Part shown: positions 1 to 64,000 of the stretch, piece by piece
Layout of the letters: each line of letters begins with the position of its first letter
Numbering within the stretch: position 1 is the stretch's first letter
Source: Candidatus Gottesmanbacteria bacterium RIFCSPLOWO2_01_FULL_43_11b
Lineage (GTDB): Bacteria; Patescibacteriota; Microgenomatia; UBA10105; UBA927
Direction: 5' to 3'
Assembly (NCBI GenBank): GCA_001780985.1
Contig: MFJV01000001.1
Coordinates: forward strand, 158,980 to 222,979
DNA length: 64,000 nt
Program-made: the position numbers and the translations under genes
The notes under the pieces: generated by a model
The model's database searches: none
Seen by the model: the letters and a program-made list of their open reading frames with translations, nothing else
Told to the model about the DNA's origin: nothing

Positions 1-1276
<1,276 letters not shown>

Positions 1277-1280
<4 letters not shown>

Positions 1281-1540
1281 TGCATGTTTTTTGATATTTC
1301 AGCCAGTTTACCTGCTGCCGCTTTTTGACTCGCTTTAATTGCGTCATTAAACGCTTGTTTGAGTGCTTCGTTTGCTACACCGTCAACCTCAACTGTCTTG
1401 ACGTTTTGATTTCCTGTTATAACTAATCGGACATTGCCTTGGATTACCTCAAATTCTTCCTGTTCCAGTGCAGCCTGAATTTGTGCCGCTTGCTTACGCA
1501 TCTGATTCACATCCCCTAACATCTTAAATGGATTCATCAT
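1277..1540 (-). CDS. ybaB: nucleoid-associated protein YbaB/EbfC family
   Basis: 87-aa ORF directly downstream of dnaX (the classic dnaX-ybaB arrangement). N-terminal MLGDVNQMRKQAAQIQ pattern. Confidence 0.8.
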
Positions 1541-1542
1541 AA

Positions 1543-2832
1543 TTAATTCCTTCCTAAGACAACCTCTACTTTTGTTTTTTCACCAAACAATTTTTTAAAC
1601 GTCGCTACCAACACTTCCTTTGTCTTTGGTTCAGATAACTTATCGAGGTGAAACTTGTAGAATGCCTCAATCGTTACTATACCATTCTTTACCTCTTTTG
1701 GTCTAGAAGATCGTAAGACGCCTGCAACAGAATGATTGTAGGACTTGAGTGAAGCAATCACATCTGTCCAATGCTCCGTGAGTTTTTCAGTTGTGAGTAA
1801 TCCTGTCTGTGAGGGTGTTGCATATGTTTGCTCTCCACAAAATTCAATGACTGCAAGTTCAAGAGGTAATTGAGGAATAGGTGAAATTCGTAGCTCCGCG
1901 TACGCTTGAGTGAAACGCTTTATTGCCTCACGGATCTCTTCGCTTTCTAAATCGTTCAGTAACTGTGTTTCAAGCTTTTGGAGAATGTCAATGAGAAACT
2001 GTTTCATATCGTGTCCGTTCACCACGAGTTGACCGATGATGGAAAGTCCTCTCTTTACATCTTTTTGCATGAGAGCGTCAATAAATTGATTAAGAATTTT
2101 TTCTTCGCTAAGAACAAGTGTCTTTCGCACGGTGTCTTCTGAAATTTTTCCCCTATGGAAACTTAACTGTTCAAGAAGTTTCGTCGCGTCACGAAATGAT
2201 CCGTCGGCAGCCTGCACAAGGAGTCCAAGTGCCTCTTTATCAATAACAATTTTTTCCTTCTTCACAATACGGACAAGCGCACTGGTCAGTTCATCTTTCC
2301 CTGCGGCAGAAAATGTTAGTCTCATACAGCGGGATTTAATTGTCACGGGAACTTTACCTGCATCAGTTGTTGCTAATACAAATACCGCATGGGGGGGAGG
2401 CTCCTCGAGAGTTTTGAGAAGAGCGTTAAATGCTTCCATCGTAAGCATGTGTACCTCATCAATAATGTAGATTTTGTAATCCCCGGAAACAGGGGTGAGT
2501 CCGATTTGCTCCCGAAGTGTTCGTATATCATCAATACCGCGGTTACTTGCAGCGTCGATTTCGAGCATGTCCATGTTGGTTCCTTTGGCAATACTTACAC
2601 ACTGTTCACATTTGCCGCACGGGCCTTCCCGTTTTGATAATTTTGTGCAATTAAATATTTTTGCAACAATTCTTGCTGCCGTGGTTTTTCCTGTTCCTTT
2701 TGGTCCGCTAAAAAGATACGCATGTGGAAGATCAGATTTGTCTTTGTGAAGAAGGGTTAAAAGCTGTTCCCTCACGGAAACATTATCAATTTCACTAATT
2801 ATTTGTGGTCTATAGATACGATAGAAAGACAT
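1543..2832 (-). CDS. dnaX: DNA polymerase III subunit gamma/tau
   Basis: YRPQ start, Walker A GPKGTGKTT, zinc module CGKCEQC, DEVHML and SRC motifs. Confidence 0.92.
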   Translation of the reverse strand: MSFYRIYRPQIISEIDNVSVREQLLTLLHKDKSDLPHAYLFSGPKGTGKTTAARIVAKIFNCTKLSKREGPCGKCEQCVSIAKGTNMDMLEIDAASNRGIDDIRTLREQIGLTPVSGDYKIYIIDEVHMLTMEAFNALLKTLEEPPPHAVFVLATTDAGKVPVTIKSRCMRLTFSAAGKDELTSALVRIVKKEKIVIDKEALGLLVQAADGSFRDATKLLEQLSFHRGKISEDTVRKTLVLSEEKILNQFIDALMQKDVKRGLSIIGQLVVNGHDMKQFLIDILQKLETQLLNDLESEEIREAIKRFTQAYAELRISPIPQLPLELAVIEFCGEQTYATPSQTGLLTTEKLTEHWTDVIASLKSYNHSVAGVLRSSRPKEVKNGIVTIEAFYKFHLDKLSEPKTKEVLVATFKKLFGEKTKVEVVLGRN

Positions 2833-2835
2833 AAT

Positions 2836-3231
2836 TTACTCCGGATGGTGCAGCCCGAACAAGTGATCAAGACCATGAAGAGTTAATTCAATTATCTTAT
2901 CATCTACCATTTTATTTTCATCAACAGCTTGGGAAACTGCCTGCGGGTAAGAAACAACGATATCGCCAAATCGCATCACTCCGTCAGGATTATCCACAAA
3001 AGGCATGCCTTTAATTGTTGGATCATTGAGACCGAAAGAAAGAACATCTGTTGTGTCATCCAATTGTCGATAGCGACGGTTGAGTTCACGCATCCTGCGA
3101 TCTCCGACAATGGTTACACTTACCTCCGCATCACTTTTAACTTTTTGGCTGAGTGCTTGCGAAAGAGCAGTTTTTATTTTTTTTCGGTCCACGGGAAAGT
3201 GTGATTCCGTTTGAAAAAGAATGGTAATCAT
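2836..3231 (-). CDS. ybeY: rRNA maturation endoribonuclease YbeY
   Basis: 131 aa with C-terminal HGLDHLFGLHH metal-binding motif. Confidence 0.85.
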   Translation of the reverse strand: MITILFQTESHFPVDRKKIKTALSQALSQKVKSDAEVSVTIVGDRRMRELNRRYRQLDDTTDVLSFGLNDPTIKGMPFVDNPDGVMRFGDIVVSYPQAVSQAVDENKMVDDKIIELTLHGLDHLFGLHHPE

Positions 3232-3674
3232 TTCGTCATCATTTGTTTAATGAGTCCTGATACACGCCCACCGTCCGCTTTTCCGGATACTTGTGCCATT
3301 GCTTGTTTCATGAGAATTCCGAAGTTCGTTTCACCAGAAGATACTATTGGTTCAAGGAGTTTTTTAAGTTCTTCATCACTTATCTGTTTCGGTAAGTACC
3401 CTTCGAGTATACCGAGTTCTACTTTTTCTTTATCCGCCAACTCCGTTCGTCCTGCCTTTTCAAACGCTTCAATAGATTCTTTGTGCGTCTTTACCTGTTT
3501 TTTAATGACATCCAGTACATCCGCTTCCGTCAGTTTCTTATCGGACTGATTACCGTACTTGGCAATTGCTGCGTTATTTATCGCAGAGAGAAGAAACCGG
3601 AGCGTATCACGGCCGGTTGTATTTCCGCTTTTAATTGCGGTGGTTAGTTCGGTTTTGAGCTGATCGAAAAGCAT
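3228..3674 (-). CDS. GatB/YqeY domain protein
   Basis: 148 aa with the typical YqeY N-terminus (LKTELTTAIKSGN..RDTLRFLLSAI). Sits next to rpsU, as in many bacteria. Confidence 0.8.
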   Translation of the reverse strand: MLFDQLKTELTTAIKSGNTTGRDTLRFLLSAINNAAIAKYGNQSDKKLTEADVLDVIKKQVKTHKESIEAFEKAGRTELADKEKVELGILEGYLPKQISDEELKKLLEPIVSSGETNFGILMKQAMAQVSGKADGGRVSGLIKQMMTK

Positions 3675-3679
3675 ATAGG

Positions 3680-3889
3680 TTAGTAATTGCGTCTTCCTGG
3701 ATGCTTCAGTCTTCGTTTGAGTTCTCTCTTTTTTTCTTTTCGGATTTCAGCAGGTTTTTGATAAAATTCTCTTTTTTTTAAATCCTGCAATACTCCTTCA
3801 GCTAAAACTTTGCGGGTAAATTTTCTGATAAGCGAATCGGAAGTATCTCCCGGTTGCGCTTTTACAAACACCATATGATTAAAATACAC
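3680..3889 (-). CDS. rpsU: 30S ribosomal protein S21
   Basis: 69-aa basic ORF with LIRKFTRKV..REFYQKPAEIRKEKKRE, a bS21 pattern. Confidence 0.85.
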   Translation of the reverse strand: MYFNHMVFVKAQPGDTSDSLIRKFTRKVLAEGVLQDLKKREFYQKPAEIRKEKKRELKRRLKHPGRRNY

Positions 3890-3895
3890 ACCTCC

Positions 3896-4216
3896 TTACA
3901 ACTTCCTCATCTTGTCAACGTTTCCGAGTATATGTATATGCATGTGATCGATAACTGCTGCGCCTTTACCGTTGTTGACTAAACGATACCCCATAATGTT
4001 CTGCTCTGCAATAACCTTTTTAATTGTTTTGACGAGATGCATCAAAATGTCCTCGTCAGCATCGGTCAATTGATCAATATGTTTTTTGGGTAAAACCAAA
4101 AAATGTACCGGTGCTTGAGGATGAATATCTGGAATTACCAAACAATTTTCATCCTCATAGATAGGTTTTGACGGAAGTTCTTTTGCAATAACTTTACAAA
4201 AAATGCAGTCGTTCAT
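3896..4216 (-). CDS. HIT-family (histidine triad) nucleotide hydrolase
   Basis: CIFCKV N-terminus and HMHIHILG histidine triad. Confidence 0.85.
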   Translation of the reverse strand: MNDCIFCKVIAKELPSKPIYEDENCLVIPDIHPQAPVHFLVLPKKHIDQLTDADEDILMHLVKTIKKVIAEQNIMGYRLVNNGKGAAVIDHMHIHILGNVDKMRKL

Positions 4217-5040
4217 ATTTTTTCTATCGCCTCAATAATTTCCAGTAATGGTCTTTTACTTGGTCGCATGTCAGGATTTTTACTGCTTCCGTTTAATACC
4301 ATATGGCGACTAGCGTGAAGAAACCAAGTCGCCTCGGGTTCATCTTTTTTTAATGTATCATAAAGGTTGGTGAGATCAATCTCCTCTTTGGGCAATGATT
4401 TAATACGTAAATATCCTTTCTTCGGATCTTTACGAACGACAATGACGTACCCCATTTTTTGTGCAAGGTGCACTGCTTCATCATTGATCGTTTCCAATCC
4501 AAGGCCTTTCCCCCATTTTGTCGTAAATTCCTGACCTTTTTCTTTAATATCTTTCTCAGCCCACACTTTGTTTTGAAATAATTTATAGATTCCGTCAAGC
4601 GCTTTCATTCCAAGTTCTACGATTTGAATAGGATTATCCGCATAGAGAAGTCGCCAACCGTCGATCTGTGATACTAACCCCATGTTCCAAAAGTCAGCGG
4701 TCGGATTTGGGAAAAAAACTTCACGAAAATGGTCTATTTCATTAACCACTGCGCAAAGCCTTTCAAGTGCAGGGTCTGCACCGTGTTCCCGTTTGACCTC
4801 TTGATATATAAGAAGTGCTGCACAGGTATCCGCATCAGTCTGGTGATGGTCAAATTTTCCAAATGCCGTGTCAACGTGCAAAATATTTGGGTCACTGTCA
4901 GGATCTTTATTTTCTAATGATTTCCCTGCAGGAACAAATGCAAGACTCGCTTCCTCCCATCCTGGCAAGAAGGTCTTAACAAGCCAAATCGATGTTATAG
5001 CATCCAAATCCGGCCCAATATGCGCTACGATCGTCTTCAT
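4213..5040 (-). CDS. DHH-superfamily phosphoesterase-like protein
   Basis: HIGPDLDAITS (DHH motif I/II-like) and FDHHQ (DHH motif III). Confidence 0.55.
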   Translation of the reverse strand: MKTIVAHIGPDLDAITSIWLVKTFLPGWEEASLAFVPAGKSLENKDPDSDPNILHVDTAFGKFDHHQTDADTCAALLIYQEVKREHGADPALERLCAVVNEIDHFREVFFPNPTADFWNMGLVSQIDGWRLLYADNPIQIVELGMKALDGIYKLFQNKVWAEKDIKEKGQEFTTKWGKGLGLETINDEAVHLAQKMGYVIVVRKDPKKGYLRIKSLPKEEIDLTNLYDTLKKDEPEATWFLHASRHMVLNGSSKNPDMRPSKRPLLEIIEAIEKI

Positions 5041-5082
5041 CGACTAAGTATACTGTTTTGGAGATTTGAGAACAAGTGGTTT

Positions 5083-5562
5083 CTATAACAGATCTATAGC
5101 CTTTTTAAGACCATTCCTTAAATCTACAAGCATAAGGGTCACCTCATAATTATGGACCCAGTTATTAGACAAATTCCGTACCTGGTTTTGGTACACTCTC
5201 TCAGACTCTGGAGATTCATCCACACGGAGTATTCGTTCTAGGGCATTGACAAAATCTTCCTTTTTCATTTTATGTTTTGGATGAAGTTTAATTCCAAAAG
5301 TCTCTATGTCTTCCCGATTTATTTCTTTTTGAGGGCTCACCGGCGGTTTGGTAAAAAATTCAGCCTCACATTCATTGCCACTTAGTAAATTCGACATTGC
5401 CTGTGCAAAGATCTTTACTGACTCAATACGGCGTAATTTTCCATTACCCATTTCGGGAAAGTATTTAAGTACTGTAACAGGATTTGGTTTTCCCGAAATT
5501 GCCTCCCGTGCTATTTGCCATAAACTACTCAAACCACCTTCGTTTCCTGGTAAGCGTGCCAT
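5083..5562 (-). CDS. hypothetical protein
   Basis: 159-aa ORF in an otherwise empty interval. No motif recognised. Confidence 0.45.
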   Translation of the reverse strand: MARLPGNEGGLSSLWQIAREAISGKPNPVTVLKYFPEMGNGKLRRIESVKIFAQAMSNLLSGNECEAEFFTKPPVSPQKEINREDIETFGIKLHPKHKMKKEDFVNALERILRVDESPESERVYQNQVRNLSNNWVHNYEVTLMLVDLRNGLKKAIDLL

Positions 5563-5684
5563 ATGAGGCGGATTCTAGTACTCCACGTTCTCTCTGTCAA
5601 ATTTAGTACGCTTGAGCAAAAAGGAAATCGGTGAAAAACGCTTCTACCGTAACGAGCTTCGATCTATCGATAAATCGAAGTATT

Positions 5685-6065
5685 TTATTTTCGTAATTTG
5701 CTAATTTTATCAAGTGCTCTATTAACCTTATCCCAAAACACTTCCATCTTTTCCTCATGTATCAACTTTTCTAGAATCCGCTTTACGCCCTCCCCTCCTT
5801 TATCCAACCAATTTCCTACTCTGTTAATCGTTGAAGTGCTCACATGAAGTATAAAGTGTATATCTTCATAGCTGTATTCTTTTTGTATCATAAGAGCAAT
5901 CGCTAATCTTTTTGCCAACATGACTCGTTCTGTTTTCGTAAAAAAATCGTAGAAAAAATCCTTCGCTTCTGATTGAGATCGAATTGCACCTAACACCCAC
6001 AAAAAATCATCTCGAATTGAGTAATAGACATCTTTATGAATCGGATTACGAGAAATTTGTGTCAT
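5685..6065 (-). CDS. TrpR-like DNA-binding protein, YerC/YecD family
   Basis: 126 aa. TERVMLAKRLAIALMIQKEYSYEDI..VSTSTINRV is the YerC/YecD helix-turn-helix pattern. Confidence 0.75.
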   Translation of the reverse strand: MTQISRNPIHKDVYYSIRDDFLWVLGAIRSQSEAKDFFYDFFTKTERVMLAKRLAIALMIQKEYSYEDIHFILHVSTSTINRVGNWLDKGGEGVKRILEKLIHEEKMEVFWDKVNRALDKISKLRK

Positions 6066-6124
6066 TGCGTTCTACTTTCATCTATCGATAGATGAAAGTA
6101 TTTTATAAGGAAAGTCAACGACTA

Positions 6125-7594
6125 TCAATACGCTTGGGCGAAAAGCCAGCGGTGGGTAGCGGGTTTGCCGCAGTGAACACACGTTCCCTTTTCTTCTTTC
6201 GGCACCTGCCTGCCGGCAGGCAGGTCTAAGGGTAAACAACGGTTTGAAGCTTTGGTTTCTGCTTTAATTTTTGTTTCGCACGAGGCATCCTCACACCAAA
6301 ATGCGGAAATAAATCCCCGCTCCCCCGCCATAATCTTTTTAAAATGATCATACGATTCTACCGTATGTGTATGATCCAGAGTAAATTTCTTGTGAGTTTC
6401 CAATAAATTTTGTTGTATCGTCTCTAACATGCCAGAAATTTCATCGATACTAACTTTCTTTTTTTGCATTGTATCGCGAGCAACAGCAGTAACTATTCCT
6501 TCTTCCGCTTCCTTATCACCAATCTCAAGTCGGATCGGCACACCCCGGACCTCCCATTTATTAAATTTAAAGCCTGCACTTTCCCCATCTTTATCATCGC
6601 ATTTGACGCGAATCCCTATTTTTTTCAGCGCCTCTCTTTGTGCTATTGCATATTTTATGGTTTTAGGGCTCGATCCAGGAATAGGAATAAGGATCACCTG
6701 AATAGGTGCGATATTTGGAGGCATAATGAGCCCTTGATCGTCTCCGTGCGCCATGATGAGCCCGCCGATACTTCTTGTGGAGAATCCCCAACTGTTTTGC
6801 CACGGATAGAGCGGCTGTCCTTTTTCATCCTGCACAGTCCAATGAAATGCTTTTGCAAAATTTTGACCTAAATCGTGTGACGTACAACCTTGAAGCGCCT
6901 TACCATCCGGCATCAACATTTCAAAGGTATACGTTTTCTTAGCACCGGCAAATTTTTCCGATTCGCTCTTAACACCTGCAACACCGTAGAGAGCGAGAAG
7001 ATTCTGGTACGTCTCTTTGTACATATCGAGTGCCCAACGAACCTCGGAAACCGACTCTTTGTGAGTATTATGAGCGCAGTGTCCTTCCTGCCACAGAAAT
7101 TCACTCGTTCGTAAAAAGAGATACGTTCGCTTCTCCCATCGAACAATGTTATTCCATTGATTGATGCGGATTGGCAAATCTCTGTAGCTTTGAGTCCAAC
7201 GTTTGTACATTTCATACATAATCGTTTCACTGGTCGGCCGCACCACTAAGCGTTCTTTGAGTTCTTCTCCGCCAGCAAAAGTCACCACAGCCATATGAGG
7301 AGCAAATCCCTCTACGTGTTCTTTTTCAAGATTAAGGAATTTTTCCGGTATAAAGAGAGGAAAATACGCATTCTCCACTTTATGAGCTTTAATAAGTGGA
7401 TCCATGTAGTGTTGAATTCCTTCCCATAGCGCGAATCCATACGGACGAATAACCATACACCCCTTTATCGGCGCGTAATCGGCAAGTTGGGCTTTCAAAA
7501 TAACGTCTGTATACCAATCCGATAGATTGTCGCTTTTTTTCTTGAGCTCTTTCTTTTCAAATTGCTTTTGCATATTAGTAAAGTTTTCCTCCAA
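6125..7594 (-). CDS. proS: proline--tRNA ligase (archaeal/eukaryote-like type, C-terminal zinc module ending in Y)
   Basis: 489 aa with class II aaRS motifs. The C-terminus CVHCGKPATHRWLFAQAY is typical of this ProRS type. Contains the DLPAGRQ palindrome insert. Confidence 0.92.
   Translation of the reverse strand: MEENFTNMQKQFEKKELKKKSDNLSDWYTDVILKAQLADYAPIKGCMVIRPYGFALWEGIQHYMDPLIKAHKVENAYFPLFIPEKFLNLEKEHVEGFAPHMAVVTFAGGEELKERLVVRPTSETIMYEMYKRWTQSYRDLPIRINQWNNIVRWEKRTYLFLRTSEFLWQEGHCAHNTHKESVSEVRWALDMYKETYQNLLALYGVAGVKSESEKFAGAKKTYTFEMLMPDGKALQGCTSHDLGQNFAKAFHWTVQDEKGQPLYPWQNSWGFSTRSIGGLIMAHGDDQGLIMPPNIAPIQVILIPIPGSSPKTIKYAIAQREALKKIGIRVKCDDKDGESAGFKFNKWEVRGVPIRLEIGDKEAEEGIVTAVARDTMQKKKVSIDEISGMLETIQQNLLETHKKFTLDHTHTVESYDHFKKIMAGERGFISAFWCEDASCETKIKAETKASNRCLPLDLPAGRQVPKEEKGTCVHCGKPATHRWLFAQAY
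6204..6225. repeat. 22-bp perfect palindrome acctgcctgccggcaggcaggt (copy 1, inside proS)
   Basis: Read directly from the sequence. It is self-complementary, and the same core occurs at 24939 and 37006. Confidence 0.95.
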
Positions 7595-7910
7595 TCATTG
7601 CATCATCTTTATCGGGAACAATCAAGATGCACTCGCCATCTTCGTCCGGTACACCCAGTGTCAGGCACTCCGAAAGAAACGGTCCGATTTGGCGTGGTGG
7701 GAAATTTACGACGCCCAATACTTTTTTCCCAACTAATTCATCTTTTTTATAATGTTTGACTATTTGGACGCTCGATCGTTTCTGCCCAATCTCCGGGCCA
7801 AAATCAATCGTGAGCTTATACGCAGGCTTACGCGCCTCTGGAAAATCTTCGACTGCAATAATTTTTCCTACCCGAATATCTAATTTTGCAAAATCATCAT
7901 ATGTTGCCAT
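7575..7910 (-). CDS. csaA: tRNA-binding domain protein (CsaA/Trbp111-like)
   Basis: 111 aa. FAKLDIRVGKI..AEDFPEARKPAYKL.IDFG is an EMAP/CsaA OB-fold pattern. Overlaps the proS start by 20 nt. Confidence 0.85.
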   Translation of the reverse strand: MATYDDFAKLDIRVGKIIAVEDFPEARKPAYKLTIDFGPEIGQKRSSVQIVKHYKKDELVGKKVLGVVNFPPRQIGPFLSECLTLGVPDEDGECILIVPDKDDAMIGGKLY

Positions 7911-7930
7911 AATTGTCAGCTCCTTTCCAC

Positions 7931-8080
7931 AAAAAAACCGTTCTCCTTCATAAGGGTGAACGGTTCGTCCACGGTACCACCTTATTTGATTCTTAATTCA
8001 AGCTATCACGGGCATTCCCGTTTCTGTTCTTAGCAGAACCGCTTGTCCCGTTCGGAGCGGGACTCAAACGCGTTTCAATA
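7931..8080 (-). promoter_or_regulatory. T-box riboswitch leader with intrinsic terminator, upstream of csaA-proS
   Basis: The minus strand contains aauaAGGUGGUACCGUGG (T-box sequence, 7969..7983). A terminator hairpin (aaccgttc..gaacggtt plus U7) follows at 7931..7965. A short Stem I hairpin gucccg-CUCCGAA-cgggac (8045..8063) has a loop that could present a CCG(A) proline specifier. Confidence 0.7.
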
Positions 8081-8113
8081 CTCCATGTAGTCTACCTTGA
8101 TCTGTTGTCCTTG

Positions 8114-8842
8114 TCAATTATCATTACCCTGTCCCTGGCCTTGTCCCTGGCCTTGCCCTTGTCCCTGGCCTTGTGATCCCATGCCTTGAGGATTATTATC
8201 ATTGCTATCATTTTCTTCTTCCAAATCCTCATCGTCGGTCTCCGTAATTTTTTCGAGTTCTTCAATTGTTTCTTCAATCGTTTCCTGGGTATCGGAAATT
8301 TCTTCCTGAATCGTGTCTTCTGTTTCGGGCTCTTGAATTATCGATTGCGTGGATGTTGGCGTAGGTGTCGACACAACGATTTGTGGGGTAAAAAAGGGTG
8401 TGGGCGTGGGGATGGGTGTTGGCATTTGTTGGGGTCTACTGGTTATTTCAGTTCTTTGTTGCTCGAGTTCTTGGGCAACTGTCTTGAGTGTTACCAGATA
8501 GGTTTGCGCAAGCTGTTTTTTCGCAGTTCTATTTGGCGCTCTGTCAATAACAGCTTTGGTTACCGCAACTTGCTTCTCTAAGTACGGCAATCCTTCAATG
8601 GATTGTTTATCCGATAGCAATCGTTTAACCTCCCCAAATCGCCGCTCTGTATACTTCACGTTAAGCGCACCGCTTGCCGCATAGGAAGGTTTTGCTAAAA
8701 ATAACAGTGTCGATTCAAGGGCAAGTTTCGTTGGATACAAGACATTCCCTGGAAGAGCATTCCAGGAAGCAACGATAAGAACACTTGGGACGGCAAAGAG
8801 GAGTAAAAATCCCCACGTAAAATAATCCAAGATTTTCCGCAT
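8114..8842 (-). CDS. membrane-anchored hypothetical protein with acidic low-complexity tail and terminal (GQ)n repeat
   Basis: N-terminal TM helix, PTP-rich linker, acidic stretch, and GQGQGQGQ encoded by 12-bp tandem repeats at about 8130..8180. Confidence 0.6.
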   Translation of the reverse strand: MRKILDYFTWGFLLLFAVPSVLIVASWNALPGNVLYPTKLALESTLLFLAKPSYAASGALNVKYTERRFGEVKRLLSDKQSIEGLPYLEKQVAVTKAVIDRAPNRTAKKQLAQTYLVTLKTVAQELEQQRTEITSRPQQMPTPIPTPTPFFTPQIVVSTPTPTSTQSIIQEPETEDTIQEEISDTQETIEETIEELEKITETDDEDLEEENDSNDNNPQGMGSQGQGQGQGQGQGQGQGNDN

Positions 8843-8843
8843 A

Positions 8844-9899
8844 TCAGCCTCGCACTAATCTAAGAATATCATTAATGGAAATCAGGAGAATGAGCGCAAA
8901 CAGAATGACCATGCCGATTTGGTGCGTGGATTTTTCAAACGCGGGTTTAATGCGCCTTCCCAGTATTTTTTCCAAAAACACAAAAGCAAGTCTTCCTCCG
9001 TCAAGGGCAGGAATAGGCAAAACATTGAGAACGGCAAGATTAAGAGAAAGAATGCTCATAAACTCAAGGACAGCTAACAAACCAAATTGGACTGCTTGAC
9101 CTGTTACCTGCGCGATACCAATTGGTCCGGCAACATCTGCTTGCAGTGGCTGCAATGTAATCAGTCTCCAAAATAGAATACCCAGGGAACCAAGCATGTC
9201 CCGACCCCGTAGAAGATTAATTTCTAATGATTTAATAGGTGCAATGGAAATTGGATAAGTCTTTTTTTCGAGGTCTGATATAGCAACCCCCATCGGTCCC
9301 TGACCTTGCGGATATTCTTTTCGAGGGGTCACCGATACTTGAAATTCTCTATTTTCGCGGATAACTGTTAGGGTAACTGCCTGCCCTGCAAGTGACTTTG
9401 TTGCATCAATGAGATCGCTTGGTTTTGTAATTTCTTTATCATCGAGTTTTGCTATCACGTCATTTTCCATAAGTCCCGCAGCCGCTGCCGGTGTTTCCTC
9501 CAACACCCGCTCTATGTGCACTCTTCCCGAAGGCTCCATCACTCCCTGCGTTAAAAGATATGACGTAATTCCAACTGCAAGGAAAAAGTTCATTGCAACA
9601 CCTGCAAGAAGTATCGCTGCCCGCTGTTTTTTGGTCTTTTGCCAAAAAAGAACTTTACCTTTTTGCTGGCCTTTCTCTTCGTCATCTTCTCCCGCAAGTT
9701 TGACAAATCCACCGATCGGAAGCCAGTTAACCGAATACATTGTTCCTCTTACTTTCTTTCCAAAAATCCGCGGCGGGAGTCCCAATCCGAATTCTTCAAC
9801 ATCCACTCCAAAAAAACGTGCAACGAGAAAATGCCCCAGTTCGTGGACAAGGACAAGAATGCTTAAGATGACAAAAAATGTTACGGCAGTGAGGATCAT
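8844..9899 (-). CDS. rseP: RIP metalloprotease RseP (site-2 protease, M50)
   Basis: HELGHF zinc motif in the first TM, a central PDZ-like region, and a C-terminal LPIPALDGG motif. Confidence 0.88.
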   Translation of the reverse strand: MILTAVTFFVILSILVLVHELGHFLVARFFGVDVEEFGLGLPPRIFGKKVRGTMYSVNWLPIGGFVKLAGEDDEEKGQQKGKVLFWQKTKKQRAAILLAGVAMNFFLAVGITSYLLTQGVMEPSGRVHIERVLEETPAAAAGLMENDVIAKLDDKEITKPSDLIDATKSLAGQAVTLTVIRENREFQVSVTPRKEYPQGQGPMGVAISDLEKKTYPISIAPIKSLEINLLRGRDMLGSLGILFWRLITLQPLQADVAGPIGIAQVTGQAVQFGLLAVLEFMSILSLNLAVLNVLPIPALDGGRLAFVFLEKILGRRIKPAFEKSTHQIGMVILFALILLISINDILRLVRG

Positions 9900-9908
9900 A
9901 CTTTTGTA

Positions 9909-9981
9909 TTGTCATCCCGGGCTCGACCCGGGATCCCTCTTTTTCAAATACTGGATTCCGGCTCAGGGGCCGGAATGACAA
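9909..9981. repeat. 73-bp MITE-like intergenic element with ttgtcat..atgacaa termini and two internal hairpins
   Basis: ttgtcatcccgg ... ccggaatgacaa terminal inverted repeat. Internal hairpins are cccggg-ctcga-cccggg and attccggc-tcaggg-gccggaat. A related 35-bp element sits at 51505. Confidence 0.6.
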
Positions 9982-9986
9982 GAATA

Positions 9987-10550
9987 CTAAACCTGTAGTA
10001 ATTCCGCTTCCTTACGTTCCCCAATCGTATCGATTTCTGCAATCATTTCATTAGTGAGTTCCTGAACTACTTTTTCGCCGTGTTTTCGTTCGTCTTCCGA
10101 AATAGTCGCGTCTGATTCTAGTTTTTTAAGGTGTTTCATCGCTTCTGCCCGTACTTGACGCACCATTATGCGTCCTGCTTCAAGTTTTGTACGTGCGAGC
10201 TTAATGTACTCTTGCCGGCGTTCCTCAGATAACGGGGGAAGTGTAATACGAATAATCTCTCCGTCGACGACCGGTGTAAACCCTGCATTTGCTTCCTGTA
10301 ATCCCCGTTCTATTTCAGCAATAATTGAGGGATCAAATGGCGCAATCACAATTGTTTTGGCCTCCATGGTTGTAATTGTCGCTAGTTCCTTAACTTTAAG
10401 TTTTTGCGATCCGCCATAGACGGAAATGATTATATTTTCAACAAGTGCTGATGTAGCACGACCGGAGCGAATTGAGGAAAGATCCGTATGCGTGACCTCG
10501 ATGGCTTTTTTCATCTGGTCACGGGCTTGGTTCGTAACAGGATCGATCAT
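9987..10550 (-). CDS. frr: ribosome recycling factor
   Basis: 187 aa with a conserved RRF pattern (LSSIRSGRA, ..PLSEERR..). Confidence 0.92.
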   Translation of the reverse strand: MIDPVTNQARDQMKKAIEVTHTDLSSIRSGRATSALVENIIISVYGGSQKLKVKELATITTMEAKTIVIAPFDPSIIAEIERGLQEANAGFTPVVDGEIIRITLPPLSEERRQEYIKLARTKLEAGRIMVRQVRAEAMKHLKKLESDATISEDERKHGEKVVQELTNEMIAEIDTIGERKEAELLQV

Positions 10551-11011
10551 TTATCTAATCCTAAAGCAATTCGACTGAATTTAGCAACTGCGATGTTTTC
10601 TCCGACTTTGGCGACGGTTTGTTTGACAAAATCTCCTATTGTCACCTTTGGATCACGGATATATTCTTCTTTGAGAAGTTCCGTGATGTTTTTGGGGTTC
10701 ATGGAGGCAACTTGTAAACAAATCTCGTGAGCAAGATGCTTAAATTCATCAGTTCGTGCAACAAAATCCGTCTCACAACGGAGTTCGACAAGAACACCAA
10801 TTTTACCATTTGCATGAACGTATGACTCAATAATCCCCTGTGATGTTTCTTTCCCTTCTTTCTTAGCAGCTTTCTCAAGCCCTCGTTCTGTGATGAGTTT
10901 CACAGCTTTTTCGAAGTCACCCTTTGCATCCTCAAGTGCCTGCCGGCAGTCAGAAACACCGGCTTGTGTTTTTTCTCTAAGTTTTTTTATATCATCAAGT
11001 TTTACTTGCAT
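10547..11011 (-). CDS. tsf: elongation factor Ts (short form)
   Basis: The UBA-like N-terminus IKKLREKTQAGVSDCRQALE starts at the internal ATG 11011. The longer track ORF (to 11113) adds a K/R-rich extension that overlaps rpsB and is probably not translated. Confidence 0.88.
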   Translation of the reverse strand: MQVKLDDIKKLREKTQAGVSDCRQALEDAKGDFEKAVKLITERGLEKAAKKEGKETSQGIIESYVHANGKIGVLVELRCETDFVARTDEFKHLAHEICLQVASMNPKNITELLKEEYIRDPKVTIGDFVKQTVAKVGENIAVAKFSRIALGLDK

Positions 11012-11774
11012 CTTTTTTCTCCTTTTCCTTCGTCTCTTTCTTTTCTTCTTTCTTACTTTCTTTCTCTGTTTTTTCCCTTCCTTCTTTATATGCATCAGCG
11101 ATATATTTTGCAATGATTCGAATCGATCCTACCGCATCATCGTTTGCCGGGATGACAAAATTAATATCGGCCGGATCGGAATTAGTGTCAACCACACCGA
11201 CAATCGGGATCTCTCTGCGTTTCCCTTCACGGACTGCCGCGTCCTCTTTTCGTATATCGACGATAAAAAGTGCATCCGGAGGAGCATTGAGAGTAAGAAC
11301 CCCGCCATAAAATACGTTGAGTCTGCTTAGGTAGTGTCCAAGTTTCGTCTGTTCGTGCTTGGGAAACTTTTTCCATGCACCTGTTTTTTGCTCTTCTGCA
11401 AGTCTAATTATTTTTTTAATATTTTTGTGTACCTCATCCCAGTTGGTGAGGAATCCACCGATCCATCGTTGAGTCAGATATGGTGCACCGCAACTCTCTG
11501 CTAACTCTTTGACGATGCCACTTGCCTGGCGTTTGGTTGCGACAAAAAGCACAGTCCCGCCTCGTTGGGCAACTTCTTTGACAAATTGTGCTGCTGCCTC
11601 AAGACCTGTTTTTGTTTTGGCAAGGTCAATTATGTGGATGCCGTCTTTTTCGGCGTAAATAAATTCCGTTGCCTTTGGATTCCAGCGTTCGGCTTTATGC
11701 CCAAAATGGCACCCTGCTTCTAATAATTGTTGTAGTGTTATTTCTTCCATAAAAAAAGGCGCAACACGCGCCAA
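10995..11774 (-). CDS. rpsB: 30S ribosomal protein S2
   Basis: LLEAGCHFGH motif and an rpsB-tsf-frr gene order. The start may be the internal ATG at 11750. Confidence 0.92.
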   Translation of the reverse strand: MARVAPFFMEEITLQQLLEAGCHFGHKAERWNPKATEFIYAEKDGIHIIDLAKTKTGLEAAAQFVKEVAQRGGTVLFVATKRQASGIVKELAESCGAPYLTQRWIGGFLTNWDEVHKNIKKIIRLAEEQKTGAWKKFPKHEQTKLGHYLSRLNVFYGGVLTLNAPPDALFIVDIRKEDAAVREGKRREIPIVGVVDTNSDPADINFVIPANDDAVGSIRIIAKYIADAYKEGREKTEKESKKEEKKETKEKEKKDASKT

Positions 11775-11844
11775 AGTAATTGACTACGTGTTCCTTATCT
11801 CCGCCACTCATGACCCTTTTGGGAGGAACACTTATGAGTGTGAG

Positions 11845-13152
11845 TTATGGGACAGGAAACTTCTTAGTTAATATTATAACATTTTTTCTTATTGTCGCAA
11901 GTTTTTTGTTTTTCATTAGCTCTACACGGGTTTTTTTGAGAAATAAACCGCGGTCTACTTTCTTTTCAGGCAGTCGGTAGTGCGAAACTTCAGCGATAAC
12001 TTGGGCAATCCATTTCCCAATTTGGTTCATTTGTTTTTCCTTCATACCGCGAGTGGTAATTGCCGGTGTTCCGAGACGGATGCCTGAGGGATAAAAGGGC
12101 GGATTCGGGTCATGCGGGACACTATTTTTGTTTACGACAATATTGGCTACCTCAAGCGCTTCTGCAACAATATTACCTACGACTTTTTGGGGACGAAGAT
12201 CAACAACCATAAGATGATTATCCGTGCCATCGGTCGTTAATGTTAACCCCTGATCCATCAACGTTTTTGCTAACACTTTTGCATTCATTACAATTTGCTT
12301 AGCATATGCGCGAAATGCCGGTGTTGATGCTTCTTTGAGCGCGATGGCAATTGCGGCAGTTACATTATCATGCGGCCCGCCCTGGAGAGCCGGGAATACT
12401 GCTTTGTCAATTTTGTCTCCCATCATTGGATCTTTTTTTATACCCTGATCAGTTACCATGAGCATGGCACCTCTTGGACCCCGTAAGGTTTTATGTGTCG
12501 TGGTCATAATAATGTCTGCATACGGAACAGGTGTGGGATGAACACCGCCGATTATCAGCCCCGTAATGTGGGAAATATCTGCAAGGAAATATGCACCAAC
12601 ACTGTCGCAAATTTCCTTCCACCGTTTCCAGTCATAAATCCTTGGATACGCTGTTGTTCCGACAACAATTATCTTAGGCTTTGTCATAATCGCAAGATCT
12701 GCTACTTTGTCCATATTAATTCTGCCGTCTTCTTCAACATCGTACTGTGCTGGTCGGAAATATTTTCCTGAGAACGTTACTTGCGGATGGCCGTGTGTCA
12801 GATGTCCGCCGGCAGAAAGCTTGAGCCCCATTATTACGTCTCCTGGGTTAAGGAGCGCAAAATATACCGCAGCATTTGCAGGTGAACCGGAATAGGGTTG
12901 AACATTAACGTGAGGAACTTTAAATAATTTTTTGGCCCGTTCTATTGCGATATCTTCAATTTCGTCGATATACGTATTCCCCTGGTAGTAACGTTTATGA
13001 GGGTACCCTTCAGAATATTTATTCGTAAGAACCGAACCTGTTGCTTCCCGTACAGCCTTCGAGGTGTAGTTTTCGCTGGGAATCATTTCCAAAACTTCCG
13101 ATTGACGCTTTTCTTCAAGTGCTATTAATGATGATATTTCTGCGTCTGCCAT
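11845..13152 (-). CDS. glyA: serine hydroxymethyltransferase
   Basis: 435 aa with SENYTS, YSEGYP and TTTHKTLRGPRG (PLP lysine) motifs. Confidence 0.93.
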   Translation of the reverse strand: MADAEISSLIALEEKRQSEVLEMIPSENYTSKAVREATGSVLTNKYSEGYPHKRYYQGNTYIDEIEDIAIERAKKLFKVPHVNVQPYSGSPANAAVYFALLNPGDVIMGLKLSAGGHLTHGHPQVTFSGKYFRPAQYDVEEDGRINMDKVADLAIMTKPKIIVVGTTAYPRIYDWKRWKEICDSVGAYFLADISHITGLIIGGVHPTPVPYADIIMTTTHKTLRGPRGAMLMVTDQGIKKDPMMGDKIDKAVFPALQGGPHDNVTAAIAIALKEASTPAFRAYAKQIVMNAKVLAKTLMDQGLTLTTDGTDNHLMVVDLRPQKVVGNIVAEALEVANIVVNKNSVPHDPNPPFYPSGIRLGTPAITTRGMKEKQMNQIGKWIAQVIAEVSHYRLPEKKVDRGLFLKKTRVELMKNKKLATIRKNVIILTKKFPVP

Positions 13153-13190
13153 GTCTCACATCATACGTAATTTCTTGGTACAATACAAAT

Positions 13191-13736
13191 ATGAAATATA
13201 TGGTCATTCTCATATGCGGTGGGTCCTGTTCCGGAAAATCTGTGTTTGCATCACTATTTCAAAACGCAGTGATTTTGCCTCAAGATCACTTTTATTATTC
13301 TAAATCGCAAATGAAATCTGACAACTACGACGTACCTGAGTCAATTGACATTGCTGAGTGCGCGGAAGCTGCGAAAATACTTAGTGAAGGAAAATCCGTA
13401 ACAATTCCTGTGTATGATATGAAAATTTCAGATCGGGTGGGAACGCAGACAATCACACCAAAACCCGATACGAAATTTGTTGTCGTTGAAGGAATTTTTA
13501 CCTTCCATGAGCCGCTCCGTGAACTTGGCGACCTTAAGATTTTCATTGACACACCGACGGAAATTCGAGTGGCTCGGCGAATGCTTCGGGATGAGGAAAA
13601 AGGAAGAAGTGAAATCGATACGCTTTCGTGGTCAATAACAGTAGAAAAATATCATCGCCAACATGTAGAACCCATGAAGAAATTCGCAGATCTTATTATC
13701 CCCTTTTCATATAATCCGGTGCGGTTTGGAGATTGA
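13191..13736 (+). CDS. udk: uridine kinase / PRK-family P-loop kinase
   Basis: The likely start is ATG 13191 (MKYMVILICGGSCSGKS P-loop). A QDHFY motif is present. The track ORF's upstream extension overlaps glyA. Confidence 0.72.
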   Translation: MKYMVILICGGSCSGKSVFASLFQNAVILPQDHFYYSKSQMKSDNYDVPESIDIAECAEAAKILSEGKSVTIPVYDMKISDRVGTQTITPKPDTKFVVVEGIFTFHEPLRELGDLKIFIDTPTEIRVARRMLRDEEKGRSEIDTLSWSITVEKYHRQHVEPMKKFADLIIPFSYNPVRFGD

Positions 13737-13955
13737 TTAATACTGAACTTCTCGTTTTCCTCCTTTTCCTAATCGTTCCATAAATTGACGGTTATAATCC
13801 TCCGCGATTTTTGGATCGATATATAGAATATCATATCCCGAACCGTCGTCTTTTTGAATAAGATAGGCAACGCCGTTTCCATATCCTAAATCTTGAGGCC
13901 TAGGAAAAATTGTCTGTCCTCCATCCCCTTGTTGCCCTCCAACTTGTCGAGTCAT
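13737..13955 (-). CDS. hypothetical small protein
   Basis: 72-aa ORF filling the gap between udk and tdk. No motif recognised. Confidence 0.35.
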   Translation of the reverse strand: MTRQVGGQQGDGGQTIFPRPQDLGYGNGVAYLIQKDDGSGYDILYIDPKIAEDYNRQFMERLGKGGKREVQY

Positions 13956-13970
13956 ACTTCTTCCTCCTTT

Positions 13971-14552
13971 CTATCGATAAATTTTGTGATCGGATTCACA
14001 GACAGCGATATATTTATCAGCCGCTCCTACAACCACTTGCCCTTTTCCGCCTTTGAGTCTTTCCGTATGTCTTGCAAGCGATCCGCAGCGCTGGCAAATT
14101 GCAAATAGTTCAAGTCGCTCGTCGGCAAGTCCTAATAGATCCGGTGTTGCACCGAAAGGTTTTCTTTGGTAATCATATAAAAGCCCCGCCGCAATCACAT
14201 GAATACCGGCAGCTTTGAGTTTGAGGGCAACATCAATTATTTTTCTTTTATCAAAAAACTGCACTTCGTCTAATATTACTTTGTTCGCTCCGGAAGAAAG
14301 TATGCTTTCTACAATGGTTGCGGGTTTTTGCCCATCGACGATGATTGCTTTGCTTCTTTTGTTATCATGGCTGTGAATTTCTGACTTTGCTCCATATCGA
14401 TTATCAATGGAGGGTTTGACTGTGAGGACTTTATATCCCATCCGTGTAAATACCTCGACCATCGCAACAAGTTTTCCTGTTTTACCCGAGAACATCGGTC
14501 CGGCAATAACAGTGAGCTTGCCCTTTTTTTTACTTCGCTTCATGTCATTCAC
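13971..14552 (-). CDS. tdk: thymidine kinase
   Basis: P-loop GPMFSGKT, DEVQFF, and zinc ribbon CQRCG..AVCESDH. Confidence 0.9.
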   Translation of the reverse strand: MNDMKRSKKKGKLTVIAGPMFSGKTGKLVAMVEVFTRMGYKVLTVKPSIDNRYGAKSEIHSHDNKRSKAIIVDGQKPATIVESILSSGANKVILDEVQFFDKRKIIDVALKLKAAGIHVIAAGLLYDYQRKPFGATPDLLGLADERLELFAICQRCGSLARHTERLKGGKGQVVVGAADKYIAVCESDHKIYR

Positions 14553-15205
14553 AATATCCCGTTTTGGGCAAAAACGTCAAGTACCTCTTTATGAATTTCT
14601 TCACGCGGCCTGATTTGACTATCTTTGGTACATTGAATCATTTTCCAGTGTGGATATCTTGCTACCAATGAAAGGTACAGTGTCTCAACTGTTTTGAGAA
14701 GTTCCGTATCTTTTTCATACGTATCTTTCGTATTTCCCCGTTTATCTATAAGCGACTGAGCTGACTCTACCGGCATGTGAAAATACAAAACAAGATTTTC
14801 TTTGGGAAGTCCGATAATTTCCTGCTCGAGTTTATACACCCACTCAATAAAGCTTTGTTGTTCACTTTGAGGGAGTTTTGCCGCGTGATAGACAGCACTG
14901 CTTGCAGTGTAACGGTTACTTAATACAATCTTCCCTCCTTCAAGCCACGAAATCACGTCATTTTTAATTTGCCACCTATCGCAGGCAAAAGGTAAAACAG
15001 CAAGTTTTGGAGGTATGTTTTCTCCTAATTTTCCAAGGAGAAGGTCTTCGGCAATGCTTCCGAAAAATGATTCTTTATACCTTGGGAAGTCAATTGTCGC
15101 ATGGGAAATATTGTGGTTGGTTAAGTAGCGAACCAAAAATTCCGCTTGAGTTTTCTTCCCCGATCCATCCGTTCCCTCAAAAACAATTAATTTCCCTTGC
15201 GTCAT
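14549..15205 (-). CDS. tmk: thymidylate kinase
   Basis: LIVFEGTDGSGKKTQ P-loop and a DRY-like region. Overlaps tdk by 4 nt. Confidence 0.88.
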   Translation of the reverse strand: MTQGKLIVFEGTDGSGKKTQAEFLVRYLTNHNISHATIDFPRYKESFFGSIAEDLLLGKLGENIPPKLAVLPFACDRWQIKNDVISWLEGGKIVLSNRYTASSAVYHAAKLPQSEQQSFIEWVYKLEQEIIGLPKENLVLYFHMPVESAQSLIDKRGNTKDTYEKDTELLKTVETLYLSLVARYPHWKMIQCTKDSQIRPREEIHKEVLDVFAQNGIL

Positions 15206-15249
15206 AAGGTTATCTTATCATAGATCAATTTAGTGTATAATGGGGCGCC

Positions 15250-16224
15250 ATGACAAACCGTGAGACAATGACGTCGCAAGATGCCGTCGAAAGAGATGCA
15301 AGACTCGACAGCTGGCTTACAGAATTTCATAAAATCGTAGACCCAGAACTAGGAGTTTTGCGCTTCAACTTGAGAAAGTCCTGGGAACGATATGTTGAAG
15401 ACCATATTCACAGTCTTCTGCGCGACTTGCGTGATCCTGAAAATCGAATCAAACCAAAAACAGAAGATAATATAAAAATGATTCGCATACTCACGAGGGC
15501 TGACAGAAAATGGAAGATACTCTCGCAGCTCATTCGTCAGGGAGGGTTTATTGCTATATGGGATAATTCTCCTTTTGATGAAGAAGCTGAACACCGTTGG
15601 TTGAGAACCCGGGACGATTTTCCCAATCATTATTCTTTGAGAGTTGCTCATTCCAAACAATTGTTTGATTTATTGCAAACCCCGGTCTTCACATTGGACA
15701 CGGTCACCTTAGTCGATGGTCTACCGATAGAAAAACCAAAAACCATTGAAGACGCACAGGACAGAATCACACAGATGAGTGACAAGCAAATTTCCACTGA
15801 AACGGGTTGGGTTTTTGGGACCCAAGTAAAGTCCGGCGCATCCGTAACCCTCCTCAACAAAACTGGGATCACCTACCATGTTAAACCTGTTCTTCTATCA
15901 AACATCAATCGTTATCTTCAAACCGCATCATCGATTTTTGATGTGTCTGGAGGAATAGATTTAAGCTCTGTGCAGGCACGGACAGAATTTATTGATATGA
16001 ATGAGCCGGTAATGGTTTATAGTCACAATAATTACGCCGACACGGGGCAATTAACTCTGCGCGGTGAAGATATGAAAAGTCCTCTATTTGACCCTTTTTT
16101 TGCAGGTGTTCCAGTCCATGCTGTCAAAGCACTTCTTCCGCTGATTCCTGCAATTTATTTATTTGGAGACCCGTTTTACATGGAATCATCTTACATGGAA
16201 GCTAAAACCTCAAAAACGTCGTAA
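15250..16224 (+). CDS. hypothetical protein embedded in the nucleotide-salvage cluster
   Basis: 324-aa ORF with no motif recognised. Confidence 0.55.
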   Translation: MTNRETMTSQDAVERDARLDSWLTEFHKIVDPELGVLRFNLRKSWERYVEDHIHSLLRDLRDPENRIKPKTEDNIKMIRILTRADRKWKILSQLIRQGGFIAIWDNSPFDEEAEHRWLRTRDDFPNHYSLRVAHSKQLFDLLQTPVFTLDTVTLVDGLPIEKPKTIEDAQDRITQMSDKQISTETGWVFGTQVKSGASVTLLNKTGITYHVKPVLLSNINRYLQTASSIFDVSGGIDLSSVQARTEFIDMNEPVMVYSHNNYADTGQLTLRGEDMKSPLFDPFFAGVPVHAVKALLPLIPAIYLFGDPFYMESSYMEAKTSKTS

Positions 16225-16847
16225 ACAGTGGGGATCGAAACATCGGCCGCTGGATGTTTTTCAGTCGACCACACGAGACATGTTTTCATACCGAGTTTTT
16301 TAGCAGGAATCAGATCGACGTCAATCCGGTCGCCTATCATCAGATGTGTTTCAACCGGCTGTTGGGTCTTATCCAAAATATATTGGAATCCTTTCAGGCT
16401 TGGCTTTGTATCTCCAACTAGTTCCGCCGTAACAATCTCTGCAAAAAGTTCTTCCGGGACTCCAAGTGCATGCAAAGCCGGGATAATTTTCTTCTTTATT
16501 CCGTTGACGAATAGGAAATGAGTGTATGACGAAAGATTCATGAGCATTTGAATAAGCCGTTCATCACGTTTGAGATATTTCGTCCGATCATAATATGCTT
16601 CCATTTCAATTGCCGACTGCACTACAGAAAGATGAGATAATTTTGCGACAACCTGGGTAGCGCTCTTAAATTGTTTTTTATAGATCTCGTTGAACTTTTC
16701 GACTACTTTCTCCTTTGACCATCCAGCGTGATCAACAATGACACGGTACTCTGCTTCCCGAACATCGTTTTTGAGAGCTGGTATAAGTTTGTAAAATGTC
16801 CCATCAAAATCCCAAATGATTACTTTTATAGAAAAAAGTTTGGTCAT
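16191..16847 (-). CDS. HAD-superfamily hydrolase
   Basis: DFDGT motif I and GDRIDVD motif IV. Confidence 0.8.
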   Translation of the reverse strand: MTKLFSIKVIIWDFDGTFYKLIPALKNDVREAEYRVIVDHAGWSKEKVVEKFNEIYKKQFKSATQVVAKLSHLSVVQSAIEMEAYYDRTKYLKRDERLIQMLMNLSSYTHFLFVNGIKKKIIPALHALGVPEELFAEIVTAELVGDTKPSLKGFQYILDKTQQPVETHLMIGDRIDVDLIPAKKLGMKTCLVWSTEKHPAADVSIPTVYDVFEVLASM

Positions 16848-16851
16848 ACTT

Positions 16852-17532
16852 TTATGCTTCTAATTGTCCAAGGTGGAGTATTTGGCGAGAACTTCCCATA
16901 ATAGGCTTTCCGGCAAGTGCTTTTTTTACAGTTGACACAAGTTTTTCTCTCGCCTTTTTGTAATGCACGATATCTAAATGATTTGTTTTCACAATTAATA
17001 CCCGGATGGATTTATTTTCCCGTAACCATTTGTGATTGAGCATATCGAGGAGCTCTAAATAACTTGTAGAAATCTGCTGTTCGTAGGTCCTCCCGCGTTT
17101 TTTAATGCGAGTTTGTAAAACTTCTGTAGACGTTTCCAAAAAAACAATAAGGTCTGGCGCCCGCATAAATGGCTCGAATGCTTTATACACTTTAAGGTAA
17201 AGCCACCACTCTGCTTCATCCATATTTCCCAACACGTATTGGGCTTTTCCGTACGAGAGTGCATCCTGTTGGATCGGCGTATCCTGGACTATTGAATATT
17301 TCTCTAGAATTTTTATCGTCTCGAGCATTTGTTTTATTTTTTCCATGAGAAAAAACATTTGCGAATGAAACGCCCATCGCTTCATGTCTTTATAAAAACG
17401 GGGCAAAAAAGCATTTTCACCAAAATGTTCTTCTAACAATTTGAATTTCAACTCGTGCGCCAGCAATTTAGCTACTGTGGTTTTCCCGGCGCCAATAGTA
17501 CCCATGATTGAAATGTATATTCTCTTTTTCAT
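16852..17532 (-). CDS. deoxynucleoside kinase
   Basis: GTIGAGKTT P-loop plus a FLPRFY..W.F.SQ.FFL dNK family pattern. Confidence 0.82.
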   Translation of the reverse strand: MKKRIYISIMGTIGAGKTTVAKLLAHELKFKLLEEHFGENAFLPRFYKDMKRWAFHSQMFFLMEKIKQMLETIKILEKYSIVQDTPIQQDALSYGKAQYVLGNMDEAEWWLYLKVYKAFEPFMRAPDLIVFLETSTEVLQTRIKKRGRTYEQQISTSYLELLDMLNHKWLRENKSIRVLIVKTNHLDIVHYKKAREKLVSTVKKALAGKPIMGSSRQILHLGQLEA

Positions 17533-17539
17533 GTAAAAC

Positions 17540-17568
17540 TTGACAATATTCTAGCATATCTTTAGTAT
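17540..17568 (+). promoter_or_regulatory. candidate sigma70-type promoter for the glmS leader
   Basis: TTGACA (17540..17545), a 17-nt spacer, then TAGTAT (17563..17568). Located about 45 nt upstream of the ribozyme cleavage site. Confidence 0.45.
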
Positions 17569-17611
17569 GAAGAGGTTAGGTTCTTTAAAAGAGGGCGGAA
17601 ATTGGAAAATT

Positions 17612-17755
17612 TAAAGCGTGTGGACCAGCCCCTCGCGAGGAGCTGGTATACGAGGAAGGGGAAAATCGAATAGCCCGCCAGTCGGCGGATAAATCTGCGG
17701 ATACCCCTTGGTAGCGCTCTCTACCACAACAATAGACAGAAATGACTATTGAGGA
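17612..17755 (+). promoter_or_regulatory. glmS ribozyme/riboswitch
   Basis: aA|GCG cleavage-site context at 17615/17616. P1 hairpin gaccagc..gctggt. Conserved core strings ACGAGGA and AUCGAA..UCGGCGGAU. Sits directly upstream of glmS. Confidence 0.75.
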
Positions 17756-17778
17756 GCCCGTCTCTCTTTCTAAACTTC

Positions 17779-19551
17779 ATGTGTGGAATATTTGGCTACG
17801 TTGGTCCTAGCCCTCATGGTGCAAAGATAGTTCTTGAAGGTCTCAAACGACTTGAATATCGCGGTTACGATAGTTGGGGAGTTGCTGTTGTACCTGCTTC
17901 AAAGGGTAAAATTGTCGTAAAGAAAAAAGCCGGAAGAATAGGCAAAGCTAGTGTTTCTGATATGCCAAAAGGGTCTGTTGCGTTCGGGCATACCCGCTGG
18001 GCAACCCATGGAGGAGTTACCGATGTTAATGCACACCCTCACCTTGACTGCACAGGAAATCTTGCTGTCATTCACAATGGTATTTTTGAAAACTATGAGA
18101 GTATAAAGCAGGATCTTATTAAAAAAGGGCACCGTTTTATCTCCCAAACAGATACCGAAGTTATCGCCCACCTCATTGAAGAATATGCAAAGACCATGAT
18201 GTTAAGTAAGGCAGTGCAACGGGCGTATAACGAAATGGAAGGTCTTAACGCATTCATAGTTATCCAGACAAAAGAACACCTCCTCCTTGGGGTAAGAAAT
18301 GGGTCACCCTTAGTCGTCGGATTCGGAGATCCGGAAAATTATTTGGCAAGTGATGCTGCAGCGCTCATTCCCCATACCCGGCAGGTTCATTTTCTTGAAG
18401 ATGATCAAATGGTAATTGTTGGAACTGATCAGGTAAACATATTTAACGCAAGAACCGGTGAACGCATTCGTCCGCTTAAACAGAAACTTACCTGGTCAGC
18501 AGAGCAGGCAGAAAAAGGAAAATTCCCTTATTTCATGCTGAAAGAAATTTATGAACAGCCCGGGCTTATTTCAGAAATTGCCGGAGAATCAACGATCCAA
18601 GCCAAAAAAATTGCGGAGGTTCTTAAAAACGCACATGGCGCCTATATCGTTGGCTGCGGAACTGCCGGATATGCTGCTCTTGCTGCTCAATATCTCTTTT
18701 CAGCCATATCAAACAGACACGTTAACTCTGTTATTGGCAGCGAATTTGGCTACCTCCAAAATTTTCTCGTGAAAAGAAGTGCCGTACTTGCCCTTTCACA
18801 ATCCGGCGAAACCATGGATATTCTTGAGGGAGTCAAGAAAGCCAAAGACAAAGGTGCAAAAATTGTTTCTTTGGTTAATGTCGTCGGATCCTCGCTTTGG
18901 CGGTTATCAGATGTAAGACTCCCAATTGGTGTAGGGCCGGAGAAAGGGGTCGCATCTACCAAAGCATTCATCGGGAAACTTACCCATCTCATACTTCTCT
19001 CTTACGCAATGATAGGCAAAATTACCAAGGGTCAGCGGATACTCACGCGGGCTGCAAAAGCAGCAACCGAGGTTCTCAAAGAGCAGCGGGTGAGTAAAAT
19101 AATGAAACTTGCAAAAAAACTCAAAAATACGGAACATATTTTTGTTATCGGGAGAGGGCTTTCATATCCTGCGGCGCTTGAAACAGCGCTAAAAATTAAG
19201 GAAATTTCCTATATCCATGCCGAGGGCTTGGCCGCAGGGGAACTCAAACACGGCCCACTTGCGCTTGTGACGAAAGGCATTCCCTGCATCGTATTTGCAC
19301 CCAACGATGAAACACAGGGAGCAAATCTTGCGGGAGCCATGGAAATGAAAGCACGAGGTGCGTATATTATCGGGATCTCACCCAAAAAGCATGAGGTTTT
19401 TGATTATTATCTGCCGGTTAAAGACGTGGGAGAGGCAACAATTATTCCCAATGTCATCGTTGCCCAGCTTCTGGCGTACTATTTAGCAATAGAGCGCGGC
19501 TTCGACCCCGATATGCCGAGGAATCTAGCAAAAAGTGTAACAGTAAAATGA
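17779..19551 (+). CDS. glmS: glutamine--fructose-6-phosphate aminotransferase
   Basis: Starts MCGIFGY (Ntn Cys) at ATG 17779, contains two SIS domains, and ends ..AKSVTVK. Confidence 0.93.
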   Translation: MCGIFGYVGPSPHGAKIVLEGLKRLEYRGYDSWGVAVVPASKGKIVVKKKAGRIGKASVSDMPKGSVAFGHTRWATHGGVTDVNAHPHLDCTGNLAVIHNGIFENYESIKQDLIKKGHRFISQTDTEVIAHLIEEYAKTMMLSKAVQRAYNEMEGLNAFIVIQTKEHLLLGVRNGSPLVVGFGDPENYLASDAAALIPHTRQVHFLEDDQMVIVGTDQVNIFNARTGERIRPLKQKLTWSAEQAEKGKFPYFMLKEIYEQPGLISEIAGESTIQAKKIAEVLKNAHGAYIVGCGTAGYAALAAQYLFSAISNRHVNSVIGSEFGYLQNFLVKRSAVLALSQSGETMDILEGVKKAKDKGAKIVSLVNVVGSSLWRLSDVRLPIGVGPEKGVASTKAFIGKLTHLILLSYAMIGKITKGQRILTRAAKAATEVLKEQRVSKIMKLAKKLKNTEHIFVIGRGLSYPAALETALKIKEISYIHAEGLAAGELKHGPLALVTKGIPCIVFAPNDETQGANLAGAMEMKARGAYIIGISPKKHEVFDYYLPVKDVGEATIIPNVIVAQLLAYYLAIERGFDPDMPRNLAKSVTVK

Positions 19552-19554
19552 TAC

Positions 19555-19860
19555 CTAACGGATTTCAGGAGAACCGACAAGTGTGACGTTTCCATACTCC
19601 GGAACTGAAGCATTCAATCGCCCTCCTTCAGTCATTTGTCCGACGCGTCCACCAAAATAGTTAACATTTCCATTATCTGATACCTGTACTTCTTCTCCCC
19701 AATGGAACGTCGCGGTTTCTCCGTCCACGACAACACGCAATCCATCAGCAATTCTTACGTCTCCAAGTAAAAATTCATGAATTCCCTGTAAAAGCTCTTG
19801 GTCAATAGGGGCAAATCCTTCTCCAGTTTGATAAATAGTTCCGCTTATGGTTGTTTTCAT
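19555..19860 (-). CDS. hypothetical protein
   Basis: 101-aa ORF whose start (19860) overlaps by 4 nt the 3' end (19857) of the upstream ThyA-like gene, consistent with translational coupling. Confidence 0.45.
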   Translation of the reverse strand: MKTTISGTIYQTGEGFAPIDQELLQGIHEFLLGDVRIADGLRVVVDGETATFHWGEEVQVSDNGNVNYFGGRVGQMTEGGRLNASVPEYGNVTLVGSPEIR

Positions 19861-21374
19861 AACTCCTTATTTGCCGCAGGATCCTGATTATATTTTTCCG
19901 CCTTGCCGAGTTTAATATAATATTCTGCACGTTGCAACTCTGTGCCGATGTAGATGAGGTGGCTGGGTAAAACCAAGTAATCGCCAATGTTGATCATTTG
20001 AATGTAGAGTTCCATCGCAGTTTTCCCCCGCCATTCTTTGAGAAGCAATCCTCCCTCTGGCGCGTAGAGCTTCACTACAATTTCATATATTTTTGATTTT
20101 TCGGCATACTTTGTCGGTCTGCCTACTTGATTTGACTGCTCAATTTCTATTGTTATATTTCCACGCCTGTCATCCTCAAACATTTGACGACTCGTATATC
20201 CTAGTTCTTTATCGTAGTTATCTTTGAGTATTTTTTCGACAAGTTCGTAATCGTCGCTATAGATATGGGCTGAATGGGTAATCATGACAAACGGGCCCAT
20301 TGTGTAGTCCGTCTCGTCGCTGACGAGTTTTTGGAGCTTCAAGAGACTAAACACGTTTCGCGGCCACCCGTGCACCATATCCTGACTTCGAAAGTGCGTT
20401 GTACAAAAGAGTTTGCTGTCTTGAATGGAAAATAACACTTGGGTGAGGCAAGGTGTATCACCTTTATTTACCTGATTCCAGTCTTCGCTCACTTTTGCAG
20501 TAAAAGCAACCATTTTTTTGCTAAACGGCCGATTTTTGATAAGTTCAATAATCTTTGCGATCTGATCGACATTGTCATGATTCCGTAATCTCTGACCGTA
20601 TGTATAAGCTATACCGGAAATTTGTTTAGCGGAAAGCACTTGCGGGTAATATTGTAAAAGCTCTGTTTTAGAAAACGGAAAATAGTGCGGTAAATACGGA
20701 TCTTCTGGATTCTCTTTATACACAACTGCCATCACGTTGAGAAGCTCTTTGAGTTCATTTTCCTGGGTATATCGTGTTTGCTTATTTCTCCCGTAACGCA
20801 TAATATTTTGAAGAATTTTAAGCCAGGTTTGGGCCGCTGTATCGCCGTCAATACGAAACCCAATCTGTTCACTGGGGTATGTGAAAGGCTTTGGTCTACT
20901 CGTTGGGAAAACCTTGGGTTTTGTGAAGGGTTGAACACGCTCCTTACTCAATATATCAACCGTCTTTTGGAGCTCACTGACGGGCTTTCCGCGAAGATTG
21001 ATCACTTCTACACTTTTTCGAAACTGGTCAATAGCATCTTTTCCAATCTCTTTTTCTATCTGCCCCTTCTTTTCGTCACCGACGATGAAAAACTCATTGT
21101 CTACCCCATTTTGCATGAGATTTACTAGCGCCTGCCCGCTTCTCGATAAATCAGCACCCCATAGCACTATTTTCCTCACATGCGGGTTTGCATAGATATT
21201 CCGAATCATGGCTGAAATTCCGGCCGACGAGTAGAGATTCCCGATTGCACAGTAATTTGTGGCCTCAAGCATCTTGGCCACTACCTGTCGTTCCGTCCAC
21301 ATAACGGCAACCCCCACGGGATTGTTCGGATCTTTCACTTGGAGCACGTGACGATATAGTATTGGCCAATCCAT
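19857..21374 (-). CDS. thymidylate-synthase (ThyA)-family enzyme with about 250-aa N-terminal MtrA-like/DUF4346-like extension
   Basis: The C-terminal half carries ThyA-fold motifs: TPCLTQVLF (catalytic Cys region), RSQDMVHGWPRNVFS and THSAHIYSDD. The N-terminal AIGNLYSSAGISAMIRNIYANPHVRKIVLWGADLSRSGQALVNLMQNGVD resembles the MtrA-like domain (recalled from memory). Confidence 0.65.
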   Translation of the reverse strand: MDWPILYRHVLQVKDPNNPVGVAVMWTERQVVAKMLEATNYCAIGNLYSSAGISAMIRNIYANPHVRKIVLWGADLSRSGQALVNLMQNGVDNEFFIVGDEKKGQIEKEIGKDAIDQFRKSVEVINLRGKPVSELQKTVDILSKERVQPFTKPKVFPTSRPKPFTYPSEQIGFRIDGDTAAQTWLKILQNIMRYGRNKQTRYTQENELKELLNVMAVVYKENPEDPYLPHYFPFSKTELLQYYPQVLSAKQISGIAYTYGQRLRNHDNVDQIAKIIELIKNRPFSKKMVAFTAKVSEDWNQVNKGDTPCLTQVLFSIQDSKLFCTTHFRSQDMVHGWPRNVFSLLKLQKLVSDETDYTMGPFVMITHSAHIYSDDYELVEKILKDNYDKELGYTSRQMFEDDRRGNITIEIEQSNQVGRPTKYAEKSKIYEIVVKLYAPEGGLLLKEWRGKTAMELYIQMINIGDYLVLPSHLIYIGTELQRAEYYIKLGKAEKYNQDPAANKEL

Positions 21375-21943
21375 TATCTTTCCATTCCTATCTTACTTGG
21401 CAGGGGCTTACGCTGACCGATATATTTTGCGGTCTTACGCTTGTAGTACGGCATTTGTGCTGGGCTTGTAAGTTCTTCAAATACTATTGAGCAAATACGC
21501 ATCCCGGGGTATAACATGACTGGGATTCTGCCCATATTGGCAAGTTCCAGTGTGATATGCCCCCGAAATCCAGCGTCTATATTTGCTGCTGTTGAGTGCA
21601 CGACTACCCCCATCCGTCCGATTGAAGACCTACCCTCAAGCTCACCGGTCAAATCTGCCGGCATTTCTATGTATTCGCGAGTTACCGCAAGAATAAATTC
21701 GCCGGAGTGGATGGTAAACGCTTCCCCGTTTTTCACTCTCACTTCGTGAGTGAGATCTATAAGTGTTGACGGGTCTTTGGGATCGATATATGGGGTTTTG
21801 CTGTGATTAAATACCCTATACACATTGCCTAACCGTAAATCCAGTTTACAGCTTCCGAGCTGCTCTTCGAAATTTGGCTTCGGCACTATCTTTACTTTTC
21901 CGCTTCTTATTGCCTTTTTAATATCACGGTCGGAGAGAATCAT
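21374..21943 (-). CDS. dcd: dCTP deaminase
   Basis: MILSDRDIKKAI start at 21943, with LDLRLG and GRSSIGRMG..D.GF.G..TLE motifs. Confidence 0.88.
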   Translation of the reverse strand: MILSDRDIKKAIRSGKVKIVPKPNFEEQLGSCKLDLRLGNVYRVFNHSKTPYIDPKDPSTLIDLTHEVRVKNGEAFTIHSGEFILAVTREYIEMPADLTGELEGRSSIGRMGVVVHSTAANIDAGFRGHITLELANMGRIPVMLYPGMRICSIVFEELTSPAQMPYYKRKTAKYIGQRKPLPSKIGMER

Positions 21944-22061
21944 GGAGAAAGTATAGGGAAATTTATTCACCAATACAAGCTACAATCCAAAAACTAATAG
22001 AAAACGTCTCACCTCAACGATCTCTTGACCCACACATACGCTATGATGTATTATCCCAAAC

Positions 22062-22397
22062 ATGAAAATAGAAACACTAGAACAATTAGCTGAAGACGGT
22101 GCTGCATCTCGAATTGTTCCAGTTGAGCCACTTGAGCTTAAACATTGGAGGGGAATCCTACGACAGCTCGCTTCCAAATTTAAACCGTCGAAGTTTATAG
22201 GAATTCCAAGGTATCACAATGGCAAATTCACAAGGGAAGTGAGACCTTCTATTACCGTCAGGCGGGATCACCATTCACGAGCTGATGGTCACAGAGACGA
22301 TTGGGATAAAGAAAAACAAGCAAGAACAGCTCGTTTCAAAAATACACGAAAAGCTGAACCGGTTGAACCTGAAGATCTTGTATCTGATGGGGATTAA
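22062..22397 (+). CDS. hypothetical charged protein
   Basis: 111-aa ORF with no motif recognised. Confidence 0.4.
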   Translation: MKIETLEQLAEDGAASRIVPVEPLELKHWRGILRQLASKFKPSKFIGIPRYHNGKFTREVRPSITVRRDHHSRADGHRDDWDKEKQARTARFKNTRKAEPVEPEDLVSDGD

Positions 22398-23068
22398 TTC
22401 TTCTTGAGGTATTTCCTTCTCTTTTCCTCACTCATTTTCTCAATTGCATAGCGGAGCATTGTGCGGGGCATGGATTTGTAATGTTTCTTCAAAAATCTTT
22501 CCTCTGCTTTTTGATCAATCTTCCCCACTTCCCGAAGCGCCCATCCCACGGCTTTATGCATAAGATCATGGGAGTCGTGCAAAAGTATTTCGGTAAGTTT
22601 GAGGGAATCGGAAATATCTTTCTCACGTAAAAATGCGAATGTAGAAATGACTGCGATTCTTCGTTCCCAGATATTTTTAGATTTTGCCAGTTTGTATAAC
22701 AACGTTCGCGGCTTATCCAAAAGAAAGGTGCCAAGTATTTTATGTGACGATAAATCTACAAGATCCCAGTTGTTTATATATTTTGTGTTACGAAGATAGA
22801 GATCAACAATTTCTTTCGTATTGCCTTTTCCGGTAAGAATAATAAGCGCGGTCAGGCGATACTCATGAATCGGGCTATGGAGTAATTTTTCAATGTCTGA
22901 TAGTGGAAGGTTCGCATACTTCCATGCGATTTTCCTCAATTGCGGTACGGTGAGCCCGATAAACACATCCCCCTCTCCGTACTCCCCCTTCCCCGTCTTA
23001 AAATATTTTGCCAGCAGTTTCGCTTTTTCCGGGTTCTTTTGACTTTGTAAATCTGATTGTATATTCAT
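22394..23068 (-). CDS. DNA alkylation repair protein (AlkC/AlkD-like HEAT repeat)
   Basis: NPEKAKLLAKYFKTGKGEYGEGDVFIGLTVPQLRKIA is typical of the family. Start chosen at ATG 23068 so it does not overlap the divergent gene. Confidence 0.78.
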   Translation of the reverse strand: MNIQSDLQSQKNPEKAKLLAKYFKTGKGEYGEGDVFIGLTVPQLRKIAWKYANLPLSDIEKLLHSPIHEYRLTALIILTGKGNTKEIVDLYLRNTKYINNWDLVDLSSHKILGTFLLDKPRTLLYKLAKSKNIWERRIAVISTFAFLREKDISDSLKLTEILLHDSHDLMHKAVGWALREVGKIDQKAEERFLKKHYKSMPRTMLRYAIEKMSEEKRRKYLKKN

Positions 23069-23099
23069 AAAAATTCGATTTATTGTATCATTAAATTCT

Positions 23100-23711
23100 G
23101 TGATTGCCGAAATTATCTTTGATCTTGAGACGCAAAAATTGTTTAGTGAAATCGGAAGTTTTAATCCGAGTAAGTTGGGCGTGTCTATTATGTCCATGTA
23201 TGTGCGGGAAGTTTCTGAAAATCAGGAGGAGCTTAACGGCAAATTGTTAAGCTTTTGGGAAAATGAGCTTGAAAAATCGTGGGAAATATTTAAGAAGGCA
23301 AGGAGAATCATCGGTTTTAATTCAATTAAATTTGACAGTGAAGTCCTCAAACCGTATGCGCCGGTTACGTTTTCTCGTCTCCCCCACTTTGACATACTCG
23401 CGTATTTGCGGGAGAAACTTGGTCATGGTGTAAGTTTAGATGCACTTGCCACGGCAACATTAGGCCGGGAAAAAACTGAGGTAGGAACAAAAGCTGTTGC
23501 GTATTGGCAGAGTGGCAAGCCCGAAGACCTCAAGAAACTCCAAGCGTACTGCGAAGCTGATGTGCTGTTAACTCGTGATGTTTATGACTACGCAATTAAA
23601 AACAAAATGCTCAAATACAGAGACAAATGGAATACACTCCGATCTGTTACGGTAGATTTTTCGTATCCGCAAGAGGTACTGGATGCATCGCGGCAGATCG
23701 GGCTGTTTTAG
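23100..23711 (+). CDS. RNase H-fold DEDD 3'-5' exonuclease-like protein
   Basis: GTG start. Motifs are ExoI IIFDLET, ExoII GFNSIKFD and ExoIII YCEADVLLT. Confidence 0.68.
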   Translation: MIAEIIFDLETQKLFSEIGSFNPSKLGVSIMSMYVREVSENQEELNGKLLSFWENELEKSWEIFKKARRIIGFNSIKFDSEVLKPYAPVTFSRLPHFDILAYLREKLGHGVSLDALATATLGREKTEVGTKAVAYWQSGKPEDLKKLQAYCEADVLLTRDVYDYAIKNKMLKYRDKWNTLRSVTVDFSYPQEVLDASRQIGLF

Positions 23712-24885
23712 TCGATCTATGGAGGAGTACTCCGATAAGTATTGGTATAATGGGAAGCACTCGAAGCCATAACCGCGTCACAGCAATTTCGTCTCCAAAC
23801 TGCAGGAAAATGTAAAGCAAAATAAATCCTGCAACTCGAAATACGCTTATCACAACCGACTGTTCAAGTAATAAATGATATTTATTCTTCCATCCTCCGG
23901 GAGATGCATCAAGCACACGATAAACCTCAAGTGTCAGAGCATTCACATAAAAGGCCGCTGTCATTCCTAAAACAAGTATATACACCCATCCGCCAAAAAT
24001 AGTATCGAATGATCCCAATGAATACACTGCGATAACGGTGCCTATTACTCCTATCCAAAACCCATACCGATACCGTTTGAGAAATGCAATCGAGACAATG
24101 CTGCCGATTGCTCCCAAAGCGGAGGCGACTGTTAATGCAAGTCCAAGTGCCGCTTCCCCTCTCAAAAGTATGTACAGCAAGATTCCGGATACTGTTGACA
24201 ATGCAACGTCGAAAAATCCCATAAGCCCTTGCTGCCACAGCACAAGACCCCATCGTGTACTTCGACGGTGGTGTATTACGTGTCTATACGAAAATTGCGG
24301 TGGATCATGAGAAGGAAGTTTCTCTATAAGAATGACCGCTGCAGTCAAAATGGTAAACACGATGAGAAACAAAATCGCGTAACCTGTTGAAATCGATCCT
24401 GATAACTGTCCGATGCCGGCAATTATCCAGCCGCCCAAAACCGGCCCCAATGCGCTGGCAAAATTTATGAGCGCAAGATTCCAACCGATATACTCCGCAC
24501 GTCTTCCGGAATGGGTAAGTATATACTGATTGAGGTTAAACGCGGACCAGTAGTTACCGCCGGAAAATCCGCCTAAGATACCTAATGGCACTAAATACGC
24601 AATGCTCCTTTCCTTGAAGAAAAACAGTAGGAAATAATACAGGGCGCTTGCCAGAAAACTTATTTTCATCATAAGCCCTGATGAAATTTTCCGTAGCGTT
24701 ATTCCTGAAAGTCCGTAGAAAAATGCGAATGATGTAAATGAAACGATGTTATAAAAAATTGTGGTTTTAAGGTCGCTATGGGCAAAGAAAAACACGCTGA
24801 CAAACACCCCTGCAAGGGCGTAGGAGAGAAAGTTTAAAAATTGGATGATTATGAGCTTACGCTCTTCGTTAGATAAATTCCGCAT
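23647..24885 (-). CDS. MFS transporter
   Basis: About 12 predicted hydrophobic helices. The track ORF begins at a TTG (24906), so ATG 24885 is more likely. Confidence 0.78.
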   Translation of the reverse strand: MRNLSNEERKLIIIQFLNFLSYALAGVFVSVFFFAHSDLKTTIFYNIVSFTSFAFFYGLSGITLRKISSGLMMKISFLASALYYFLLFFFKERSIAYLVPLGILGGFSGGNYWSAFNLNQYILTHSGRRAEYIGWNLALINFASALGPVLGGWIIAGIGQLSGSISTGYAILFLIVFTILTAAVILIEKLPSHDPPQFSYRHVIHHRRSTRWGLVLWQQGLMGFFDVALSTVSGILLYILLRGEAALGLALTVASALGAIGSIVSIAFLKRYRYGFWIGVIGTVIAVYSLGSFDTIFGGWVYILVLGMTAAFYVNALTLEVYRVLDASPGGWKNKYHLLLEQSVVISVFRVAGFILLYIFLQFGDEIAVTRLWLRVLPIIPILIGVLLHRSTKTARSAAMHPVPLADTKNLP

Positions 24886-24938
24886 ATTTAGCCCATTGTA
24901 ACGCAAAAAACATTTTTCTCAAAGGTACCGAGCCGCCG

Positions 24939-24958
24939 CCTGCCTGCCGGCAGGCAGG
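24939..24958. repeat. 20-bp perfect palindrome cctgcctgccggcaggcagg (copy 2, disrupting the msrB 5' region)
   Basis: Read directly from the sequence. Removing exactly these 20 nt joins KGTEPP to [17 protein letters not shown] in one frame. Confidence 0.95.
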
Positions 24959-24994
24959 TTTAGTGGAAAATACTACAACAACCACGATCCCGGA

Positions 24995-25258
24995 ATGTAT
25001 GTTTGTGTTTCGTGTGGGAATAAATTATTCAGTAGCGACACCAAATACGATAGCGGCACCGGCTGGCCGAGTTTTTGGAAAACTTCGGGAAAAGTAAAAA
25101 CGAGTGAGGATCATTCTATGGGAATGATTCGCACCGAGGTTATGTGCGGAAACTGTAGCGCACACCTCGGACATGTCTTTAATGACGGCCCTCGAGACAA
25201 AACCGGTCTACGCTACTGCATTAATTCCCTCGCCCTCGATTTTCGACCGAAGGAGTGA
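24995..25258 (+). CDS. msrB: peptide-methionine (R)-S-oxide reductase MsrB, 5'-disrupted (possibly a pseudogene or truncated form)
   Basis: CVSCG..CGNC zinc site, GWPSF, and the RYCINS catalytic Cys region. The conserved upstream KGTEPP segment lies in another frame and has no start codon. Confidence 0.75.
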
Positions 25259-25266
25259 TATGCACT

Positions 25267-26853
25267 CTAAAGGTAACCACCGTCTCTCAGGTGTGTTTCT
25301 ATATCTTTCTCAGAAAACCCTATTTTTTGGGCTATTTTATCCGCATGACTGGAAGTCGAAATACCAGGAACCAATTTAAAGGTTGGGTGATCACCATCAA
25401 ACTCCACTTGTAGGAACTGTCCTTTCTCTTCTTCTTTGAAATCATAAACCAATTCATGGTTATGGGTAACCAAAACAGTAGTGCCACCTTTTTTCTCGAA
25501 ACCATTCAAAACTGCCTGTGAGACCTGCATTTTCTCCTCTCTTGTTGTTCCTTCTGCCAACTCGTCCAGAACAACTAAACTTTTTGACCCGATAGAAAAA
25601 AAGATGTCGCGGGTTCTTGAAAGTTCGGTCCCAAACCGTCCTTCAGAATCTTCCAGAGCATCAAATTTCGGAGCTTGGTAAGCAATCTTTGTAGCCACAT
25701 TAATGACAGCGTTTTTTGCCAAAATGTCGCATCCTATTTGAGCCATAAGCTGACTCTGCACCACAGTTTTGCAGATTGTGGTTTTACCGCCACTATTTGG
25801 GCCTGTCACAAAGATAAGACCACGTAAGTCTACGGCATTTGGAACAAAATTTTCATCCTCCTTACCTAAAACAGGATTTCTTAGATCTTCAGCCTTAAAA
25901 GAATGACTGTTGTTATCTGTAATTTTGGGCGTAACCGTTGAGCTGGCCGCGGTTTTTGAGAACTCGAGGAAAGAGTTTAATTCATCTACTTTGCCGACTA
26001 CATCAACAGCCTGCAAAAATATTTGATTTTTTTGAGCAAGTTCATTTAAAGGCTGAATAAACGTTCGAAGATCAATTGTTGGTTTGACCCGATTTGCCAT
26101 CATTCCAAACATTGGCAGATATAAATTAATGATAAGGTAAAGGTCCATTTTATCGTCAAAAATGCTTAGTACTTCCTTTTGTTTAAATCCGGTAAACGCT
26201 GAGATTGCAAAAAATCCAAATGGGATCATCGGAATGATTGTTGAAGGACCGAAGCTCGTTGGCCAAAATCTTCTTTTTAGAGTCCAAAATCGAACCTCCT
26301 CTTTTGATTTTAATCCCTGTCTTGTTTTATAGATTGGACCTCTCATGAGCTGATAGACCGAAGACTTTTCGTAACTCTTAATAACGTCGGCTAAATTTTT
26401 AAGATACGCAGATTCAGGTTTTGGGATAACTCTGGATATTTCTTTTAAGTCTGAGGCTGCTTTTGTCGCCAGTTTAAAATCTTTATACGGGAACATCGTA
26501 TCCAAATCGTCATTGATAAATTTAAGAAAAGAATCTTCGAGAGCCTTAAAATTTTCAAGATAATCAATAATTGGTTTTCTGATCCGGTCGTTATTTCTAA
26601 GCTCTGCAACTGCTTCCTGCTTTGCCTGCACCACATTAATATCCTGGGGTGGGTGGGTTAAAGACCGATACAGAGTCAATGAACCCAAAGAAGTTATCGT
26701 GTGGTTCAGAGACTCATGCAAGTCATCTACCTGAATGAGTCGAAGTGATTCGCGGTCAGTGACCCCATCTTCGAGTTCATCAAGTAAGTCGTTGTGAATT
26801 ATTTGTAAAAGAGGTTTCTCACCTCTTGCGGTAAATCTGAGATGCTCAACCAT
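25267..26853 (-). CDS. MutS-related ATPase (domain V only) with central hydrophobic helices
   Basis: Walker A GPNSGGKTT, and LVVLDELAEGTT followed by TH (MutS domain V). No mismatch-binding domain. There are two hydrophobic segments near residues 220-290. Start chosen at ATG 26853. Confidence 0.75.
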   Translation of the reverse strand: MVEHLRFTARGEKPLLQIIHNDLLDELEDGVTDRESLRLIQVDDLHESLNHTITSLGSLTLYRSLTHPPQDINVVQAKQEAVAELRNNDRIRKPIIDYLENFKALEDSFLKFINDDLDTMFPYKDFKLATKAASDLKEISRVIPKPESAYLKNLADVIKSYEKSSVYQLMRGPIYKTRQGLKSKEEVRFWTLKRRFWPTSFGPSTIIPMIPFGFFAISAFTGFKQKEVLSIFDDKMDLYLIINLYLPMFGMMANRVKPTIDLRTFIQPLNELAQKNQIFLQAVDVVGKVDELNSFLEFSKTAASSTVTPKITDNNSHSFKAEDLRNPVLGKEDENFVPNAVDLRGLIFVTGPNSGGKTTICKTVVQSQLMAQIGCDILAKNAVINVATKIAYQAPKFDALEDSEGRFGTELSRTRDIFFSIGSKSLVVLDELAEGTTREEKMQVSQAVLNGFEKKGGTTVLVTHNHELVYDFKEEEKGQFLQVEFDGDHPTFKLVPGISTSSHADKIAQKIGFSEKDIETHLRDGGYL

Positions 26854-27053
26854 AGCGACTGGGGCATTATAGCAGGTCTTTTGCCTTTTGCAAAAAATCG
26901 GTCGGGGCGCCGAATTGGTAGCGGATTGCGATCCACGCCACCCCCGCAATAAGAGCAATGAGCAGGATTACCAAAAGTGTGAGAGGAAATTTCATCTACT
27001 CGTACAATAGCGGGAAGTAATGACACGTGCAGTTCGATGGAGCACAAAGTGTG

Positions 27054-27252
27054 TGGGTGATCCAGGGATCGAACCTGGGACCTCGTTCTTATATCACCCG
27101 AGTGATATTTCACGCAAAATGATAATGTGGGTGCGCATGGAATCGAACCATGTGCCTCTTTCTTATCAGGAAAGCGTTCTACCAGTGAACTACGCACCCT
27201 TCTTCATTTTGCGTGAACGCAGGAACGCGCTCTACCACTGAGCCAATCACCC
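27054..27252 (-). tRNA. interrupted tRNA gene with a 127-nt insert in the anticodon loop (anticodon GCG/Arg if joined at 36/37; identity uncertain)
   Basis: Exon 1 (27252..27218) is gggtgat tg gctc agtggta gagc g cgttc ctgcg. Exon 2 (27090..27054) is aa gaacg aggtc ccagg ttcgatc cctgg atcaccc a. The acceptor, anticodon and T stems are all perfect once the insert is removed. Confidence 0.6.
27128..27199 (-). tRNA. tRNA-Ile (anticodon GAU), nested inside the interrupted tRNA
   Basis: Hand-folded 72-nt cloverleaf: gggtgcg ta gttc actggta gaac g ctttc cuGAUaa gaaag aggca catgg ttcgatt ccatg cgcaccc a. Confidence 0.85.
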
Positions 27253-27267
27253 TTTAAAACAAATTTG

Positions 27268-27339
27268 AGGTGCGGAGGGGAATCGAACCCCTGTGTTGCG
27301 GTTTTGCAGACCGCCGCGTTACCTCTTCGCCACCGCACC
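27268..27339 (-). tRNA. tRNA-Cys (anticodon GCA)
   Basis: ggtgcgg..gcggt cuGCAaa accgc..agggg ttcgatt cccct ccgcacc u. The U73 discriminator is typical of Cys. Confidence 0.85.
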
Positions 27340-27390
27340 AATATGACCAATTGTACCAGATACAAAAAATCCCCTCAACGAGGGGTATTG

Positions 27391-27702
27391 CTAGGATTGA
27401 TTGAAGACTTCTTGAGGAATTTTCTCTATTTCAAAAACAATTGCACCTTTAGGTAGAATGCATTTTGGTGTAACTCCTGCTTCTTTCGTCAGTTCATTAT
27501 TTTCTGCCACTAATCCAGCGGGACCACCGACTGTAACCGCCGAAAGAATTCCCTCTTTATATTTCAACGCTCTCAAAGCACGCATCGTATCAGCGGTTTG
27601 ATCGACAATATAAGAAAGGCTGACGTCGGTACCTCGATGAGATACCCAAACATGACCTTCAATTTCAATATTCCCTCCGCTTGTTAAATGCGCGCGTGGC
27701 AT
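27391..27702 (-). CDS. hypothetical protein between the 16S rRNA and the tRNA genes
   Basis: 103-aa ORF with no motif recognised. Confidence 0.45.
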   Translation of the reverse strand: MPRAHLTSGGNIEIEGHVWVSHRGTDVSLSYIVDQTADTMRALRALKYKEGILSAVTVGGPAGLVAENNELTKEAGVTPKCILPKGAIVFEIEKIPQEVFNQS

Positions 27703-27966
27703 AGAGGTGTTAGTGTAGCAGGATTTCTTTTCTTTGACAATCGAATGGTGACAGGAAGAAATTGAGAGTTGTCACTCAACCATCTTTTATACACTAAAAG
27801 ACGATTTGCTCGAGAGTGACTTTGTCCCGCTCTCAGCGGGACGGATAATCAATCTCATCTTGAATTCCTCGCTCCGATTAGATCGGAGTGTAAATTCTCA
27901 ATGACACTGATTTTATAAATAGAAAGGAGGTGATCCATCCCCAGCTTCGGCTAGGGATACCTTGTT

Positions 27967-28663
27967 CATGTTTATTCCCGGTTTTCACCGGGGCATGGAC
28001 TATATCTTCATCCGCAAAAATTGACGTTTTTCTGGATGAACCGAACCAATTATTTTTGCAAAATCGTTGTAAGACCTTGCCGAAATATAAAATCTCCAAT
28101 AATTCGGATCAACCGTTTTACTAGGATTATGAATTACTCCACAATGAATACTTAATTCTTCTAAATAGTGTTTTACTTGTAAAAGATCTTGCTTGTCCTT
28201 TTGACAAAAATACAAGTAATACCTCACCGAAGAATTTTTAGCAATACCACCTTCTGCATCGAAATAACCTCGGATATATTCGATTTTGTCGTTCTTAGAA
28301 CGTATTTCAATATCTCGTAAAATCTTTTTCGGAAATTCTACTATCCAAAGATTACGAGACTTTCCTTCTTTATATATCCAAGCTCCAACATGTAATTTAC
28401 GAATTCCTATTTTTAGAAACTGCGCAAATTCTCTACTGTTAGTTGCTATTCGATAGGTAGATTGCCGACTGGTACCATCGTGAGCCATTCCCAATAAATA
28501 TGGTTTCGTCATATGCGGCGCCAACGTGTAGTCTCTACGGAGTCCCCGATATAATCAGGGTTCCCTCGGTATTCCCATATGTTGATTATAAACCAAGCAT
28601 GAAGGGTTCACCGATACAGTTGGATTTTCCCATACCCTTACGGATATGGGTCGCAACAAACTT
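27967..28663 (-). mobile_element. group I intron (697 nt) in the 16S 3' region (inside the 1492R primer site), carrying a homing endonuclease ORF
   Basis: It splits AAGTCGT|AACAAGG. The 5' exon ends in U and the intron ends in G. Core strings AGAGACUACACG (28525..28536) and GAUAUAGUCC (27997..28006) flank the ORF. Confidence 0.8.
28000..28524 (-). CDS. LAGLIDADG homing endonuclease (intron-encoded)
   Basis: 174 aa with two LAGLIDADG-like motifs (YLLGMAHDGT and YIRGYFDAEGG). The TAG stop lies inside the intron core element GAUAUAGUCC. Confidence 0.82.
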   Translation of the reverse strand: MAPHMTKPYLLGMAHDGTSRQSTYRIATNSREFAQFLKIGIRKLHVGAWIYKEGKSRNLWIVEFPKKILRDIEIRSKNDKIEYIRGYFDAEGGIAKNSSVRYYLYFCQKDKQDLLQVKHYLEELSIHCGVIHNPSKTVDPNYWRFYISARSYNDFAKIIGSVHPEKRQFLRMKI

Positions 28664-29056
28664 ACGACTTAGTCCCCATCGCTGAGTTCGGCTTCGACCG
28701 TAAAAACGGCCTTCAGCCGCCCCCAACTTTGTTGGCTTGACGGGCGGTGTGTACAAGACCCGAGAACGTATTCACCGCAGCCTTCTGATCTGCGATTACT
28801 ACCGATTCCGACTTCATGAGGGCGGGTTGCAGCCCTCAATCTGAACTGAGGCGAAATTTCAGGGATTTGCTTGCCATTACTAGTTTGCATCCCATTGTTT
28901 TTCGCCATTGTAGGGTGTGTGTTACCCAGGGTATAAGCGCCGTGCTGACTTGACGTCGTCCGTTCCTTCCTCCCCGATACATATCGGGGCAGTCTCCGAT
29001 GACACTTATAACATCGGATACGGGTTGCGCTCGTTCTCCTACTTAAAGGAACACCC

Positions 29057-29087
<31 letters not shown>

Positions 29088-29202
29088 GCTGTGATACCAT
29101 CCTTGCGGATAGCCTACTATTTCTAGCGGGTTAAAACGGTACCATGTCAAACCCTGGTAAGGTTTTTCGCTTTGTCTCGAATTGAACCACACGCTCCACC
29201 GG

Positions 29203-29234
<32 letters not shown>

Positions 29235-29625
29235 TAATCTTGCGATCGTACTCCCCAGGCGGTCTGCTTAACGCGTTAGCTTACGTCAGTCCCCCTTGCG
29301 GCGGACCAACTAGCAGACATGCGTTTAGGGCTAGGACTACGCAGGTCTCTAATCTGCTTCGCTCCCCTAGCTTTCGTGTCTCAGCGTTAGGTGTGGGCCA
29401 GAAAGGTGCCTTCGCCTTTGGTGTTCCTCATGATATCAACGCATTTCACTGCTTCACCATGAGTTCCCCTTTCCTCTCCCATCCTCAAAGACTCCCCATC
29501 TCGAACCCAACGCCGAGGTTAAGCCTCGGGCTTTCAGGTTCGATGCGGAAATCCGCCTACACGACACTTTACGCCCAGTGAATCCGGATAACGCTTGCAC
29601 CCTACGTATTACCGCGACTGCTGGC

Positions 29626-29880
29626 CCGCCACAATTTTTTGTAGCGAACTTTGGACTATATCATCACCCCACAGATTGGGGGTCTCGCGTGTAGTCTCTG
29701 AGGACTCTCCCCGCCATCCTTTCATTATAAATGAAGGCGGAGGTTGCCTGCTGATTGTCTTGATACATGCTTGCTTTCGCAAAACTATTTCGCGGACATA
29801 TCAAGGTGTTCCAGCATATAGCGAGATTTTCTTTTACCGTATTACTACAGTAACTACGCACCATCCGATTACATCGAATC
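29626..29880 (-). mobile_element. ORF-less group I intron (255 nt) in the 16S 515-region
   Basis: It splits AACTACGT|GCCAGCAG. It has the same AGAGACUACACG (29688..29699) and GAUAUAGUCC (29653..29662) core strings as the other intron, with a short P8-like hairpin between them. It starts after U and ends in G. Confidence 0.75.
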
Positions 29881-30286
29881 ACGTAGTTTGTAGGTGCTTA
29901 TTCGCCAAACCTCGATGATCTGGCAAAAGAGGTTTACATACCGAAATACTTCATCCCTCACGCGGCGTCGCTCGGTCAGGCTTTCGCCCATTGCCGAATA
30001 TTCCTAGTTGCTGCCATCCGTAGATGTATAGCCCGTGTCTCAGTGCTATTGTGGGGGGTCGCGCTCTCACGCCCCCTACCCGTCATCGCCTTGGTAGGCC
30101 ATTACCCCACCAACAAGCTGATAGGAGCAAGGCCGCTCTTCCTCCGTGCCGTTACGCACTTTGATCTTACGACCTCATGGAATATTACCCCGTCTTTCGA
30201 CGAGCTATGTTCCAGAAAAAGGTACGTTCCTTGCTTATACTCACCCGTCCGCCACTAATCTTTCGACCGTTCAACTTGCATGCCTA

Positions 30287-30329
<43 letters not shown>

Positions 30330-30470
30330 AAAAAAAATTAACGTCCCGGATATCATGATTCGCTTACGCTCATCACCATCCGGGTCCGGCTGATGTCGCA
30401 ACGCGACATAATAGCCGGATTCCTATCACCATTCGTTTGTCAAATGTTAATGTGCGACTCTCAATGAGCG

Positions 30471-30497
30471 AAAAAAAGCCCCGCCATGCGGGGTTTT
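30471..30497 (-). terminator. intrinsic terminator-like hairpin downstream of the GH-like gene and upstream of the 16S leader
   Basis: The minus strand reads ccccgc-aug-gcgggg followed by cuuuuuuu. Confidence 0.55.
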
Positions 30498-30574
30498 GTT
30501 ACGAACCACACCTTTGGCGTTTGCGCTTCATTCACTCATTGCTTTTGTATTATATGAGGCTCAACTAGGTTACG

Positions 30575-31828
30575 TCAAGAGCCTTGAGGATTTAGCCTTG
30601 TGCTATTTAAATAAGGAAGTCGTTTTGCGGCATCCGTTAAATCCCAATCTTTCGTTTCTTTGTTAAAATGAAGCAGTGTCCACGGAAGAAAATCGATTTT
30701 CCCAGGCGCGTATGTTTGCACTGCAGCGTGGTCCCCTCCACAAAAAAGACCTACATGCGATATAAAATCTTCTGCTTTTCCACCCTGTCGTTCCCATTGA
30801 AGCATGACATGGTCTATCGCACGGTAGTAAAGATCATATCCGATTTGCGCAAACCAATCGTTATAAACTGGAAAATCTGATTTTTGGAATACCGGCATTC
30901 CCATTTCCGCAATAAGTACTTCTTTATCACGGAGAAATCCCGTACTTTTTTGTTCTAACAACCATTCAAATACTTCTTTCTTATCCTTGTATAAATCAAA
31001 CACTGATTGCGGCATAAGCGGTTCAAGAGGATGATCATAGGCAAAGTAATAATCAAAACCGACGGCTTCTAACGCATCCCCCGCTCGTTTAACGAGCGTT
31101 TCAACATCTTTACGCCATTTCGAGCGGTCTGCAAATGCGGTATTAGTAATTATCGTCGTCATTATTTTAGGCTTATCTGTTCGTAAAGAATATGCTTGGT
31201 GCGTTACATCAATCATCTTGACAATTGTGGACTGCTCAAAATTTTTAAAGAATGAATTGTTGACCTCATTCATAACTTGCACAAATGTTGGTTGCAAGCC
31301 TGCTTGGTCACAGATCATTTGCGCTTTTTCAATAAATGATTGATAGACTAAAAGAAAAGCAGTTTCATCGTGTTGGGCAAGATCAACCATCCATTCTGCC
31401 GGAGAAAATAAAACGAGAGCTGATAAAGAAAGTCCTGCTTCTTTCATTGCTTTGAGGCTTTCTCGATACGACTTTTCGATATTCAAGTCAAACGACCCAT
31501 CGTCTCGCATGAGTTTTCCAAGTCGAAACTCAGTCCGCACCCCAGCTACTCCGAGTTCTTTCAGTTTCGTATAAAAACTCAACCTTTGGTCAAGGGTATA
31601 TTCCAACTCATCGGGTAGATAATCAGAAACAAACGGCACAACGCGACGCTTCGCCCGAAACTCAGCTGCGTCAGTCCTCATATACATCGGCGCTTCTTTA
31701 CTACCCCCGGTAGTCTCACTTCCACGTAAATTAAACATAATAGAAGACGCTACTGCTAGTTTTGCCCCTTTTCCCAGTAATCGCAAAAAGTCTCTTCTAG
31801 AAAAACGAGGCTGTTCAGGAACGCCCAT
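30575..31828 (-). CDS. Tat-signal secreted TIM-barrel glycoside-hydrolase-like protein
   Basis: N-terminal FSRRDFLRLLG twin-arginine motif. VMNEVN and AEMG segments resemble the clan GH-A acid/base and nucleophile positions. Confidence 0.5.
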   Translation of the reverse strand: MGVPEQPRFSRRDFLRLLGKGAKLAVASSIMFNLRGSETTGGSKEAPMYMRTDAAEFRAKRRVVPFVSDYLPDELEYTLDQRLSFYTKLKELGVAGVRTEFRLGKLMRDDGSFDLNIEKSYRESLKAMKEAGLSLSALVLFSPAEWMVDLAQHDETAFLLVYQSFIEKAQMICDQAGLQPTFVQVMNEVNNSFFKNFEQSTIVKMIDVTHQAYSLRTDKPKIMTTIITNTAFADRSKWRKDVETLVKRAGDALEAVGFDYYFAYDHPLEPLMPQSVFDLYKDKKEVFEWLLEQKSTGFLRDKEVLIAEMGMPVFQKSDFPVYNDWFAQIGYDLYYRAIDHVMLQWERQGGKAEDFISHVGLFCGGDHAAVQTYAPGKIDFLPWTLLHFNKETKDWDLTDAAKRLPYLNSTRLNPQGS

Positions 31829-31842
31829 TAGAGCCCATTATA

Positions 31843-32433
31843 CTATAGGGTGATAAAAAATGCTGTCCCAGCGCCCAACAACCATCCTCCAACTACATCC
31901 GAGAACCAGTGGTGGCCGAGGTAGATACGGCTAAACGATATAAGTCCAATATATGCTGCCAACCCAAATCCTATCCACGATTTCTTTTTTATAAATGGAT
32001 AAGCAAGTAGTGCTAGAAACATTGCCCTTGCTGCGTGGCCGGAGGGGTAGGAAAATTCCTGCCAAACATGATATGTCGGGAATATTGTTGTCGGATTTTT
32101 GAGCATGAAAAATGGCGGCGCCGGATGACCGACGATAGTTTTTCCATACATTTCAGCAAGAGTTAAAAGAGCAAAAAGAACGGGGATGAGCAAAGATTTT
32201 CGTTTTGTTGCGAAGACAATAATTGCGGCTATAGAAAATAACGGGCTTGCGAAAAATCCTATATCTTCAAACAGTCCATCGCACCTCGTTGTACAGAATT
32301 TCCCAATAAAATCCTGTACCTTCACTGTTACAGTAAAATCCAGATTTCGGATTATCGCACGATCTTCATATTTTGAAAGAAGTGCAAAAGCAAAAAGAAA
32401 AAAGATAGAGAGAAACAAAAAGACACGCTTCAT
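31843..32433 (-). CDS. PAP2-family phosphatase
   Basis: PSGH and SRIYLGHHWFSDV motifs with multiple TM helices. Confidence 0.82.
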   Translation of the reverse strand: MKRVFLFLSIFFLFAFALLSKYEDRAIIRNLDFTVTVKVQDFIGKFCTTRCDGLFEDIGFFASPLFSIAAIIVFATKRKSLLIPVLFALLTLAEMYGKTIVGHPAPPFFMLKNPTTIFPTYHVWQEFSYPSGHAARAMFLALLAYPFIKKKSWIGFGLAAYIGLISFSRIYLGHHWFSDVVGGWLLGAGTAFFITL

Positions 32434-32463
32434 ATTAACGTATTACCATGTTGATATAAGAAT

Positions 32464-32652
32464 TTATACTGTAAGTAAATTGATACCAAAGAGGACAAAG
32501 AAAACACGAATTATGATTGCAATAACGATCAGAACAAAAATAGCAATAAGAAGAATCGGAAATGAAACAAATGGCGATGAGTATTGTTTCTGTTGTTCCC
32601 GTTCTCGCCACTTTTGATATTCGCTTCCAAGCCAAAAATGAAAAAGGCTCAT
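32464..32652 (-). CDS. small hydrophobic membrane protein (62 aa), translationally coupled to the GT39 gene
   Basis: ATG 32652 overlaps the GT39 stop as ATGA. MSLFHFWLGSEYQKWREREQQ is followed by a strong TM helix. Confidence 0.45.
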   Translation of the reverse strand: MSLFHFWLGSEYQKWREREQQKQYSSPFVSFPILLIAIFVLIVIAIIIRVFFVLFGINLLTV

Positions 32653-34235
32653 TGTGCTCCCTTCGGGTAATACACATTCCAAATTGTGTTTTTATAAAAA
32701 TCGCGGATGACGTGGTCCGGTTCTTCCTGGTCAAAACAATTCGGTCTCCCGAACACAATACTATACACTTTCGTGTCTAATACATCTGCCATAAGATGCG
32801 TGTCATTACAGTTTCCCCCAAACACAACGTTTTCCAACTCTAACTTTTGTGATGGATTTACTTGAGCATTTTTCCAAACTTCCTGCACGGTAGTCGGAGA
32901 AACGTGCGCATAAAACGCATACTGAAGCAGATCCGCAAGCGTTGTGCCCGTAAGTAGTGCTTTTTTAGTAGGAGTTGGCTGAGTTGCAATATCATGTTGT
33001 ACTTGCTTCATGTCAGAAACCCACACATCGGCTCGCTGATACGCGTACCTCAGGTAATAATCAAAAAGAAAATGGGTAAAACTAAAGAGGTATATTCCAA
33101 ATAAACCAATCGCAATCAACTTTCCGTAATTCCGTATATGGATCAAGCCATCTATACCCGTGGCTATAAGAAGTGCGAACGGAATCGTCATCGGAAGCGT
33201 CCGTGTTGCATATGGTTCGCCAACAATCGCTCCGGGAATTCCGGAAACTGCAAGCAGTCCGAAGACGAAAATGACCGCGCCCTTTTCTTGTTTTTTTCGA
33301 ATAAGAAAAAATGCACCTGCCAGAAGTAACAATAAATCAACAAGGTATAATTTCCCCCGCATGTACATAGTGTAAATTTGGCTTGCCTCTCCGTGAAGAA
33401 ACAGATGTCCGACTGAATACGAATAGAGATAATTCGACGTCCATCGACCCAATACGCTCATTGGTTTATTTATGAACGCCTGTTTGAGTTTTTCGGGCCC
33501 CATTGTGTCACGGCGCATGAGTTCAATTTCCCAAGCAACCTTACCCACATCAATTTTTGTTTCAGCGAGAAATCCCCGATTCTTATTTGCAAAAGAAACA
33601 GCGGCAAACAGGACAATAACAACCAAAAAGCCAACCATTATCCGCACCGGAGTTTTTTTATAGATAAGGAGCAGTGCCATTAATGGAATTGATATTGGAG
33701 CCATACCACGATAACTAAGCAGTGCGAAGAGAAAACTTAACATGCTCAAAATCGGATATCTAAAAAACGCAACGACAGCAAGGAGATAAAAAAACGCCGC
33801 TGTGCCGATATCATAAGCTGTTCTGCTGAAAAATATATGCCATGGCATAATCGCAAGAGAAAGCGCGGATAAAAGTGCCACAGACTCTTTTTTGAAAATC
33901 TGTTTAGCCAAAAAATAAATAAGTGCAATGCTTATCGTTCCCATGAGCGCGTTGGGGAGCCTGCCGGCAAACGCAGAAAGGGGTAAGAATTTAAATACGA
34001 TCACCGATATATATGTCGTGACAGGCATGAATGGGTAACCAGCCCGAACGAGGTAGTTGAGGAACGGGTATGATTCTCCCAAAACATTTTTCCCGGTTTG
34101 TGCGAGCGAATAAGAATTAAAAATGTACCCTATTTCGTCGTGTGTAATACCATGGGGCACTTCACCTAATTGATATATCCGCAATATAAAACCAAATAAA
34201 ACAATCCCCAAAAGAAAAATGTTCATTTTTTTCAT
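32649..34235 (-). CDS. GT39/ArnT-like glycosyltransferase (dolichyl/undecaprenyl-phosphate sugar dependent)
   Basis: 528 aa, polytopic, with N-terminal RIYQLGEVPHGITHDE (the DE motif of the GT-C fold). Confidence 0.8.
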   Translation of the reverse strand: MKKMNIFLLGIVLFGFILRIYQLGEVPHGITHDEIGYIFNSYSLAQTGKNVLGESYPFLNYLVRAGYPFMPVTTYISVIVFKFLPLSAFAGRLPNALMGTISIALIYFLAKQIFKKESVALLSALSLAIMPWHIFFSRTAYDIGTAAFFYLLAVVAFFRYPILSMLSFLFALLSYRGMAPISIPLMALLLIYKKTPVRIMVGFLVVIVLFAAVSFANKNRGFLAETKIDVGKVAWEIELMRRDTMGPEKLKQAFINKPMSVLGRWTSNYLYSYSVGHLFLHGEASQIYTMYMRGKLYLVDLLLLLAGAFFLIRKKQEKGAVIFVFGLLAVSGIPGAIVGEPYATRTLPMTIPFALLIATGIDGLIHIRNYGKLIAIGLFGIYLFSFTHFLFDYYLRYAYQRADVWVSDMKQVQHDIATQPTPTKKALLTGTTLADLLQYAFYAHVSPTTVQEVWKNAQVNPSQKLELENVVFGGNCNDTHLMADVLDTKVYSIVFGRPNCFDQEEPDHVIRDFYKNTIWNVYYPKGAQ

Positions 34236-34771
34236 ATGTGTTTCATAATCTCATAGAGTACTATTCCCAACGATACCATAACGTTAAGACTTTTATTTAC
34301 TCCCCACATGGGAAGTTCCACAATTGCGTCAGCTATATCGAGGACTTCCTTTGATACTCCATGTGTCTCATGACCGACAACTATTGCTAGGGGGAATTCA
34401 TATGTTACCTTGTAAAACGGTTTACTGCGCTTGTCTTGCTCGACAGCAATGATTTTTACCCCGTCACTATGTAGTTTTTTTACGATATCAATCGTATTTT
34501 TCTGATATTCCCAATTCACCCATCCGGTTGTATTAATTGAAGCTTTTTTAATCCGTGAATTCGGTGGTGTTAATGTCTCACCGCAAAGGATTACTTTCTC
34601 TGCAGCAACTGCATCTGCGAGTCTAAAAATCGACCCAACATTATATGTATCAAGTACATTATCGAGAATTATATATATTGGATTTTTCTTAATGGATTTT
34701 GCCTTCTCTGGATCGACTTCAGTCGTCCGAAGTTCCCGCGCATTGAGCTTCACCATGAAGCTATTATACAC
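34232..34771 (-). CDS. TrmH/SpoU-family RNA 2'-O-methyltransferase
   Basis: NVGSIFRLADA motif and a C-terminal LNVMVSLGIVLYE motif. Confidence 0.82.
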   Translation of the reverse strand: MYNSFMVKLNARELRTTEVDPEKAKSIKKNPIYIILDNVLDTYNVGSIFRLADAVAAEKVILCGETLTPPNSRIKKASINTTGWVNWEYQKNTIDIVKKLHSDGVKIIAVEQDKRSKPFYKVTYEFPLAIVVGHETHGVSKEVLDIADAIVELPMWGVNKSLNVMVSLGIVLYEIMKHI

Positions 34772-34783
34772 GAAGCTCTTTTC

Positions 34784-35089
34784 CTAAGCCTTTGGTTGAA
34801 CCGAGAATTCTGGGGGCGCTAGTGTTATCCCCTTCTCTTCAACGAATTTAAGCGCCTTTTCGAGATCTTCTGGTTTTACTACAGCCGGCAAAGGCAACAT
34901 TGACGTTTCTGTATACATTGTTCCATTTGTATGATCAACCCAAGCTTCCATAGTTAATGGAACTTGAGCACCTTTAATTGTTGCCACTACATCCCAATCT
35001 CCCACTAGATAATACCTAGTACCATCACCAATTGGTTTACCTACCACCGATAATGGCGTTCCGGGAACAGAAAGATTTTCAAACCTCAT
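34784..35089 (-). CDS. hypothetical protein
   Basis: 101-aa ORF with no motif recognised. Confidence 0.45.
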   Translation of the reverse strand: MRFENLSVPGTPLSVVGKPIGDGTRYYLVGDWDVVATIKGAQVPLTMEAWVDHTNGTMYTETSMLPLPAVVKPEDLEKALKFVEEKGITLAPPEFSVQPKA

Positions 35090-35113
35090 AACTTAATCCC
35101 TTCTTTCTTTATT

Positions 35114-35923
35114 ATGGACGGATATTACTCTCCCTCTCTGCCAAAGTCAACTTTTGCTATGATACGGTATATGTCAAGTTTTCAAGCGATTGTTCTTTCT
35201 ATTATTGAGGGAATTACTGAATTTCTTCCCGTCTCATCGACGGGACATCTTATTTTGGCCTCAAAACTTCTGCACATTCAACCTACGGAGTTTACAAAAA
35301 GCTTTGAAATTTTCATTCAGTTAGGTGCAATTATGGCTGTTGCTACACTGTACGGGCGCGTACTTCTGATAAACCGTAAACTTTGGCTTCCTCTTATCTC
35401 TGCTTTTATTCCGACTGCAATTGTCGGATTTACATTCTATCCGTTAATTAAAACCTATTTGTTGGAAAGCACAACAATTACAACGATCAGTTTATTTGTC
35501 GGAGGATTTGTTCTCATTTTTTTTGAACGAATTGGTTTCAAAAAAGATAAAACTCTGACATGGCAAAACGCAATAATTATTGGTTTATGTCAATCCGTAT
35601 CAATTATCCCGGGAGTATCGCGGGCTGCTGCAACTATAGTCGGTGGACTTGCGATCGGACTACCGCGAAAAGAGGCAGTTGAATTCTCATTTCTTTTAGC
35701 TCTCCCCACAATGGCTGCTGCGTCTGGATTGGATCTTATAAAAAGTGCTGGGAATTTTACTCAATCAGAGTTATGGATACTTGTTGTCGGATTTATCGGG
35801 GCTTGGGTTGTTGCCCATGTAACAATCAAAGCGTTCTTACGCTTCATTAAAACAAATACATTCACTTCTTTCGGTGTCTATAGGATTTTACTTGCATTAA
35901 TCTTCTGGCTTCTATACCGATAA
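35114..35923 (+). CDS. uppP: undecaprenyl-diphosphate phosphatase
   Basis: IIEGITEFLPVSSTGHLIL signature. The true start may be an internal ATG near 35156-35171. Confidence 0.88.
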   Translation: MDGYYSPSLPKSTFAMIRYMSSFQAIVLSIIEGITEFLPVSSTGHLILASKLLHIQPTEFTKSFEIFIQLGAIMAVATLYGRVLLINRKLWLPLISAFIPTAIVGFTFYPLIKTYLLESTTITTISLFVGGFVLIFFERIGFKKDKTLTWQNAIIIGLCQSVSIIPGVSRAAATIVGGLAIGLPRKEAVEFSFLLALPTMAAASGLDLIKSAGNFTQSELWILVVGFIGAWVVAHVTIKAFLRFIKTNTFTSFGVYRILLALIFWLLYR

Positions 35924-36350
35924 TCCAACCCAATCCTGCACCGATTATGACATCAGATGGATAATGAACTCCTAAGTAAATTCGTGATATTCCAATAATC
36001 GTTGCCAGAAAATAAAGCGATCTTTTCCATCGCGGTTCAAAACCGGATAACACAGTCGCAAGAGTAAAAGCAACCATAGCGTGCGATGACGGAAATGAAA
36101 ATCCCGCATACACACTTGGCCGTGGGCGAGCAAAAAAGGGTTTGATAATAAATTCAGAAAAAATCCAGCTTACTCCGGCGGTAATCATGAGTGGGAAAAA
36201 AACTTTGTGTTTCCTCAATACATACCAGAGAAACCAACCTGCGCCAACGCCGGTAATAAGCATTGCAAATCCATCAAAAAAATCGTTATGCGGGAGACCA
36301 TTAATGATCGCAAATAGCCGTTGGTCGAGGGCAAGGAGCGTTTCGATCAT
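35862..36350 (-). CDS. PAP2-family phosphatase
   Basis: RPRP, PSSH and SRIYLGVHYPSDV motifs. Confidence 0.82.
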   Translation of the reverse strand: MIETLLALDQRLFAIINGLPHNDFFDGFAMLITGVGAGWFLWYVLRKHKVFFPLMITAGVSWIFSEFIIKPFFARPRPSVYAGFSFPSSHAMVAFTLATVLSGFEPRWKRSLYFLATIIGISRIYLGVHYPSDVIIGAGLGWIIGIEARRLMQVKSYRHRKK

Positions 36351-36514
36351 GGCGTGGGTGTTGGCGTGATAAAAATTATTTTAATTGCATCATCTTCCGG
36401 TACCGGTGAAATCACCCGTCTTGCTGATACAATAACACCGATAATGATAATTGCGAGGATAAGAATCCCAACAAGAACTGTAATGGCAGCAAGCGTCCGT
36501 TTGCGATCATCCAT
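36347..36514 (-). CDS. small single-TM protein (55 aa, below the ORF-track cutoff)
   Basis: Own translation: MDDRKRTLAAITVLVGILILAIIIIGVIVSARRVISPVPEDDAIKIIFITPTPTP. The stop overlaps the next ATG as ATGA. Confidence 0.45.
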   Translation of the reverse strand: MDDRKRTLAAITVLVGILILAIIIIGVIVSARRVISPVPEDDAIKIIFITPTPTP

Positions 36515-36520
36515 ACAGAG

Positions 36521-38524
36521 TTATTTTATATCTTCTTTCTTCCATGCTGCAAATGTGCAGTTGGGGTAGTTTGAACAACCGTAAAATGTTTTGCCGCGGC
36601 GGGTCTTTTTAATCACAATATCTCCCCCATCCCTCGGGCATTTCATATCAATTTTTTCTGCAAATTGGCGCGTATATTTGCACGCTGGAAAGTTACTGCA
36701 GGCGATAAATTTCCCGTATCTTCCCACACGCAAAACGAGCTGATGACCGCAGTCCGGGCACTTTTCATCAAGTAATTCAACCGGCGTTTTTACTTTTTCT
36801 GCCTGATCGAAAGCTGCGTCAAGCTCTTTGGCAAAAGGCGTATAAAAATCTCTTATTACAGGCACCCACTCTACTTGCCCGTCGGCAATAGCGTCTAAGT
36901 TATCCTCCATAGTTGCGGTAAAGGGGATATCAATAATATTCGGAAAATATTTTATTAGGAAATCGTTGACCAAAAAGCCCAATTCAGTTGGTTTCAACTT
37001 TTTTCCCTGCCTGCCGGCAGGCAGGTCTTCCCGCACTATGTACTGGCGTTCCTGAATTGTTGAAATAACCGGCGCATAGGTAGAAGGGCGTCCGATCCCT
37101 TTTTCCTCAAGCGTTTTAATTAGCGAAGCCTCATTGTAGCGAGGGGGTGGATTTGTAAAATGTTGTTCTGGTATGGCTTGGTTAAATCCTATTTCTTGCC
37201 CCTGTGTAACCTCGGGAAGAACAACTTCCCCGTTATCTTTTCCGAGAATTTTCAAAAACCCCTCAAATTTTATAACCGATCCCTGGGCTTCAAAAAGATA
37301 CGTATTGCTACTTGTAATTTTTATCGTTGTGGAATCAAAAATCGCTTCAGCTGCCTGGCTTGCGAGCGCCCGTATCCAAATAAGCTCATAGAGTCTGATA
37401 TGGTCACGGTTAAGTTCTGCGCTGTCGATCGTAAGCTGAGCGCCTTGTACAGTTGCATCTGTGGGTCTAATTGCTTCGTGAGCCTCCTGGGCTGATTTTG
37501 ATTTTGTTTTGTATCGACGCGCCTCTGCCGGTACATACTCTTTGCCGTATTCTTTTTCTATATAATCCCGCGCTTCACTAATAAATTTCTCAGACAGGTT
37601 AAAACTGTCGGTTCTGTGGTAGCTTATCAAACCCTCTTCGTAGAGTTTTTGAGCAAGTTGCATTGTGCGTTTCGCAGAAAAGTATAATCTTCGGCCCGCA
37701 TCCTGCTGGAGTGTGCTTGTCGTATAGGGAGGGGCCGGAAACCGTCTCACTTCTTTTTTGTCTACTGAAGAGACGATATAGGGTGATTTTAAATCTTTGA
37801 TTATGGTATCTGCTGCGTTTTGGTCAGTTATTGTCGAGGAAGCCGTAGTATATTTTCCGTCAAAAAGATCAAATTCAAGATTTTTTTCATACAAAACACC
37901 CTCTTTGGAAACCAGGTGTGCATGAATTTCCCCGAATACCCCTTCAATTGTCCAGAACTCTTCTTTTTGAAATTTTTCTATTTCTCTTTCCCGCTCAACG
38001 ATAAACCGTACGGCGACTGATTGAACCCTTCCTGCTGAAAGCCAACGGCGGGAAAGTTTCTGCCAAAGGAGTGGGGACAATTTGTATCCAACAAGTCGAT
38101 CTAATATCCTTCTAGCCTGCTGCGCGTTTACGAGTTTTTGGTCAATTTCACGCGGATGCGTTAGCGCTTCGGCAATCGCGTGTTCCGTTATCTCATGGAA
38201 TACTATTCGAGTAAACTTCGACTTTTTTAGTGTGTCCGCAACGTGCCAGGCAATTGCCTCTCCCTCCCGATCCGGGTCGGTTGCAAGAATAATCGAATCT
38301 GCCTTCTTTGCTGCGTCTTTGAGTTCTTTGGCGCGCTTTGCTTTCGCACGCGGGGTGACATATCTGGGGGTAAAGTCATGATCGACATCAACCCCGAGTT
38401 CGGATTTCGGCAAATCACGAATATGCCCCATCGATGCTTCAATTCGATAATCTTTACCGAGAAATCTCGACAGAGTTTTAGCTTTTGTTGGTGATTCAAC
38501 AATAATGAGATGATAATTTTTCAT
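36521..38524 (-). CDS. topA: DNA topoisomerase I
   Basis: Toprim start LIIVESPTKAKT, active-site region SYHRTDS, and two C-terminal zinc ribbons. Contains the DLPAGRQ palindrome insert. Confidence 0.93.
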   Translation of the reverse strand: MKNYHLIIVESPTKAKTLSRFLGKDYRIEASMGHIRDLPKSELGVDVDHDFTPRYVTPRAKAKRAKELKDAAKKADSIILATDPDREGEAIAWHVADTLKKSKFTRIVFHEITEHAIAEALTHPREIDQKLVNAQQARRILDRLVGYKLSPLLWQKLSRRWLSAGRVQSVAVRFIVEREREIEKFQKEEFWTIEGVFGEIHAHLVSKEGVLYEKNLEFDLFDGKYTTASSTITDQNAADTIIKDLKSPYIVSSVDKKEVRRFPAPPYTTSTLQQDAGRRLYFSAKRTMQLAQKLYEEGLISYHRTDSFNLSEKFISEARDYIEKEYGKEYVPAEARRYKTKSKSAQEAHEAIRPTDATVQGAQLTIDSAELNRDHIRLYELIWIRALASQAAEAIFDSTTIKITSSNTYLFEAQGSVIKFEGFLKILGKDNGEVVLPEVTQGQEIGFNQAIPEQHFTNPPPRYNEASLIKTLEEKGIGRPSTYAPVISTIQERQYIVREDLPAGRQGKKLKPTELGFLVNDFLIKYFPNIIDIPFTATMEDNLDAIADGQVEWVPVIRDFYTPFAKELDAAFDQAEKVKTPVELLDEKCPDCGHQLVLRVGRYGKFIACSNFPACKYTRQFAEKIDMKCPRDGGDIVIKKTRRGKTFYGCSNYPNCTFAAWKKEDIK
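37006..37025. repeat. 20-bp perfect palindrome cctgcctgccggcaggcagg (copy 3, inside topA)
   Basis: Read directly from the sequence. Translated in-frame as DLPAGRQ, the same frame as in proS. Confidence 0.95.
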
Positions 38525-39144
38525 AATTCCTCAATAATGTCATCCGCGGATTCTACCAGTTTCGCACCGTTTTTCAAAAGTATGTTCGTTGCCTGACTCA
38601 TTTTACTTGTAATCGGACCCGGTACAGCAAACACCTCTCTCCCTTGCTCTGCTGCGTATTTTGCTGTAATGAGTGCTCCGCTATGATCTGATCCTTCAAT
38701 CACAACAACACCCAAAGATAATCCGCTAATAATTCTATTTCTGGTTACGAACTGTTCCTTACTGGTTCTGGTACCGGGCGGTATCTCAGAAACAACAACG
38801 CCATTGCCATTAACAATATTCCAGTACAACCTAGCATTACTTGGTGGAAAGATAATGTCAACCCCGCATCCTAAAACTGCAATTGTTTTTCCTCCTTTAT
38901 CAATTGCGCTTTGGTGAGCAATAGAGTCGACGCCAATAGCCATTCCCGATACAATCGTAAATCCCTTTTTAACTAAATCAGTTACAAGATGCTTTGTAAT
39001 TTTTCTCCCATACGGGGTCATTGTCCGCGTGCCAACAACCGCAATAGTTTTTTCAAGATTTACCGTGGCTAAATCCCCCTTCACGTACAACACATCCGGG
39101 GGATCAGAAATTTCGGCAAGTAACCGCGGGTAGGTAGTAACCAT
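38521..39144 (-). CDS. dprA: DNA-processing protein DprA (Rossmann core only)
   Basis: VGTRTMTPYG and GMAIGVDSIAHQ motifs. At 207 aa it is shorter than typical DprA. Confidence 0.8.
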   Translation of the reverse strand: MVTTYPRLLAEISDPPDVLYVKGDLATVNLEKTIAVVGTRTMTPYGRKITKHLVTDLVKKGFTIVSGMAIGVDSIAHQSAIDKGGKTIAVLGCGVDIIFPPSNARLYWNIVNGNGVVVSEIPPGTRTSKEQFVTRNRIISGLSLGVVVIEGSDHSGALITAKYAAEQGREVFAVPGPITSKMSQATNILLKNGAKLVESADDIIEEL

Positions 39145-39878
39145 TACGTCCCTAGCGTAGCATATTTGAGGTATTCGAGAATCATCTTGTAAAGTCTTTT
39201 TATATGGGGAGTAACATTTCCGGTCTGCTGCTTTGCAACTTCTCTGGTCAAATCAATCGCCTCCTTAATGTATGAAACGGTTCCCTCCTGGAAGGTCTGT
39301 TTTTCATATTTTGTGAGAATTGAGACAAAGGGCATATTCACGTACCGAACATCTCTTTTTTTAAAATAGTTATTGAGAAATAGTTCCACACCGTATCCTA
39401 AATGTTTAATCTCTCCTAAAATCGGAAGAAGGTCATCGCGTTTGATCGCGCGTTCTCCCCCGATTGGCTTTGCGAGATTCGGCCGCTTTTTATTTGTCTG
39501 TCGGACGCCAATTGTCATGACTGCCTGCTTTCGGATAACGGGAGCAATAAGTCGATCGAGATCGCGATGCGTGAGACCAATCAGATCCCCGTCGAGAAAG
39601 AGGACATACCTGGCTTTAGCTATCTTAACGCCTGCGACCATCGCAAACGCTTTCCCTTTATTTTTCTTATACGAAATAACCTGTACCGTTTTTCCGAACT
39701 GCTTTACTGAGGCAACCGTATCGTCCGTTGATCCGTCGTTCACCACAATAATTTCGGCGGCTTTCCCCCAGGTCCTCACAATCTCAACAACTCCCGGCAG
39801 GGTCCGCTCCTCATTGTAAACGGGAATTATTACTGATAGAGTTGGTGTGGTCATTTGGGAAAGTATACCATGATTCAA
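39144..39878 (-). CDS. family 2 glycosyltransferase
   Basis: LSVIIPVYNEE start and a DGD motif (FLDGDL). Confidence 0.8.
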   Translation of the reverse strand: MNHGILSQMTTPTLSVIIPVYNEERTLPGVVEIVRTWGKAAEIIVVNDGSTDDTVASVKQFGKTVQVISYKKNKGKAFAMVAGVKIAKARYVLFLDGDLIGLTHRDLDRLIAPVIRKQAVMTIGVRQTNKKRPNLAKPIGGERAIKRDDLLPILGEIKHLGYGVELFLNNYFKKRDVRYVNMPFVSILTKYEKQTFQEGTVSYIKEAIDLTREVAKQQTGNVTPHIKRLYKMILEYLKYATLGT

Positions 39879-40310
39879 AGAGACATTATTATTTTTGTTG
39901 TCATTCAGCTTGCCATGGCACTATTTGCCTTCGCTGAGGCGTACATGGAGGGTCCGAACGGGTGGAAATGGAATCCAAAGTGGTGGCGCATTAATCTGCC
40001 CGGTGGATTTACCCTCAATAGCTATCACGTCTTTGTTTTCGCAGGTGTGTTTCCTCTTCTCCTTTCTTTACCATTAATAGTCAACGGCTGGAACAACCAT
40101 CTGTTTCTCGTTCTTCTTTTATCCTATGTGGTAGGGTTAATAGTAGAAGATTTTCTCTGGTTTGTCGTTAATCCTGACTATCCATTTCGAAAATGGAATC
40201 CGAAAGAGACGCGCTGGTATCCGTGGGTGATAATCGGAAAATTTGCCATCCCCCTCCCCTACGTTTTTGTCCTATTTGTTTCCGGTCTACTCATCTCGCT
40301 TATTTTGTAA
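39855..40310 (+). CDS. hypothetical integral membrane protein
   Basis: 151 aa with 4 hydrophobic helices. Confidence 0.55.
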   Translation: MGKYTMIQRDIIIFVVIQLAMALFAFAEAYMEGPNGWKWNPKWWRINLPGGFTLNSYHVFVFAGVFPLLLSLPLIVNGWNNHLFLVLLLSYVVGLIVEDFLWFVVNPDYPFRKWNPKETRWYPWVIIGKFAIPLPYVFVLFVSGLLISLIL

Positions 40311-41437
40311 ACATCCATAAGTTGGCTCCAGGATACTTTGCTATCATACTTTTGTCTTGCCTCTTTCTGACCGTTTGATGCGAGAAACAAGCGTTTTTCT
40401 CTATCACTCATAAGTTCCAGGACGCGTTGTGCAAAAACTTTGGGTGAGTGCTTAAAAACAATTCGACCCGTAACTCCATCCTGTAAAAGATCGATGATCG
40501 ACGGGCCTTTGAGAGCAATCACGCATAGCCCTGCTGCCATCGCCTCAACAATCACCCGTCCGTATGTTTCGGTTTGTGACGCATAGACAAACGAATCTGC
40601 AACTGCGTATATGTCCGGAATTGTTTTTATATTCTCATTCGTTGCGAAGAGGACATTGTTTGCAAATTTATGTTTTCTCGCGTATTCTTTCAACTTCGTC
40701 TCTTCCAATCCGTTACCCGCGAGCAAAAGTTTGATCTTCGGTGCTTTCTTATGAATGTAGGAGAATGCTCGTACAAGAAAATAGATATTTTTCTCTCTTG
40801 CAAGCCTGCCAACATAGAGAAGCACCATATCATCTTTATCTATCCCCAATCTCTGTCGGGCAACTCTTCTGTTGCCACTGGCAAATTCAACGGTGTCAAT
40901 TCCGGGAGGAACGACAAAAATAGGCGTACGCACCCCTCCTTGTAAGAGTTCTTGTTTGAGTGTTTCATTGGCAGCAGTTACTGCATCACATTTATTTATA
41001 AAATTAACCATGATTTTTGTCACAAAATGAGAAAGTGCCGTACCTGAAACCCAGGGTAAATATGACCTAAAGTAATCTGAATAGCGTGTGTGGTAAGTAA
41101 AAACAACAGGAATATGAAATTTCTTTTTCATTTTCAATGCAAGTTTTCCGATATAAAAGGGGTGGTGAACATGAAAAAGTGTAATGTGACGTCTTCGAAT
41201 TTCATTTTCAATCGTCGTTTCCGGAAACATGGGTATGGTTATGCCGATTTTTTTATAAAGCGGTATGGCGGGATACTCTACAACATCGGGCTGGTTTGAC
41301 TTTTTCCAATCTGCCTGTGAAGTAAATACGGTCATGTCAACACCACTCTGTTTTGCCTGGCTTTTCCAGTCACCGATGGTAATAACTACCCCGTTAATAA
41401 TCGGATAGTAATAGTATGTAAATACGCCAACGTGCAT
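40259..41437 (-). CDS. GT4-family (group 1) glycosyltransferase
   Basis: GT-B C-terminal pattern: VGRLAREKN..., E..G....EAMAAG. Confidence 0.82.
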   Translation of the reverse strand: MHVGVFTYYYYPIINGVVITIGDWKSQAKQSGVDMTVFTSQADWKKSNQPDVVEYPAIPLYKKIGITIPMFPETTIENEIRRRHITLFHVHHPFYIGKLALKMKKKFHIPVVFTYHTRYSDYFRSYLPWVSGTALSHFVTKIMVNFINKCDAVTAANETLKQELLQGGVRTPIFVVPPGIDTVEFASGNRRVARQRLGIDKDDMVLLYVGRLAREKNIYFLVRAFSYIHKKAPKIKLLLAGNGLEETKLKEYARKHKFANNVLFATNENIKTIPDIYAVADSFVYASQTETYGRVIVEAMAAGLCVIALKGPSIIDLLQDGVTGRIVFKHSPKVFAQRVLELMSDREKRLFLASNGQKEARQKYDSKVSWSQLMDVYKISEMSRPETNRTKT

Positions 41438-41440
41438 TTT

Positions 41441-41500
41441 TTACCTCCCAAACCACGTTTCCAAAATTTTCTTCGCGATGGGAGCTGCGACATTAATTGT
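41441..41500 (-). repeat. diverged duplicate of the mrdA 3' end (encodes NVAAPIAKKILETWFGR*)
   Basis: About 80% nucleotide identity by hand alignment to 42236..42295. Most differences are synonymous. Its GGGAGG provides the Shine-Dalgarno sequence for the GT4 gene. Confidence 0.85.
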
Positions 41501-41514
41501 TTTTTTGCAGCACT

Positions 41515-41916
41515 TCAATCGCTTCTTTGGGTATCATTAATTTCCTTTGGTTTAAGGAATTTTTTTACTTTTTCCGTCATAAAATGCTTGCGGTCAAGAG
41601 TGACGAGAGCGTCACATGAGGCTTTTTTAGCTTCAGCAAGAATAATCGCGTCTTTTTCTACAATAATCCTTCTTGCCTTACTCATTGCCGTATGGTCGGG
41701 TTTTTGGTCAATAATGGAAAGTTTTTCTGCCAGAAGAAAAAATCGCTCGAGGTGATACGTTTGCAGTTTTTTTCGGACATTTCGTTCAACCTCTGTGAGC
41801 ACGACCTTGGAAGTGACAAGTTCTACGCCATGAAGAGTAAACAGTTTTGCCGACCCGCCTGTCGGAGAGTTCACTGCAGTAAAAAAGACGCTTGAGTCCA
41901 AAAACAGGCGTTTCAT
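41515..41916 (-). CDS. vapC: PIN-domain toxin (VapC-like)
   Basis: 133 aa. FLDSSVF N-terminal acidic motif and TLDRKHF C-terminal motif. Immediately follows the antitoxin gene. Confidence 0.75.
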   Translation of the reverse strand: MKRLFLDSSVFFTAVNSPTGGSAKLFTLHGVELVTSKVVLTEVERNVRKKLQTYHLERFFLLAEKLSIIDQKPDHTAMSKARRIIVEKDAIILAEAKKASCDALVTLDRKHFMTEKVKKFLKPKEINDTQRSD

Positions 41917-42174
41917 TTAGAGGACGTCGTTTTTCTCCCACTCGGCAATCTCTCGATCACTAAATATTCGCGTGAACGGAAGAAGTACGGGATCGATAAA
42001 CGTTTTTTTGTAGAGTTTGCTCAGGTCTTTTTGGAGTTTGGCAAGGTAAGCAACATCAACGAGCGCTGCTTTTGGCATGCCGCCCTTGGTGAGAATAATA
42101 TAATCATCACCCTGCACTTTATCAACAAGATCACCCAGTTTCCCTCGTGCTTTCGTGATAGGAAGAATATTCAT
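41917..42174 (-). CDS. Phd/YefM-family antitoxin
   Basis: 85 aa with ITKARGKLGDLVDKV..YIILTKGGMPKAALV, a Phd/YefM pattern. Confidence 0.75.
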   Translation of the reverse strand: MNILPITKARGKLGDLVDKVQGDDYIILTKGGMPKAALVDVAYLAKLQKDLSKLYKKTFIDPVLLPFTRIFSDREIAEWEKNDVL

Positions 42175-42235
42175 AGAAACAAAGCATACTATACGTTACA
42201 TATTTTGTCAAGTATTATGTAACAAATAATGTACA

Positions 42236-43942
42236 TTACCTCCCAAACCACGCTTCTAAAATCTTTTTTGCAATGGGGGCAGCAACATTACTTCCCTCGC
42301 CCGCACCCTCTACTAATACTGTAACAGAAATTTCGGGATCTTCTGCCGGAGCAAACGTTGTAAACCAGGCATGGGTTCGATTATTAGGATCACCGAATTC
42401 AGCTGTTCCGGTTTTACAGGCAACGGAAATTTGAAAATCAAATAATGGCCAACCGGTCCCGCCCGAAGTACATGCTTCCTTCATCCCTTGCGTAATAAGA
42501 TCGATCGTTTCTTTTTGAATATTTAAACCCTTACACTCACTTTTGAGCTTCCGTATCGTTGGCTTACACACAATACCTCCATTGGCAACAATATTTGTCC
42601 ATGTATTTACCTGTAGGGGGGTTGTAAGTAAATATCCTTGTCCGATTGCGACATGATACGTATCTCCCAGGTACCATTCGTTATTTCGTAACTCCCGATC
42701 TACTTCCGTATTAAATTGGAGATTCTTCCAGGAAGGATCCGGCATGAGACCGGCAGCTTCTCCGCTTATTTCTATTCCCAATGGTTTTCCTATACCGATG
42801 TTTCGTGCCCATGCAGCAAGTTTGGTTATCCCTAACCATTCTCCTGTTTTATAAAAGAAAATGTCATTACTCCGTTGAATTGCCTTGACAATATCTACCA
42901 TTCCCTCAGTTTTCCCGTACTCCCGAAAGTACCAATTGGGAAATGTGAACGGCGGGATGCGTATAACACCCGTATCTTCTACTTTTGTATCTTTATCTAT
43001 CGCCCCCTCTTCAAGAGCAGCGATTGCCGTGACTATCTTAAATGTAGACCCGGGAGGATACACACCGCCTATTGCACGGTTAAAAAGCGGCTCATCAGGA
43101 CTATTTAAAACTGTTTCTACGTGTTCGGGAACAAATGATGGGCTTGAGAAAAGAACAAGTATTTCGCCGGTCGATGGTTTGCTGACAACCACCGCGCCTT
43201 TTGAGCCTAAGGGAAATTCTTTGGCAACAATTTGCGCAAGTCCTGCGTCGACAGAGAGCGTGACATCTTCGCCCGGACTTGCCTCTTCTCCTCCCAAACT
43301 TCGTACTATATCACCGTTTGCTTCTATTTCTACTAATTCCCTCCCGTCACGACCGCGCAGCCGCTCTTCAAACGCTGATTCGGCACCCATTCTGCCGATA
43401 AATGAACCGGGAAGGTAGTTTCTGAGCACGTAGTAATCATCTGCGAATTCTTTTGGACTGAGTTCCCCCATGTAACCAAGGACGTGTGCGAGTGCTTCTC
43501 CATATGGATACTGGCGGATATATTCACTTTCCAAAAACCAACCCTTTGGGAGTCCTTCGTTGGAAAGCTGATCTCCTTCTTCCTGACTTATTCTCTCTGT
43601 ACATACCTCTCCTTCTCTACATAGTTTTGTGAGTATGTACCGGGGAATATTAACGGTCAGAGCTTTCCCCGTGCGATCAAGTAAGACCCCTCGTGCAGCA
43701 TGTCTGATAAGATCGCGTGTTCTATTGGTATCGGCAAGCAACCTGTATCTGTGTCCTTGTACGAGGGTCAGTTCAAATAATCGCCAAACGAGAATAAAAA
43801 AGGCAACAAGAAAAACTGTCGTAAAAAAGAGAGCACGGCCTTTTCCGAACCACCAGCTTACCTCTTCTTCTTTCACCACACGCCGTTTCACTTTTTCTTC
43901 AAGGATTAGGTTATCGGAAAAAGCTTTTCCAAGTTTCAACAT
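42236..43942 (-). CDS. mrdA: penicillin-binding protein 2 (class B transpeptidase)
   Basis: N-terminal TM, then STFK, SND and KTGT motifs. The neighbourhood includes mreB. Confidence 0.88.
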   Translation of the reverse strand: MLKLGKAFSDNLILEEKVKRRVVKEEEVSWWFGKGRALFFTTVFLVAFFILVWRLFELTLVQGHRYRLLADTNRTRDLIRHAARGVLLDRTGKALTVNIPRYILTKLCREGEVCTERISQEEGDQLSNEGLPKGWFLESEYIRQYPYGEALAHVLGYMGELSPKEFADDYYVLRNYLPGSFIGRMGAESAFEERLRGRDGRELVEIEANGDIVRSLGGEEASPGEDVTLSVDAGLAQIVAKEFPLGSKGAVVVSKPSTGEILVLFSSPSFVPEHVETVLNSPDEPLFNRAIGGVYPPGSTFKIVTAIAALEEGAIDKDTKVEDTGVIRIPPFTFPNWYFREYGKTEGMVDIVKAIQRSNDIFFYKTGEWLGITKLAAWARNIGIGKPLGIEISGEAAGLMPDPSWKNLQFNTEVDRELRNNEWYLGDTYHVAIGQGYLLTTPLQVNTWTNIVANGGIVCKPTIRKLKSECKGLNIQKETIDLITQGMKEACTSGGTGWPLFDFQISVACKTGTAEFGDPNNRTHAWFTTFAPAEDPEISVTVLVEGAGEGSNVAAPIAKKILEAWFGR

Positions 43943-43981
43943 TGTTCTCTTGATTAAAATAGCCTATAATAATAGAAAACT

Positions 43982-45121
43982 ATGAATCATGAATGCAGTC
44001 CGATGCACGAACAACCGGCCGAGTGGCTGGTCACCAGTCTCCCTAAAATAAGAAAAGTAAATTCGCTATTACCGAAAAACCTTCATTCTAATAATCTGCG
44101 TTCTTTCGAGCATGCTCGTCTTACCACGCTCGAAGAAAGTTGGCTTGACACGACTGGTATCCGGCCACAGGAAACCCATTGTACTATTATCATACCAGTC
44201 CACAATGAGCACCGTAGTCTCCCCTCGTTTTTACGTGCATTAATGGCTTCCCAAATTCCCTCGAGTGCGGATTTACACTTTGTATTTGTCGTAAATGGAT
44301 CTAATGATGATAGCGCTGCTATTATATACGACCGGTTATCTGACTTTCATTCTTTTGGTGACATCCGCTATACCGTTATGGAAACCGTAATCGCTGGCAA
44401 AGCAAATGCATTAAACATTGGAAACGACATCGCTCTAAAAAACCACCACACGATCGCAATGAACATTGATGCGAACAACTGGGTTGAACCCGATACAATA
44501 CCGTTGTTGTTTAAAAGAGCGCATCAAGAATTCAGCGATAATCCCGGTGATGTTGTTTTAGTAGATGCAAAGGCGATCTACGCGATCAAAAATAATACGC
44601 AGAGCCCCATTGATCGTTTCTGGTTTCGAGTAAAAGGTAATAACGTTCATACCCCACTTCTGACAGGATGGATGTATGCTTGGAATCCTGAGTGGATAAA
44701 TGAGGTGGGAGGATTCCCTTCCACGGTAACCGAAGACAGCGCTATAGCGATAGAAGCTCTCGCTCGAGGCCGACGTATTGTACATTCGTCGGCTCGAATC
44801 TGGGGATATATTTCTTCGACACTTGTTGATCGACAAAAAGAATTTACCAGGTATCTTCTCGGTGCAGTACAGCTTCTTCGCCACTTTGGTCGAACTTCGC
44901 TTCTACAAAACGCCATCAGTCCCGAGTATCCTCTTGATAAATCTATGTGGGAAACACTGCAATATTTTTTTGATGATTCTACACGTGGCAAAAACATCGC
45001 GCACTTTCCCTTGAGTCTCATAAAATGGATACGATATGAATATAGCCTTCTTATCGCTACATTGATACTTCGAAAAAAACCGGATATTCAAACGTGGGCT
45101 CCCATTAAATCGACGAAGTGA
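43982..45121 (+). CDS. family 2 glycosyltransferase-like protein
   Basis: TIIIPVHNEHRSLPSFL and a DAN/DxD-like region. Confidence 0.65.
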   Translation: MNHECSPMHEQPAEWLVTSLPKIRKVNSLLPKNLHSNNLRSFEHARLTTLEESWLDTTGIRPQETHCTIIIPVHNEHRSLPSFLRALMASQIPSSADLHFVFVVNGSNDDSAAIIYDRLSDFHSFGDIRYTVMETVIAGKANALNIGNDIALKNHHTIAMNIDANNWVEPDTIPLLFKRAHQEFSDNPGDVVLVDAKAIYAIKNNTQSPIDRFWFRVKGNNVHTPLLTGWMYAWNPEWINEVGGFPSTVTEDSAIAIEALARGRRIVHSSARIWGYISSTLVDRQKEFTRYLLGAVQLLRHFGRTSLLQNAISPEYPLDKSMWETLQYFFDDSTRGKNIAHFPLSLIKWIRYEYSLLIATLILRKKPDIQTWAPIKSTK

Positions 45122-45659
45122 ACATAACGAGCATCCACGAGTAGATTGCTCCCAAAATAACCTGCAATACCGTATGATTTTTCGTTTCCACCCTCGCCCA
45201 AGCAATTAATGGAATCATCAAAAATACCTGCCACCACCCAAACCACTGGGTTACAACTCCTGCTGCTAACGTCGCAATCCCCACGTGTCCTGAAATTTTA
45301 TACTTCAATGTGATGAGGAAAAATCCCAAGAACCAGATGAAAAAAAGTATAAAAAGATTGATGAGTATTTCATTATTCCATGTTCGGATAAGGAAGAAAT
45401 TTCCTATAGTAACAGCGAGAAGTACAAGAAGCGGGAGGATTCTTTTCTTCCGCTCACGAATGTCCCAATCGGTTTTTAGTCGGAGCATTATAAAGAATTT
45501 AAAAATGAAAATAGCGCCAAAAAAAATCGAAATATACAAAATATAGAAGGATAATTGTGAAGCAATGAGATTGCTCCGAAACCCCCCGATGATAGAAAGT
45601 GCATAAAGCACTAACATCGGCTCGAAAAGGCGGGAAATAAAAGACGCAAGAAAAACCAT
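45105..45659 (-). CDS. hypothetical integral membrane protein
   Basis: 184 aa with 5-6 hydrophobic helices. Lies immediately downstream of mreB. Confidence 0.55.
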   Translation of the reverse strand: MVFLASFISRLFEPMLVLYALSIIGGFRSNLIASQLSFYILYISIFFGAIFIFKFFIMLRLKTDWDIRERKKRILPLLVLLAVTIGNFFLIRTWNNEILINLFILFFIWFLGFFLITLKYKISGHVGIATLAAGVVTQWFGWWQVFLMIPLIAWARVETKNHTVLQVILGAIYSWMLVMFTSSI

Positions 45660-45667
45660 TGATTCTA

Positions 45668-46723
45668 TTATACCCTGCGGGACGCAATTTTGACTTTATT
45701 CAAAAGCGCGTCGTCGTCGAGGAGTTTTCCTGCGCCGCGAACAACTGCTGTCTGAGGATCATCGGTGACCCAGACCGGCATCCGGAGTTCCGAGGCAATC
45801 AGCTTATCAATTCCCCGGAGTTTTGATCCGCCTCCGGCAAGCATAATTCCGTGTTCAACAATATCGGCAATTAACTCCGGAGGTGTCTCTTCAATTGTTT
45901 CAGCCAGAGCCTCGATAATTTCATGGACAATTGGAGATACTGCTTCCCGTACCTCTGATTCACTCACCCGAATTGACTTGGGTAGTCCAGTTTCTAAATC
46001 ACGACCTCGTACCACAGCTTGTTTCTCGGTTTTGTCAACAGGATAAGCACTTCCGACAGAAATTTTAAGGTTCTCAGCTGTTTGTTCGCCTATAAGAACC
46101 GAGTGTTTGAGCCGGACAAAGGATACGATAGCCTCATCCATTTCGTCACCGGCAATACGGATACTCCGATTAACGACAATTCCGCCTAAAGAAAGCACTG
46201 CAATTTCAGCAGTCCCCCCGCCGATATCGCAAATAAATGATCCCTGGCTCTCTTCAATGGGAAGTCCGGCTCCTATTGCTGCTGCCATTGGCTCTTCAAT
46301 GAGCCAGGCAGCCCGTGCACCAGCCAGAATCGCTGCTTCCTGGACGGCGCGCCTTTCAACTTCGGTCACCCCACTTGGAATTCCGATAACGACTTTTGGC
46401 CGGGGAATACTCGGAAGTCCTCTCCTTTTGGGACTTTCGTGGACAAGTTTTATGTAATGGGTGAGCATTGCTGCGGCTGCGTCAAAGTCTGCAATCACCC
46501 CGTCTTTTAATGGTCTAATCGCCTCAATAGTTGCCGGAGTTTTCCCTAGCATCTGTTTGGCTTCCCGGCCAATAGCCACAATCTGTTTTGACTTTTTGTG
46601 CCGTGCAACAACTGATGGCTCGCGGATAATTATTCCCTTATTCCGTACCCATACCAACGTATTTGCCGTCCCCAAATCAATTCCTAAATCATGGGAGAGT
46701 AATCCAAACAAAAAGTCAAACAT
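45668..46723 (-). CDS. mreB: rod shape-determining protein MreB
   Basis: DLGIDLGTANT start and actin-fold phosphate motifs. Confidence 0.93.
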   Translation of the reverse strand: MFDFLFGLLSHDLGIDLGTANTLVWVRNKGIIIREPSVVARHKKSKQIVAIGREAKQMLGKTPATIEAIRPLKDGVIADFDAAAAMLTHYIKLVHESPKRRGLPSIPRPKVVIGIPSGVTEVERRAVQEAAILAGARAAWLIEEPMAAAIGAGLPIEESQGSFICDIGGGTAEIAVLSLGGIVVNRSIRIAGDEMDEAIVSFVRLKHSVLIGEQTAENLKISVGSAYPVDKTEKQAVVRGRDLETGLPKSIRVSESEVREAVSPIVHEIIEALAETIEETPPELIADIVEHGIMLAGGGSKLRGIDKLIASELRMPVWVTDDPQTAVVRGAGKLLDDDALLNKVKIASRRV

Positions 46724-46773
46724 TGCTCGACCATTCTATCACAGCAGTGGATCGAACGTGATAAAATAGTGGT

Positions 46774-47292
46774 ATGAGAATTTTAAGTTTTGCAAAGAGA
46801 AAAGAAGGATCAATACGTGTGCAAGCTCAGGTCGTCGGACATACTCGTTGGCTCCAGGTTGGACGCGGGAGACAAGGACCAATTGAGGTAACATTTCATC
46901 AACCCCAACGAACCGATAAAACGCTTGCGCTTGATGAAACTGCCGGAGAAACGATCTTTGTTAGATCACAACAGGCAGAAAAAAAGAGTGGAAATTTCCA
47001 TGCTGTTGATTTTCCTAAACTATCACCCGGGGAAGTTCGAAAAAAAATTGACGTTGCCAATGTTTCTGGAGGTCAAGTACAGAATATTCGAGGGTCCAGC
47101 AGAGAAAATTGGCCGATAGGAGAAAAGCGGGATCCTGAATTTACACTCAAAAAATTGGCTCTTGGAGGATTTAAAACCAATCTCGGTGACCGTTATCAAC
47201 GCAGGTTGAAAGCATTGGATAGACTGAAAAAGAAAAGAGAAGAAGCAAAAAAAAGAAGTAAACAAGAAAGTAATGATGGCATCCCTTTCTAA
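46774..47292 (+). CDS. hypothetical basic protein
   Basis: 172-aa ORF with no motif recognised. Confidence 0.4.
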   Translation: MRILSFAKRKEGSIRVQAQVVGHTRWLQVGRGRQGPIEVTFHQPQRTDKTLALDETAGETIFVRSQQAEKKSGNFHAVDFPKLSPGEVRKKIDVANVSGGQVQNIRGSSRENWPIGEKRDPEFTLKKLALGGFKTNLGDRYQRRLKALDRLKKKREEAKKRSKQESNDGIPF

Positions 47293-47346
47293 GACGAACC
47301 TGCCTATAAACGTCAAGAGCGTAAAAAAGATGTTGGAGAAGTTTAA

Positions 47347-47835
47347 TTAAGTAGCTCGTCTACCAAGAAGAAACTCACATAATTGAGTAAGGGACTCTCC
47401 TATTAGAAAATTTTTAACATTTTTACCTGCATCAGGGCCGAAGCACGCGATAACATAGCGTTGTAACTCCTGGGGTTGTTCCTTTGCCATATGGGCAAGT
47501 TGGACGGCTTTCCTGTAGAGGTCTCCATCAAATTTTCCATTGTCGATTCCTCTCCACTGTTTTGGCAGGTTTATACCGTTTATAACATCCGGCAATCGAT
47601 TGACTGTGTCTGTTTCATCAGTGTTGGAACTCTTTAACTTCTCTTTTTTGGCGTTATCGAGCGATCGCAGATAGCCGAGTACACTCTTTTCCGGTGGTGT
47701 ATCATCCGGAAATATATGCAAATTTGCCTTTTGCCTCAATGACAAAGGATTACCAGGAATTCTTTTCTTATTCTCGTCATTTAGCCTCGGCAATCTGCCA
47801 TAATTTCTCAATCTTTCATATATTTTTATTGACAT
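47347..47835 (-). CDS. hypothetical protein
   Basis: 162-aa ORF with no motif recognised. Confidence 0.45.
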   Translation of the reverse strand: MSIKIYERLRNYGRLPRLNDENKKRIPGNPLSLRQKANLHIFPDDTPPEKSVLGYLRSLDNAKKEKLKSSNTDETDTVNRLPDVINGINLPKQWRGIDNGKFDGDLYRKAVQLAHMAKEQPQELQRYVIACFGPDAGKNVKNFLIGESLTQLCEFLLGRRAT

Positions 47836-47893
47836 ATAAACTATCCTATAATATTTAGCTCATAAAATCAAGTTCTTATGCTATACTAACTCC

Positions 47894-49864
47894 ATGTCAA
47901 CTGAACTTATTATCCGTATGTGTAATCGGGTAATACACGTAGGATTCTTTCTACTCTTTGCTCTTGTTCCTTTACTTTTAACCCCCTGGAATTACGAACT
48001 GTTTGAATACAACAAGATGATGGCTGTTTATTTTGTAACAGCGTTTGTCGTAACTTCGTGGATTATAAAATCCCTTGCTCAAAAAGAATTTCGAATTACA
48101 AGAACACCTCTTGATATCCCCATTGTTCTATTTGTTATTTCACAATTAATAAGTTCCATTTTCTCCATGGATCCGCACGTATCCTGGTTTGGGTACTACT
48201 CACGCTTTAACGGCGGCATGTGGTCAATTGTCTCATACGCACTTCTCTACTATGCGTTCGTATCAAATATTGAAAATATTACCCTTTTTATTAAAGCTTC
48301 CCTTTCAACTGCAATTGTTATTTCTCTCTACGGAGTTGCTGAAAGGTTAGGGATTGACAAACACCTGTGGGTGCAGGATGTGCAAAATCGCGTGTTCTCA
48401 ACCCTTGGACAACCGAATTGGCTTGCTGCCTACCTTGTTGCATTATCTCCAATTGCACTTACCTTGCGTTCTCCGTTTAGTTATATTCTTTCGTTTCTCT
48501 TATTTGCTGTCCTTCTTTTTACCCGTTCCCGCTCAGGCCTTTTGGGGTTTGCGGTTGCCGATGGTATATATTGGGTAATTTTGTATTTGAAAACCAAAAA
48601 AAAATTATCTCTCCGTCTTCCATTTATCATTTATCATTTATCATTTATCATTCTTTTCGCTCTCTTTAGCCCGAATTTCATTCTAAAACAGGTAGCCCCG
48701 ACTACCCCGTCTCCCACATATACTGCTCCACTTCTCGAATCCGGAGGGACGGAATCCGGAACAATTCGCAAATATGTCTGGGAAGGAGCAGTGAATGTTT
48801 GGAAAAGCTCAACAAAAACAATGCTCATCGGAACCGGAACCGAAACATTTGCGTTTGCGTTCTACCAATTCCGCCCCGCAGGGCACAATATGACGAGCGA
48901 ATGGGATTTTTTATACAACAAAGCACACAATGAATATCTCAATTCCCTTGCAACAACAGGACTGCTTGGATTAGGAAGTTATGTCTTTTTCCTTGGATTA
49001 TTTATTTGGTGGTTTATACACCAAAAGAAACAGTCAACGCTCGACTATGCGCTATTTACCGGGTGGCTTTCAATCCTCGTCACGAACTTTTTTGGTTTCT
49101 CCGTCGTCGTCACACAACTATTTCTCTTTCTCTTTCCTGCGATGATTTTTGTTCAACAATTAAACAATGCAACAATAAAACAATTGAGATTGCCATCATG
49201 GACTATCTGGATTCTCATTATTGGAGGTGCTTATGTATTGATCAAGATTGGCAGTTTTTGGTACGCAGATACACTTTTTGCCGCAGGGTATAGGTTTAAT
49301 CGAGCTGGTTCCTATGAGAAATCCCGCATATATCTCACTCAAGCAACCAAGGTAAATCCCAATGAACCGTTTTACCATGATGAGTTAGGAAGTGCGCTTT
49401 CAGGATTAGCTGTTCTTGCTATTGAGTCTCAGGATGCAACAGGAGCCTCAAAACTTGCCCAAGAAAGCATTAAAGAAAATGATAGAGCCCTTACTATTAG
49501 TCCGAATAATGTTAATTTTTGGAAATCGAGGACGAAGATATTTTACTCTTTTGCCACATTTGATCCTCAGTTTAATAGAGCGGCAATTGGAGCTTTAGAA
49601 AAGGCACTCTCGCTATCTCCCAACGACCCTAAAATCATGTATAATCTCGCAATTCTTTTCGGTCGTGAGGGAAATAATGAAAAAGCTATCGAGCTTTTGC
49701 AGCAGTCAGTTGAACTCAAACGCAATTATCGCGATGCGTACTACGCGTTGTTTATCTTTTACAATGAAACCAAACAGCCTGATGCTGCCCGGGCAATCCT
49801 CCAGTCGTACCTAGATAATGTCGACCCATCAGATAGCGACTTCCAAGAAAGAATAAAGCAATGA
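47894..49864 (+). CDS. O-antigen ligase (Wzy_C)-like polytopic membrane protein with C-terminal TPR repeats
   Basis: About 12 TM helices, an AHNEYL motif typical of the O-antigen ligase domain, and a TPR-like C-terminal 200 aa. Contains a 7-bp tandem repeat. Confidence 0.72.
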   Translation: MSTELIIRMCNRVIHVGFFLLFALVPLLLTPWNYELFEYNKMMAVYFVTAFVVTSWIIKSLAQKEFRITRTPLDIPIVLFVISQLISSIFSMDPHVSWFGYYSRFNGGMWSIVSYALLYYAFVSNIENITLFIKASLSTAIVISLYGVAERLGIDKHLWVQDVQNRVFSTLGQPNWLAAYLVALSPIALTLRSPFSYILSFLLFAVLLFTRSRSGLLGFAVADGIYWVILYLKTKKKLSLRLPFIIYHLSFIILFALFSPNFILKQVAPTTPSPTYTAPLLESGGTESGTIRKYVWEGAVNVWKSSTKTMLIGTGTETFAFAFYQFRPAGHNMTSEWDFLYNKAHNEYLNSLATTGLLGLGSYVFFLGLFIWWFIHQKKQSTLDYALFTGWLSILVTNFFGFSVVVTQLFLFLFPAMIFVQQLNNATIKQLRLPSWTIWILIIGGAYVLIKIGSFWYADTLFAAGYRFNRAGSYEKSRIYLTQATKVNPNEPFYHDELGSALSGLAVLAIESQDATGASKLAQESIKENDRALTISPNNVNFWKSRTKIFYSFATFDPQFNRAAIGALEKALSLSPNDPKIMYNLAILFGREGNNEKAIELLQQSVELKRNYRDAYYALFIFYNETKQPDAARAILQSYLDNVDPSDSDFQERIKQ

Positions 49865-50403
49865 AACCGATCGTTCATGTCCCCAATGCTGTTCTCACCA
49901 CCCCAAGTAAAACTGTAACATCATTTGATAAACGGCTCGCACAACTTATTTCTGATATGAAAAAAATTCTTCTTGGTGCGAGTAATCCTAAGGGAGTCGG
50001 GCTTGCCGCACCACAAATCGGAGAAAATTGGCGCATATTTATTACAAAACCATGGGAAAGGTCCAGAATCCGGGTGTTTATTAATCCGGAAATTATTAAA
50101 AGTTCAATAGAACGTACAGACGGCGTTCCGGGAAGAGATAACAAATTTGAAGGGTGCCTTTCCATTCTAAAAATTTGGGGGAAAGTGAAACGGATTGCAA
50201 CTATTTCGCTCCGTTATTACGACCAAAAAGGCCAGAAGCACGAAGAAGAATTCAAAGGATTTCTCGCAACCATTATCCAGCACGAAACTGATCACACCAA
50301 TGGCATTCTTTTTACCCAACGCGTTCTTGAACAGAAGGGAAAGCTCTATCAAACCGACAAAGATAAAGAAGGAAAAGAAATTCTCGAAGAAATTTCAATT
50401 TAA
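49861..50403 (+). CDS. def: peptide deformylase
   Basis: GVGLAAPQIG, EGCLS and HETDH motifs. Confidence 0.92.
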   Translation: MKPIVHVPNAVLTTPSKTVTSFDKRLAQLISDMKKILLGASNPKGVGLAAPQIGENWRIFITKPWERSRIRVFINPEIIKSSIERTDGVPGRDNKFEGCLSILKIWGKVKRIATISLRYYDQKGQKHEEEFKGFLATIIQHETDHTNGILFTQRVLEQKGKLYQTDKDKEGKEILEEISI

Positions 50404-51237
50404 ATGACCATTATTTTTTTCGGCTCATTTCAAAAGTACTCGGTTCAGGTTTTAGAAAAACTTACCAATAATTTTTCCGTTACTGCTGTTATTACTACAC
50501 CCCCAAAACCTGCTGGGCGACACATGGAACTTAAACCAACTGAGGTTGCTCTGTATGCGCGGTCCAACAAACTTCCACTTTATGAACTTTATGAACTTTC
50601 TACTATTCCCGACATTCCTCGTCCTGATTTTATCGTTGTTGCTGGTTACGGCAGGCTTATTCCTCCGCTTTGGCTCGAATTTCCCAAAATTATGGCAGTC
50701 AATATGCACCCGTCGCTCTTGCCGCAATACCGCGGCGCATTCCCTGCTGAATGGGCAATACTCAATATGGAAAAAGAAACAGGGGTAACTCTCGTTAAAA
50801 TGTCTGCGGAATTTGATAAAGGGGACATCATTGCTCAAAAAAAATTTGTAATTGAACCGAGCGATACCCGCGAAACGCTCTATAAAAAACTTTATGATAT
50901 GGGAGCAAAGCTTTTGGTCGATACGTTACCTGCCAAAATTACTCCCCGTCCTCAAGCAAGCGGTGATTTTTTCTACGCGCGAAGGCTCACAAGAGACGAC
51001 GGCTTTGTGCCGTGGGAAGAATTTACGAAGGATATCTCTAAACTTGAAAGGAAACTGCGCGCGCTAACCCCATGGCCCGGCGTTTGGACCCGCCTGCCAG
51101 CGCCTGAGCGCAGCGATGGCGGGCAGGCCAAAACCCCACAGGGAAAAAGGCTAAAACTCCTCTCTCTTAATCCTCCAACTGTTCAGCTTGAAGGCAAAAA
51201 GCCTTCCCTCTTGACAGACCTATCACACTTATCCTAG
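50404..51237 (+). CDS. fmt: methionyl-tRNA formyltransferase
   Basis: def-fmt gene order. N-terminal formyltransferase domain with NMHPSLLPQYRG. Confidence 0.88.
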   Translation: MTIIFFGSFQKYSVQVLEKLTNNFSVTAVITTPPKPAGRHMELKPTEVALYARSNKLPLYELYELSTIPDIPRPDFIVVAGYGRLIPPLWLEFPKIMAVNMHPSLLPQYRGAFPAEWAILNMEKETGVTLVKMSAEFDKGDIIAQKKFVIEPSDTRETLYKKLYDMGAKLLVDTLPAKITPRPQASGDFFYARRLTRDDGFVPWEEFTKDISKLERKLRALTPWPGVWTRLPAPERSDGGQAKTPQGKRLKLLSLNPPTVQLEGKKPSLLTDLSHLS

Positions 51238-51246
51238 TCTGAATAT

Positions 51247-51504
51247 ATGGCCCGCCGAAGACCTGCATTATTGCGACAAAAAGACATTGCTTCATGGAAT
51301 TTCATCATATTCCTCACTCTTGCTTTTATTCTTCTGGTTATCGTTTTGACTGCAAGTAACCGTATCGCTCTCGATGTTCGTAGTCGTGCAGCCGGAGCCT
51401 GTCCGTCTGTGACACTGCCGCGAGCAGAAGATTGTCCTGACGGATGGACGTTTAAGCGTGATACAACGGGTTGTGTGGCTTTTTTCTGCGAAGCTAAGCC
51501 TTAA
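51247..51504 (+). CDS. small membrane-anchored Cys-rich protein
   Basis: A TM helix followed by a DVRSRAA motif and a 4-Cys module. Confidence 0.5.
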   Translation: MARRRPALLRQKDIASWNFIIFLTLAFILLVIVLTASNRIALDVRSRAAGACPSVTLPRAEDCPDGWTFKRDTTGCVAFFCEAKP

Positions 51505-51539
51505 TTGTCATGGATCCTGAATCAAGTTCAGGATGACAA
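51505..51539. repeat. 35-bp palindromic element with ttgtcat..atgacaa termini
   Basis: ttgtcatggatcctgaa tca agttcaggatgacaa, located between convergent genes. Its termini are shared with the element at 9909. Confidence 0.6.
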
Positions 51540-51758
51540 ACTGCGGTCAAATCTCACCCTCTTAATACACCGTGTGCATAGATGCATTCTTTGAAGAGTT
51601 CCGTCAATAGGTAACGACACCCAGTGGAGGTTCGGAGCAAAGCGTCGGGAAGTAACCTGTGCCCGCTTTTTCCACTGACCTCCCGCAACTCCCGCATGGT
51701 GCGTGTGTTGCCGACCAGCAGATGAGTGTTTTTCGCAGATATCGCAAATCACCGCCAT
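51528..51758 (-). CDS. rpmB: 50S ribosomal protein L28 (zinc-ribbon type)
   Basis: MAVICDICEK...SRRFAPNLH..LCTRCIK is a bL28 pattern. Start chosen at the internal ATG 51758. Confidence 0.65.
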   Translation of the reverse strand: MAVICDICEKHSSAGRQHTHHAGVAGGQWKKRAQVTSRRFAPNLHWVSLPIDGTLQRMHLCTRCIKRVRFDRSLSS

Positions 51759-51777
51759 AGATTGTATACTATACCAC

Positions 51778-52446
51778 ATGATCGACACGCTCTTCAATAA
51801 TCCGTTAGGTTTTCTCTTCTGGCTTGTCGCCTTAGCAGTTGCGATTACAATTCACGAGTTTTCCCATGCGTACTGGGCTGACAGGCTTGGAGATCCCACC
51901 CCACGGCTCCAGGGAAGATTGACGCTTAATCCTCTCGCTCATCTGGATCCTCTTGGCACCCTGATGCTTCTTATTGTCCGTTTTGGTTGGGGAAAGCCGG
52001 TTGTTTTTGACCCGTTTAATCTTCGTCATCCCCGACGCGATGCCGCAATTATTTCCCTTGCCGGACCTGTATCAAACCTTATTCTGGCATTTGTATGCGC
52101 GGTTCTTTTGCGCATCTTATTTTCGTATCGGCTTACCGCACTATCGTCCGCAAGTACACTCGTCTATATGGCTATTGGCCTGTTACAACCCGTGATTATT
52201 TTAAACGTTGTTCTTGCCGTATTTAACCTTATTCCCATCCATCCTCTTGATGGATTTAAAATCGTCGGAGGCATTCTTCCGGCAGACAAAGCGAGAGAAT
52301 GGTATCAGCTTGAGTCCTACGGCATGATTTTTCTTATTTTCCTTATCTTCCCCTTCTTCGGCGGTGTCTCCCCAATCAGCCAACTCATCTCTCCTGTTAT
52401 CAACTTCCTCCTCAGTTTTCTCTTACCATCTCCCGCGATTATTTAA
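51778..52446 (+). CDS. M50-family (site-2 protease-like) zinc metalloprotease
   Basis: HEFSHA zinc motif in a TM helix, plus NLIPIHPLDGFK. Start chosen at ATG 51778. Confidence 0.8.
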   Translation: MIDTLFNNPLGFLFWLVALAVAITIHEFSHAYWADRLGDPTPRLQGRLTLNPLAHLDPLGTLMLLIVRFGWGKPVVFDPFNLRHPRRDAAIISLAGPVSNLILAFVCAVLLRILFSYRLTALSSASTLVYMAIGLLQPVIILNVVLAVFNLIPIHPLDGFKIVGGILPADKAREWYQLESYGMIFLIFLIFPFFGGVSPISQLISPVINFLLSFLLPSPAII

Positions 52447-52494
52447 CCCCGCGAGCACTTGACAGACACTATTCTCTTGTTCTACCATCATAAA

Positions 52495-52668
52495 TGCCCG
52501 TGTGGATTGGAGAATATTTTCCTCCACAAGTTCAAACCAAATGAGGTATCCCGCACCATACGGTGCAGGAAACAGGGTCAGGTGTCTCTCTACTGTTGTA
52601 TTGAGGCCAGCCCTTCCGATTTAAACAGTCGGGGAAAATACTTCACCACCGGGCGGAATTATTTTTCT
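52495..52668 (+). ncRNA. candidate structured small RNA (possible SRP-RNA-like; identity unresolved)
   Basis: A TTGACA-N18-TACCAT promoter lies at 52459..52488. The 5' gcccgtgtgg can pair with the 3' ccaccgggc. There are internal hairpins and GGGUCAGGUG...CCAGCCC strings reminiscent of SRP helix 8. It ends in a U-run. Confidence 0.35.
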
Positions 52669-52725
52669 TCTTGACACCTCCAACGGTTTCGCATTCTCTC
52701 ACACTTTTGATACAATAGTTTTCGT

Positions 52726-52797
52726 GCCGGAGTAACTCAGTGGTAGAGTAACTGTTTTGTAAACAGTAAGTCGCGGGTTCGAATCCCGCCTCCGGCT
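52726..52797 (+). tRNA. tRNA-Thr (anticodon UGU)
   Basis: gccggag ta actc agtggta gagt a actgt uuUGUaa acagt aagtc gcggg ttcgaat cccgc ctccggc t. An extended -10 element TGATACAAT lies 10 nt upstream. Confidence 0.88.
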
Positions 52798-53120
52798 CAC
52801 TTGGAATATTTTGACAGCACCTGTCGGTCAAAAGGTGTGTCTGAAAGAAAACGGTTAAACTCGAAAAACGCTTTGTCGTTTAAACGGTAGGTGACATTCC
52901 TCCCCTCTCTTGTTTTGAGAACCCATCCGGATAGATACATTTGTTTGAGGTGATGTGCGATTAAATTTTCGGGGAGATTGAGGTGATCAACAATATCTCT
53001 CACCCACATGGGATCATTAGCCAGAAGGTAGATAATTGCTAACCGGTGGGGATGCGCAATCCCGCGGTATTTTTTTGCAAACAATTTTGCTTTTTCTTTG
53101 AGTCTACCTCCCGTCACCAT
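52797..53120 (-). CDS. ArsR/SmtB-family transcriptional regulator
   Basis: HPHRLAIIYLLANDPMWVRDIVDHLNLPENLIAHHLKQM winged-helix pattern. Start chosen at ATG 53120 because the longer track ORF runs antisense through tRNA-Tyr. Confidence 0.78.
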   Translation of the reverse strand: MVTGGRLKEKAKLFAKKYRGIAHPHRLAIIYLLANDPMWVRDIVDHLNLPENLIAHHLKQMYLSGWVLKTREGRNVTYRLNDKAFFEFNRFLSDTPFDRQVLSKYSK

Positions 53121-53163
53121 GGTAAAGTCACTATAGCAAAAATGAGGTATAATACAACAACAA

Positions 53164-53248
53164 GCCAGGATGGCGGAGTGGCCAATCGCAACAGACTGTA
53201 AATCTGTCGCCCGTTCGGGCTGCCTAGGTTCGAATCCTAGTCCTGGCA
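53164..53248 (+). tRNA. tRNA-Tyr (anticodon GUA, long variable arm)
   Basis: gccagga..acaga cuGUAaa tctgt, a variable arm cgcccgttcgggctgc, then ctagg ttcgaat cctag tcctggc a. Confidence 0.88.
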
Positions 53249-53491
53249 CAGGCTATGAAAATGACAAAAGAAACAAACGCCATACTTTTATTAACAACGT
53301 TATCTGCATTCGCAAATCGTGACATCACCGGAATTCCAACCCCTCAATCAATAGAGCCTCTTCCATTTCATCCAAAAGGACCGATTATCAAACTTCCGGA
53401 AAAACCTAAACTATACGTTCGGACAAAAAATAAAGGACCACACAAACGCGGTACTTGACAGGATTGTACGTATCTTCTACTATTTCTCTCA

Positions 53492-53875
53492 ATGGACGGA
53501 GAACCGACGTCTGCCCCAATTTCTTCTGCCCCATCAATATCTCCAAAAGGCAAAAAGGCCGGATGGAAGCTGATTCTCTTAGGTGTCCTTCTTTTGGCTG
53601 CACTTAGTCTTGGAGGAACAGCCGTCTACCAGGCAATTCGTGGCGCACAACCTACCCCGACCCCAACACCGGCTCCCACGCCAACTCCTGAGCCGACTCC
53701 AACACCGCAGCCCTCACCGACAAAGAAACCAACGCCGACGCCAACCAAAAAACCAACGCCGACAGCAACACCAACATCAGCGCCAACCGGAACACCAACT
53801 CCCACACCAACTGAAGGCCCTACGCCAACACCGACACCGACCGGCACGCCTGCGCCCACTCCGACTGGCACATAA
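53492..53875 (+). CDS. membrane-anchored Pro/Thr-rich linker protein
   Basis: A TM helix followed by about 80 aa of PTPTP low-complexity sequence. Confidence 0.55.
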
Positions 53876-53924
53876 ATTTTTCTCCCCTCTTGATTTTTTC
53901 ACACTATGATGTTTAACTTATTCT

Positions 53925-54440
53925 ATGGAAGAAAAGACAAAAGCAGGTGAAGGAGAAAATTCAGCACTGTATTACGGCATTGGAGCTGCAGTTTTGGTTA
54001 TCTTGGTTGCCGGAATTTATATTTTCCGTCCGAAAACATCTCCCACCACATCTCCTGTTTCTCCTGGTGCACAAGTAACTGATATCCCCCTTGTACGGCC
54101 AACCGGCCCAATCACTGGCTTAGCCTGTGAACTCCAATATTACAACCCGGTTGTGGGAAAGAAAGAATTCTACGTGAGTGTTGAGGGAGCGGCGCTACCT
54201 GATGCTAAATCAGTCGACTGCAACTTTACTTTTAGCGTTGCAGGAAGCGTTGTGAAGACAGACAGTATTACTGATGCAAAACTTGTTGAAGAAAAATCCC
54301 GAAACGGAAAACTATTCACCTGCACGACAGTGCCGCTTGAACTGGAACCTAGTGTACCTACAACAGTTGACTTTGCCCTCTCTGATGATCTGAAAAATAC
54401 AGCCACCTGTTCCTCCACCTTCCTCTTCCCCGCCCCCTAA
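53925..54440 (+). CDS. membrane-anchored hypothetical extracellular protein
   Basis: N-terminal TM plus a beta-rich domain of about 110 aa. Confidence 0.55.
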   Translation: MEEKTKAGEGENSALYYGIGAAVLVILVAGIYIFRPKTSPTTSPVSPGAQVTDIPLVRPTGPITGLACELQYYNPVVGKKEFYVSVEGAALPDAKSVDCNFTFSVAGSVVKTDSITDAKLVEEKSRNGKLFTCTTVPLELEPSVPTTVDFALSDDLKNTATCSSTFLFPAP

Positions 54441-54518
54441 AGCAGTCCGTATCCTATATTACACTCCTTTTCTACGGAACTCATATAATGGATATGCGTC
54501 TATGATTGGGCAATAAAA

Positions 54519-55733
54519 ATGAAAAAGTATGGGCTTGTAGTTCTCATATTTTTACCGTTAGTCTTCCTTTTTCCTACCAGGGCGTTTGCCGAAGATTCCT
54601 CTTACTCCTGCTCCGTCACTCATCAGACAGTTTCCACAATTCCAAGGAGCTTCTTTGGCATGTTCACTCCCATCAACCGCATACCCGTGTCCGGGGATCA
54701 ACAACTGAAACTTTTTCAACGAATCAAGGATTCGGGTATTTATTCCGTCCGGGTGCAAATACAATGGCACAGAATTGAAAGGGTTGAGAATGAATATCAA
54801 TGGGAAAATTACGATTCCATCCTCCAAACTATCGAGAGTGTTGGCCTTAGAGCCTTGCCGGTACTTATTGGTGTACCTTCATGGGCCCGCCCATCAACGG
54901 GTCCAATGGCCAGAAAAATCGTCATAGATCCCGAACGCTATGAAGATTGGCAAGATTTCGTTGCTGAAGCAACCAGACGATACGGTGTAAACGGCGGCAC
55001 GGTTGCAAACGTTGCGTCTGACTGGGAAATCTGGAATGAGCCGAATGGGGAAAATTTCTTTCAAGGAACCCCGCAGGACATGGTCACAACCCTCAACCTG
55101 GCCTATCAGACAATCAAAAGCATCGATCCGCAATCAAAAGTCTGGTCGCAGGCTGCTTCCACCACAGGCTTAACCGGCACGAGAGATTTTTTTGAAGCGA
55201 TAGTCAAAGACGGATATTTCGATGTTCTTACCATCCATCTTTATGCAACCACCGAAAAAGCAATCGAACTTGCAACTTCAGCCCAACAATACCTTCGAGA
55301 AAACGGCAACAGCGTCAACAAAGAGGCAAAACTGTCAATTACCGAAACCAATCCCCTGCCTGTCGGGCACCAATGCGAATCCGTCAACAGTCTTAGTGAA
55401 CAGGAAATGGCCGATATAATAACTAATCACTATGCTTGTCTTTCCCAGGCGGGTGCCGATTCTGTCTACTATTTCATGGCGCTGGATTTACCTGATCCGT
55501 CATGTTCAGGAGGTACGGTTAAAGTAGGTATCCTAAACCCGGATCTGACCCCGCGCGCTTTATACAGTGCAATCAAAGAAATGATAACAATCGTCAGTCC
55601 GCAAACCCCTTTAGGCGACCTCAATTCTGACGGGAAAGTAGACATTTTCGACTACAACATCCTCGTTGAGAATTTCGGCAATCCGTACACAATTTTCGAC
55701 TATAATACACTTGTAGAGCGTTTTGGTACGTAA
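54519..55733 (+). CDS. secreted clan GH-A glycoside hydrolase with C-terminal dockerin-like module
   Basis: Signal peptide ..PTRAFA|ED. WEIWNEPN (acid/base) and SITETN (candidate nucleophile). The C-terminus is GDLNSDGKVDIFDYNILVENFG plus a second half-repeat. Confidence 0.72.
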   Translation: MKKYGLVVLIFLPLVFLFPTRAFAEDSSYSCSVTHQTVSTIPRSFFGMFTPINRIPVSGDQQLKLFQRIKDSGIYSVRVQIQWHRIERVENEYQWENYDSILQTIESVGLRALPVLIGVPSWARPSTGPMARKIVIDPERYEDWQDFVAEATRRYGVNGGTVANVASDWEIWNEPNGENFFQGTPQDMVTTLNLAYQTIKSIDPQSKVWSQAASTTGLTGTRDFFEAIVKDGYFDVLTIHLYATTEKAIELATSAQQYLRENGNSVNKEAKLSITETNPLPVGHQCESVNSLSEQEMADIITNHYACLSQAGADSVYYFMALDLPDPSCSGGTVKVGILNPDLTPRALYSAIKEMITIVSPQTPLGDLNSDGKVDIFDYNILVENFGNPYTIFDYNTLVERFGT

Positions 55734-55743
55734 AGGAAAATTT

Positions 55744-56316
55744 ATGATGCCACCTTCACCAAGTTCTGAAGACCTCACGGAGATTACTGAGGTACAAAAG
55801 CCAAAACGGAGATGGTGGGTTGTCGTGGCGATTCCTCTGGGAATATTCGTTCTGCTGGGAATTGGTTTTTACCCGTTGATACAAACTACTGCTCCAACTC
55901 CAACACCCAAACCCACACCGATACTGCAAGAGTCCAATGCGTCAACTGTCCTTTCGGTAGATAGCGACAACGCAACAAGCACTCCTCTACTAGTTTCCGT
56001 CCCAATTACTATTAATACAGGAAAAAATACAGTGTCTGCTGTCGAACTTCATCTCTCTTTCGACCCCCAAAAGTCAAAGAATGCGAGCGTCTCCGCAGGG
56101 GCATTTTTTACCGACCCGACAATTTTAAAAAATGAAGTTGACCAAACAAACGGAAAAATCACCTTCATCCTTGGCTCTCTCACCCCCAAGCAAGGAACCG
56201 GTGTCGTCGCCATTCTCTCTCTCGAGCCCGTCGGAACGATCACTCTAGCTATAGATCCTGAGACGAAAGTTGCGGCTATCGGAGAAAAAGAAAATGTTCT
56301 CAAAAGCTACAAATGA
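55744..56316 (+). CDS. membrane-anchored cohesin-like domain protein
   Basis: TM, a PTP linker, then a beta domain of about 130 aa (ITINTGKNTVSAVELHLSFDP...GTGVVAILSLEPVG) resembling type I cohesins. ATG 55744 is preceded by AAGGA. Confidence 0.55.
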   Translation: MMPPSPSSEDLTEITEVQKPKRRWWVVVAIPLGIFVLLGIGFYPLIQTTAPTPTPKPTPILQESNASTVLSVDSDNATSTPLLVSVPITINTGKNTVSAVELHLSFDPQKSKNASVSAGAFFTDPTILKNEVDQTNGKITFILGSLTPKQGTGVVAILSLEPVGTITLAIDPETKVAAIGEKENVLKSYK

Positions 56317-57284
56317 AACGATTCGCGCTCTTGCTTCCGTTACTTTTGCTTATCATAGCCATTCCGATCGGAGTCTACTATATTGGGCAAAGACAAGATA
56401 TTCGAGATCGGGCTGCTCCATCAACAACGCTCTCACTGTCTCCTTCATCCATATCAAAACAACAGGGTAATACTCTTTCCCTCGATGTAACTATCGACAC
56501 GGGAGAAAATACAGTCTCTGCGATTGAACTTGTCGTCAACACCGATCCGGCAAAAGTAAAAATAACAGGTATCGCTGCCGATGATTTTTTTAGCCAATCC
56601 CTCATTGAACCGGCGTTCACCGACAGCCGTGCCACCATGACCCGCGGTACACCACCGACATCTCCGCGTCAAGGAACCGGAACGGTGGCTACAGTCACAT
56701 TAGAAGTCGTCGCGGGAAACGGAACCGCCCAGATTACACTGGCAGGATCTCAAGTTGCTGGCATTGGTGAGCAGGGAAATGTTTTGAGTGGTACGGCGCC
56801 TGCAACGGTCACGATCACCTCTTCGACAAATCCGACTCCGACGCCCACTCCAACATCAGCTCCCGGGAGCACACCCACGCCCACACCCACCCCAACTCCA
56901 ACCCCAACAGAATCAGGGGAAACAGGAGCTGTTTCTCTTACAAGTCCGGTAAGCGGAGCAACGGTAACGACTGATACACCCACGCTTAAGGGAACCGCGC
57001 CTGCCGGCAGCACGGTCACGATTACTATTTACAGTGATCCGATCACGGTCACCGTAACCGCAGATAGTAATGGACGTTGGACCTATACTCCAACCCAATC
57101 ACTTTCCGATGGACAGCATCAGGTCGTCATATCAACAGCGGCAGAAGACGGATCGACGCTGACAGAGTCATCATCCTTTTATGTCCAAACGCAGGATATT
57201 CCGGTAACCGGAAATAACTGGCTTTACATAACCCTGATTGTCGCAGGGTTATTTTTCATTGGTTCTGGTATGCTGATACTGTGA
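56313..57284 (+). CDS. cohesin-like + Ig-like domain surface protein with LPXTG-like (IPVTG) C-terminal anchor
   Basis: N-terminal TM, cohesin-like LSLDVTIDTGENTVSAIELVVNTDP...GTGTVATVTLEVV, a PT linker, a Big-like TPTLKGTAPAGSTVTITI..ADSNGRWTYTP domain, then IPVTG plus a hydrophobic tail. Confidence 0.6.
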   Translation: MKRFALLLPLLLLIIAIPIGVYYIGQRQDIRDRAAPSTTLSLSPSSISKQQGNTLSLDVTIDTGENTVSAIELVVNTDPAKVKITGIAADDFFSQSLIEPAFTDSRATMTRGTPPTSPRQGTGTVATVTLEVVAGNGTAQITLAGSQVAGIGEQGNVLSGTAPATVTITSSTNPTPTPTPTSAPGSTPTPTPTPTPTPTESGETGAVSLTSPVSGATVTTDTPTLKGTAPAGSTVTITIYSDPITVTVTADSNGRWTYTPTQSLSDGQHQVVISTAAEDGSTLTESSSFYVQTQDIPVTGNNWLYITLIVAGLFFIGSGMLIL

Positions 57285-58066
57285 AGAAACTATCGATCAT
57301 TGTCCTTTTTATTTCTCTCTTGTTTCTGGCTGTAGTCGCCCTGACTGTATCTCTCGTCCAGCGAAGGCAGGAGGTGCGCACACGGGCAACCGCCGCTACC
57401 ACACTCTCCATTATCCCAAGCTCCGTCCAGGCACATATTGGCGATACGTTCTCCGTCGACGTGTGGATTAACACCGGAGAAAATACGGTCTCCGCTGCAA
57501 CCGTTGTTGTAACGTTTAACAGCAACGTGCTTACTGGGGTTTCAATTCAGCCGGGAACATTCCTCAGCGTGCCCCTTGAACCAGGCAGTTTCTCCGCAGG
57601 TGTCGCTCGCATAAGCCTCGGAAGTCAACCGACTGCGCCGGTCCAAGGAAGTGGGGCTTTATTTACCCTCACGTTTCAGGCAACCGGTGTTGGCACGACA
57701 ACTATCACATTTGATCCAACCACCGTCGTTGCCGCTCTCGGACACACAACGAGTGTCCTGACGGGAACGACCCCCGGCTCAATCACCGTCTCCCTTGTTC
57801 CCACTCCAACTCCCACACCAACAATCACGCCTACCCCAACCCCATCTCCAACACCCACGCCCACAGCAACACCTACCCCAACACCGCTGCCTCCTCGTCC
57901 TGGAGATCTAGATCTTGATAGAGATGTCGACATTTACGATTACAATCTCCTCGTTACTGATTTTGGAAAAACGGGGACAGCGGGTTTTATTGCGGCTGAC
58001 ATTGACAAAAACGGCAAAGTGGATATTTTTGACTACAATATTCTTGTGGAAGAATTCGGGAAATAA
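57281..58066 (+). CDS. cohesin-like + dockerin protein (adaptor-scaffoldin-like)
   Basis: Cohesin-like FSVDVWINTGENTVSAATVVVTFNSN...GSGALFTLTFQATG, a PT linker, and two dockerin repeats DLDLDRDVDIYDYNLLVTDFG and DIDKNGKVDIFDYNILVEEFG. Confidence 0.65.
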   Translation: MKKLSIIVLFISLLFLAVVALTVSLVQRRQEVRTRATAATTLSIIPSSVQAHIGDTFSVDVWINTGENTVSAATVVVTFNSNVLTGVSIQPGTFLSVPLEPGSFSAGVARISLGSQPTAPVQGSGALFTLTFQATGVGTTTITFDPTTVVAALGHTTSVLTGTTPGSITVSLVPTPTPTPTITPTPTPSPTPTPTATPTPTPLPPRPGDLDLDRDVDIYDYNLLVTDFGKTGTAGFIAADIDKNGKVDIFDYNILVEEFGK

Positions 58067-58072
58067 CCCACA

Positions 58073-59266
58073 CTAAATAACGCCAAGTTCTTTCCCAACT
58101 TTTTCAAAAATCTTCAAACCGAAATCCAAATCCTTCTTTGAGTGCCCAGCCGAAGGCATGACGCGAATCCTTGCTTTACCTAATGGCACCATTGGATACT
58201 TAATTGGGGTAGCAAACACTTTGTGTTCAAATAATTTACTGGAGAAGGTTTTGGCGAGATTTTCGTCTCCGAGCATTACTGGTGTAATTGGTGTTTGCGT
58301 ACTCCCGGTGTTAAATCCGAGTTTTTGAAAACTTTCCCTTAAATATTTTGCATTATCCCAAAGTTTTTTAACCAAAGATTTGGATCGGGACAAAATTTTT
58401 ACTCCTTCAATGACTGCAGCTGTGTCTGCAACAGTCAGTCCTGTCGAAAAAAGGTATGGTCTGCCTTTTTGACGGTAGTATTCAATCAGTTCTTTTTTTC
58501 CGGCAATAACCCCACCTAATACTCCGAATGCTTTTGAAAGTGTTCCAACTTCGATATCAATCTTCCCATGGAGCTTAAAGTGATGCGCTATACCGCGGCC
58601 TTGCCCCAAAACTCCTTCACCGTGGGCATCATCGACCATCGTAATGGCTCCGTATTTTTTTGCCAGGCGCACAATATCGGGCATCGGCGCAATATCGCCA
58701 TCCATGCTAAATACGCCGTCTGTGACGATGAGCATGAGATGATTCCCTTGAATTTTTTTTGCTTCATTCAAAACCCGCTCCAAATCAGTCATATCCAAAT
58801 GCTTATAGATAAATTTGTTTTTAATTTGAGCTAGCCGTATTGCATCGATAATGCTTGCGTGATTAAGTTCATCCGAGATGACAATATCTTCTTTCCCTAA
58901 AATCGTCTGGATGGCAACAATATTGCCGATAAATCCTCCCTGAAGGAGAAATGCCGCCTCAGCTCCCTTAAACTTGGCAAGAGCTGCTTCAGCCTCCATA
59001 TGGAGCTTCAGATTCCCTGAAATCGGCCGTACTGCCCCAGGACCTACCCCGTATTTTTTAACAGCTTTAATCACAGCACTAACGAGGCGTTTATCCTGTG
59101 CAAGCCCTAGGTAGTTATTCGAGCAGAAGTTGAGAACTTTTTTGCCGTCAATCGTAAACCAGGGGCCCTGCGGAGATTCCAAAACGCGAACAGGGGTATA
59201 CAACCCCTTTTGTTTCATTTCGTCAAGCGTTTTGTAATACGGTTCAAGTGGATCGTTCATACTCAA
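58073..59266 (-). CDS. kbl: glycine C-acetyltransferase / 8-amino-7-oxononanoate synthase family PLP enzyme
   Basis: [14 protein letters not shown] and GTLSKAFG (PLP lysine) motifs. Confidence 0.85.
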
Positions 59267-59448
59267 GCTTTTTCCACTGGCGATGGACTATCATTAGGTG
59301 GATTAATTGATTCACTGATTTCAACACGTTTTGGAACCGAAGATTGAACCGACGAAAACTGTATTGCTGCAAGTTCATCACTTGCCCCTCCCTGTTCGGC
59401 AATTCCGGCTAATGTCTCAAGACTAAGCTCTTTTGCTCCTCCTGTCAT
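59263..59448 (-). CDS. hypothetical small protein
   Basis: 61-aa ORF overlapping the kbl start by 4 nt. Confidence 0.3.
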
Positions 59449-59560
59449 ATCACAACCACCTCCTTAAGTAAAAAATGACTATATAGCCTCAGTCGGAAGT
59501 CACCTCAAAATCCTTCACTATATTTTTTAATAAAGCTTAGTCTATAATAGATATTACTGT

Positions 59561-60166
59561 ATGAATAAATCTCATCCCCTTTCAAAGAAAAAACTTCAAC
59601 AATTCTATGGACAGGGAAATTCACTGTCTGAAATTGCGACTCTGTTCGATTGTTCTGTTCATAAAGTGATTTATTGGATGCAACGTTACGCAATTGCACG
59701 TCGTTCTAGAAGTGATGCGGCGTATATAAAATTAAATCCTAACGGCGACCCATTCTTTATTCAAAAAGAAAAATCGTTATTTCTCTACGGTCTTGGATTA
59801 GGAATCTATTGGGGTGAGGGAACAAAAGTAACTGGTCTTGTTCGAGTGACCAATTCTGATCCTGCGATGATCAAGGTTTTTAGAGAATTCTTGATACAAA
59901 TATGCGGAGTGCGAGATGATAAAATTCATTACAGCATTGTTGCGTTCAATGATAGTCATATTCCGACAGTTCAATCATTCTGGGCGACCTATCTGAAGAT
60001 TTCTCCTGACAAATTTGGTAAAATCGTACAGATACCGCCGCAAGGCAAAGGCTCATATAAGCGAAAGTCTCAATTTGGCGTCTGCTCTATTTCAGTAGGT
60101 AATATTAAACTGAAACATTGGATCATGCAGGAGCTGGAAAAAATTAAAGAAGCCCGGATAGTTTAG
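59561..60166 (+). CDS. HTH + LAGLIDADG-like (homing-endonuclease-like) protein, free-standing
   Basis: N-terminal HTH (GNSLSEIATLFDCSVHKVIYWM) and a single LAGLIDADG-like motif LFLYGLGLGIYWGEGTK. The 3' end overlaps tRNA-Thr by 15 nt. Confidence 0.4.
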   Translation: MNKSHPLSKKKLQQFYGQGNSLSEIATLFDCSVHKVIYWMQRYAIARRSRSDAAYIKLNPNGDPFFIQKEKSLFLYGLGLGIYWGEGTKVTGLVRVTNSDPAMIKVFREFLIQICGVRDDKIHYSIVAFNDSHIPTVQSFWATYLKISPDKFGKIVQIPPQGKGSYKRKSQFGVCSISVGNIKLKHWIMQELEKIKEARIV

Positions 60167-60223
60167 TGGCAAAACGTTCCCTTGGTAAGGGAATGAGCGG
60201 GGGTTCGATTCCCCCTCCGGGCT
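60152..60223 (+). tRNA. tRNA-Thr (anticodon GGU)
   Basis: gcccgga ta gttt agtggca aaac g ttccc uuGGUaa gggaa tgagc ggggg ttcgatt ccccc tccgggc t. Confidence 0.88.
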
Positions 60224-60224
60224 C

Positions 60225-60611
60225 ATGTCCAAACTGCCCAAAAAACAAATTCAAAAATCATTCGGTCGGGAGCTCGTGCTCGATCTCTACGATTGCGACC
60301 TCAAGAAAATTTCATCAAAGAGGGAAATCCACAAGTTTGTTATAGAGCTTTGCGATAATGTCATCAAAATGAAGCGGTATGGCAGAGCGCTCATCCCTCA
60401 CTTTGGCCATGCCGATCCCGTAACAAGCGGCTACTCACTCGTCCAACTTATTGAAACAAGCTCCGTGTCCGCCCATTTTTCGGAACTGAAGCGAAGCGTG
60501 TATCTCAACATCTTCTCTTGCGCACCTTTTGATGCCAAAAAAACAACAGCCTTTTGCAAAAAATTCTTTAGGGCAAAGCGCGTGAAATTACATCTTATTA
60601 AAAGAAGCTAA
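60225..60611 (+). CDS. speH: S-adenosylmethionine decarboxylase proenzyme (SpeH-type, pyruvoyl)
   Basis: FGRELVLDLYDC and the self-cleavage region LIETSSVSAHF. The ATG begins 2 nt after the tRNA-Thr 3' end. Confidence 0.75.
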   Translation: MSKLPKKQIQKSFGRELVLDLYDCDLKKISSKREIHKFVIELCDNVIKMKRYGRALIPHFGHADPVTSGYSLVQLIETSSVSAHFSELKRSVYLNIFSCAPFDAKKTTAFCKKFFRAKRVKLHLIKRS

Positions 60612-61471
60612 ACGGATAACTTCAGTGCGGCAAAAAACATGATTGCAGCCCCGGTAAAACGCACTGCATAAACTTTCAACGTATGTTTTTCCAAAAGTTC
60701 TGGTGCAACGCGGGAAAATATAAACGCAATAATCATCGAAAACGGCAGCGATAGTATCGTACTGGTTATGCCTACGTTTTGGGCAAGAGCCCGATTTGCA
60801 GCAATATATCCTAATACAAAAAAGAGTGATGAAAATGCGATCCCACCCATACCGGCAGGTCGTACTTTTTTTAAATCCTTTATAAACAGAGGAACAAGCA
60901 CCAAGAGTGAAATTTGTGCCACTACAGCTGTGAAGAGTGTCACTTCCCAATATCCGTTTGTTTGAAGAGCCTGATGGAGAGCAACGTTCATCACTGCCGA
61001 GATGAATATAGCTAGTAATGCTACCATCACCCCTTTTTGGAAAAACGTTGAGAGCTTCATCCGCTCATCCATGCTCACTAAAAACCCACAAAACGAAATG
61101 AGTGCGATAAGTCCGATTTGCATCGGTGTCAATCTTTCCCCTAAGACAAAAACACCTAAAAGTACGCTAAACGGACCGCGGAAGTTATAAAGCGATCCGA
61201 GCGTAGATACATCAAGCATATAGAGTGACAAAACGTAAACTATGCCAGCAAGAGCGTAAGTCAATCCTGAAAAAATAATTGGTCCCCATTGTTGGGGCCA
61301 AGTTACGCCGTAGACGAGGGCGACTGGAAGAATGAAAAACAAGGAACACGCCTCCCAAAAAAATTCGTACATCCATGGGTTTTTTATTGCGTGTTTTGTG
61401 GTCAGCTTGCCGGCAACGAGCGTTGCACCATAGAATAAAGATGCAATCCAGGCAAAGGAAATAGACGACAT
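60608..61471 (-). CDS. EamA/DMT-family transporter
   Basis: 287 aa with 10 hydrophobic helices in two EamA-like halves. Confidence 0.75.
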   Translation of the reverse strand: MSSISFAWIASLFYGATLVAGKLTTKHAIKNPWMYEFFWEACSLFFILPVALVYGVTWPQQWGPIIFSGLTYALAGIVYVLSLYMLDVSTLGSLYNFRGPFSVLLGVFVLGERLTPMQIGLIALISFCGFLVSMDERMKLSTFFQKGVMVALLAIFISAVMNVALHQALQTNGYWEVTLFTAVVAQISLLVLVPLFIKDLKKVRPAGMGGIAFSSLFFVLGYIAANRALAQNVGITSTILSLPFSMIIAFIFSRVAPELLEKHTLKVYAVRFTGAAIMFFAALKLSV

Positions 61472-61505
61472 AGGCGAAGTATAACAAATCAGGTATGATG
61501 ACTAT

Positions 61506-62354
61506 ATGAGTATTTTTTCGCTGTTTACATTCGCCGTCTTTGCTTTTGAAACTGTGCTTTCGCCGCTACCCGATGATGGTATTGCTATACCGGTGCCTGA
61601 GCCAACTCCTGAGATCTCATTTGGACAACTTCTCAATTACACCCCTCCAGCGGTCTTGGGCGCCGCGACAGAAGAACCGCCAACTCCTTCGCTGACTCCT
61701 CGGCGAAGCCGCAAAGATAACTTTACGATTGCCGTTTTGGGTGATTCTATGGTTGATACGCTGGGTCCGGATATCGGACATCTAAAAGCGGAGCTAAAAG
61801 ATGCCTACACCAGTGTCGCCTTTGCGATCCTAAACTACGGCGTTGGTGGAGAAAATATCGACAGTGGTATATCTCGCCTGACGAATGACTATACGTATCT
61901 GGGCCAATACGTCCCGTCACTTGTCTCTCAACGACCTGACGTTGTTGTGGTGGAATCGTTCGGGTATAACCCATATATTGACCCGACGAACGAACTCGAT
62001 CGTCATTGGTTAGCACTTGCAAAAATAGTCGATACGCTCAAAAAATCATTGCCAGATGTAAAAATCGTGATTGCATCAACGATTGCTCCGAATGCGGCGA
62101 TATTCGGCGACGGAGCGCTTAACTGGGACTCAACGCAAAAGCAAGAAAAAGTTGCTCGTATTAAAAGCTACTTGGAAAGTACTATTAAATTCGCCCAAAG
62201 CCAAAGGATCCCAGTCGCAGATGTCTATACACCTAGTGGCGGAAGAAGCGAATTCATTAATCCCGGCGACCATATACACTACTCTGACGCGGGAAGAGAA
62301 CTCTTCAGCAAAGTTGTTTCTGATACAATTGTAACGGCAAAACTTCTTGAGTAA
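61506..62354 (+). CDS. SGNH/GDSL hydrolase
   Basis: Block I VLGDSMVD, block II GVGGEN, and block V DHIHYS. Confidence 0.8.
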   Translation: MSIFSLFTFAVFAFETVLSPLPDDGIAIPVPEPTPEISFGQLLNYTPPAVLGAATEEPPTPSLTPRRSRKDNFTIAVLGDSMVDTLGPDIGHLKAELKDAYTSVAFAILNYGVGGENIDSGISRLTNDYTYLGQYVPSLVSQRPDVVVVESFGYNPYIDPTNELDRHWLALAKIVDTLKKSLPDVKIVIASTIAPNAAIFGDGALNWDSTQKQEKVARIKSYLESTIKFAQSQRIPVADVYTPSGGRSEFINPGDHIHYSDAGRELFSKVVSDTIVTAKLLE

Positions 62355-62375
62355 GGTATAGATTTACAGTATAAT
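62347..62375 (+). promoter_or_regulatory. candidate promoter for the rpmG leader
   Basis: TTGAGT (62347..62352), a 17-nt spacer, then TATAAT (62370..62375). Confidence 0.5.
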
Positions 62376-62529
62376 CTCCACATTACGCCAGGTAGTAGAA
62401 TTTCGACATGGTTTTTATTCTTTGCCCGATAACACATAAACTATTTGGTTGTAAACATATTTTTATAAAGAAAGGACCGTAAAATTTCGAAAACCATAAA
62501 AGGCAAAGGTCGAAATTTCACTACCTGGT

Positions 62530-62703
62530 ATGGCTCAAAAAGATCAACGGTTACTTGTAGCTTTAATTTGTACGGTGTGTAAAAGCCAAAATTACATTAC
62601 TGACAGGAATAAAATCAACACTCCGGAAAAAATAGTGCTTAAAAAGTACTGCCGTCACTGCCGAAAACACACAGAACACAAGGAAACAAGTAAACTTGAT
62701 TAA
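62530..62703 (+). CDS. rpmG: 50S ribosomal protein L33 (57 aa, below the ORF-track cutoff)
   Basis: Own translation: MAQKDQRLLVALICTVCKSQNYITDRNKINTPEKIVLKKYCRHCRKHTEHKETSKLD. CxxC..CxxC zinc-ribbon bL33 pattern. Confidence 0.85.
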   Translation: MAQKDQRLLVALICTVCKSQNYITDRNKINTPEKIVLKKYCRHCRKHTEHKETSKLD

Positions 62704-62706
62704 GTC

Positions 62707-63210
62707 ATGCGAAATACAATCCTCTTTATTTCAGTTCTTGCGGTTGTCGCAGCGCTTCTTTTAGGATTTAATTTAGGCCGTAATCTAAAACCTACAACCT
62801 ACAACCTACAACCTACCCCAACCCCTCTCGCTTTACCGTCACCTACAATATCTCAATACACAAACACTATCTGCGGTATATCTCTAAACTACCCCGGTTC
62901 ACTGACGAAACTTGAGGCAACAGCTGGTGCTATGTTTATCGATTCGCAAAACGCCTCAAATTCAGTTGCACTTGCTTGCCAAGAAGAGATTCCCCGACCG
63001 CCTCTCACCCTCGAAAATATTGAAGAAGTGACGCTTATTTCAACGAGTGGAGCAAGTATTTCGGGGAGTCTCTATCATGATGCATCAGCAAAAGACGGAG
63101 CACCAGTTGACGAACTCATCTTCACACATCCGACAACTGGCCTGGACGTGTTTCTCGCCGGATTCGGTGCTACCTTCCAACAGATCCTCTCTTCGCTTAA
63201 AGTGTTATAA
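62707..63210 (+). CDS. membrane-anchored/secreted hypothetical protein
   Basis: N-terminal TM or signal, a PT-rich linker containing a 7-bp tandem repeat, and a domain of about 110 aa. Confidence 0.55.
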   Translation: MRNTILFISVLAVVAALLLGFNLGRNLKPTTYNLQPTPTPLALPSPTISQYTNTICGISLNYPGSLTKLEATAGAMFIDSQNASNSVALACQEEIPRPPLTLENIEEVTLISTSGASISGSLYHDASAKDGAPVDELIFTHPTTGLDVFLAGFGATFQQILSSLKVL

Positions 63211-63224
63211 TATATCCCAATTCT

Positions 63225-63295
63225 AGGGACGTAGGTTAATGGTAGACCTGAGCTCTCCAAAAGCTCTAGTGGGGGTTCGATTCCCTCCGTCCCTG
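63225..63295 (+). tRNA. tRNA-Trp (anticodon CCA)
   Basis: agggacg ta ggtt aatggta gacc t gagct cuCCAaa agctc tagt ggggg ttcgatt ccctc cgtccct g. Confidence 0.82.
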
Positions 63296-63305
63296 CTCTC
63301 TTTTT

Positions 63306-63605
63306 ATGATAGAATCCATATCTCCATTCAGTAAATCTCAGACTATCGTTGGCGGAAAACTGGGATCGTGCGACTTATATGTCATGAAGCCTGGTGGAGT
63401 GGAAAACAAACACTTCCACAATGGAATTGAAATTGTCCTCGTTCTTAAAGGCAACTGCCAAACACATAAACAGGGGCATGGATATATGTATAGAAAAGGG
63501 CAAATTCACGAAGTAATCAATGACTCAAAAAATGAACTTATTTTTATTTGTCTGACTATCCCCGCAGAATCACAAAAAAACACACACTATATTTCCTCTA
63601 TTTGA
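63306..63605 (+). CDS. cupin-domain protein
   Basis: G..N.HFH....E....LKG and G.IHEV motifs in a 99-aa protein. Confidence 0.7.
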   Translation: MIESISPFSKSQTIVGGKLGSCDLYVMKPGGVENKHFHNGIEIVLVLKGNCQTHKQGHGYMYRKGQIHEVINDSKNELIFICLTIPAESQKNTHYISSI

Positions 63606-63638
63606 TCTTTTTGTCAGTTCGCGCTAAACTCTACACCT

Positions 63639-63986
63639 ATGTCTCCAGAATACCAACGATGGAATCAGGTGCCGGAAGAGTTAAGAGCTCAACTAAAACA
63701 ATTAGCCGCAGCTTCAATTTCCCGACTTATTAATGAAGGTTTTTCTTTTATTGTGAATGGTCATGGCATTAAGATAGAACACGACTTAACACTGTTATCA
63801 GATACACAACGAGCGGATGCACGTAAACAAAATAGCTCTCGACACGTTATGTTGCCGCTTCGTGGTAGTTCGCCGAAAAAAGTAGAAAATCATCCGATAT
63901 TTAATACAGCGCAAGAAACACCATCGTTTAAAACCGGACACAATGTGAAACCCCGAAATCCTTGGCATCGCAGACGAATTATATAA
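63639..63986 (+). CDS. hypothetical protein
   Basis: 115-aa ORF with no motif recognised. Confidence 0.4.
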   Translation: MSPEYQRWNQVPEELRAQLKQLAAASISRLINEGFSFIVNGHGIKIEHDLTLLSDTQRADARKQNSSRHVMLPLRGSSPKKVENHPIFNTAQETPSFKTGHNVKPRNPWHRRRII

Positions 63987-64000
63987 TCAATCCTCTTGAT

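Follow-up and report, generated by a model that had tools for sequence, protein, structure and literature searches.

A tRNA-Ile(GAU) nested inside the anticodon of another tRNA-Ile(GAU) in a Gottesmanbacteria genome: a probable tRNA gene replacement cassette

In the genome of a Gottesmanbacteria member (CPR/Patescibacteria), a tiny bacterium from groundwater, a tRNA-Ile(GAU) gene is interrupted by a 127-nt insert that contains a second, complete tRNA-Ile(GAU), and the arrangement is probably the outcome of a DNA insertion that disrupted the resident tRNA-Ile gene and supplied its replacement, with the outer halves left as relics. The locus lies on the minus strand of the window, by which we mean the whole 64-kb stretch of a ~1.02-Mb contig that was analysed, and we regard it as one case of a recurrent class of nested tRNA-Ile replacements. 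A first-pass annotation of the window had offered two readings, a pair of functional outer halves as in Nanoarchaeum and an outer gene inactivated by a small hairpin element carrying a tRNA; the second is supported by intact alleles of the outer gene on other contigs (L173, L191 and L200) and by outer copies that decay elsewhere while the inner ones stay perfect. It had also remarked that no bacterial tRNA nested in the anticodon loop of another was described, and we found none in open-access papers and preprints.

Sequence inspection recovered every element that the first-pass annotation had listed on the minus strand, where it had placed them (the cloverleaf parts, the inner tRNA, the 14-bp stem, the 18-nt hairpin and a second GGGTGAT). 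The outer gene starts with tRNA positions 1–34 (GGGTGATTGGCTCAGTGGTAGAGCGCGTTCCTG; 27220..27252, minus strand; sequence and ARAGORN in intron mode), the last base being anticodon G34, and resumes with positions 35–73 (ATAAGAACGAGGTCCCAGGTTCGATCCCTGGATCACCCA; 27054..27092, minus strand), delimited by comparison with the inner 3' half and with intact genes. Between G34 and A35 lies the 127-nt insert (27093..27219, minus strand), whose boundaries are unambiguous against the intact allele CCTG/ATAAG; the insert had earlier been placed at 27217..27091, a position of the right length that the intact allele shifts to 27219..27093. In order, the insert consists of CG, a 14-nt repeat arm, AGAA, the inner tRNA, CATTA, the other 14-nt repeat arm and 16 nt of hairpin. 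The 5' arm (TTCACGCAAAATGA; 27204..27217, minus strand), unique in the window, forms the leader of the inner tRNA and the 3' arm (TCATTTTGCGTGAA; 27109..27122, minus strand; repeat search) its trailer, and together they make a perfect 14-bp inverted repeat, separated by 2 nt from the left junction and by 16 nt from the right one, that is predicted to pair as a helix in both the minimum-energy and the centroid folds. An 18-nt hairpin (ATATCAC-TCGG-GTGATAT; 27091..27108, minus strand), also unique in the window and present in the predicted folds, spans the 3' junction; its final two bases are A35 and U36 of the outer anticodon, and it holds the second GGGTGAT, which is the 5' acceptor strand of the outer tRNA.

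A tRNA-Cys(GCA) gene (27267..27339, minus strand; ARAGORN and Rfam) lies 14 nt upstream of the outer tRNA and is probably the first gene of the same transcript as the nested tRNA-Ile unit. Just upstream of it, a promoter-like TTGAGG-17-TACAAT (27350..27378, minus strand) overlaps a terminator-like hairpin after ORF103 (27371..27385, minus strand), both of them consensus matches only, and the consensus scan found no promoter-like site within the insert. The neighbours of the nested unit are ORF103, which belongs to no family, and a MutS-like protein; the 127-nt insert contains no ORF, and no integrase or transposase was found among the neighbouring ORFs.

Judged from its sequence, the outer gene is a tRNA-Ile(GAU) split between G34 and A35, because its halves resemble the inner tRNA, the joined halves equal intact tRNA-Ile genes and ARAGORN calls Ile(gat). 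The 5' halves of outer and inner tRNA are 80% identical and the 3' halves 76%, including the ...CCTG end and the ATAAGAA... start; over the whole molecule 55/72 positions are identical, every stem difference is compensatory and all 21/21 pairs are intact in both. The joined outer halves are 72/72 identical to intact tRNA-Ile genes on three metagenome contigs (L173, L191 and L200), the first of which is an empty site with the intact outer allele beside the same tRNA-Cys neighbour, and the Cys-Ile neighbourhood is common to L173, L120, L088 and L177. The Rfam tRNA model gives this intact allele 69.9 bits. In intron mode ARAGORN leaves the outer gene unreported when the inner tRNA is unshuffled, and reports a tRNA-Ile(gat) with a 127-nt intron at tcctg-Intron-ataag when it is shuffled. 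The anticodon preferred by the first-pass annotation, Arg GCG from a join at 36/37, is thus wrong, and its alternative, Ile GAU from a join after position 34, is the one that reproduces the intact genes. The outer copy in the window has zero decay, with four perfect stems and the sequence of functional alleles; we read this as a sign of recent insertion, and continued selection on the outer halves would look identical.

The complete inner tRNA-Ile(GAU) (72 nt; 27128..27199, minus strand) was identified by ARAGORN, by the Rfam tRNA model (67.9 bits) and by a stem check. It has discriminator A, lacks CCA in the gene and is 72/72 identical to a stand-alone gene in L120; ARAGORN found no other tRNA-Ile(GAU) in the 64-kb window, and the inner copy is presumably the working gene. 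A tmRNA was considered on a weak permuted-tmRNA match (E = 2.7) and rejected, as G3-U70 is absent and full D and anticodon arms are present.

Five other assemblies carry the same sequence as the window locus. Two of these, L004 (ERZ4903072) and L209 (ERZ27254763), are independent assemblies from other samples and are identical over all 400 nt compared, and three more (L210, JGI Ga0209542; L211; L212) are identical over the 5' part including the 5' junction. An assembly or binning artefact, in which two strains with different tRNA-Ile alleles were joined into a chimera, is therefore extremely unlikely: several short contigs of the same species (L210-L213) do end inside or near the nest, but three assemblies of different samples agree over the whole locus, the joining of halves in a chimera would not produce unique flanks bearing a 14-bp repeat, and ten other nests occur in unrelated assemblies. 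The chimera that the first-pass annotation had named as a refuting outcome is thus contradicted by independent assemblies.

We then weighed whether the outer gene could still be expressed as a functional interrupted or split tRNA, with the inner tRNA released and the outer halves trimmed and ligated (for example by RtcB) or used in two pieces, giving two tRNA-Ile from one transcript. The perfect outer cloverleaf, equal to functional alleles in the window and close to them in another nest (L159), speaks for this possibility, as do the folds of all nests, in which the outer acceptor stem is closed and the helix long, and the maintenance of the helix via compensatory changes. The insert itself argues otherwise, since it shows neither a bulge-helix-bulge motif nor the core of a group I or group II intron, and matches no known ribozyme. 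Group I introns follow a U (the U-G pair in P1), end in G and need a ribozyme of about 200 nt or more, whereas here G34 closes the exon, the last base of the insert is T (27093) and 72 of its 127 nt are inner tRNA. An Rfam search of 26500..28700 (E <= 10) detected no group I core (RF00028) in 27093..27219, the only RF00028 match being at the 16S intron 27976..28174, in agreement with the earlier remark that the insert is too short for a group I intron and has no core strings; no family other than tRNA, whether intron or known ribozyme, matched the insert even at E <= 10, and a group II intron was rejected on these sequence grounds, no intron family matching the insert. A bulge-helix-bulge has two 3-nt bulges with the cut sites and a 4-bp helix between them; inspection found no such motif in the sequence or the predicted folds, and the only 4-bp pairing near both junctions (UCAC/GUGA) would give 6-nt and 5-nt loops, in competition with the 14-bp helix.

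Excision of the inner tRNA would moreover leave 20 and 35 extra nt on the outer halves, and we know of no bacterial pathway that removes them. Intervening sequences of the rRNA type are removed by RNase III with the pieces left unjoined; a tRNA broken within its anticodon could not decode, and this would hold for an unligated two-piece molecule here. Together with outer copies that are not conserved in relatives (see below), the lack of a splicing motif and the leftover nucleotides count against the Nanoarchaeum-like reading of the first-pass annotation, and we consider a functional interrupted tRNA very unlikely. We give equally little credence to a version confined to young nests (the window and L159), in which RNase P and 3' processing would free the inner tRNA and the helix-held outer halves would be ligated by, for example, RtcB, as a two-for-one device.

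Other classes of mobile DNA were compared with the insert. An integron cassette was rejected on the absence of the GTTRRRY core, and an IS200/IS605-type element, prompted by TTGAT/ junctions in L192 and L145, on the absence of end hairpins. No target-site duplication was found at the window insert (flanks CCTG/ and /ATAAG, with the insert beginning CG and finishing AT), and no shared core at its junctions. The insert has the terminal inverted repeats of a miniature inverted-repeat transposable element (MITE) without the target-site duplication; the integrase, shared core and phage-size element that would mark an integrative element are all absent; and, as in tRNA-dependent lysogeny, the host tRNA is disrupted, no junction restores it and an intact inner tRNA is supplied. 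No second copy of the repeat arms, hairpin or insert flanks was present in the 64-kb window or 120 related loci (BLAST gave chance matches only), and a hypothetical circle junction of the insert likewise gave only chance matches against all loci and the window.

The nested arrangement is more than chance, because the predicted folding energy of the 207-nt region is -76.9 kcal/mol, compared with -55.9 +/- 4.4 for shuffled sequences (z = -4.8; 0/200 shuffles as good), and because among ~105 tRNA-Ile genes on related contigs perfect flanking inverted repeats of at least 12 bp were found only around nested inner tRNAs (others at most 8 bp). Between two nests, L183 and L192, 5/12 helix pairs differ and all are compensated. 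Such compensatory changes, and the GGGTGAT hairpin at the 3' junction, could reflect an RNA-level role.

Among 120 related metagenome loci we found 10 further nests of a tRNA-Ile in a tRNA-Ile (L104, L122, L145, L147, L159, L177, L182, L183, L192 and L097, the last equal to L154), with inserts from at least four families that are unrelated in sequence and share the same design. In all nests the inner tRNA is co-oriented with the outer one and enclosed by a helix, all units are alike in predicted fold, and across the 11 nests the insert measures about 110-170 nt with no trace of element genes. One family is inserted at 35/36, and families other than that of the window have a 2-3-nt AT(A) ambiguity at the junctions. 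Family A inserts have the ends GACAAG...TTGACATATAAAA / AATTTTCT, and the ends of family D (CCCGCCTGCC...GGCGGGCAGG) are those of a dispersed palindromic repeat that also occurs cargo-free in this window. The ORFs scanned beside other nests included no integrase or transposase.

Stem scoring of six loci (the window, L159, L183, L192, L147 and L122) gave 21/21 intact inner pairs in every one, whereas outer stems were 21/21 only in the window and L159, the latter with an outer cloverleaf nearly identical to functional alleles. The outer copies of L183, L192, L147 and L122 retain 17-20/21 pairs, and those of L183, L147 and L122 also carry extra inserts in D or T loops; by reading, conserved loop bases are mutated in L177 and L182, L177 has an extra 66-nt insert, and L097 shows mutated loops or heavier decay. 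Decay of this kind would not be expected of functional interrupted tRNAs, and the helix persists in nests whose outer copies have decayed. Tandem tRNA-Ile fragments were seen in L091, L103 and L146.

Comparisons of neighbouring genes bear on how the cassettes arrived. As a tree marker we used a type IV coupling-protein-like gene, which is a conserved neighbour of tRNA-Ile in 24 loci whether nested or not; for this reason it was set aside as a sign of a conjugative element and used as a phylogenetic marker. L183, L192 and L147 carry homologous inserts (85% column identity), whose motifs recur in L104, and these four occupy different outer alleles. In the neighbour-gene tree this one family sits on three separate branches, each with un-nested loci as its nearest relatives (L192 with L178, 88.8% aa; L183 with L175, 81.3%; L104 with L135), and the cassettes were therefore gained horizontally; the tree thus shows repeated independent acquisition of one insert family, which is not the window's own. 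For the window itself, the MutS-like neighbour has a best relative only 56% identical, and the synteny approach was dropped; its two closest homologues (L086 and L087) have no tRNA upstream, and a contig scan with it returned Desulfobacterota, Methylococcales and archaeal homologues only, and no Gottesmanbacteria. ORF103 located further assemblies of the same locus and no homologue outside this species, a search of viral contigs for the pattern of the tRNA 3' half hit a single phage tRNA array, which is unrelated, and tblastn of window proteins against the 120 loci matched only the LAGLIDADG intron protein.

The same comparisons weigh on two further explanations. The insert could be all that is left of a large element, such as a prophage or an integrative plasmid, that entered the anticodon loop with its own tRNA-Ile in a kind of tRNA-dependent lysogeny and then lost everything except the tRNA by deletion. 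There is precedent for such integration (PMC10865867), L101, L129 and L157 have orphan 3' halves, beginning precisely at the anticodon loop, beside long foreign-looking DNA, with an ORF resembling a replication initiator (HTH_36/DnaD_N) in L101, and the extra tRNA fragments in L091, L103, L146 and L177 resemble leftovers of repeated integrations. However, all 11 inserts are small and free of element genes, three separately acquired loci share homologous small inserts with identical ends, which indicates that the small unit itself spreads, and a symmetric, perfect 14-bp repeat around the tRNA is unlike the outcome of random deletion; we hold this origin to be unlikely. Less plausible again is a local rearrangement without mobile DNA, in which tRNA-Ile would have been duplicated in tandem and then cut down by deletions to a 5' fragment, one full copy and one truncated copy (GGGTGAT + AT + positions 37-73). 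The second GGGTGAT directly before the 3' half and the tandem fragments noted above fit this course, but it needs two independent deletions whose products complement each other exactly (1-34 and 35-73). Moreover, the inner copy is a different allele from the outer one and equals the resident allele of another lineage, and this therefore points to import and not to local duplication.

Several known systems resemble the window locus in part. Archaeal disrupted tRNAs, with bulge-helix-bulge introns or the split tRNAs of Nanoarchaeum, need the motif, a splicing endonuclease and a ligase, and an archaeal tRNA-Trp intron has a box C/D RNA nested inside it. The window shares with these the break in or near the anticodon loop, a helix uniting the halves and, as in the one archaeal case, a nested functional RNA; unlike them, its host is bacterial, it has no bulge-helix-bulge and the outer gene decays in relatives. 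Bacterial miniature inverted-repeat or palindromic elements (for example REP and the Rickettsia palindromic elements) are likewise small with terminal or near-terminal inverted repeats, but the window insert has neither a second copy in the window or the 120 loci nor a target duplication, and we know of no miniature element with tRNA-gene cargo inserted in its own isoacceptor. In tRNA-dependent lysogeny of actinobacteriophages, foreign DNA enters an essential single-copy host tRNA gene that is not rebuilt, the element being a whole phage with a tyrosine integrase, attP and a ~10-bp common core and its tRNA lying elsewhere in the prophage (Guerrero-Bustamante & Hatfull 2024, PMC10865867). By analogy the window nest resembles this lysogeny in miniature, breaking a host tRNA without rebuilding it and bringing a replacement; it differs in being 127 nt with a tRNA only, with no nearby integrase or shared core, and in that the replacement sits inside the anticodon of the gene replaced and would be co-transcribed with it. 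Group I introns of Patescibacteria tRNA anticodon loops (Nakagawa et al. 2026, PMC13011429), which are self-splicing, span 200+ nt, follow U and end in G, share the phylum, the anticodon-loop site and the escape from standard tRNA annotation, whereas the window insert lacks a ribozyme core, lies after G34, has T as its last base and is mostly tRNA. In the Caldiarchaeum model of tRNA gene disruption by mobile elements, 1.8-kb DNA with a recombinase is involved and the genes are still spliced (Sugahara et al. 2012, PMC3293823); unlike the window nest, that case is archaeal and has no nested replacement tRNA.

Under replacement by insertion, the reading we favour, the events could run as follows. 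A 127-bp piece of DNA has split the resident tRNA-Ile(GAU) at G34/A35, the uninterrupted copy being present in other organisms, and supplies an intact tRNA-Ile(GAU) that belongs to another allele type and whose leader and trailer pair in the 14-bp helix. From the promoter-like site upstream of tRNA-Cys, a single RNA would then run from tRNA-Cys through the outer 5' half and the inner tRNA to the outer 3' half. The helix would hold the ends of the inner tRNA together and at a distance from the outer halves, which resemble it. The inner tRNA would be released through RNase P, 3' processing and CCA addition, and would read the AUY (AUU/AUC) isoleucine codons. The outer halves would stay unjoined as relics, in the window too young to have decayed. 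With the resident copy broken, the cassette tRNA would become indispensable, and the insertion could therefore not be lost. Cassettes may move by homologous recombination with the conserved tRNA halves as homology arms, or through an enzyme acting in trans on the inverted repeats.

The nest thus looks like a way to swap an essential tRNA gene and not a new kind of splicing. In a minimal genome, a foreign allele could take the place of an essential single-copy tRNA gene with no interval in which that gene is missing, the replacement arriving within the old copy. The locus adds a bacterial, non-intron case to the disrupted tRNA genes and lends support to the long-standing view that tRNA genes become disrupted through mobile DNA; intermediate stages (fresh, decaying and doubly nested) can still be seen. 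If the outer halves were ligated, this would be protein-dependent bacterial tRNA splicing with a tRNA as the intron; if recombination through the conserved tRNA halves is what spreads the cassettes, these would count as mobile units of minimal size, self-sufficient although they encode no protein. Standard annotation detects only the inner tRNA and the relic halves are invisible to it, and such halves may help to trace the horizontal replacement of tRNAs in the Candidate Phyla Radiation.

The window nest, in which a complete inner tRNA-Ile(GAU) lies within a broken outer tRNA-Ile(GAU), occupies the minus strand with the layout described by the first-pass annotation (cloverleaf, 14-bp stem, inner tRNA-Ile(GAU) and hairpin). 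Read directly from the sequence, positions 1-34 of the outer tRNA (27252..27220) are followed by CG, the 5' arm of a 14-bp repeat (TTCACGCAAAATGA, 27217..27204), AGAA, the complete 72-nt inner tRNA-Ile(GAU) (27199..27128), CATTA, the 3' arm of the repeat (TCATTTTGCGTGAA, 27122..27109), the hairpin ATATCAC-TCGG-GTGATAT (27108..27091) and the remainder of the outer tRNA, which ends at 27054. The inner tRNA (67.9 bits) and an upstream tRNA-Cys were the sole calls of ARAGORN and Rfam at the nest. The inverted repeat around the inner tRNA is perfect and has no second copy within the window, and the region folds far beyond shuffled sequence (z = -4.8). Five further assemblies, made from different samples, contain the identical nest sequence, and two of them span the entire locus, so the nest is real rather than chimeric; an assembly artefact, a concern raised at first pass, has a negligible chance of explaining it.

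Repeat finding showed that the outer pieces share 80% and 76% identity with the inner tRNA halves, with the similarity extending to ...CCTG on one side and resuming at ATAAGAA... on the other, and the stem differences between the two copies are all compensatory, leaving 21/21 stem pairs in each. Scanning JGI metagenomes with the 3' half from A35 onward yielded at least 120 loci (L-numbers). Among the matches listed, the joined outer halves equal intact genes in L173, L191 and L200 (72/72), and the inner tRNA equals a stand-alone gene in L120 (72/72). The L173 allele (Rfam tRNA score 69.9 bits) also stands in the same gene order as in the window (16S ... tRNA-Cys, tRNA-Ile), and L173 therefore represents the empty site. 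Once the inner tRNA was shuffled, ARAGORN in intron mode, an intron-permissive search of the kind proposed at first pass, returned a tRNA-Ile(gat) with a 127-nt insert at tcctg/ataag (slash, junction). This call and the intact alleles place the insert at 27219..27093, between G34 and A35, and nothing is duplicated at either junction; the earlier length of 127 nt in the anticodon loop is retained, but not the earlier span of 27091..27217. By these comparisons the outer gene is a tRNA-Ile(GAU) and not a tRNA-Arg: the Arg (GCG) anticodon originally preferred was wrong, as the joined halves equal intact tRNA-Ile genes elsewhere, and the alternative of joining after position 34 was correct.

The insert does not belong to a known intron type. 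A permissive Rfam search found no intron or ribozyme families within it and only 55 nt remain outside its tRNA, in agreement with the earlier view that it is not a group I intron. It is preceded by G and its last base is T, so group I boundary bases are absent, and no bulge-helix-bulge motif was seen at the nest in the sequence or predicted folds.

In all six nests scored, the stems of the inner tRNA are complete (21/21 pairs), and only the window and L159 have a perfect outer copy; the other outer copies have 19/21 pairs (L183 and L192), 17/21 (L147) and 20/21 (L122). Extra inserts interrupt the outer copies of L183, L147, L122 and L177 in the D loop, the T loop or at 26/27 (in L177, 66 nt at 26/27), and conserved D-loop or T-loop bases are lost in those of L182 and L177. 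Intact inner and damaged outer copies are what would be seen if insertion kills the outer gene, which decays thereafter; this favors the earlier suggestion that a small tRNA-bearing hairpin element inactivated it; the perfect outer copy of the window would then reflect a recent insertion. With this damage in the outer copies, a functional outer tRNA, whether spliced or working in two pieces, is highly improbable. The inner tRNA-Ile of L145 (2990-3062) and L147 (426-498) has the T loop TCCGA instead of the near-universal TTCGA (C at position 55); these inner copies may themselves be decaying, or the clade may tolerate C55.

By reading the loci and screening them with profiles of both tRNA halves, we found at least 10 further tRNA-Ile(GAU)-in-tRNA-Ile(GAU) nests (L104, L122, L145, L147, L159, L177, L182, L183, L192 and L097, the same as L154). 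The count of 11 nested among at least 120 loci, with L097 and L154 counted apart, is not a frequency, since nests have two chances to match the scan pattern. Every inner tRNA is co-oriented with the outer gene and enclosed by a helix, with flanking-repeat arms of 8-14 bp in the nests measured and similar predicted folds; among ~105 tRNA-Ile genes, perfect flanking repeats of at least 12 bp occur in nests only. The break lies inside the anticodon except in L145, where the inner tRNA sits within the D arm of the outer gene. The inserts form at least four families without sequence relation to one another: family A (L183, L192, L147, L104; CTGAT/GACAAG..TTGACATATAAAA...AATTTTCT/ATAAG), family B (L159 and L122, with a hairpin and an ATTGAGA motif in common), family C (the window, a singleton) and family D (L177, L182, L097; CTGA/CCCGCCTGCC...GGCGGGCAGG/TAAG, junction at 35/36). 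L104 is doubly nested (1040-1400, minus), with one complete tRNA-Ile and only one 3' half downstream of two consecutive 5' halves that belong to the same tRNA-Ile allele. Behind each 5' half comes a small insert, and the two inserts differ. The D loop of the outermost 5' half contains a perfect GC-rich hairpin.

Stray tRNA-Ile 5' or 3' fragments occur in L091, L103, L146, L101, L129 and L157. In L091 (600-900) and L103 (150-450; both minus), 5' fragments (positions 1-21) upstream of a complete gene are followed by a common motif, AGCTTGG(C/T)CA. This motif recurs upstream of the nest in L192 and within the inserts of 26-28 nt that interrupt the D loops of decayed outer genes in L147 and L183, and it may represent another type of recurring junction. 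In L101 (151-189), L129 (756-794) and L157 (11233-11271), orphan 3' halves that share one tRNA-Ile allele begin precisely with the anticodon loop; no tRNA precedes them within the readable stretch, which ranges from ~750 nt (L129) to 4.7 kb (L101). The L101 half adjoins a gene for a replication-initiator-like HTH_36/DnaD_N protein, which suggests that the adjacent DNA is an integrated element. L177 (2850-3420, minus; 1298-1848), whose 16S is among the closest to that of the window within the locus set, has a tRNA-Cys and then an orphan 3' half of a second tRNA-Cys; after its 16S part are an Rfam group II intron domain match (45.9 bits) and a LAGLIDADG_1 ORF. Group II introns were absent from complete Patescibacteria genomes in a recent survey.

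Within family A, the L183, L192 and L147 inserts are homologous (column identity 85%), with motifs also in L104, yet the outer alleles that hold them are not the same and show compensatory differences in the T arm. A type IV coupling-protein-like gene is a conserved tRNA-Ile neighbor in 24 loci, nested or not, and encodes a protein of 700-800 aa with TrwB_AAD_bind, DUF87 and TraG-D_C domains (e.g. L104 1622-3856, L192 6207-8624, L145 402-2531 and 21 further loci). In the tree of this protein, the nearest relatives of nested loci are un-nested (L192–L178, 88.8% aa; L183–L175, 81.3%; L104–L135), implying either that family A was gained at least three times or, implausibly, that it was lost precisely and often from genes already in decay. 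Some inner alleles are moreover resident in other lineages: that of L183 equals L166, and that of L104 equals L175. Judged from these alleles and relationships the cassettes are horizontally acquired, and local duplication followed by deletions is a very unlikely origin. Between the L183 and L192 helices, 5/12 pairs differ and all are compensated, a pattern compatible with an RNA helix and with co-varying terminal repeats alike.

The family D ends, which bound the tRNA-bearing inserts of L177, L182 and L097, form an imperfect inverted repeat that is also found without cargo: in L122 and L097, decayed outer genes have 36-nt inserts with these ends in their loops, and a 39-nt relative (CCCGCCTGCC-19 nt-GGCGGGCAGG) occurs once in the window (51089-51127). 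A further cargo-free form, a 20-nt perfect palindrome, is present three times in the window, CCTGCCTGCCGGCAGGCAGG (6205-6224, 24939-24958 and 37006-37025; 0 expected by chance), the copy at 37006 lying within an intact topoisomerase I reading frame (36521-38524). No relatives of the window's own insert were found among dispersed repeats of the window and the at least 120 loci.

The window nest lies downstream of a 16S rRNA gene (27920-30335, minus), in the order 16S, orphan ORF, tRNA-Cys, nest, with no 23S gene after the 16S. Two group I introns interrupt the 16S gene on the minus strand (~29629-29879, Rfam 57 bits; ~27967-28661, holding a LAGLIDADG gene at 28000-28524); the full-length Rfam match ends at 28616, and the actual 3' end, with the anti-Shine-Dalgarno, is near 27920. 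By consensus matching, tRNA-Cys is preceded by a hairpin resembling a terminator and by a promoter-like site, and the insert itself has no promoter-like site, so tRNA-Cys and the nest are probably one transcript. The orphan, ORF103 (27391-27702, minus), belongs to no Pfam family and has no homologues outside its own species among 5.8 billion proteins. Nearby, a MutS-like protein (25267-26958, minus) has domains III and V only; its nearest relatives outside its own species are at most 56% identical, and the patchy distribution of homologues (Desulfobacterota, Methylococcales, Nitrosospira, archaeal bins) suggests horizontal transfer. A glmS ribozyme (17604-17761, Rfam 43.7 bits) is directly upstream of a 600-aa ORF (17749-19551).

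No account of one tRNA nested within another was found in the full text of open-access papers and preprints, in line with the first-pass annotation, to which no bacterial case was known. Group I introns of Patescibacteria tRNAs (PMC13011429) share site and phylum with the nest, which unlike them has no ribozyme. In function the nest is closest to tRNA-dependent lysogeny (PMC10865867), but it has no integrase, attP or phage, and it is unlikely to be the remnant of a large integrated element. The best-supported reading is that a DNA insertion breaks the resident tRNA gene and brings its replacement. Ordinary enzymes would mature the inner tRNA from the tRNA-Cys co-transcript, and the helix would keep its ends from mispairing with the outer halves, which are 76-80% similar to it. 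After DNA uptake, the conserved 33- and 39-nt halves could serve as homology arms; the L192 and L178 alleles have four differences, three of them clustered at the 5' junction, as might be expected from co-transfer of donor sequence. A recombinase acting in trans could equally spread the cassettes. Once in place, the insertion would be retained because the cell now depends on it.

What the first reader, a model, noticed from the sequence alone, without database searches (positions are those of the whole stretch)
27967..28663. Group I intron with a LAGLIDADG homing endonuclease inside the 16S 3' end, within the universal 1492R primer site
The 16S sequence AAGTCGT|AACAAGG is split by 697 nt. The 5' exon ends in U and the insert ends in G. 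The insert carries AGAGACUACACG and GAUAUAGUCC, which correspond to the Tetrahymena-type ACAGACUAAAUG and GAUAUAGUCGG core (P7 / J8-7 region, recalled from memory). A 174-aa double-motif LAGLIDADG ORF occupies the P8 position, and its TAG stop lies within GAUAUAGUCC. Intron-bearing 16S genes have been reported for CPR bacteria. This one is informative because ORF and ribozyme core physically overlap, and because it would block amplification and distort length-based 16S screening.
Basis: partly seen in the sequence, partly recalled or inferred. Interest (0 to 1): 0.55.

Follow-up and report, generated by a model that had tools for sequence, protein, structure and literature searches.

The report
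Mobile group I intron in 16S
The 697-base insert near the 3' end of this candidate-phyla-radiation bacterium's 16S rRNA gene is a genuine group I intron carrying its own homing endonuclease gene, but this kind of element at this exact site (position 1498) has already been described for these bacteria.

Summary
The 16S rRNA gene lies on the minus strand. It is interrupted between AAGUCGU and AACAAGG by 697 nt (window 27967-28663), which is E. coli U1498/A1499, inside the 1492R primer site.

The insert folds as a complete group I intron, P1 to P10:
- a U.G wobble at the 5' splice site;
- an internal guide sequence, UUGUU-GCGAC, complementary to both exon ends;
- the P3/P7 pseudoknot;
- a terminal G.

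Eighteen homologous introns at the same site give strong covariation: 89.6% of cells paired against about 40% for slid controls, with compensatory changes in P2, P3, P4/P5, P8 and P9. Rfam RF00028 scores the window copy at only 38.3 bits, below its threshold of 50, because the ORF splits the model. A family member with a shorter ORF passes at 58.8 bits.

The 170-aa ORF sits in the P8 loop. It is a LAGLIDADG_3 protein whose predicted fold is a two-domain monomer like I-DmoI. Its last five codons and TAG stop lie in P8', J8/7 and P7'. Relatives at about 90% 16S identity exist with and without the intron.

Tsurumaki et al. 2024, following Brown et al. 2015, already report group I introns with LAGLIDADG_2/_3 genes at 16S position 1498 in CPR bacteria. 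The verdict is real, well read, and already known.

The parts
27923..27966 (-). 16S rRNA 3' exon (E. coli 1499-1542 equivalent: AACAAGGUAUCCC...CACCUCCUUU, helix 45 and the anti-Shine-Dalgarno sequence)
   Evidence: sequence read directly
27967..28663 (-). Group I intron, 697 nt, inserted after U1498 of the 16S rRNA
28664..28668 (-). P1 5' strand (last 5 nt of the 5' exon, GUCGU). U at 28664 forms the U.G wobble at the 5' splice site
   Evidence: sequence; pair invariant in 18/18 homologs
28650..28659 (-). Internal guide sequence UUGUU-GCGAC. GCGAC (28654-28650) pairs with the 5' exon (P1). UUGUU (28659-28655) pairs with the 3' exon AACAA 27966-27962 (P10)
   Evidence: sequence; P1 100% and P10 85.6% of cells paired over 18 homologs
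28630..28649 (-). P2 hairpin CCAUAUCC-GUAA-GGGUAUGG (GNRA loop)
   Evidence: MFE fold; 8/8 pairs with compensatory changes, 96.5% paired
28619..28623 (-). P3 5' strand CCAAC (pseudoknot partner of 28525-28521)
   Evidence: 4/5 pairs with compensatory changes, 98.9% paired
28566..28614 (-). P4-P5 domain: P4 UCGGUG/UACCGA, P5 CCC/GGG plus a distal hairpin
   Evidence: MFE fold; 6/9 pairs with compensatory changes
28539..28564 (-). P6/P6a hairpin
   Evidence: MFE fold. Alignment across homologs is poor here, 76.9% paired
28529..28533 (-). P7 5' strand GACUA, within the conserved AGAGACUACACG
   Evidence: invariant in 18/18; matches the RF00028 consensus
28521..28525 (-). P3 3' strand GUUGG
28514..28518 (-). 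P8 5' strand CCGCA
   Evidence: MFE fold; 4/5 pairs with compensatory changes
28000..28512 (-). LAGLIDADG_3 homing endonuclease ORF, 170 aa plus stop, ATG at 28512 (an in-frame TTG at 28524 would give 174 aa). It sits in the P8 loop. The last 5 codons and the TAG overlap P8 3', J8/7 and P7 3'
28012..28016 (-). P8 3' strand UGCGG (inside the ORF)
27998..28002 (-). P7 3' strand UAGUC. Its UAG is the ORF stop codon
27977..27992 (-). P9 hairpin CCCGGU-GAAA-ACCGGG
   Evidence: 6/6 pairs with compensatory changes
27967..27967 (-). Terminal (omega) G of the intron
   Evidence: sequence. In all 22 homologous loci where both junction motifs were found (22 of 23), the insert ends in G immediately before AACAAGG

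Best explanation
Window 27967-28663 (minus strand) is a mobile group I intron in the single 16S rRNA gene of a Candidatus Gottesmanbacteria (CPR/Patescibacteria) genome. It is inserted between U1498 and A1499.

Inferred mechanism (the standard group I pathway):
- In the pre-rRNA, the guide sequence UUGUU-GCGAC pairs with the end of the 5' exon (P1, with U1498.G) and the start of the 3' exon (P10).
- The P3-P9 core folds around the P7 guanosine-binding site.
- An external guanosine attacks after U1498.
- The freed 3'-OH of U1498 attacks after the terminal G (27967). This ligates AAGUCGU to AACAAGG and restores the decoding-centre and helix 44/45 sequence.

The P8 loop carries a 170-aa, two-domain monomeric LAGLIDADG endonuclease of the I-DmoI type. 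It is presumed to cut intron-less 16S rDNA around the 1498/1499 junction, so that recombinational repair copies the intron in (homing).

Because the ORF's last five codons and stop codon form P8', J8/7 and P7', a ribosome finishing translation must unfold the catalytic core. Translation and splicing of one RNA molecule are therefore mutually exclusive.

Shown here: the boundaries, the fold, family-wide covariation, the protein family and fold, and presence/absence among relatives.
Inferred: catalysis in vivo, the endonuclease's activity and target, and the translation/splicing antagonism.
For: Boundaries and numbering.

RNA fold:
- Unconstrained MFE folding of the ORF-deleted intron recovers P2, P4, P5, P6, P7, P8 and P9.
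- P1, P3 and P10 are read directly from the sequence.
- RF00028 gives a partial hit of 38.3 bits, E 4.4e-8, on P8'-J8/7-P7'-P9.
- The homologous 513-nt intron in L022 scores 58.8 bits (threshold 50) over the whole model.

Family evidence:
- 22 of 23 genome loci with a homolog of the ORF have it in an insert at AAGTCGT|...G|AACAAGG, with a conserved GTTGCGAC guide.
- Covariation on 18 sequences: 89.6% of cells paired against 36-43% for slid controls; 30 of 54 pairs have changes on both sides; 0 of 500 shuffles reach the observed values. P2 has 8/8, P3 (the pseudoknot) 4/5, P8 4/5 and P9 6/6 compensatory pairs.

Protein:
- Pfam LAGLIDADG_3, 55.1 bits.
- 763 homologs, mostly from CPR and metagenomes.
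- The motif acidic residues are conserved: D12 invariant and E87 at 90% or more.
- AlphaFold model with pLDDT 89.9 and two alpha-beta-beta-alpha-beta-beta repeats.
- Best PDB matches are I-DmoI over its full length (E 7e-8, TM 0.63-0.67), then I-Tsp061I.

Optional element:
- 107 metagenome stretches carry the uninterrupted 34-nt junction with these exact flanks.
- Relatives at about 90-91% 16S identity exist with the intron (L001, L002) and without it (L113, L085, L032).
- The endonuclease gene is decayed in L017, L022 and L023, as expected for a homing cycle.

Literature: group I introns with LAGLIDADG_2/_3 ORFs at 16S position 1498 (site 16IS10) in CPR bacteria, and insertions reported as removed from transcripts (PMC11270868, citing Brown et al. 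2015).
Against: - RF00028 does not reach its gathering score on this copy (38.3 against 50). It aligns only the 3' part, and a scan of the 5' half alone found nothing.
- No RNA data or biochemistry are available for this intron or, as far as I could find, for any S1498 intron of CPR bacteria.
- No Shine-Dalgarno-like sequence precedes the ATG at 28512 (read from the sequence).
- The P6 region aligns poorly across homologs (76.9% paired).
- P10 competes with an alternative pairing of GUUUGUU with AAUAAAC near the intron's 3' end (MFE).
Confidence: 0.92

Rival explanations
1. It is a group I intron in origin but no longer self-splices efficiently. Splicing in vivo would depend on a protein cofactor, for example the encoded LAGLIDADG protein acting as a maturase, as I-AniI and bI3 do in fungal mitochondria.
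For: LAGLIDADG proteins with maturase activity are established in other systems (general knowledge; mentioned in PMC11270868). The ORF is intact and conserved. The P5 and P6 peripheral domains are small and variable.
Against: All core pairings and the conserved J6/7, J8/7 and P7 sequences are intact and invariant across the family. Family members with decayed endonuclease genes (L017, L022, L023) keep an intact ribozyme core in what is presumably the only 16S gene, which argues against obligatory dependence on the protein. Patescibacterial tRNA group I introns self-splice in vitro (PMC13011429).
Confidence: 0.06
2. It is an intervening sequence that is cut out by RNase III or another nuclease without exon ligation. 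That would leave a fragmented 16S rRNA with a separate 44-nt 3' piece.
For: Excised but unligated intervening sequences are well known in bacterial 23S rRNA and are suspected for some short CPR insertions (PMC11270868).
Against: The insert has every group I element, including a guide sequence complementary to both exon ends, and these pairings covary. No long stem joins the two ends of the insert, as an RNase III substrate would require. The site lies in the decoding centre, where a nick is unlikely to be tolerated (inference).
Confidence: 0.015
3. It is an assembly or binning artefact: a chimeric contig joining a 16S gene to unrelated mobile DNA.
For: The window comes from a metagenome-assembled genome. 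Some related loci carry implausible taxon labels.
Against: The same architecture is found at the same nucleotide in 22 independently assembled contigs from different studies. Both junctions are precise. The exons rejoin into a normal 16S 3' end.
Confidence: 0.005

Closest known systems
Group I introns with LAGLIDADG_2/_3 ORFs at position 1498 (site 16IS10) of CPR 16S rRNA genes (Tsurumaki et al. 2024, PMC11270868; first noted by Brown et al. 2015)
   Same: Same host group, same gene, same insertion position (1498), same intron class and same Pfam endonuclease family (LAGLIDADG_3, reported there only from 16S insertions). The window's element is a member of this set.
   Different: Nothing substantive. 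That survey classed LAGLIDADG_3 proteins by Pfam as single-domain with a non-domain N-terminal region. The model here shows a complete two-domain I-DmoI-like monomer. The published work gives no secondary structure or covariation analysis for the 1498 intron, and its biochemistry was done on a different enzyme (I-ShaI, LAGLIDADG_1, from a 23S intron).
I-DmoI, the monomeric two-motif LAGLIDADG endonuclease of the Desulfurococcus mobilis 23S rRNA intron, and I-Tsp061I (archaeal intron-encoded, as the PDB entry describes it)
   Same: Best structural matches over the full length (E 7e-8, TM about 0.65). Small two-domain monomer with one acidic catalytic residue per LAGLIDADG helix (D12 and E87 here), encoded in an rRNA intron.
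   Different: Only about 22% sequence identity, and no hit by sequence search of the PDB. The archaeal enzymes reside in protein-spliced (bulge-helix-bulge) introns, not in group I ribozymes (general knowledge).
[quoted passage not shown] 2012, cited in PMC11270868 and PMC3984707)
   Same: Bacterial 16S rRNA genes interrupted by group I introns, which defeat universal primers. According to PMC11270868 these are the only experimentally characterised bacterial 16S introns.
   Different: Different host phylum. According to PMC11270868, the group I intron site 16IS10 had not been reported in any other bacteria. I could not read the 2012 paper here.
Rfam RF00028 Intron_gpI, and small bacterial group I introns such as the tRNA introns of Azoarcus and Anabaena
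   Same: The P1-P10 architecture, the conserved J6/7-P7 (GUAGAGACUA) and J8/7-P7' (GAUAUAGUC) sequences, and GNRA loops on P2 and P9. The resemblance to Azoarcus is recalled from memory only.
   Different: It carries a 513-nt ORF in L8. Subgroup (IA/IC...) was not assigned because no subgroup models were available.

Membership tests
Group I intron (Rfam RF00028) | P1 helix formed by the end of the 5' exon and an internal guide sequence, with a U.G wobble at the 5' splice site | tested here: met
   GUCGU (28668-28664) pairs with GCGAC (28654-28650). The U.G pair and all 5 pairs are present in 18/18 homologs.
Group I intron (Rfam RF00028) | Terminal guanosine (omega G) at the 3' splice site, and P10 pairing of the guide with the 3' exon | tested here: met
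   G at 27967. In all 22 homologous loci where both junction motifs were found (22 of 23), the insert ends in G immediately before AACAAGG. UUGUU pairs with AACAA, 85.6% of cells paired.
Group I intron (Rfam RF00028) | Conserved core of P3-P8, including the P3/P7 pseudoknot, supported by covariation | tested here: met
   89.6% of cells paired against 36-43% in slid controls. P3 has 4/5, P4/P5 6/9 and P8 4/5 compensatory pairs. P7 is invariant. MFE folding recovers the nested helices.
Group I intron (Rfam RF00028) | Conserved J6/7-P7 and J8/7-P7' sequences (the guanosine-binding region) | tested here: met
   AGAGACUACACG and GAUGAAGAUAUAGUCC align to the RF00028 consensus AaAGACUAAAcG and gaUgAAGAUAUAGUCu.
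Group I intron (Rfam RF00028) | Score at or above the Rfam gathering threshold (50 bits) | tested here: inconclusive
   The window copy scores 38.3 bits (E 4.4e-8) on the 3' part only, because the ORF splits P8. The homologous intron with a shortened ORF in L022 scores 58.8 bits over model positions 1-253. An ORF-deleted construct could not be submitted to the Rfam tool.
Group I intron (Rfam RF00028) | Guanosine-dependent self-splicing with exon ligation | not testable with these tools
   Needs an in vitro splicing assay or RNA-seq junction reads. PMC11270868 cites Brown et al. 2015 for CPR rRNA insertions being removed from their transcripts.
LAGLIDADG homing endonuclease (Pfam PF14528, I-DmoI type) | Profile match above the curated cut-off | tested here: met
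   PF14528, 55.1 bits against a cut-off of 22.5, E 9.5e-15, two matched stretches.
LAGLIDADG homing endonuclease (Pfam PF14528, I-DmoI type) | Two LAGLIDADG helices, each ending in a catalytic acidic residue | tested here: met
   YLLGMAHDG (D12, invariant in 40 homologs) and YIRGYFDAEGG (E87, conserved at 90% or more; D85, G88 and G89 invariant).
LAGLIDADG homing endonuclease (Pfam PF14528, I-DmoI type) | Pseudo-dimeric two-domain alpha-beta-beta-alpha-beta-beta-alpha fold | tested here: met
   AlphaFold model with pLDDT 89.9 and pTM 0.86. The top 34 PDB matches are all I-DmoI, covering the full length.
LAGLIDADG homing endonuclease (Pfam PF14528, I-DmoI type) | Site-specific cleavage of the intron-less allele | not testable with these tools
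   Needs an enzyme assay. Only I-ShaI (LAGLIDADG_1, 23S) has been assayed among CPR enzymes (PMC11270868).
Mobile (optional) intron | Presence/absence polymorphism at an otherwise identical site among related genomes | tested here: met
   107 metagenome stretches carry the uninterrupted 34-nt site. Relatives at about 90% 16S identity exist with the intron (L001, L002) and without it (L113, L085, L032).

The most novel reading that the evidence does not exclude
The coding/ribozyme overlap may be a conserved regulatory device rather than an accident.

In every family member I examined, the endonuclease frame ends at the UAG inside the P7 3' strand. In about half of the family the ORF has no Met at the P8-loop start. 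It begins instead at an AUG in the P5 3' strand and reads through P4', P6, P7, P3' and P8 (M-x-IPREP...GLRRDYT...). In those members the protein's first 22-32 codons and last 5 codons are the catalytic core itself.

If translation and folding compete in this way, endonuclease synthesis would be limited to unspliced or misfolded pre-rRNA, and rRNA maturation would be protected from ribosome traffic. The window's copy has lost the long form through a TGA at 28557-28555.
Probability: 0.15. Interest if true: 0.4.

Novelty: already known. Interest (0 to 1): 0.18.

Why it matters
The practical consequence is real but already appreciated. In this organism both the 515F site (split by a second intron after U516) and the 1492R site (split after U1498) are interrupted. 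Amplicon surveys with these primers will therefore miss it, and automated 16S callers mis-end the gene: Rfam's SSU model forced its 3' end into the intron, at 28616.

The S1498 family is large (763 protein homologs found) and sits in the decoding centre next to m3U1498 and A1492/A1493. It is a good, compact candidate for the first biochemical demonstration of self-splicing and homing of a CPR rRNA intron. As a discovery it adds nothing categorically new.

Tried and rejected
- An Rfam scan of the 5' half alone (28505-28675) found no group I hit. The model needs both halves.
- A sequence search of the PDB with the endonuclease gave nothing at E <= 1. Only the fold search was informative.
- An Rfam scan of 20 loci at once failed internally. 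I repeated it on 6 loci.
- Brown et al. 2015 and Salman et al. 2012 are not held in the library. A search for the Thiomargarita site names returned only irrelevant papers. What I say about those two papers rests on how PMC11270868 and PMC3984707 cite them.
- Subgroup assignment (IA/IC) was not possible, because only the general RF00028 model is available.
- Shifting the boundary by 1-2 nt is possible in this copy, since the intron starts AAG and the 3' exon starts AAC. I rejected it because homologs whose introns begin with U, G or C fix the junction after AAGUCGU, and only that register gives the U.G pair and a terminal G.
- I considered a group II intron, an IS element and an RNase III-type intervening sequence. 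None fits the conserved core and covariation.

Full report
**What is there**

The Rfam scan places a bacterial 16S rRNA gene on the minus strand, reported as 28616-30335. Reading the minus strand shows that the gene does not end at 28616. The sequence ...GGGGACUAAGUCGU ends at 28664. A 697-nt insert follows, from 28663 down to 27967. The gene then resumes with AACAAGGUAUCCCUAGCCGAAGCUGGGGAUGGAUCACCUCCUUUCU, from 27966 down to about 27923.

The covariance model had forced the last 50 positions of the SSU model into the start of the insert (alignment). This illustrates how such inserts mislead automatic annotation.

In an E. coli 16S gene the U of AAGUCGU lies 44 nt from the 3' end. In the 1542-nt reference that is U1498. 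The split is therefore U1498|A1499, inside the 1492R primer site (1492-1510).

**Origin of the window**

The ORF product is 100% identical to a 'hypothetical protein A3A79_01140' of Candidatus Gottesmanbacteria bacterium RIFCSPLOWO2_01_FULL_43. This is a candidate-phyla-radiation (Patescibacteria) metagenome-assembled genome.

The 16S gene is followed by tRNA-Cys and tRNA-Ile and then a MutS-like gene. There is no 23S gene nearby.

**The RNA fold**

The insert can be folded by eye into a full group I intron:
- **P1:** 5' exon GUCGU with GCGAC (intron nt 10-14), with a U.G wobble at the splice site.
- **P10:** UUGUU (nt 5-9) with the first five bases of the 3' exon, AACAA. One contiguous guide, UUGUUGCGAC, is therefore complementary to the ligated exons GUCGU|AACAA.
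- **P2:** CCAUAUCC-GUAA-GGGUAUGG.
- **P3:** CCAAC with GUUGG (the pseudoknot).
- **P4:** UCGGUG with UACCGA.
- **P5 and P6/P6a:** short helices.
- **P7:** GACUA with UAGUC.
- **P8:** CCGCA with UGCGG, closing a loop of about 500 nt.
- **P9:** CCCGGU-GAAA-ACCGGG.
- **Terminal G:** at 27967.

When the P8 loop is replaced by a tetraloop, unconstrained minimum-free-energy folding recovers P2, P4, P5, P6, P7, P8 and P9.

RF00028 finds the P8'-J8/7-P7'-P9 part at 38.3 bits (E 4.4e-8 in a 901-nt search). This is below the gathering score of 50, and the 5' half is mis-aligned because of the ORF. The 5' half alone gives nothing.

**Comparative evidence**

A scan of one genome per species with the ORF product returned 23 loci at 44-81% protein identity. 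They come mostly from Microgenomates, Parcubacteria and other Patescibacteria.

In 22 of the 23 loci the gene lies in an insert of 513-877 nt at exactly AAGTCGT|...G|AACAAGG, with the guide GTTGCGAC conserved. Homologs whose introns begin with U, G or C remove the 1-2 nt boundary ambiguity present in the window copy.

I aligned 18 ORF-deleted introns (A1) and counted the pairs of my structure:
- 89.6% of cells are standard pairs, against 36-43% when the 3' partners are slid by 1-3 columns.
- 30 of 54 pairs show changes on both sides.
- None of 500 shuffles reaches the observed values.
- P2 has compensatory changes in 8/8 pairs, the P3 pseudoknot in 4/5 (98.9% paired), P4/P5 in 6/9, P8 in 4/5 and P9 in 6/6.
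- P1 and P7 are invariant.

The family member with a shortened ORF (L022, 513 nt) is called by RF00028 end to end at 58.8 bits, above threshold. I regard the group I identity as established at the level sequence analysis can give.

**The protein**

From the ATG at 28512 the ORF encodes 170 aa, which is the length of the deposited protein. The mechanical ORF from the TTG at 28524 is 174 aa.

- It matches Pfam LAGLIDADG_3 at 55.1 bits.
- It has two motifs, YLLGMAHDG and YIRGYFDAEGG. Their acidic residues are D12, invariant, and E87, conserved at 90% or more, among 40 homologs.
- An AlphaFold model built on that alignment is confident (pLDDT 89.9, pTM 0.86) and shows two alpha-beta-beta-alpha-beta-beta repeats.
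- Its best PDB matches are I-DmoI over the full length (E about 1e-7, TM 0.63-0.67, about 22% identity). I-Tsp061I and the WhiA N-terminal domain follow.
- A plain sequence search of the PDB found nothing.

The published Pfam-based description of CPR LAGLIDADG_3 proteins as single-domain with a non-domain N-terminus (PMC11270868) understates this.

**Overlap of ORF and ribozyme**

The ATG lies one base after the P8 5' strand. The last codons, UUG CGG AUG AAG AUA UAG, are P8 3' (UGCGG), J8/7 and the first three bases of P7 3' (UAGUC).

The same termination inside P7' is found in every family member examined. The C-terminal ...LRMKI is thus dictated by the RNA. ORFs that extend into core sequences are a recognised arrangement in bacterial group I introns (PMC3984707, Fig. 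2b). It is not in itself new.

**Mobility**

The uninterrupted 34-nt junction with exactly these flanks occurs in 107 metagenome stretches.

Comparing the spliced 16S with all fetched loci shows relatives at about 90-91% identity that carry the intron (L001, L002). Others lack it, and in the case of L113 lack the second intron too (L113, L085, L032).

Three of the 23 loci have a frame-shifted or truncated endonuclease gene but an intact ribozyme core (L017, L022, L023). Sporadic distribution plus ORF decay is the signature of a homing cycle.

**Mechanism**

The best-supported account is the standard one:
1. Guanosine-initiated self-splicing removes the intron from the pre-16S rRNA and restores the decoding-centre sequence.
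2. The intron-encoded I-DmoI-type endonuclease cuts intron-less alleles at the 1498/1499 junction.
3. Repair copies the intron in.

The anatomy, covariation, protein identity and optional distribution are shown. Catalysis, enzyme activity and the mutual exclusion of translation and folding are inferred.

Rivals are a maturase-dependent intron (about 0.06), an unligated intervening sequence (about 0.015) and an assembly artefact (under 0.01).

**Comparison with what is known**

Tsurumaki et al. 2024 (PMC11270868) surveyed 380 CPR 16S genes:
- 48% carry insertions, and ten recurrent sites were numbered.
- Group I introns occur at sites 16IS4-7 and 16IS10.
[quoted passage not shown] - It cites Brown et al. 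2015 for the original discovery and for the insertions being removed from transcripts.

That 16IS10 corresponds to position 1498 is my inference from the text. The site map is a figure I could not read.

Patescibacterial tRNA group I introns have been shown to self-splice in vitro (PMC13011429). No S1498 intron or LAGLIDADG_3 enzyme of CPR bacteria appears to have been tested.

The window's element is thus a member of an already published class, at an already published site, in the host group where it was described. I rate it 'already known' and of low interest.

Noticed in passing
window 29626-29880 (-): A second, ORF-less group I intron (255 nt) in the same 16S gene. RF00028 scores it at 57.2 bits, above threshold (it reports 29631-29890). 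It is inserted after U516, inside the 515F primer site (GU|GCCAGCAG...). P1 is CUACGU/GCGUAG with a U.G wobble. Its core is about 75% identical to the ORF-deleted S1498 intron, so the two sites of one gene hold closely related introns, consistent with ectopic spread. Both 'universal' primer sites, 515F and 1492R, are split in this organism.
   Followed up: partly
homologs P0008-P0114 and loci L005, L006, L007, L013, L016, L022; window 28555-28557: In 26 of 40 sampled homologs the residue at the window protein's Met1 is I, V or F. About 20 of them start 22-32 codons upstream with M-x-IPREP...GLRRDYT..PQ(I/V)TK. That is the translation of the ribozyme core: P5'/P4' AUACCGAGGGAACCC, then P6, P7 AGAGACUACACG, P3' and P8. 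About half of the family therefore encodes the endonuclease N-terminus in the catalytic core. In the window this frame is closed by a TGA in the P6a loop, and the short form is used.
   Followed up: partly
L017, L022, L023: The endonuclease genes are frame-shifted or truncated (101, 133 and 69 open codons) while the intron core is intact. These look like stages of homing-endonuclease decay. L023 and L014 also carry an extra insertion that disrupts the usual P7 5' motif, and L023 has a group II D1-D4 hit nearby.
   Followed up: partly
L015, L020, L021 and the window's S516 intron: When P4 changes from UCGGUG/UACCGA to UGCUGG/UCAGCA, the J6/7 sequence changes from CCGUAGAG to CCUCAGAG. This looks like co-variation of J6/7 with P4, as expected for the base triples of group I cores. 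It was seen by eye only.
   Followed up: no
window 27127-27339 (-) and 25267-26958 (-): The 16S gene is followed by tRNA-Cys(GCA) and tRNA-Ile(GAU) and then a MutS-like gene. No 23S rRNA gene is found anywhere in the 64-kb window, so the rRNA genes are unlinked.
   Followed up: partly
window 28616-30335 (-): Rfam's SSU model reports the 16S gene as ending at 28616. It forces its last ~50 positions onto the P1-P2 region of the intron and misses the true 44-nt 3' exon at 27923-27966.
   Followed up: yes
window 17604-17761 (+): A glmS ribozyme (43.7 bits, threshold 37) lies directly upstream of, and slightly overlaps, a 600-aa GlmS ORF (SIS and GATase domains) at 17749-19551.
   Followed up: no
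L001, L006, L007, L008, L016, L022: Contigs carrying this CPR-type intron and CPR-like 16S exons are titled 'uncultured Gammaproteobacteria' or 'Pseudomonadales' MAGs. L001's 16S is 91% identical to the window's. This is probably bin contamination or mislabelling.
   Followed up: no

Follow-up and report, generated by a model that had tools for sequence, protein, structure and literature searches.

Inserts in the 16S rRNA genes of CPR bacteria have been analyzed in a set of 380 genes, 48% of which carry them, and 134 of the inserts are group I introns according to Rfam, including 49 that lack an open reading frame (ORF) (Tsurumaki 2024, PMC11270868). The inserts cluster at recurrent sites, designated 16IS1-10, and the LAGLIDADG_2 and LAGLIDADG_3 families share the sites 16IS5 and 16IS10. 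Four sites (16IS4, 5, 6, and 10) are given in the same survey as not previously reported in any known bacteria, and CPR rRNA inserts as a class are described as being removed from transcripts (PMC11270868). Self-splicing 16S introns have also been described in giant sulfur bacteria (Salman et al. 2012, cited in PMC11270868). Group I introns of patescibacterial tRNA genes are located in anticodon loops, have been assigned to subgroup IA, and self-splice in vitro, and rRNA group I introns are recorded from 15 bacterial phyla (PMC13011429).

In this study, a 255-nt insert was analyzed in a 16S rRNA gene located within a 64-kb stretch of DNA (64,000 nt; hereafter the window). This insert (intron A, 29880 to 29626 on the minus strand) is very probably a compact ORF-less group I intron that is located after U516 and spliced from the 16S precursor as proposed below, based on its predicted structure and on comparison with introns at the same site elsewhere. 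The gene contains another group I intron near its 3' end (intron B).

Host gene and boundaries of the insert

The sequence-only reading, which was made without database searches, had placed a 255-nt insert at 29626-29880, splitting the 515 region of the 16S gene, and these limits are exact. Read directly on the minus strand, the locus is ...ACAAACUACGU / GAUUCGAUG...(255 nt)...UUGUGGCGG / GCCAGCAGUCGCGGUAAUAC, where slashes mark the junctions. The first base of intron A is a G (29880), and its 3' end reads ...GGCGG, the final G (29626) being the terminal G (omegaG). Intron A separates AACUACGU from GCCAGCAGUCGCGGUAA, and the insertion point is after E. coli U516 in the 530 loop of 16S rRNA. 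This numbering follows landmarks that we take to be the start of the 515F primer at G515, pseudouridine 516, m7G 527, and G530. Removal of intron A joins AACUACGU to GCCAGCAGUCG, the joined flanks form a perfect 530-loop sequence, and the intron-less site reads AACTACGTGCCAGCAGTCGCGG. Because intron A and the 3' exon both start with G, the boundaries are ambiguous by one base; sliding leaves the spliced product unchanged, and a 5' splice site after U516 is favored because of the canonical U.G pair in P1. The site is uninterrupted in other CPR 16S genes among the fetched loci, indicating that intron A is optional and precisely bounded.

Intron B breaks up the final ~45 nt of the gene, and for this reason the Rfam bacterial SSU match (28616-30335, minus strand) stops at 28616, where model position 1533 is forced, and misplaces the gene's 3' end. 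By direct reading, the gene reaches ~27920 and ends in ...GGAUCACCUCCUUUCU, with two inserts inside, such that automatic annotation would truncate the 16S gene of this window. The exon boundaries in Table 1 give a spliced 16S rRNA of about 1464 nt; a sum of 1462 nt produced by script includes the intron B base 28663 and misses the exon 3 bases AAC (27964-27966). No 23S gene follows the 16S gene, and the Rfam scan of the window found no LSU rRNA in any part of the 64 kb. Exon identity to the 16S genes of Gottesmanbacteria assemblies (L018-L021 and L079) is 86-93%. Exon identity, spliced 16S length, and the absent 23S gene all fit Microgenomatia, and the host fits a Gottesmanbacteria-like CPR bacterium.

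The region downstream of the 16S gene (27128-27702, minus strand) contains a 103-aa ORF without a Pfam match (27702-27391) and two tRNA genes (27339-27268 and 27199-27128). Other RNA elements in the window are a glmS ribozyme match (17604-17761, plus strand; 43.7 bits, cut-off 37) located upstream of a 600-aa ORF (17749-19551), and a T-box-like match (7949-8077, minus strand) that, at 33.4 bits, is far below the cut-off of 93.

Table 1. Exons, introns, and structural elements of the interrupted 16S rRNA gene; positions are those of the window.
Feature	Position	Strand	Sequence or size	Basis or remarks
16S rRNA exon 1	29881..30335	-		5' end to E. coli U516; Rfam SSU match and P1 pairing
Exon strand of P1	29888-29881	-	AACUACGU	Last 8 nt of exon 1
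Intron A	29626..29880	-	255 nt	Group I, without ORF; RF00028 57.2 bits, R1 244.9 bits, MFE fold, ORF domain check
P1			AACUACGU / GCGUAGUU, 8 bp	Threaded; U516.G wobble at 5' splice site
P10	29863-29860	-	UGGU	Just upstream of guide sequence; can pair with 3' exon GCCA
Internal guide sequence	29852..29859	-	GCGUAGUU	Intron strand of P1; first G opposite U516
P2 hairpin	29836..29851	-	ACUGUA-GUAA-UACGGU	6 pairs threaded, 5 kept by R1
P3	29821..29826 with 29688-29683	-	UCUCGC (5' strand) / GCGAGA	
P4-P5 domain	29749..29816	-		
P4	29816-29811 with 29754-29749	-	UGCUGG / UCAGCA	
P5	29805-29798 with 29766-29759	-	8 bp	
P5b hairpin	29782-29771	-	UUGC-GAAA-GCAA	Sole extension of P5
P6 hairpin	29703..29748	-	GG...UC base, then CUCCGCC / GGCGGGG	
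R element	29699-29688	-	AGAGACUACACG	Contains 5' strand of P7
P7	29692..29696 with 29658-29654	-	GACUA / UAGUC	Pseudoknot with P3
P8 hairpin	29667..29681	-	CCCCA-AUCUG-UGGGG	
S element	29662-29653	-	GAUAUAGUCC	Contains 3' strand of P7
P9 hairpin	29627..29646	-	CGCUACAA-AAAA-UUGUGGCG, 8 bp	Directly before terminal G
16S rRNA exon 2	28664..29625	-	Starts GCCAGCAGUCGCGGUAA	
Intron B	27967..28663	-	697 nt	Group I, after ~U1498 of the same 16S
LAGLIDADG_3 ORF	28524-28000	-	174 aa	In P8 loop of intron B
16S rRNA exon 3	27920..27966	-	AACAAGGUAUCC...GGAUCACCUCCUUUCU	True 3' end of gene

Group I identity and structure of intron A

The Rfam group I intron model (RF00028) matches 29631-29890 on the minus strand with 57.2 bits (E = 7e-12 for the whole window), above the gathering score of 50, and all of its 253 model positions (1-253) are matched by intron A. 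Threading by hand placed P1-P9, the P3/P7 pseudoknot, P10, and the terminal G with canonical pairs throughout, and a small hairpin lies within the P1 loop of the threaded structure. An unconstrained MFE fold found every nested helix (z = -3.58). The covariance-model check named in the sequence-only reading thus came out in favor of a group I fold, and the P3/P7 pseudoknot can be threaded. That reading had also singled out two strings shared by introns A and B. Each is exact at the positions given for it, namely AGAGACTACACG at 29688-29699 and GATATAGTCC at 29653-29662, and recurs once, at 28525-28536 and 27997-28006, respectively, with no other exact copy in the window. The hairpin CCCCCAAUCUGUGGGG between the two strings, which had been called P8-like, is P8 in the threaded structure.

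P7 is expected to be the guanosine-binding site. The additional helices P7.1 and P7.2 of subgroup IA were not found in intron A, in which the linker between P7 and P3' is just ACA and that between P3' and P8 is a single C. In this respect, and in having no P5abc, the modeled structure fits a compact bacterial type. Three ORFs overlap intron A (107, 72, and 57 aa), and none of them has an endonuclease domain; therefore, the description of intron A as ORF-less holds.

Introns at the same site in other genomes and covariation

When species-representative genomes, one for each species, were scanned for the S element with the 3' exon after it, 19 true introns at the 516 site were found. They occur in Gottesmanbacteria, Levybacteria, the Parcubacteria group, Saccharibacteria, unclassified CPR, Omnitrophota (L008, L009, and L022), and a Planctomycetales assembly (L007). 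One locus from Zixibacteria (L004) was rejected as a chance match to the scan pattern, its 516 site being uninterrupted. In metagenomes, a scan for the P4'-P6-R core strings of intron A returned at least 119 stretches, with at least 16 loci at the 516 site after duplicate removal. A survey of this insertion site, as proposed in the sequence-only reading, thus finds it occupied by introns in many other 16S genes.

The size of intron A is unexceptional in this company. Although 255 nt had been taken to lie near the small end of group I ribozymes, the 29 short introns measured at the 516 site range from 235 to 414 nt with a median of 259, to which intron A is close. The intron of Azoarcus has about 205 nt.

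A covariance model (R1) was constructed from five close relatives, extending from P2 to the terminal G, and P1 and P10 were checked apart from it by script. In the R1 structural alignment of 29 introns that occupy the 516 site in assemblies of CPR, Omnitrophota, and Planctomycetales, 95.1% of the pair cells are standard pairs, a percentage that is inflated by the fitting of the alignment to the R1 structure, compared with 35-42% in controls in which partners were slid 1-3 columns. Of 52 pairs, 36 are altered on both sides, and none of 500 shuffles reached any of the observed pairing measures. The slid and shuffled controls and the many double changes argue that the alignment bias is not the whole effect. 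A MAFFT alignment of six relatives misaligned the versions without P2 and was left out of the pair counts; two loci for which the script picked doubtful 5' boundaries (L123 and L137) were not relied on.

The changes are distributed unevenly among the helices. All pairs in P5 (eight), all five pairs of P2 kept by R1, and all modeled pairs in P8 (three) and P9 (seven) are altered on both sides, as are six of seven in P6 and five of six in P3, for which 100% of the cells are paired. P4 is invariant in all 29 sequences, and P7 is nearly so, with 95-100% of its cells paired. Covariation in P2, P3, P5, P6, P8, and P9 together with invariant P4 and P7 is the pattern that a catalytic core should show.

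Independently of R1, the guide sequence was found to track exon variants at positions 511-514, with the exon/guide combinations ACUACGU/GCGUAGU, ACUCCGU/GCGGAG, ACUUCGU/GCGAAGU, AUUCUGU/GCAGAAU, and ACUCUGU/GCAGAG. The guides of all relatives have a G opposite U516 and keep GG(U/C) for P10. This co-variation strongly, if indirectly, supports P1 formation and splicing of the 516-site introns. Taken together, the RF00028 match, the full threading, the covariation in 29 introns, the guide-exon co-variation, and the lack of an endonuclease domain bear out the original identification of an ORF-less group I intron at 515/516.

Inheritance and diversity of the 516-site introns

Intron A is 78-79% identical (relative to the longer sequence) to the introns of its closest hosts (L020, L021, and L050), and intron identity and exon identity run roughly in parallel. 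A structurally different version without P2 is present in two hosts that are just as close (L018 and L079). Since intron A has no homing endonuclease of its own, it was probably inherited mostly vertically within Gottesmanbacteria, and the P2-less version suggests that this inheritance was not simply vertical. Endonuclease-bearing introns do exist at the 516 site. Two loci (L084 and L012) both have LAGLIDADG_2 proteins, a family distinct from the LAGLIDADG_3 protein of intron B; L084 belongs to the core family of intron A (R1 115 bits), and L012 has a different core with no core-string match and no R1 hit at E <= 0.01. No relative of these two proteins was found in the 64-kb window. Intron A may be either a derivative of the endonuclease-bearing CPR introns at this site or a form that never carried the gene.

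The introns from Omnitrophota (L008, L009, and L022) and Planctomycetales (L007) score 93-132 bits with R1, above some CPR introns such as that of a Levybacteria genome (L014, 76 bits). The intron in L009 is located on a 221-kb contig, which makes mis-binning unlikely there. Transfer of 516-site introns between phyla is possible.

Several structural variants were observed at or near this site. Introns starting with GCCAGCC... were found in L005, L007, L008, L011, L016, L022, L090, L097-L101, L119, L127, and L140. Their opening GCCAGC copies the first six bases of the 3' exon and pairs with GGCUGG just 5' of the guide; at a later stage, this GGCUGG could form an extended P10 with the real 3' exon. 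Intron A is without this feature. A 650-nt intron at the 516 site in L057 (4452-5101, minus strand) contains three copies of a ~120-nt segment (GCCAGCCCCGUUAAAUGAAUGCC...UAUUUAACGGGG), one as a P1 extension and two after P9, each of which opens with the 3'-exon-start mimic GCCAGC. The triple segment may be a genuine tandem duplication or else a repeat introduced by assembly. Four genome loci (L010, L015, L017, and L006) have another intron type at or beside the 516 site, with additional P7.1/P7.2-like helices separating P7 from P3' and with A rather than G as the base before GCCAGCAG. Their 3' splice site may be located one base further on, with insertion after G517, or else the terminal nucleotide may not be G.

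Core strings beyond the 516 site

Among the matches listed, the core strings of intron A also occur at ~1498 (with an insert of ~550 nt in P8) and ~790 of 16S, at two or more 23S sites of two classes, and in tRNA genes. Across these sites, the listed matches agree at 29 specified positions of the P4'-P6-R core, with the guide fitted to each site. The tRNA loci among these matches include L029, L048, L049, L068, and L104, along with about 10 more, and L068 has two tandem intron-bearing tRNA-Arg genes. On the loci with tRNA flanks, ARAGORN found no tRNA under default settings; with its intron option, it identified tRNA-Arg(UCU), tRNA-Lys(UUU), and others with inserts of 209-292 nt in the anticodon loops. 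The listed tRNA introns score 34-98 bits with R1. Most of them are G+C-rich (0.60-0.71), suggesting that their hosts may not be CPR bacteria.

One tentative explanation, which we regard as possible and rather less than likely, is that one compact ribozyme design, mostly without an endonuclease, has spread across sites and phyla, e.g., by reverse splicing. Alternatively, the core strings may merely be conserved at the subgroup level. If the former were true, it would contradict the suggestion of separate maintenance routes for the tRNA and rRNA introns of Patescibacteria (PMC13011429).

Relationship between introns A and B

Intron B has a P1 (GUCGU / GCGAC) and a P2 with a GUAA loop, and RF00028 gives it 38.3 bits, below the cut-off. 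The stop codon (TAG) of its LAGLIDADG_3 ORF lies within the S element GAUAUAGUCC, and the reading frame spans the 3' strand of P8 and J8/7 into P7.

The sequence-only reading regarded the two introns as relatives, one with and one without a homing endonuclease, and proposed their alignment as a test of common ancestry. With the ORF removed, A and B have 143 matches, compared with 131 +/- 3.5 for shuffled sequence, which makes their likeness beyond the conserved motifs scarcely greater than chance, and common ancestry as a pair finds little support in this count. The Rfam consensus of the two shared strings reads AaAGACUAAAcG and AGAUAUAGUCu, which identifies these strings as general R and S core elements of group I introns. 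With R1, intron B scores 27.9 bits, the ~1498-site introns of other organisms score 68-97 bits among the matches listed, and the 516-site introns score 42-271 bits, a comparison that is biased by the choice of the metagenome loci on the core strings of A. The similarity between A and B still does not exceed the family background. The relatedness claim stands for membership in one broad class; as a pair that differs only by the endonuclease gene, A and B are not well supported by these comparisons.

The 530 loop and the 515F primer site

A mismatch to the 515F primer had been noticed in the exon adjacent to intron A, and this is confirmed. In exon 2 (GCAGTCGCGG / GCAGUCGCGG), position 525 (29617) is U rather than C, which corresponds to base 11 of 515F. 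Its partner in the 530-loop pseudoknot, position 506 in exon 1 (29891), is A rather than G, such that an A-U pair replaces the G-C pair at 506-525. With A506 opposite, the change to U525 is compensatory. Both A506 and U525 are common to all Gottesmanbacteria and Levybacteria relatives examined, and the U525 variant, typical of Microgenomatia, is real but already known. At the neighboring position, U505 opposite C526 is a mismatch; the CPR sequences examined show 505/526 as U/C, C/U, or G/A, not as Watson-Crick pairs.

Almost all Microgenomatia have mismatches to the V4 primers, and the degenerate positions in a redesigned 515F include base 11 (PMC10943839). In this gene, intron A also interrupts the primer site, separating primer base 2 from base 3. 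Given the split site and the C-to-T change at base 11, amplicon surveys and automatic rRNA annotation handle this organism poorly.

Proposed splicing pathway and alternative explanations

The following pathway is proposed for intron A. In the precursor rRNA, the guide GCGUAGUU would pair with the exon end AACUACGU to form P1, placing U516.G at the cleavage site. The P3-P9 core, kept together by the P3/P7 pseudoknot, would bind a free guanosine in P7, and this guanosine would attack after U516. UGGU would then pair with GCCA of the 3' exon (P10), and the terminal G (29626) would take the place of the free guanosine in the binding site. Finally, the freed 3'-OH of U516 would attack after the terminal G, and joining of the exons would give a continuous 530 loop. 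Catalysis by intron A and its absence from mature rRNA are inferred from these sequence features.

It is conceivable, and in our view unlikely, that intron A needs a protein helper, which could be a host factor or a maturase activity of the LAGLIDADG protein of intron B. Some LAGLIDADG proteins are maturases, the LAGLIDADG_3 ORF is located about 1.1 kb downstream in the same transcript, and intron A has few peripheral stabilizing elements, with P5 extended only by the short P5b. However, intron A has a complete, canonical core, and self-splicing is the general rule for small group I introns of bacteria. Moreover, close relatives of intron A are found in 16S with or without an evident nearby endonuclease-bearing intron, and the protein of intron B is expected to be specific for its own site. 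Intron B could also be viewed as the source of intron A itself, which would then be a recent copy within the same genome that moved to a new site and lost the endonuclease gene. Common to both introns are the identical R and S strings, a GUAA-looped P2, GAAAA as the J2/3 linker, and the overall layout. This scenario is nonetheless very unlikely, since the shared strings are general group I consensus, the match count is near that of shuffled sequence, intron B scores lower with R1 than the listed ~1498-site introns elsewhere, and the closest relatives of intron A occupy the 516 site of other Gottesmanbacteria.

Bacterial rRNA is known to contain fragmenting intervening sequences, which probably also occur in CPR 23S (PMC11270868). 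Intron A could by analogy be a decayed relic or an intervening sequence, either retained or cut by RNase III without religation to give a fragmented 16S. We consider this extremely unlikely, because a relic would maintain none of the features seen here, namely intact catalytic-core helices, a P4 and a P7 that do not vary between phyla, a guide that co-varies with the exon, and a terminal G. The 530 loop is also at the decoding center, where harm would be expected from 255 additional bases or from a break. An assembly chimera or artifact might be suspected given that the window is probably from a metagenome assembly, one of its proteins being found on metagenome contigs. The chance of this is close to negligible, as the same insert is found at the same nucleotide in dozens of independent assemblies with compensatory changes, and its flanks join into a perfect 530-loop sequence. 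The candidate descriptions of sister introns, an unusually small ribozyme, a relic or intervening sequence, and an assembly artifact were rejected on the evidence above, and a group I intron spliced from the 16S precursor is the preferred reading.

Comparison with known systems

Group I introns at S516 of nuclear SSU rDNA are known from Naegleria, red algae, and fungi. These eukaryotic introns belong to IC1 or IE, are larger, and have His-Cys box endonucleases where any are present. When set beside intron A by description, they interrupt the same point in the universally conserved 530 loop; in contrast to them, intron A is of a compact bacterial type and has no P5abc. A literature search for S516 combined with bacterial terms returned no match.

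Among bacterial systems, the 16S introns of giant sulfur bacteria resemble those of this gene in being group I introns in a bacterial 16S, present several per gene, and in some cases carrying LAGLIDADG ORFs (Salman et al. 2012, cited in PMC11270868). However, their hosts are Gammaproteobacteria, unlike the CPR host of intron A. The patescibacterial tRNA introns are from the same phylum and are likewise small and mostly without an endonuclease (PMC13011429). They were assigned to subgroup IA and are located in anticodon loops, whereas intron A occupies a 16S site and has no P7.1/P7.2.

The closest resemblance is to the inserts of CPR 16S genes (Brown et al. 2015, as cited in PMC11270868), which share the host clade, the gene, and the Rfam signature with intron A. 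As in the gene studied here, the survey describes ORF-less forms, fixed recurrent sites, several inserts per gene, and LAGLIDADG_2 or LAGLIDADG_3 ORFs in sister introns (PMC11270868). The presence of LAGLIDADG_2 at 516 and of LAGLIDADG_3 at ~1498 matches the sharing of 16IS5 and 16IS10 reported there, and by this correspondence with the families shared with 16IS10, the 516 site is probably 16IS5. Nothing essential differs, and intron A is one more instance of the ORF-less group I introns already described in CPR 16S (Tsurumaki 2024). It provides one more well-resolved example, with a full structure and covariation, of the intron load on CPR rRNA genes. The practical points outweigh the conceptual ones, and the set of 29 introns together with R1 could be the starting point of a covariance model specific to this site, with which such genes could be annotated.
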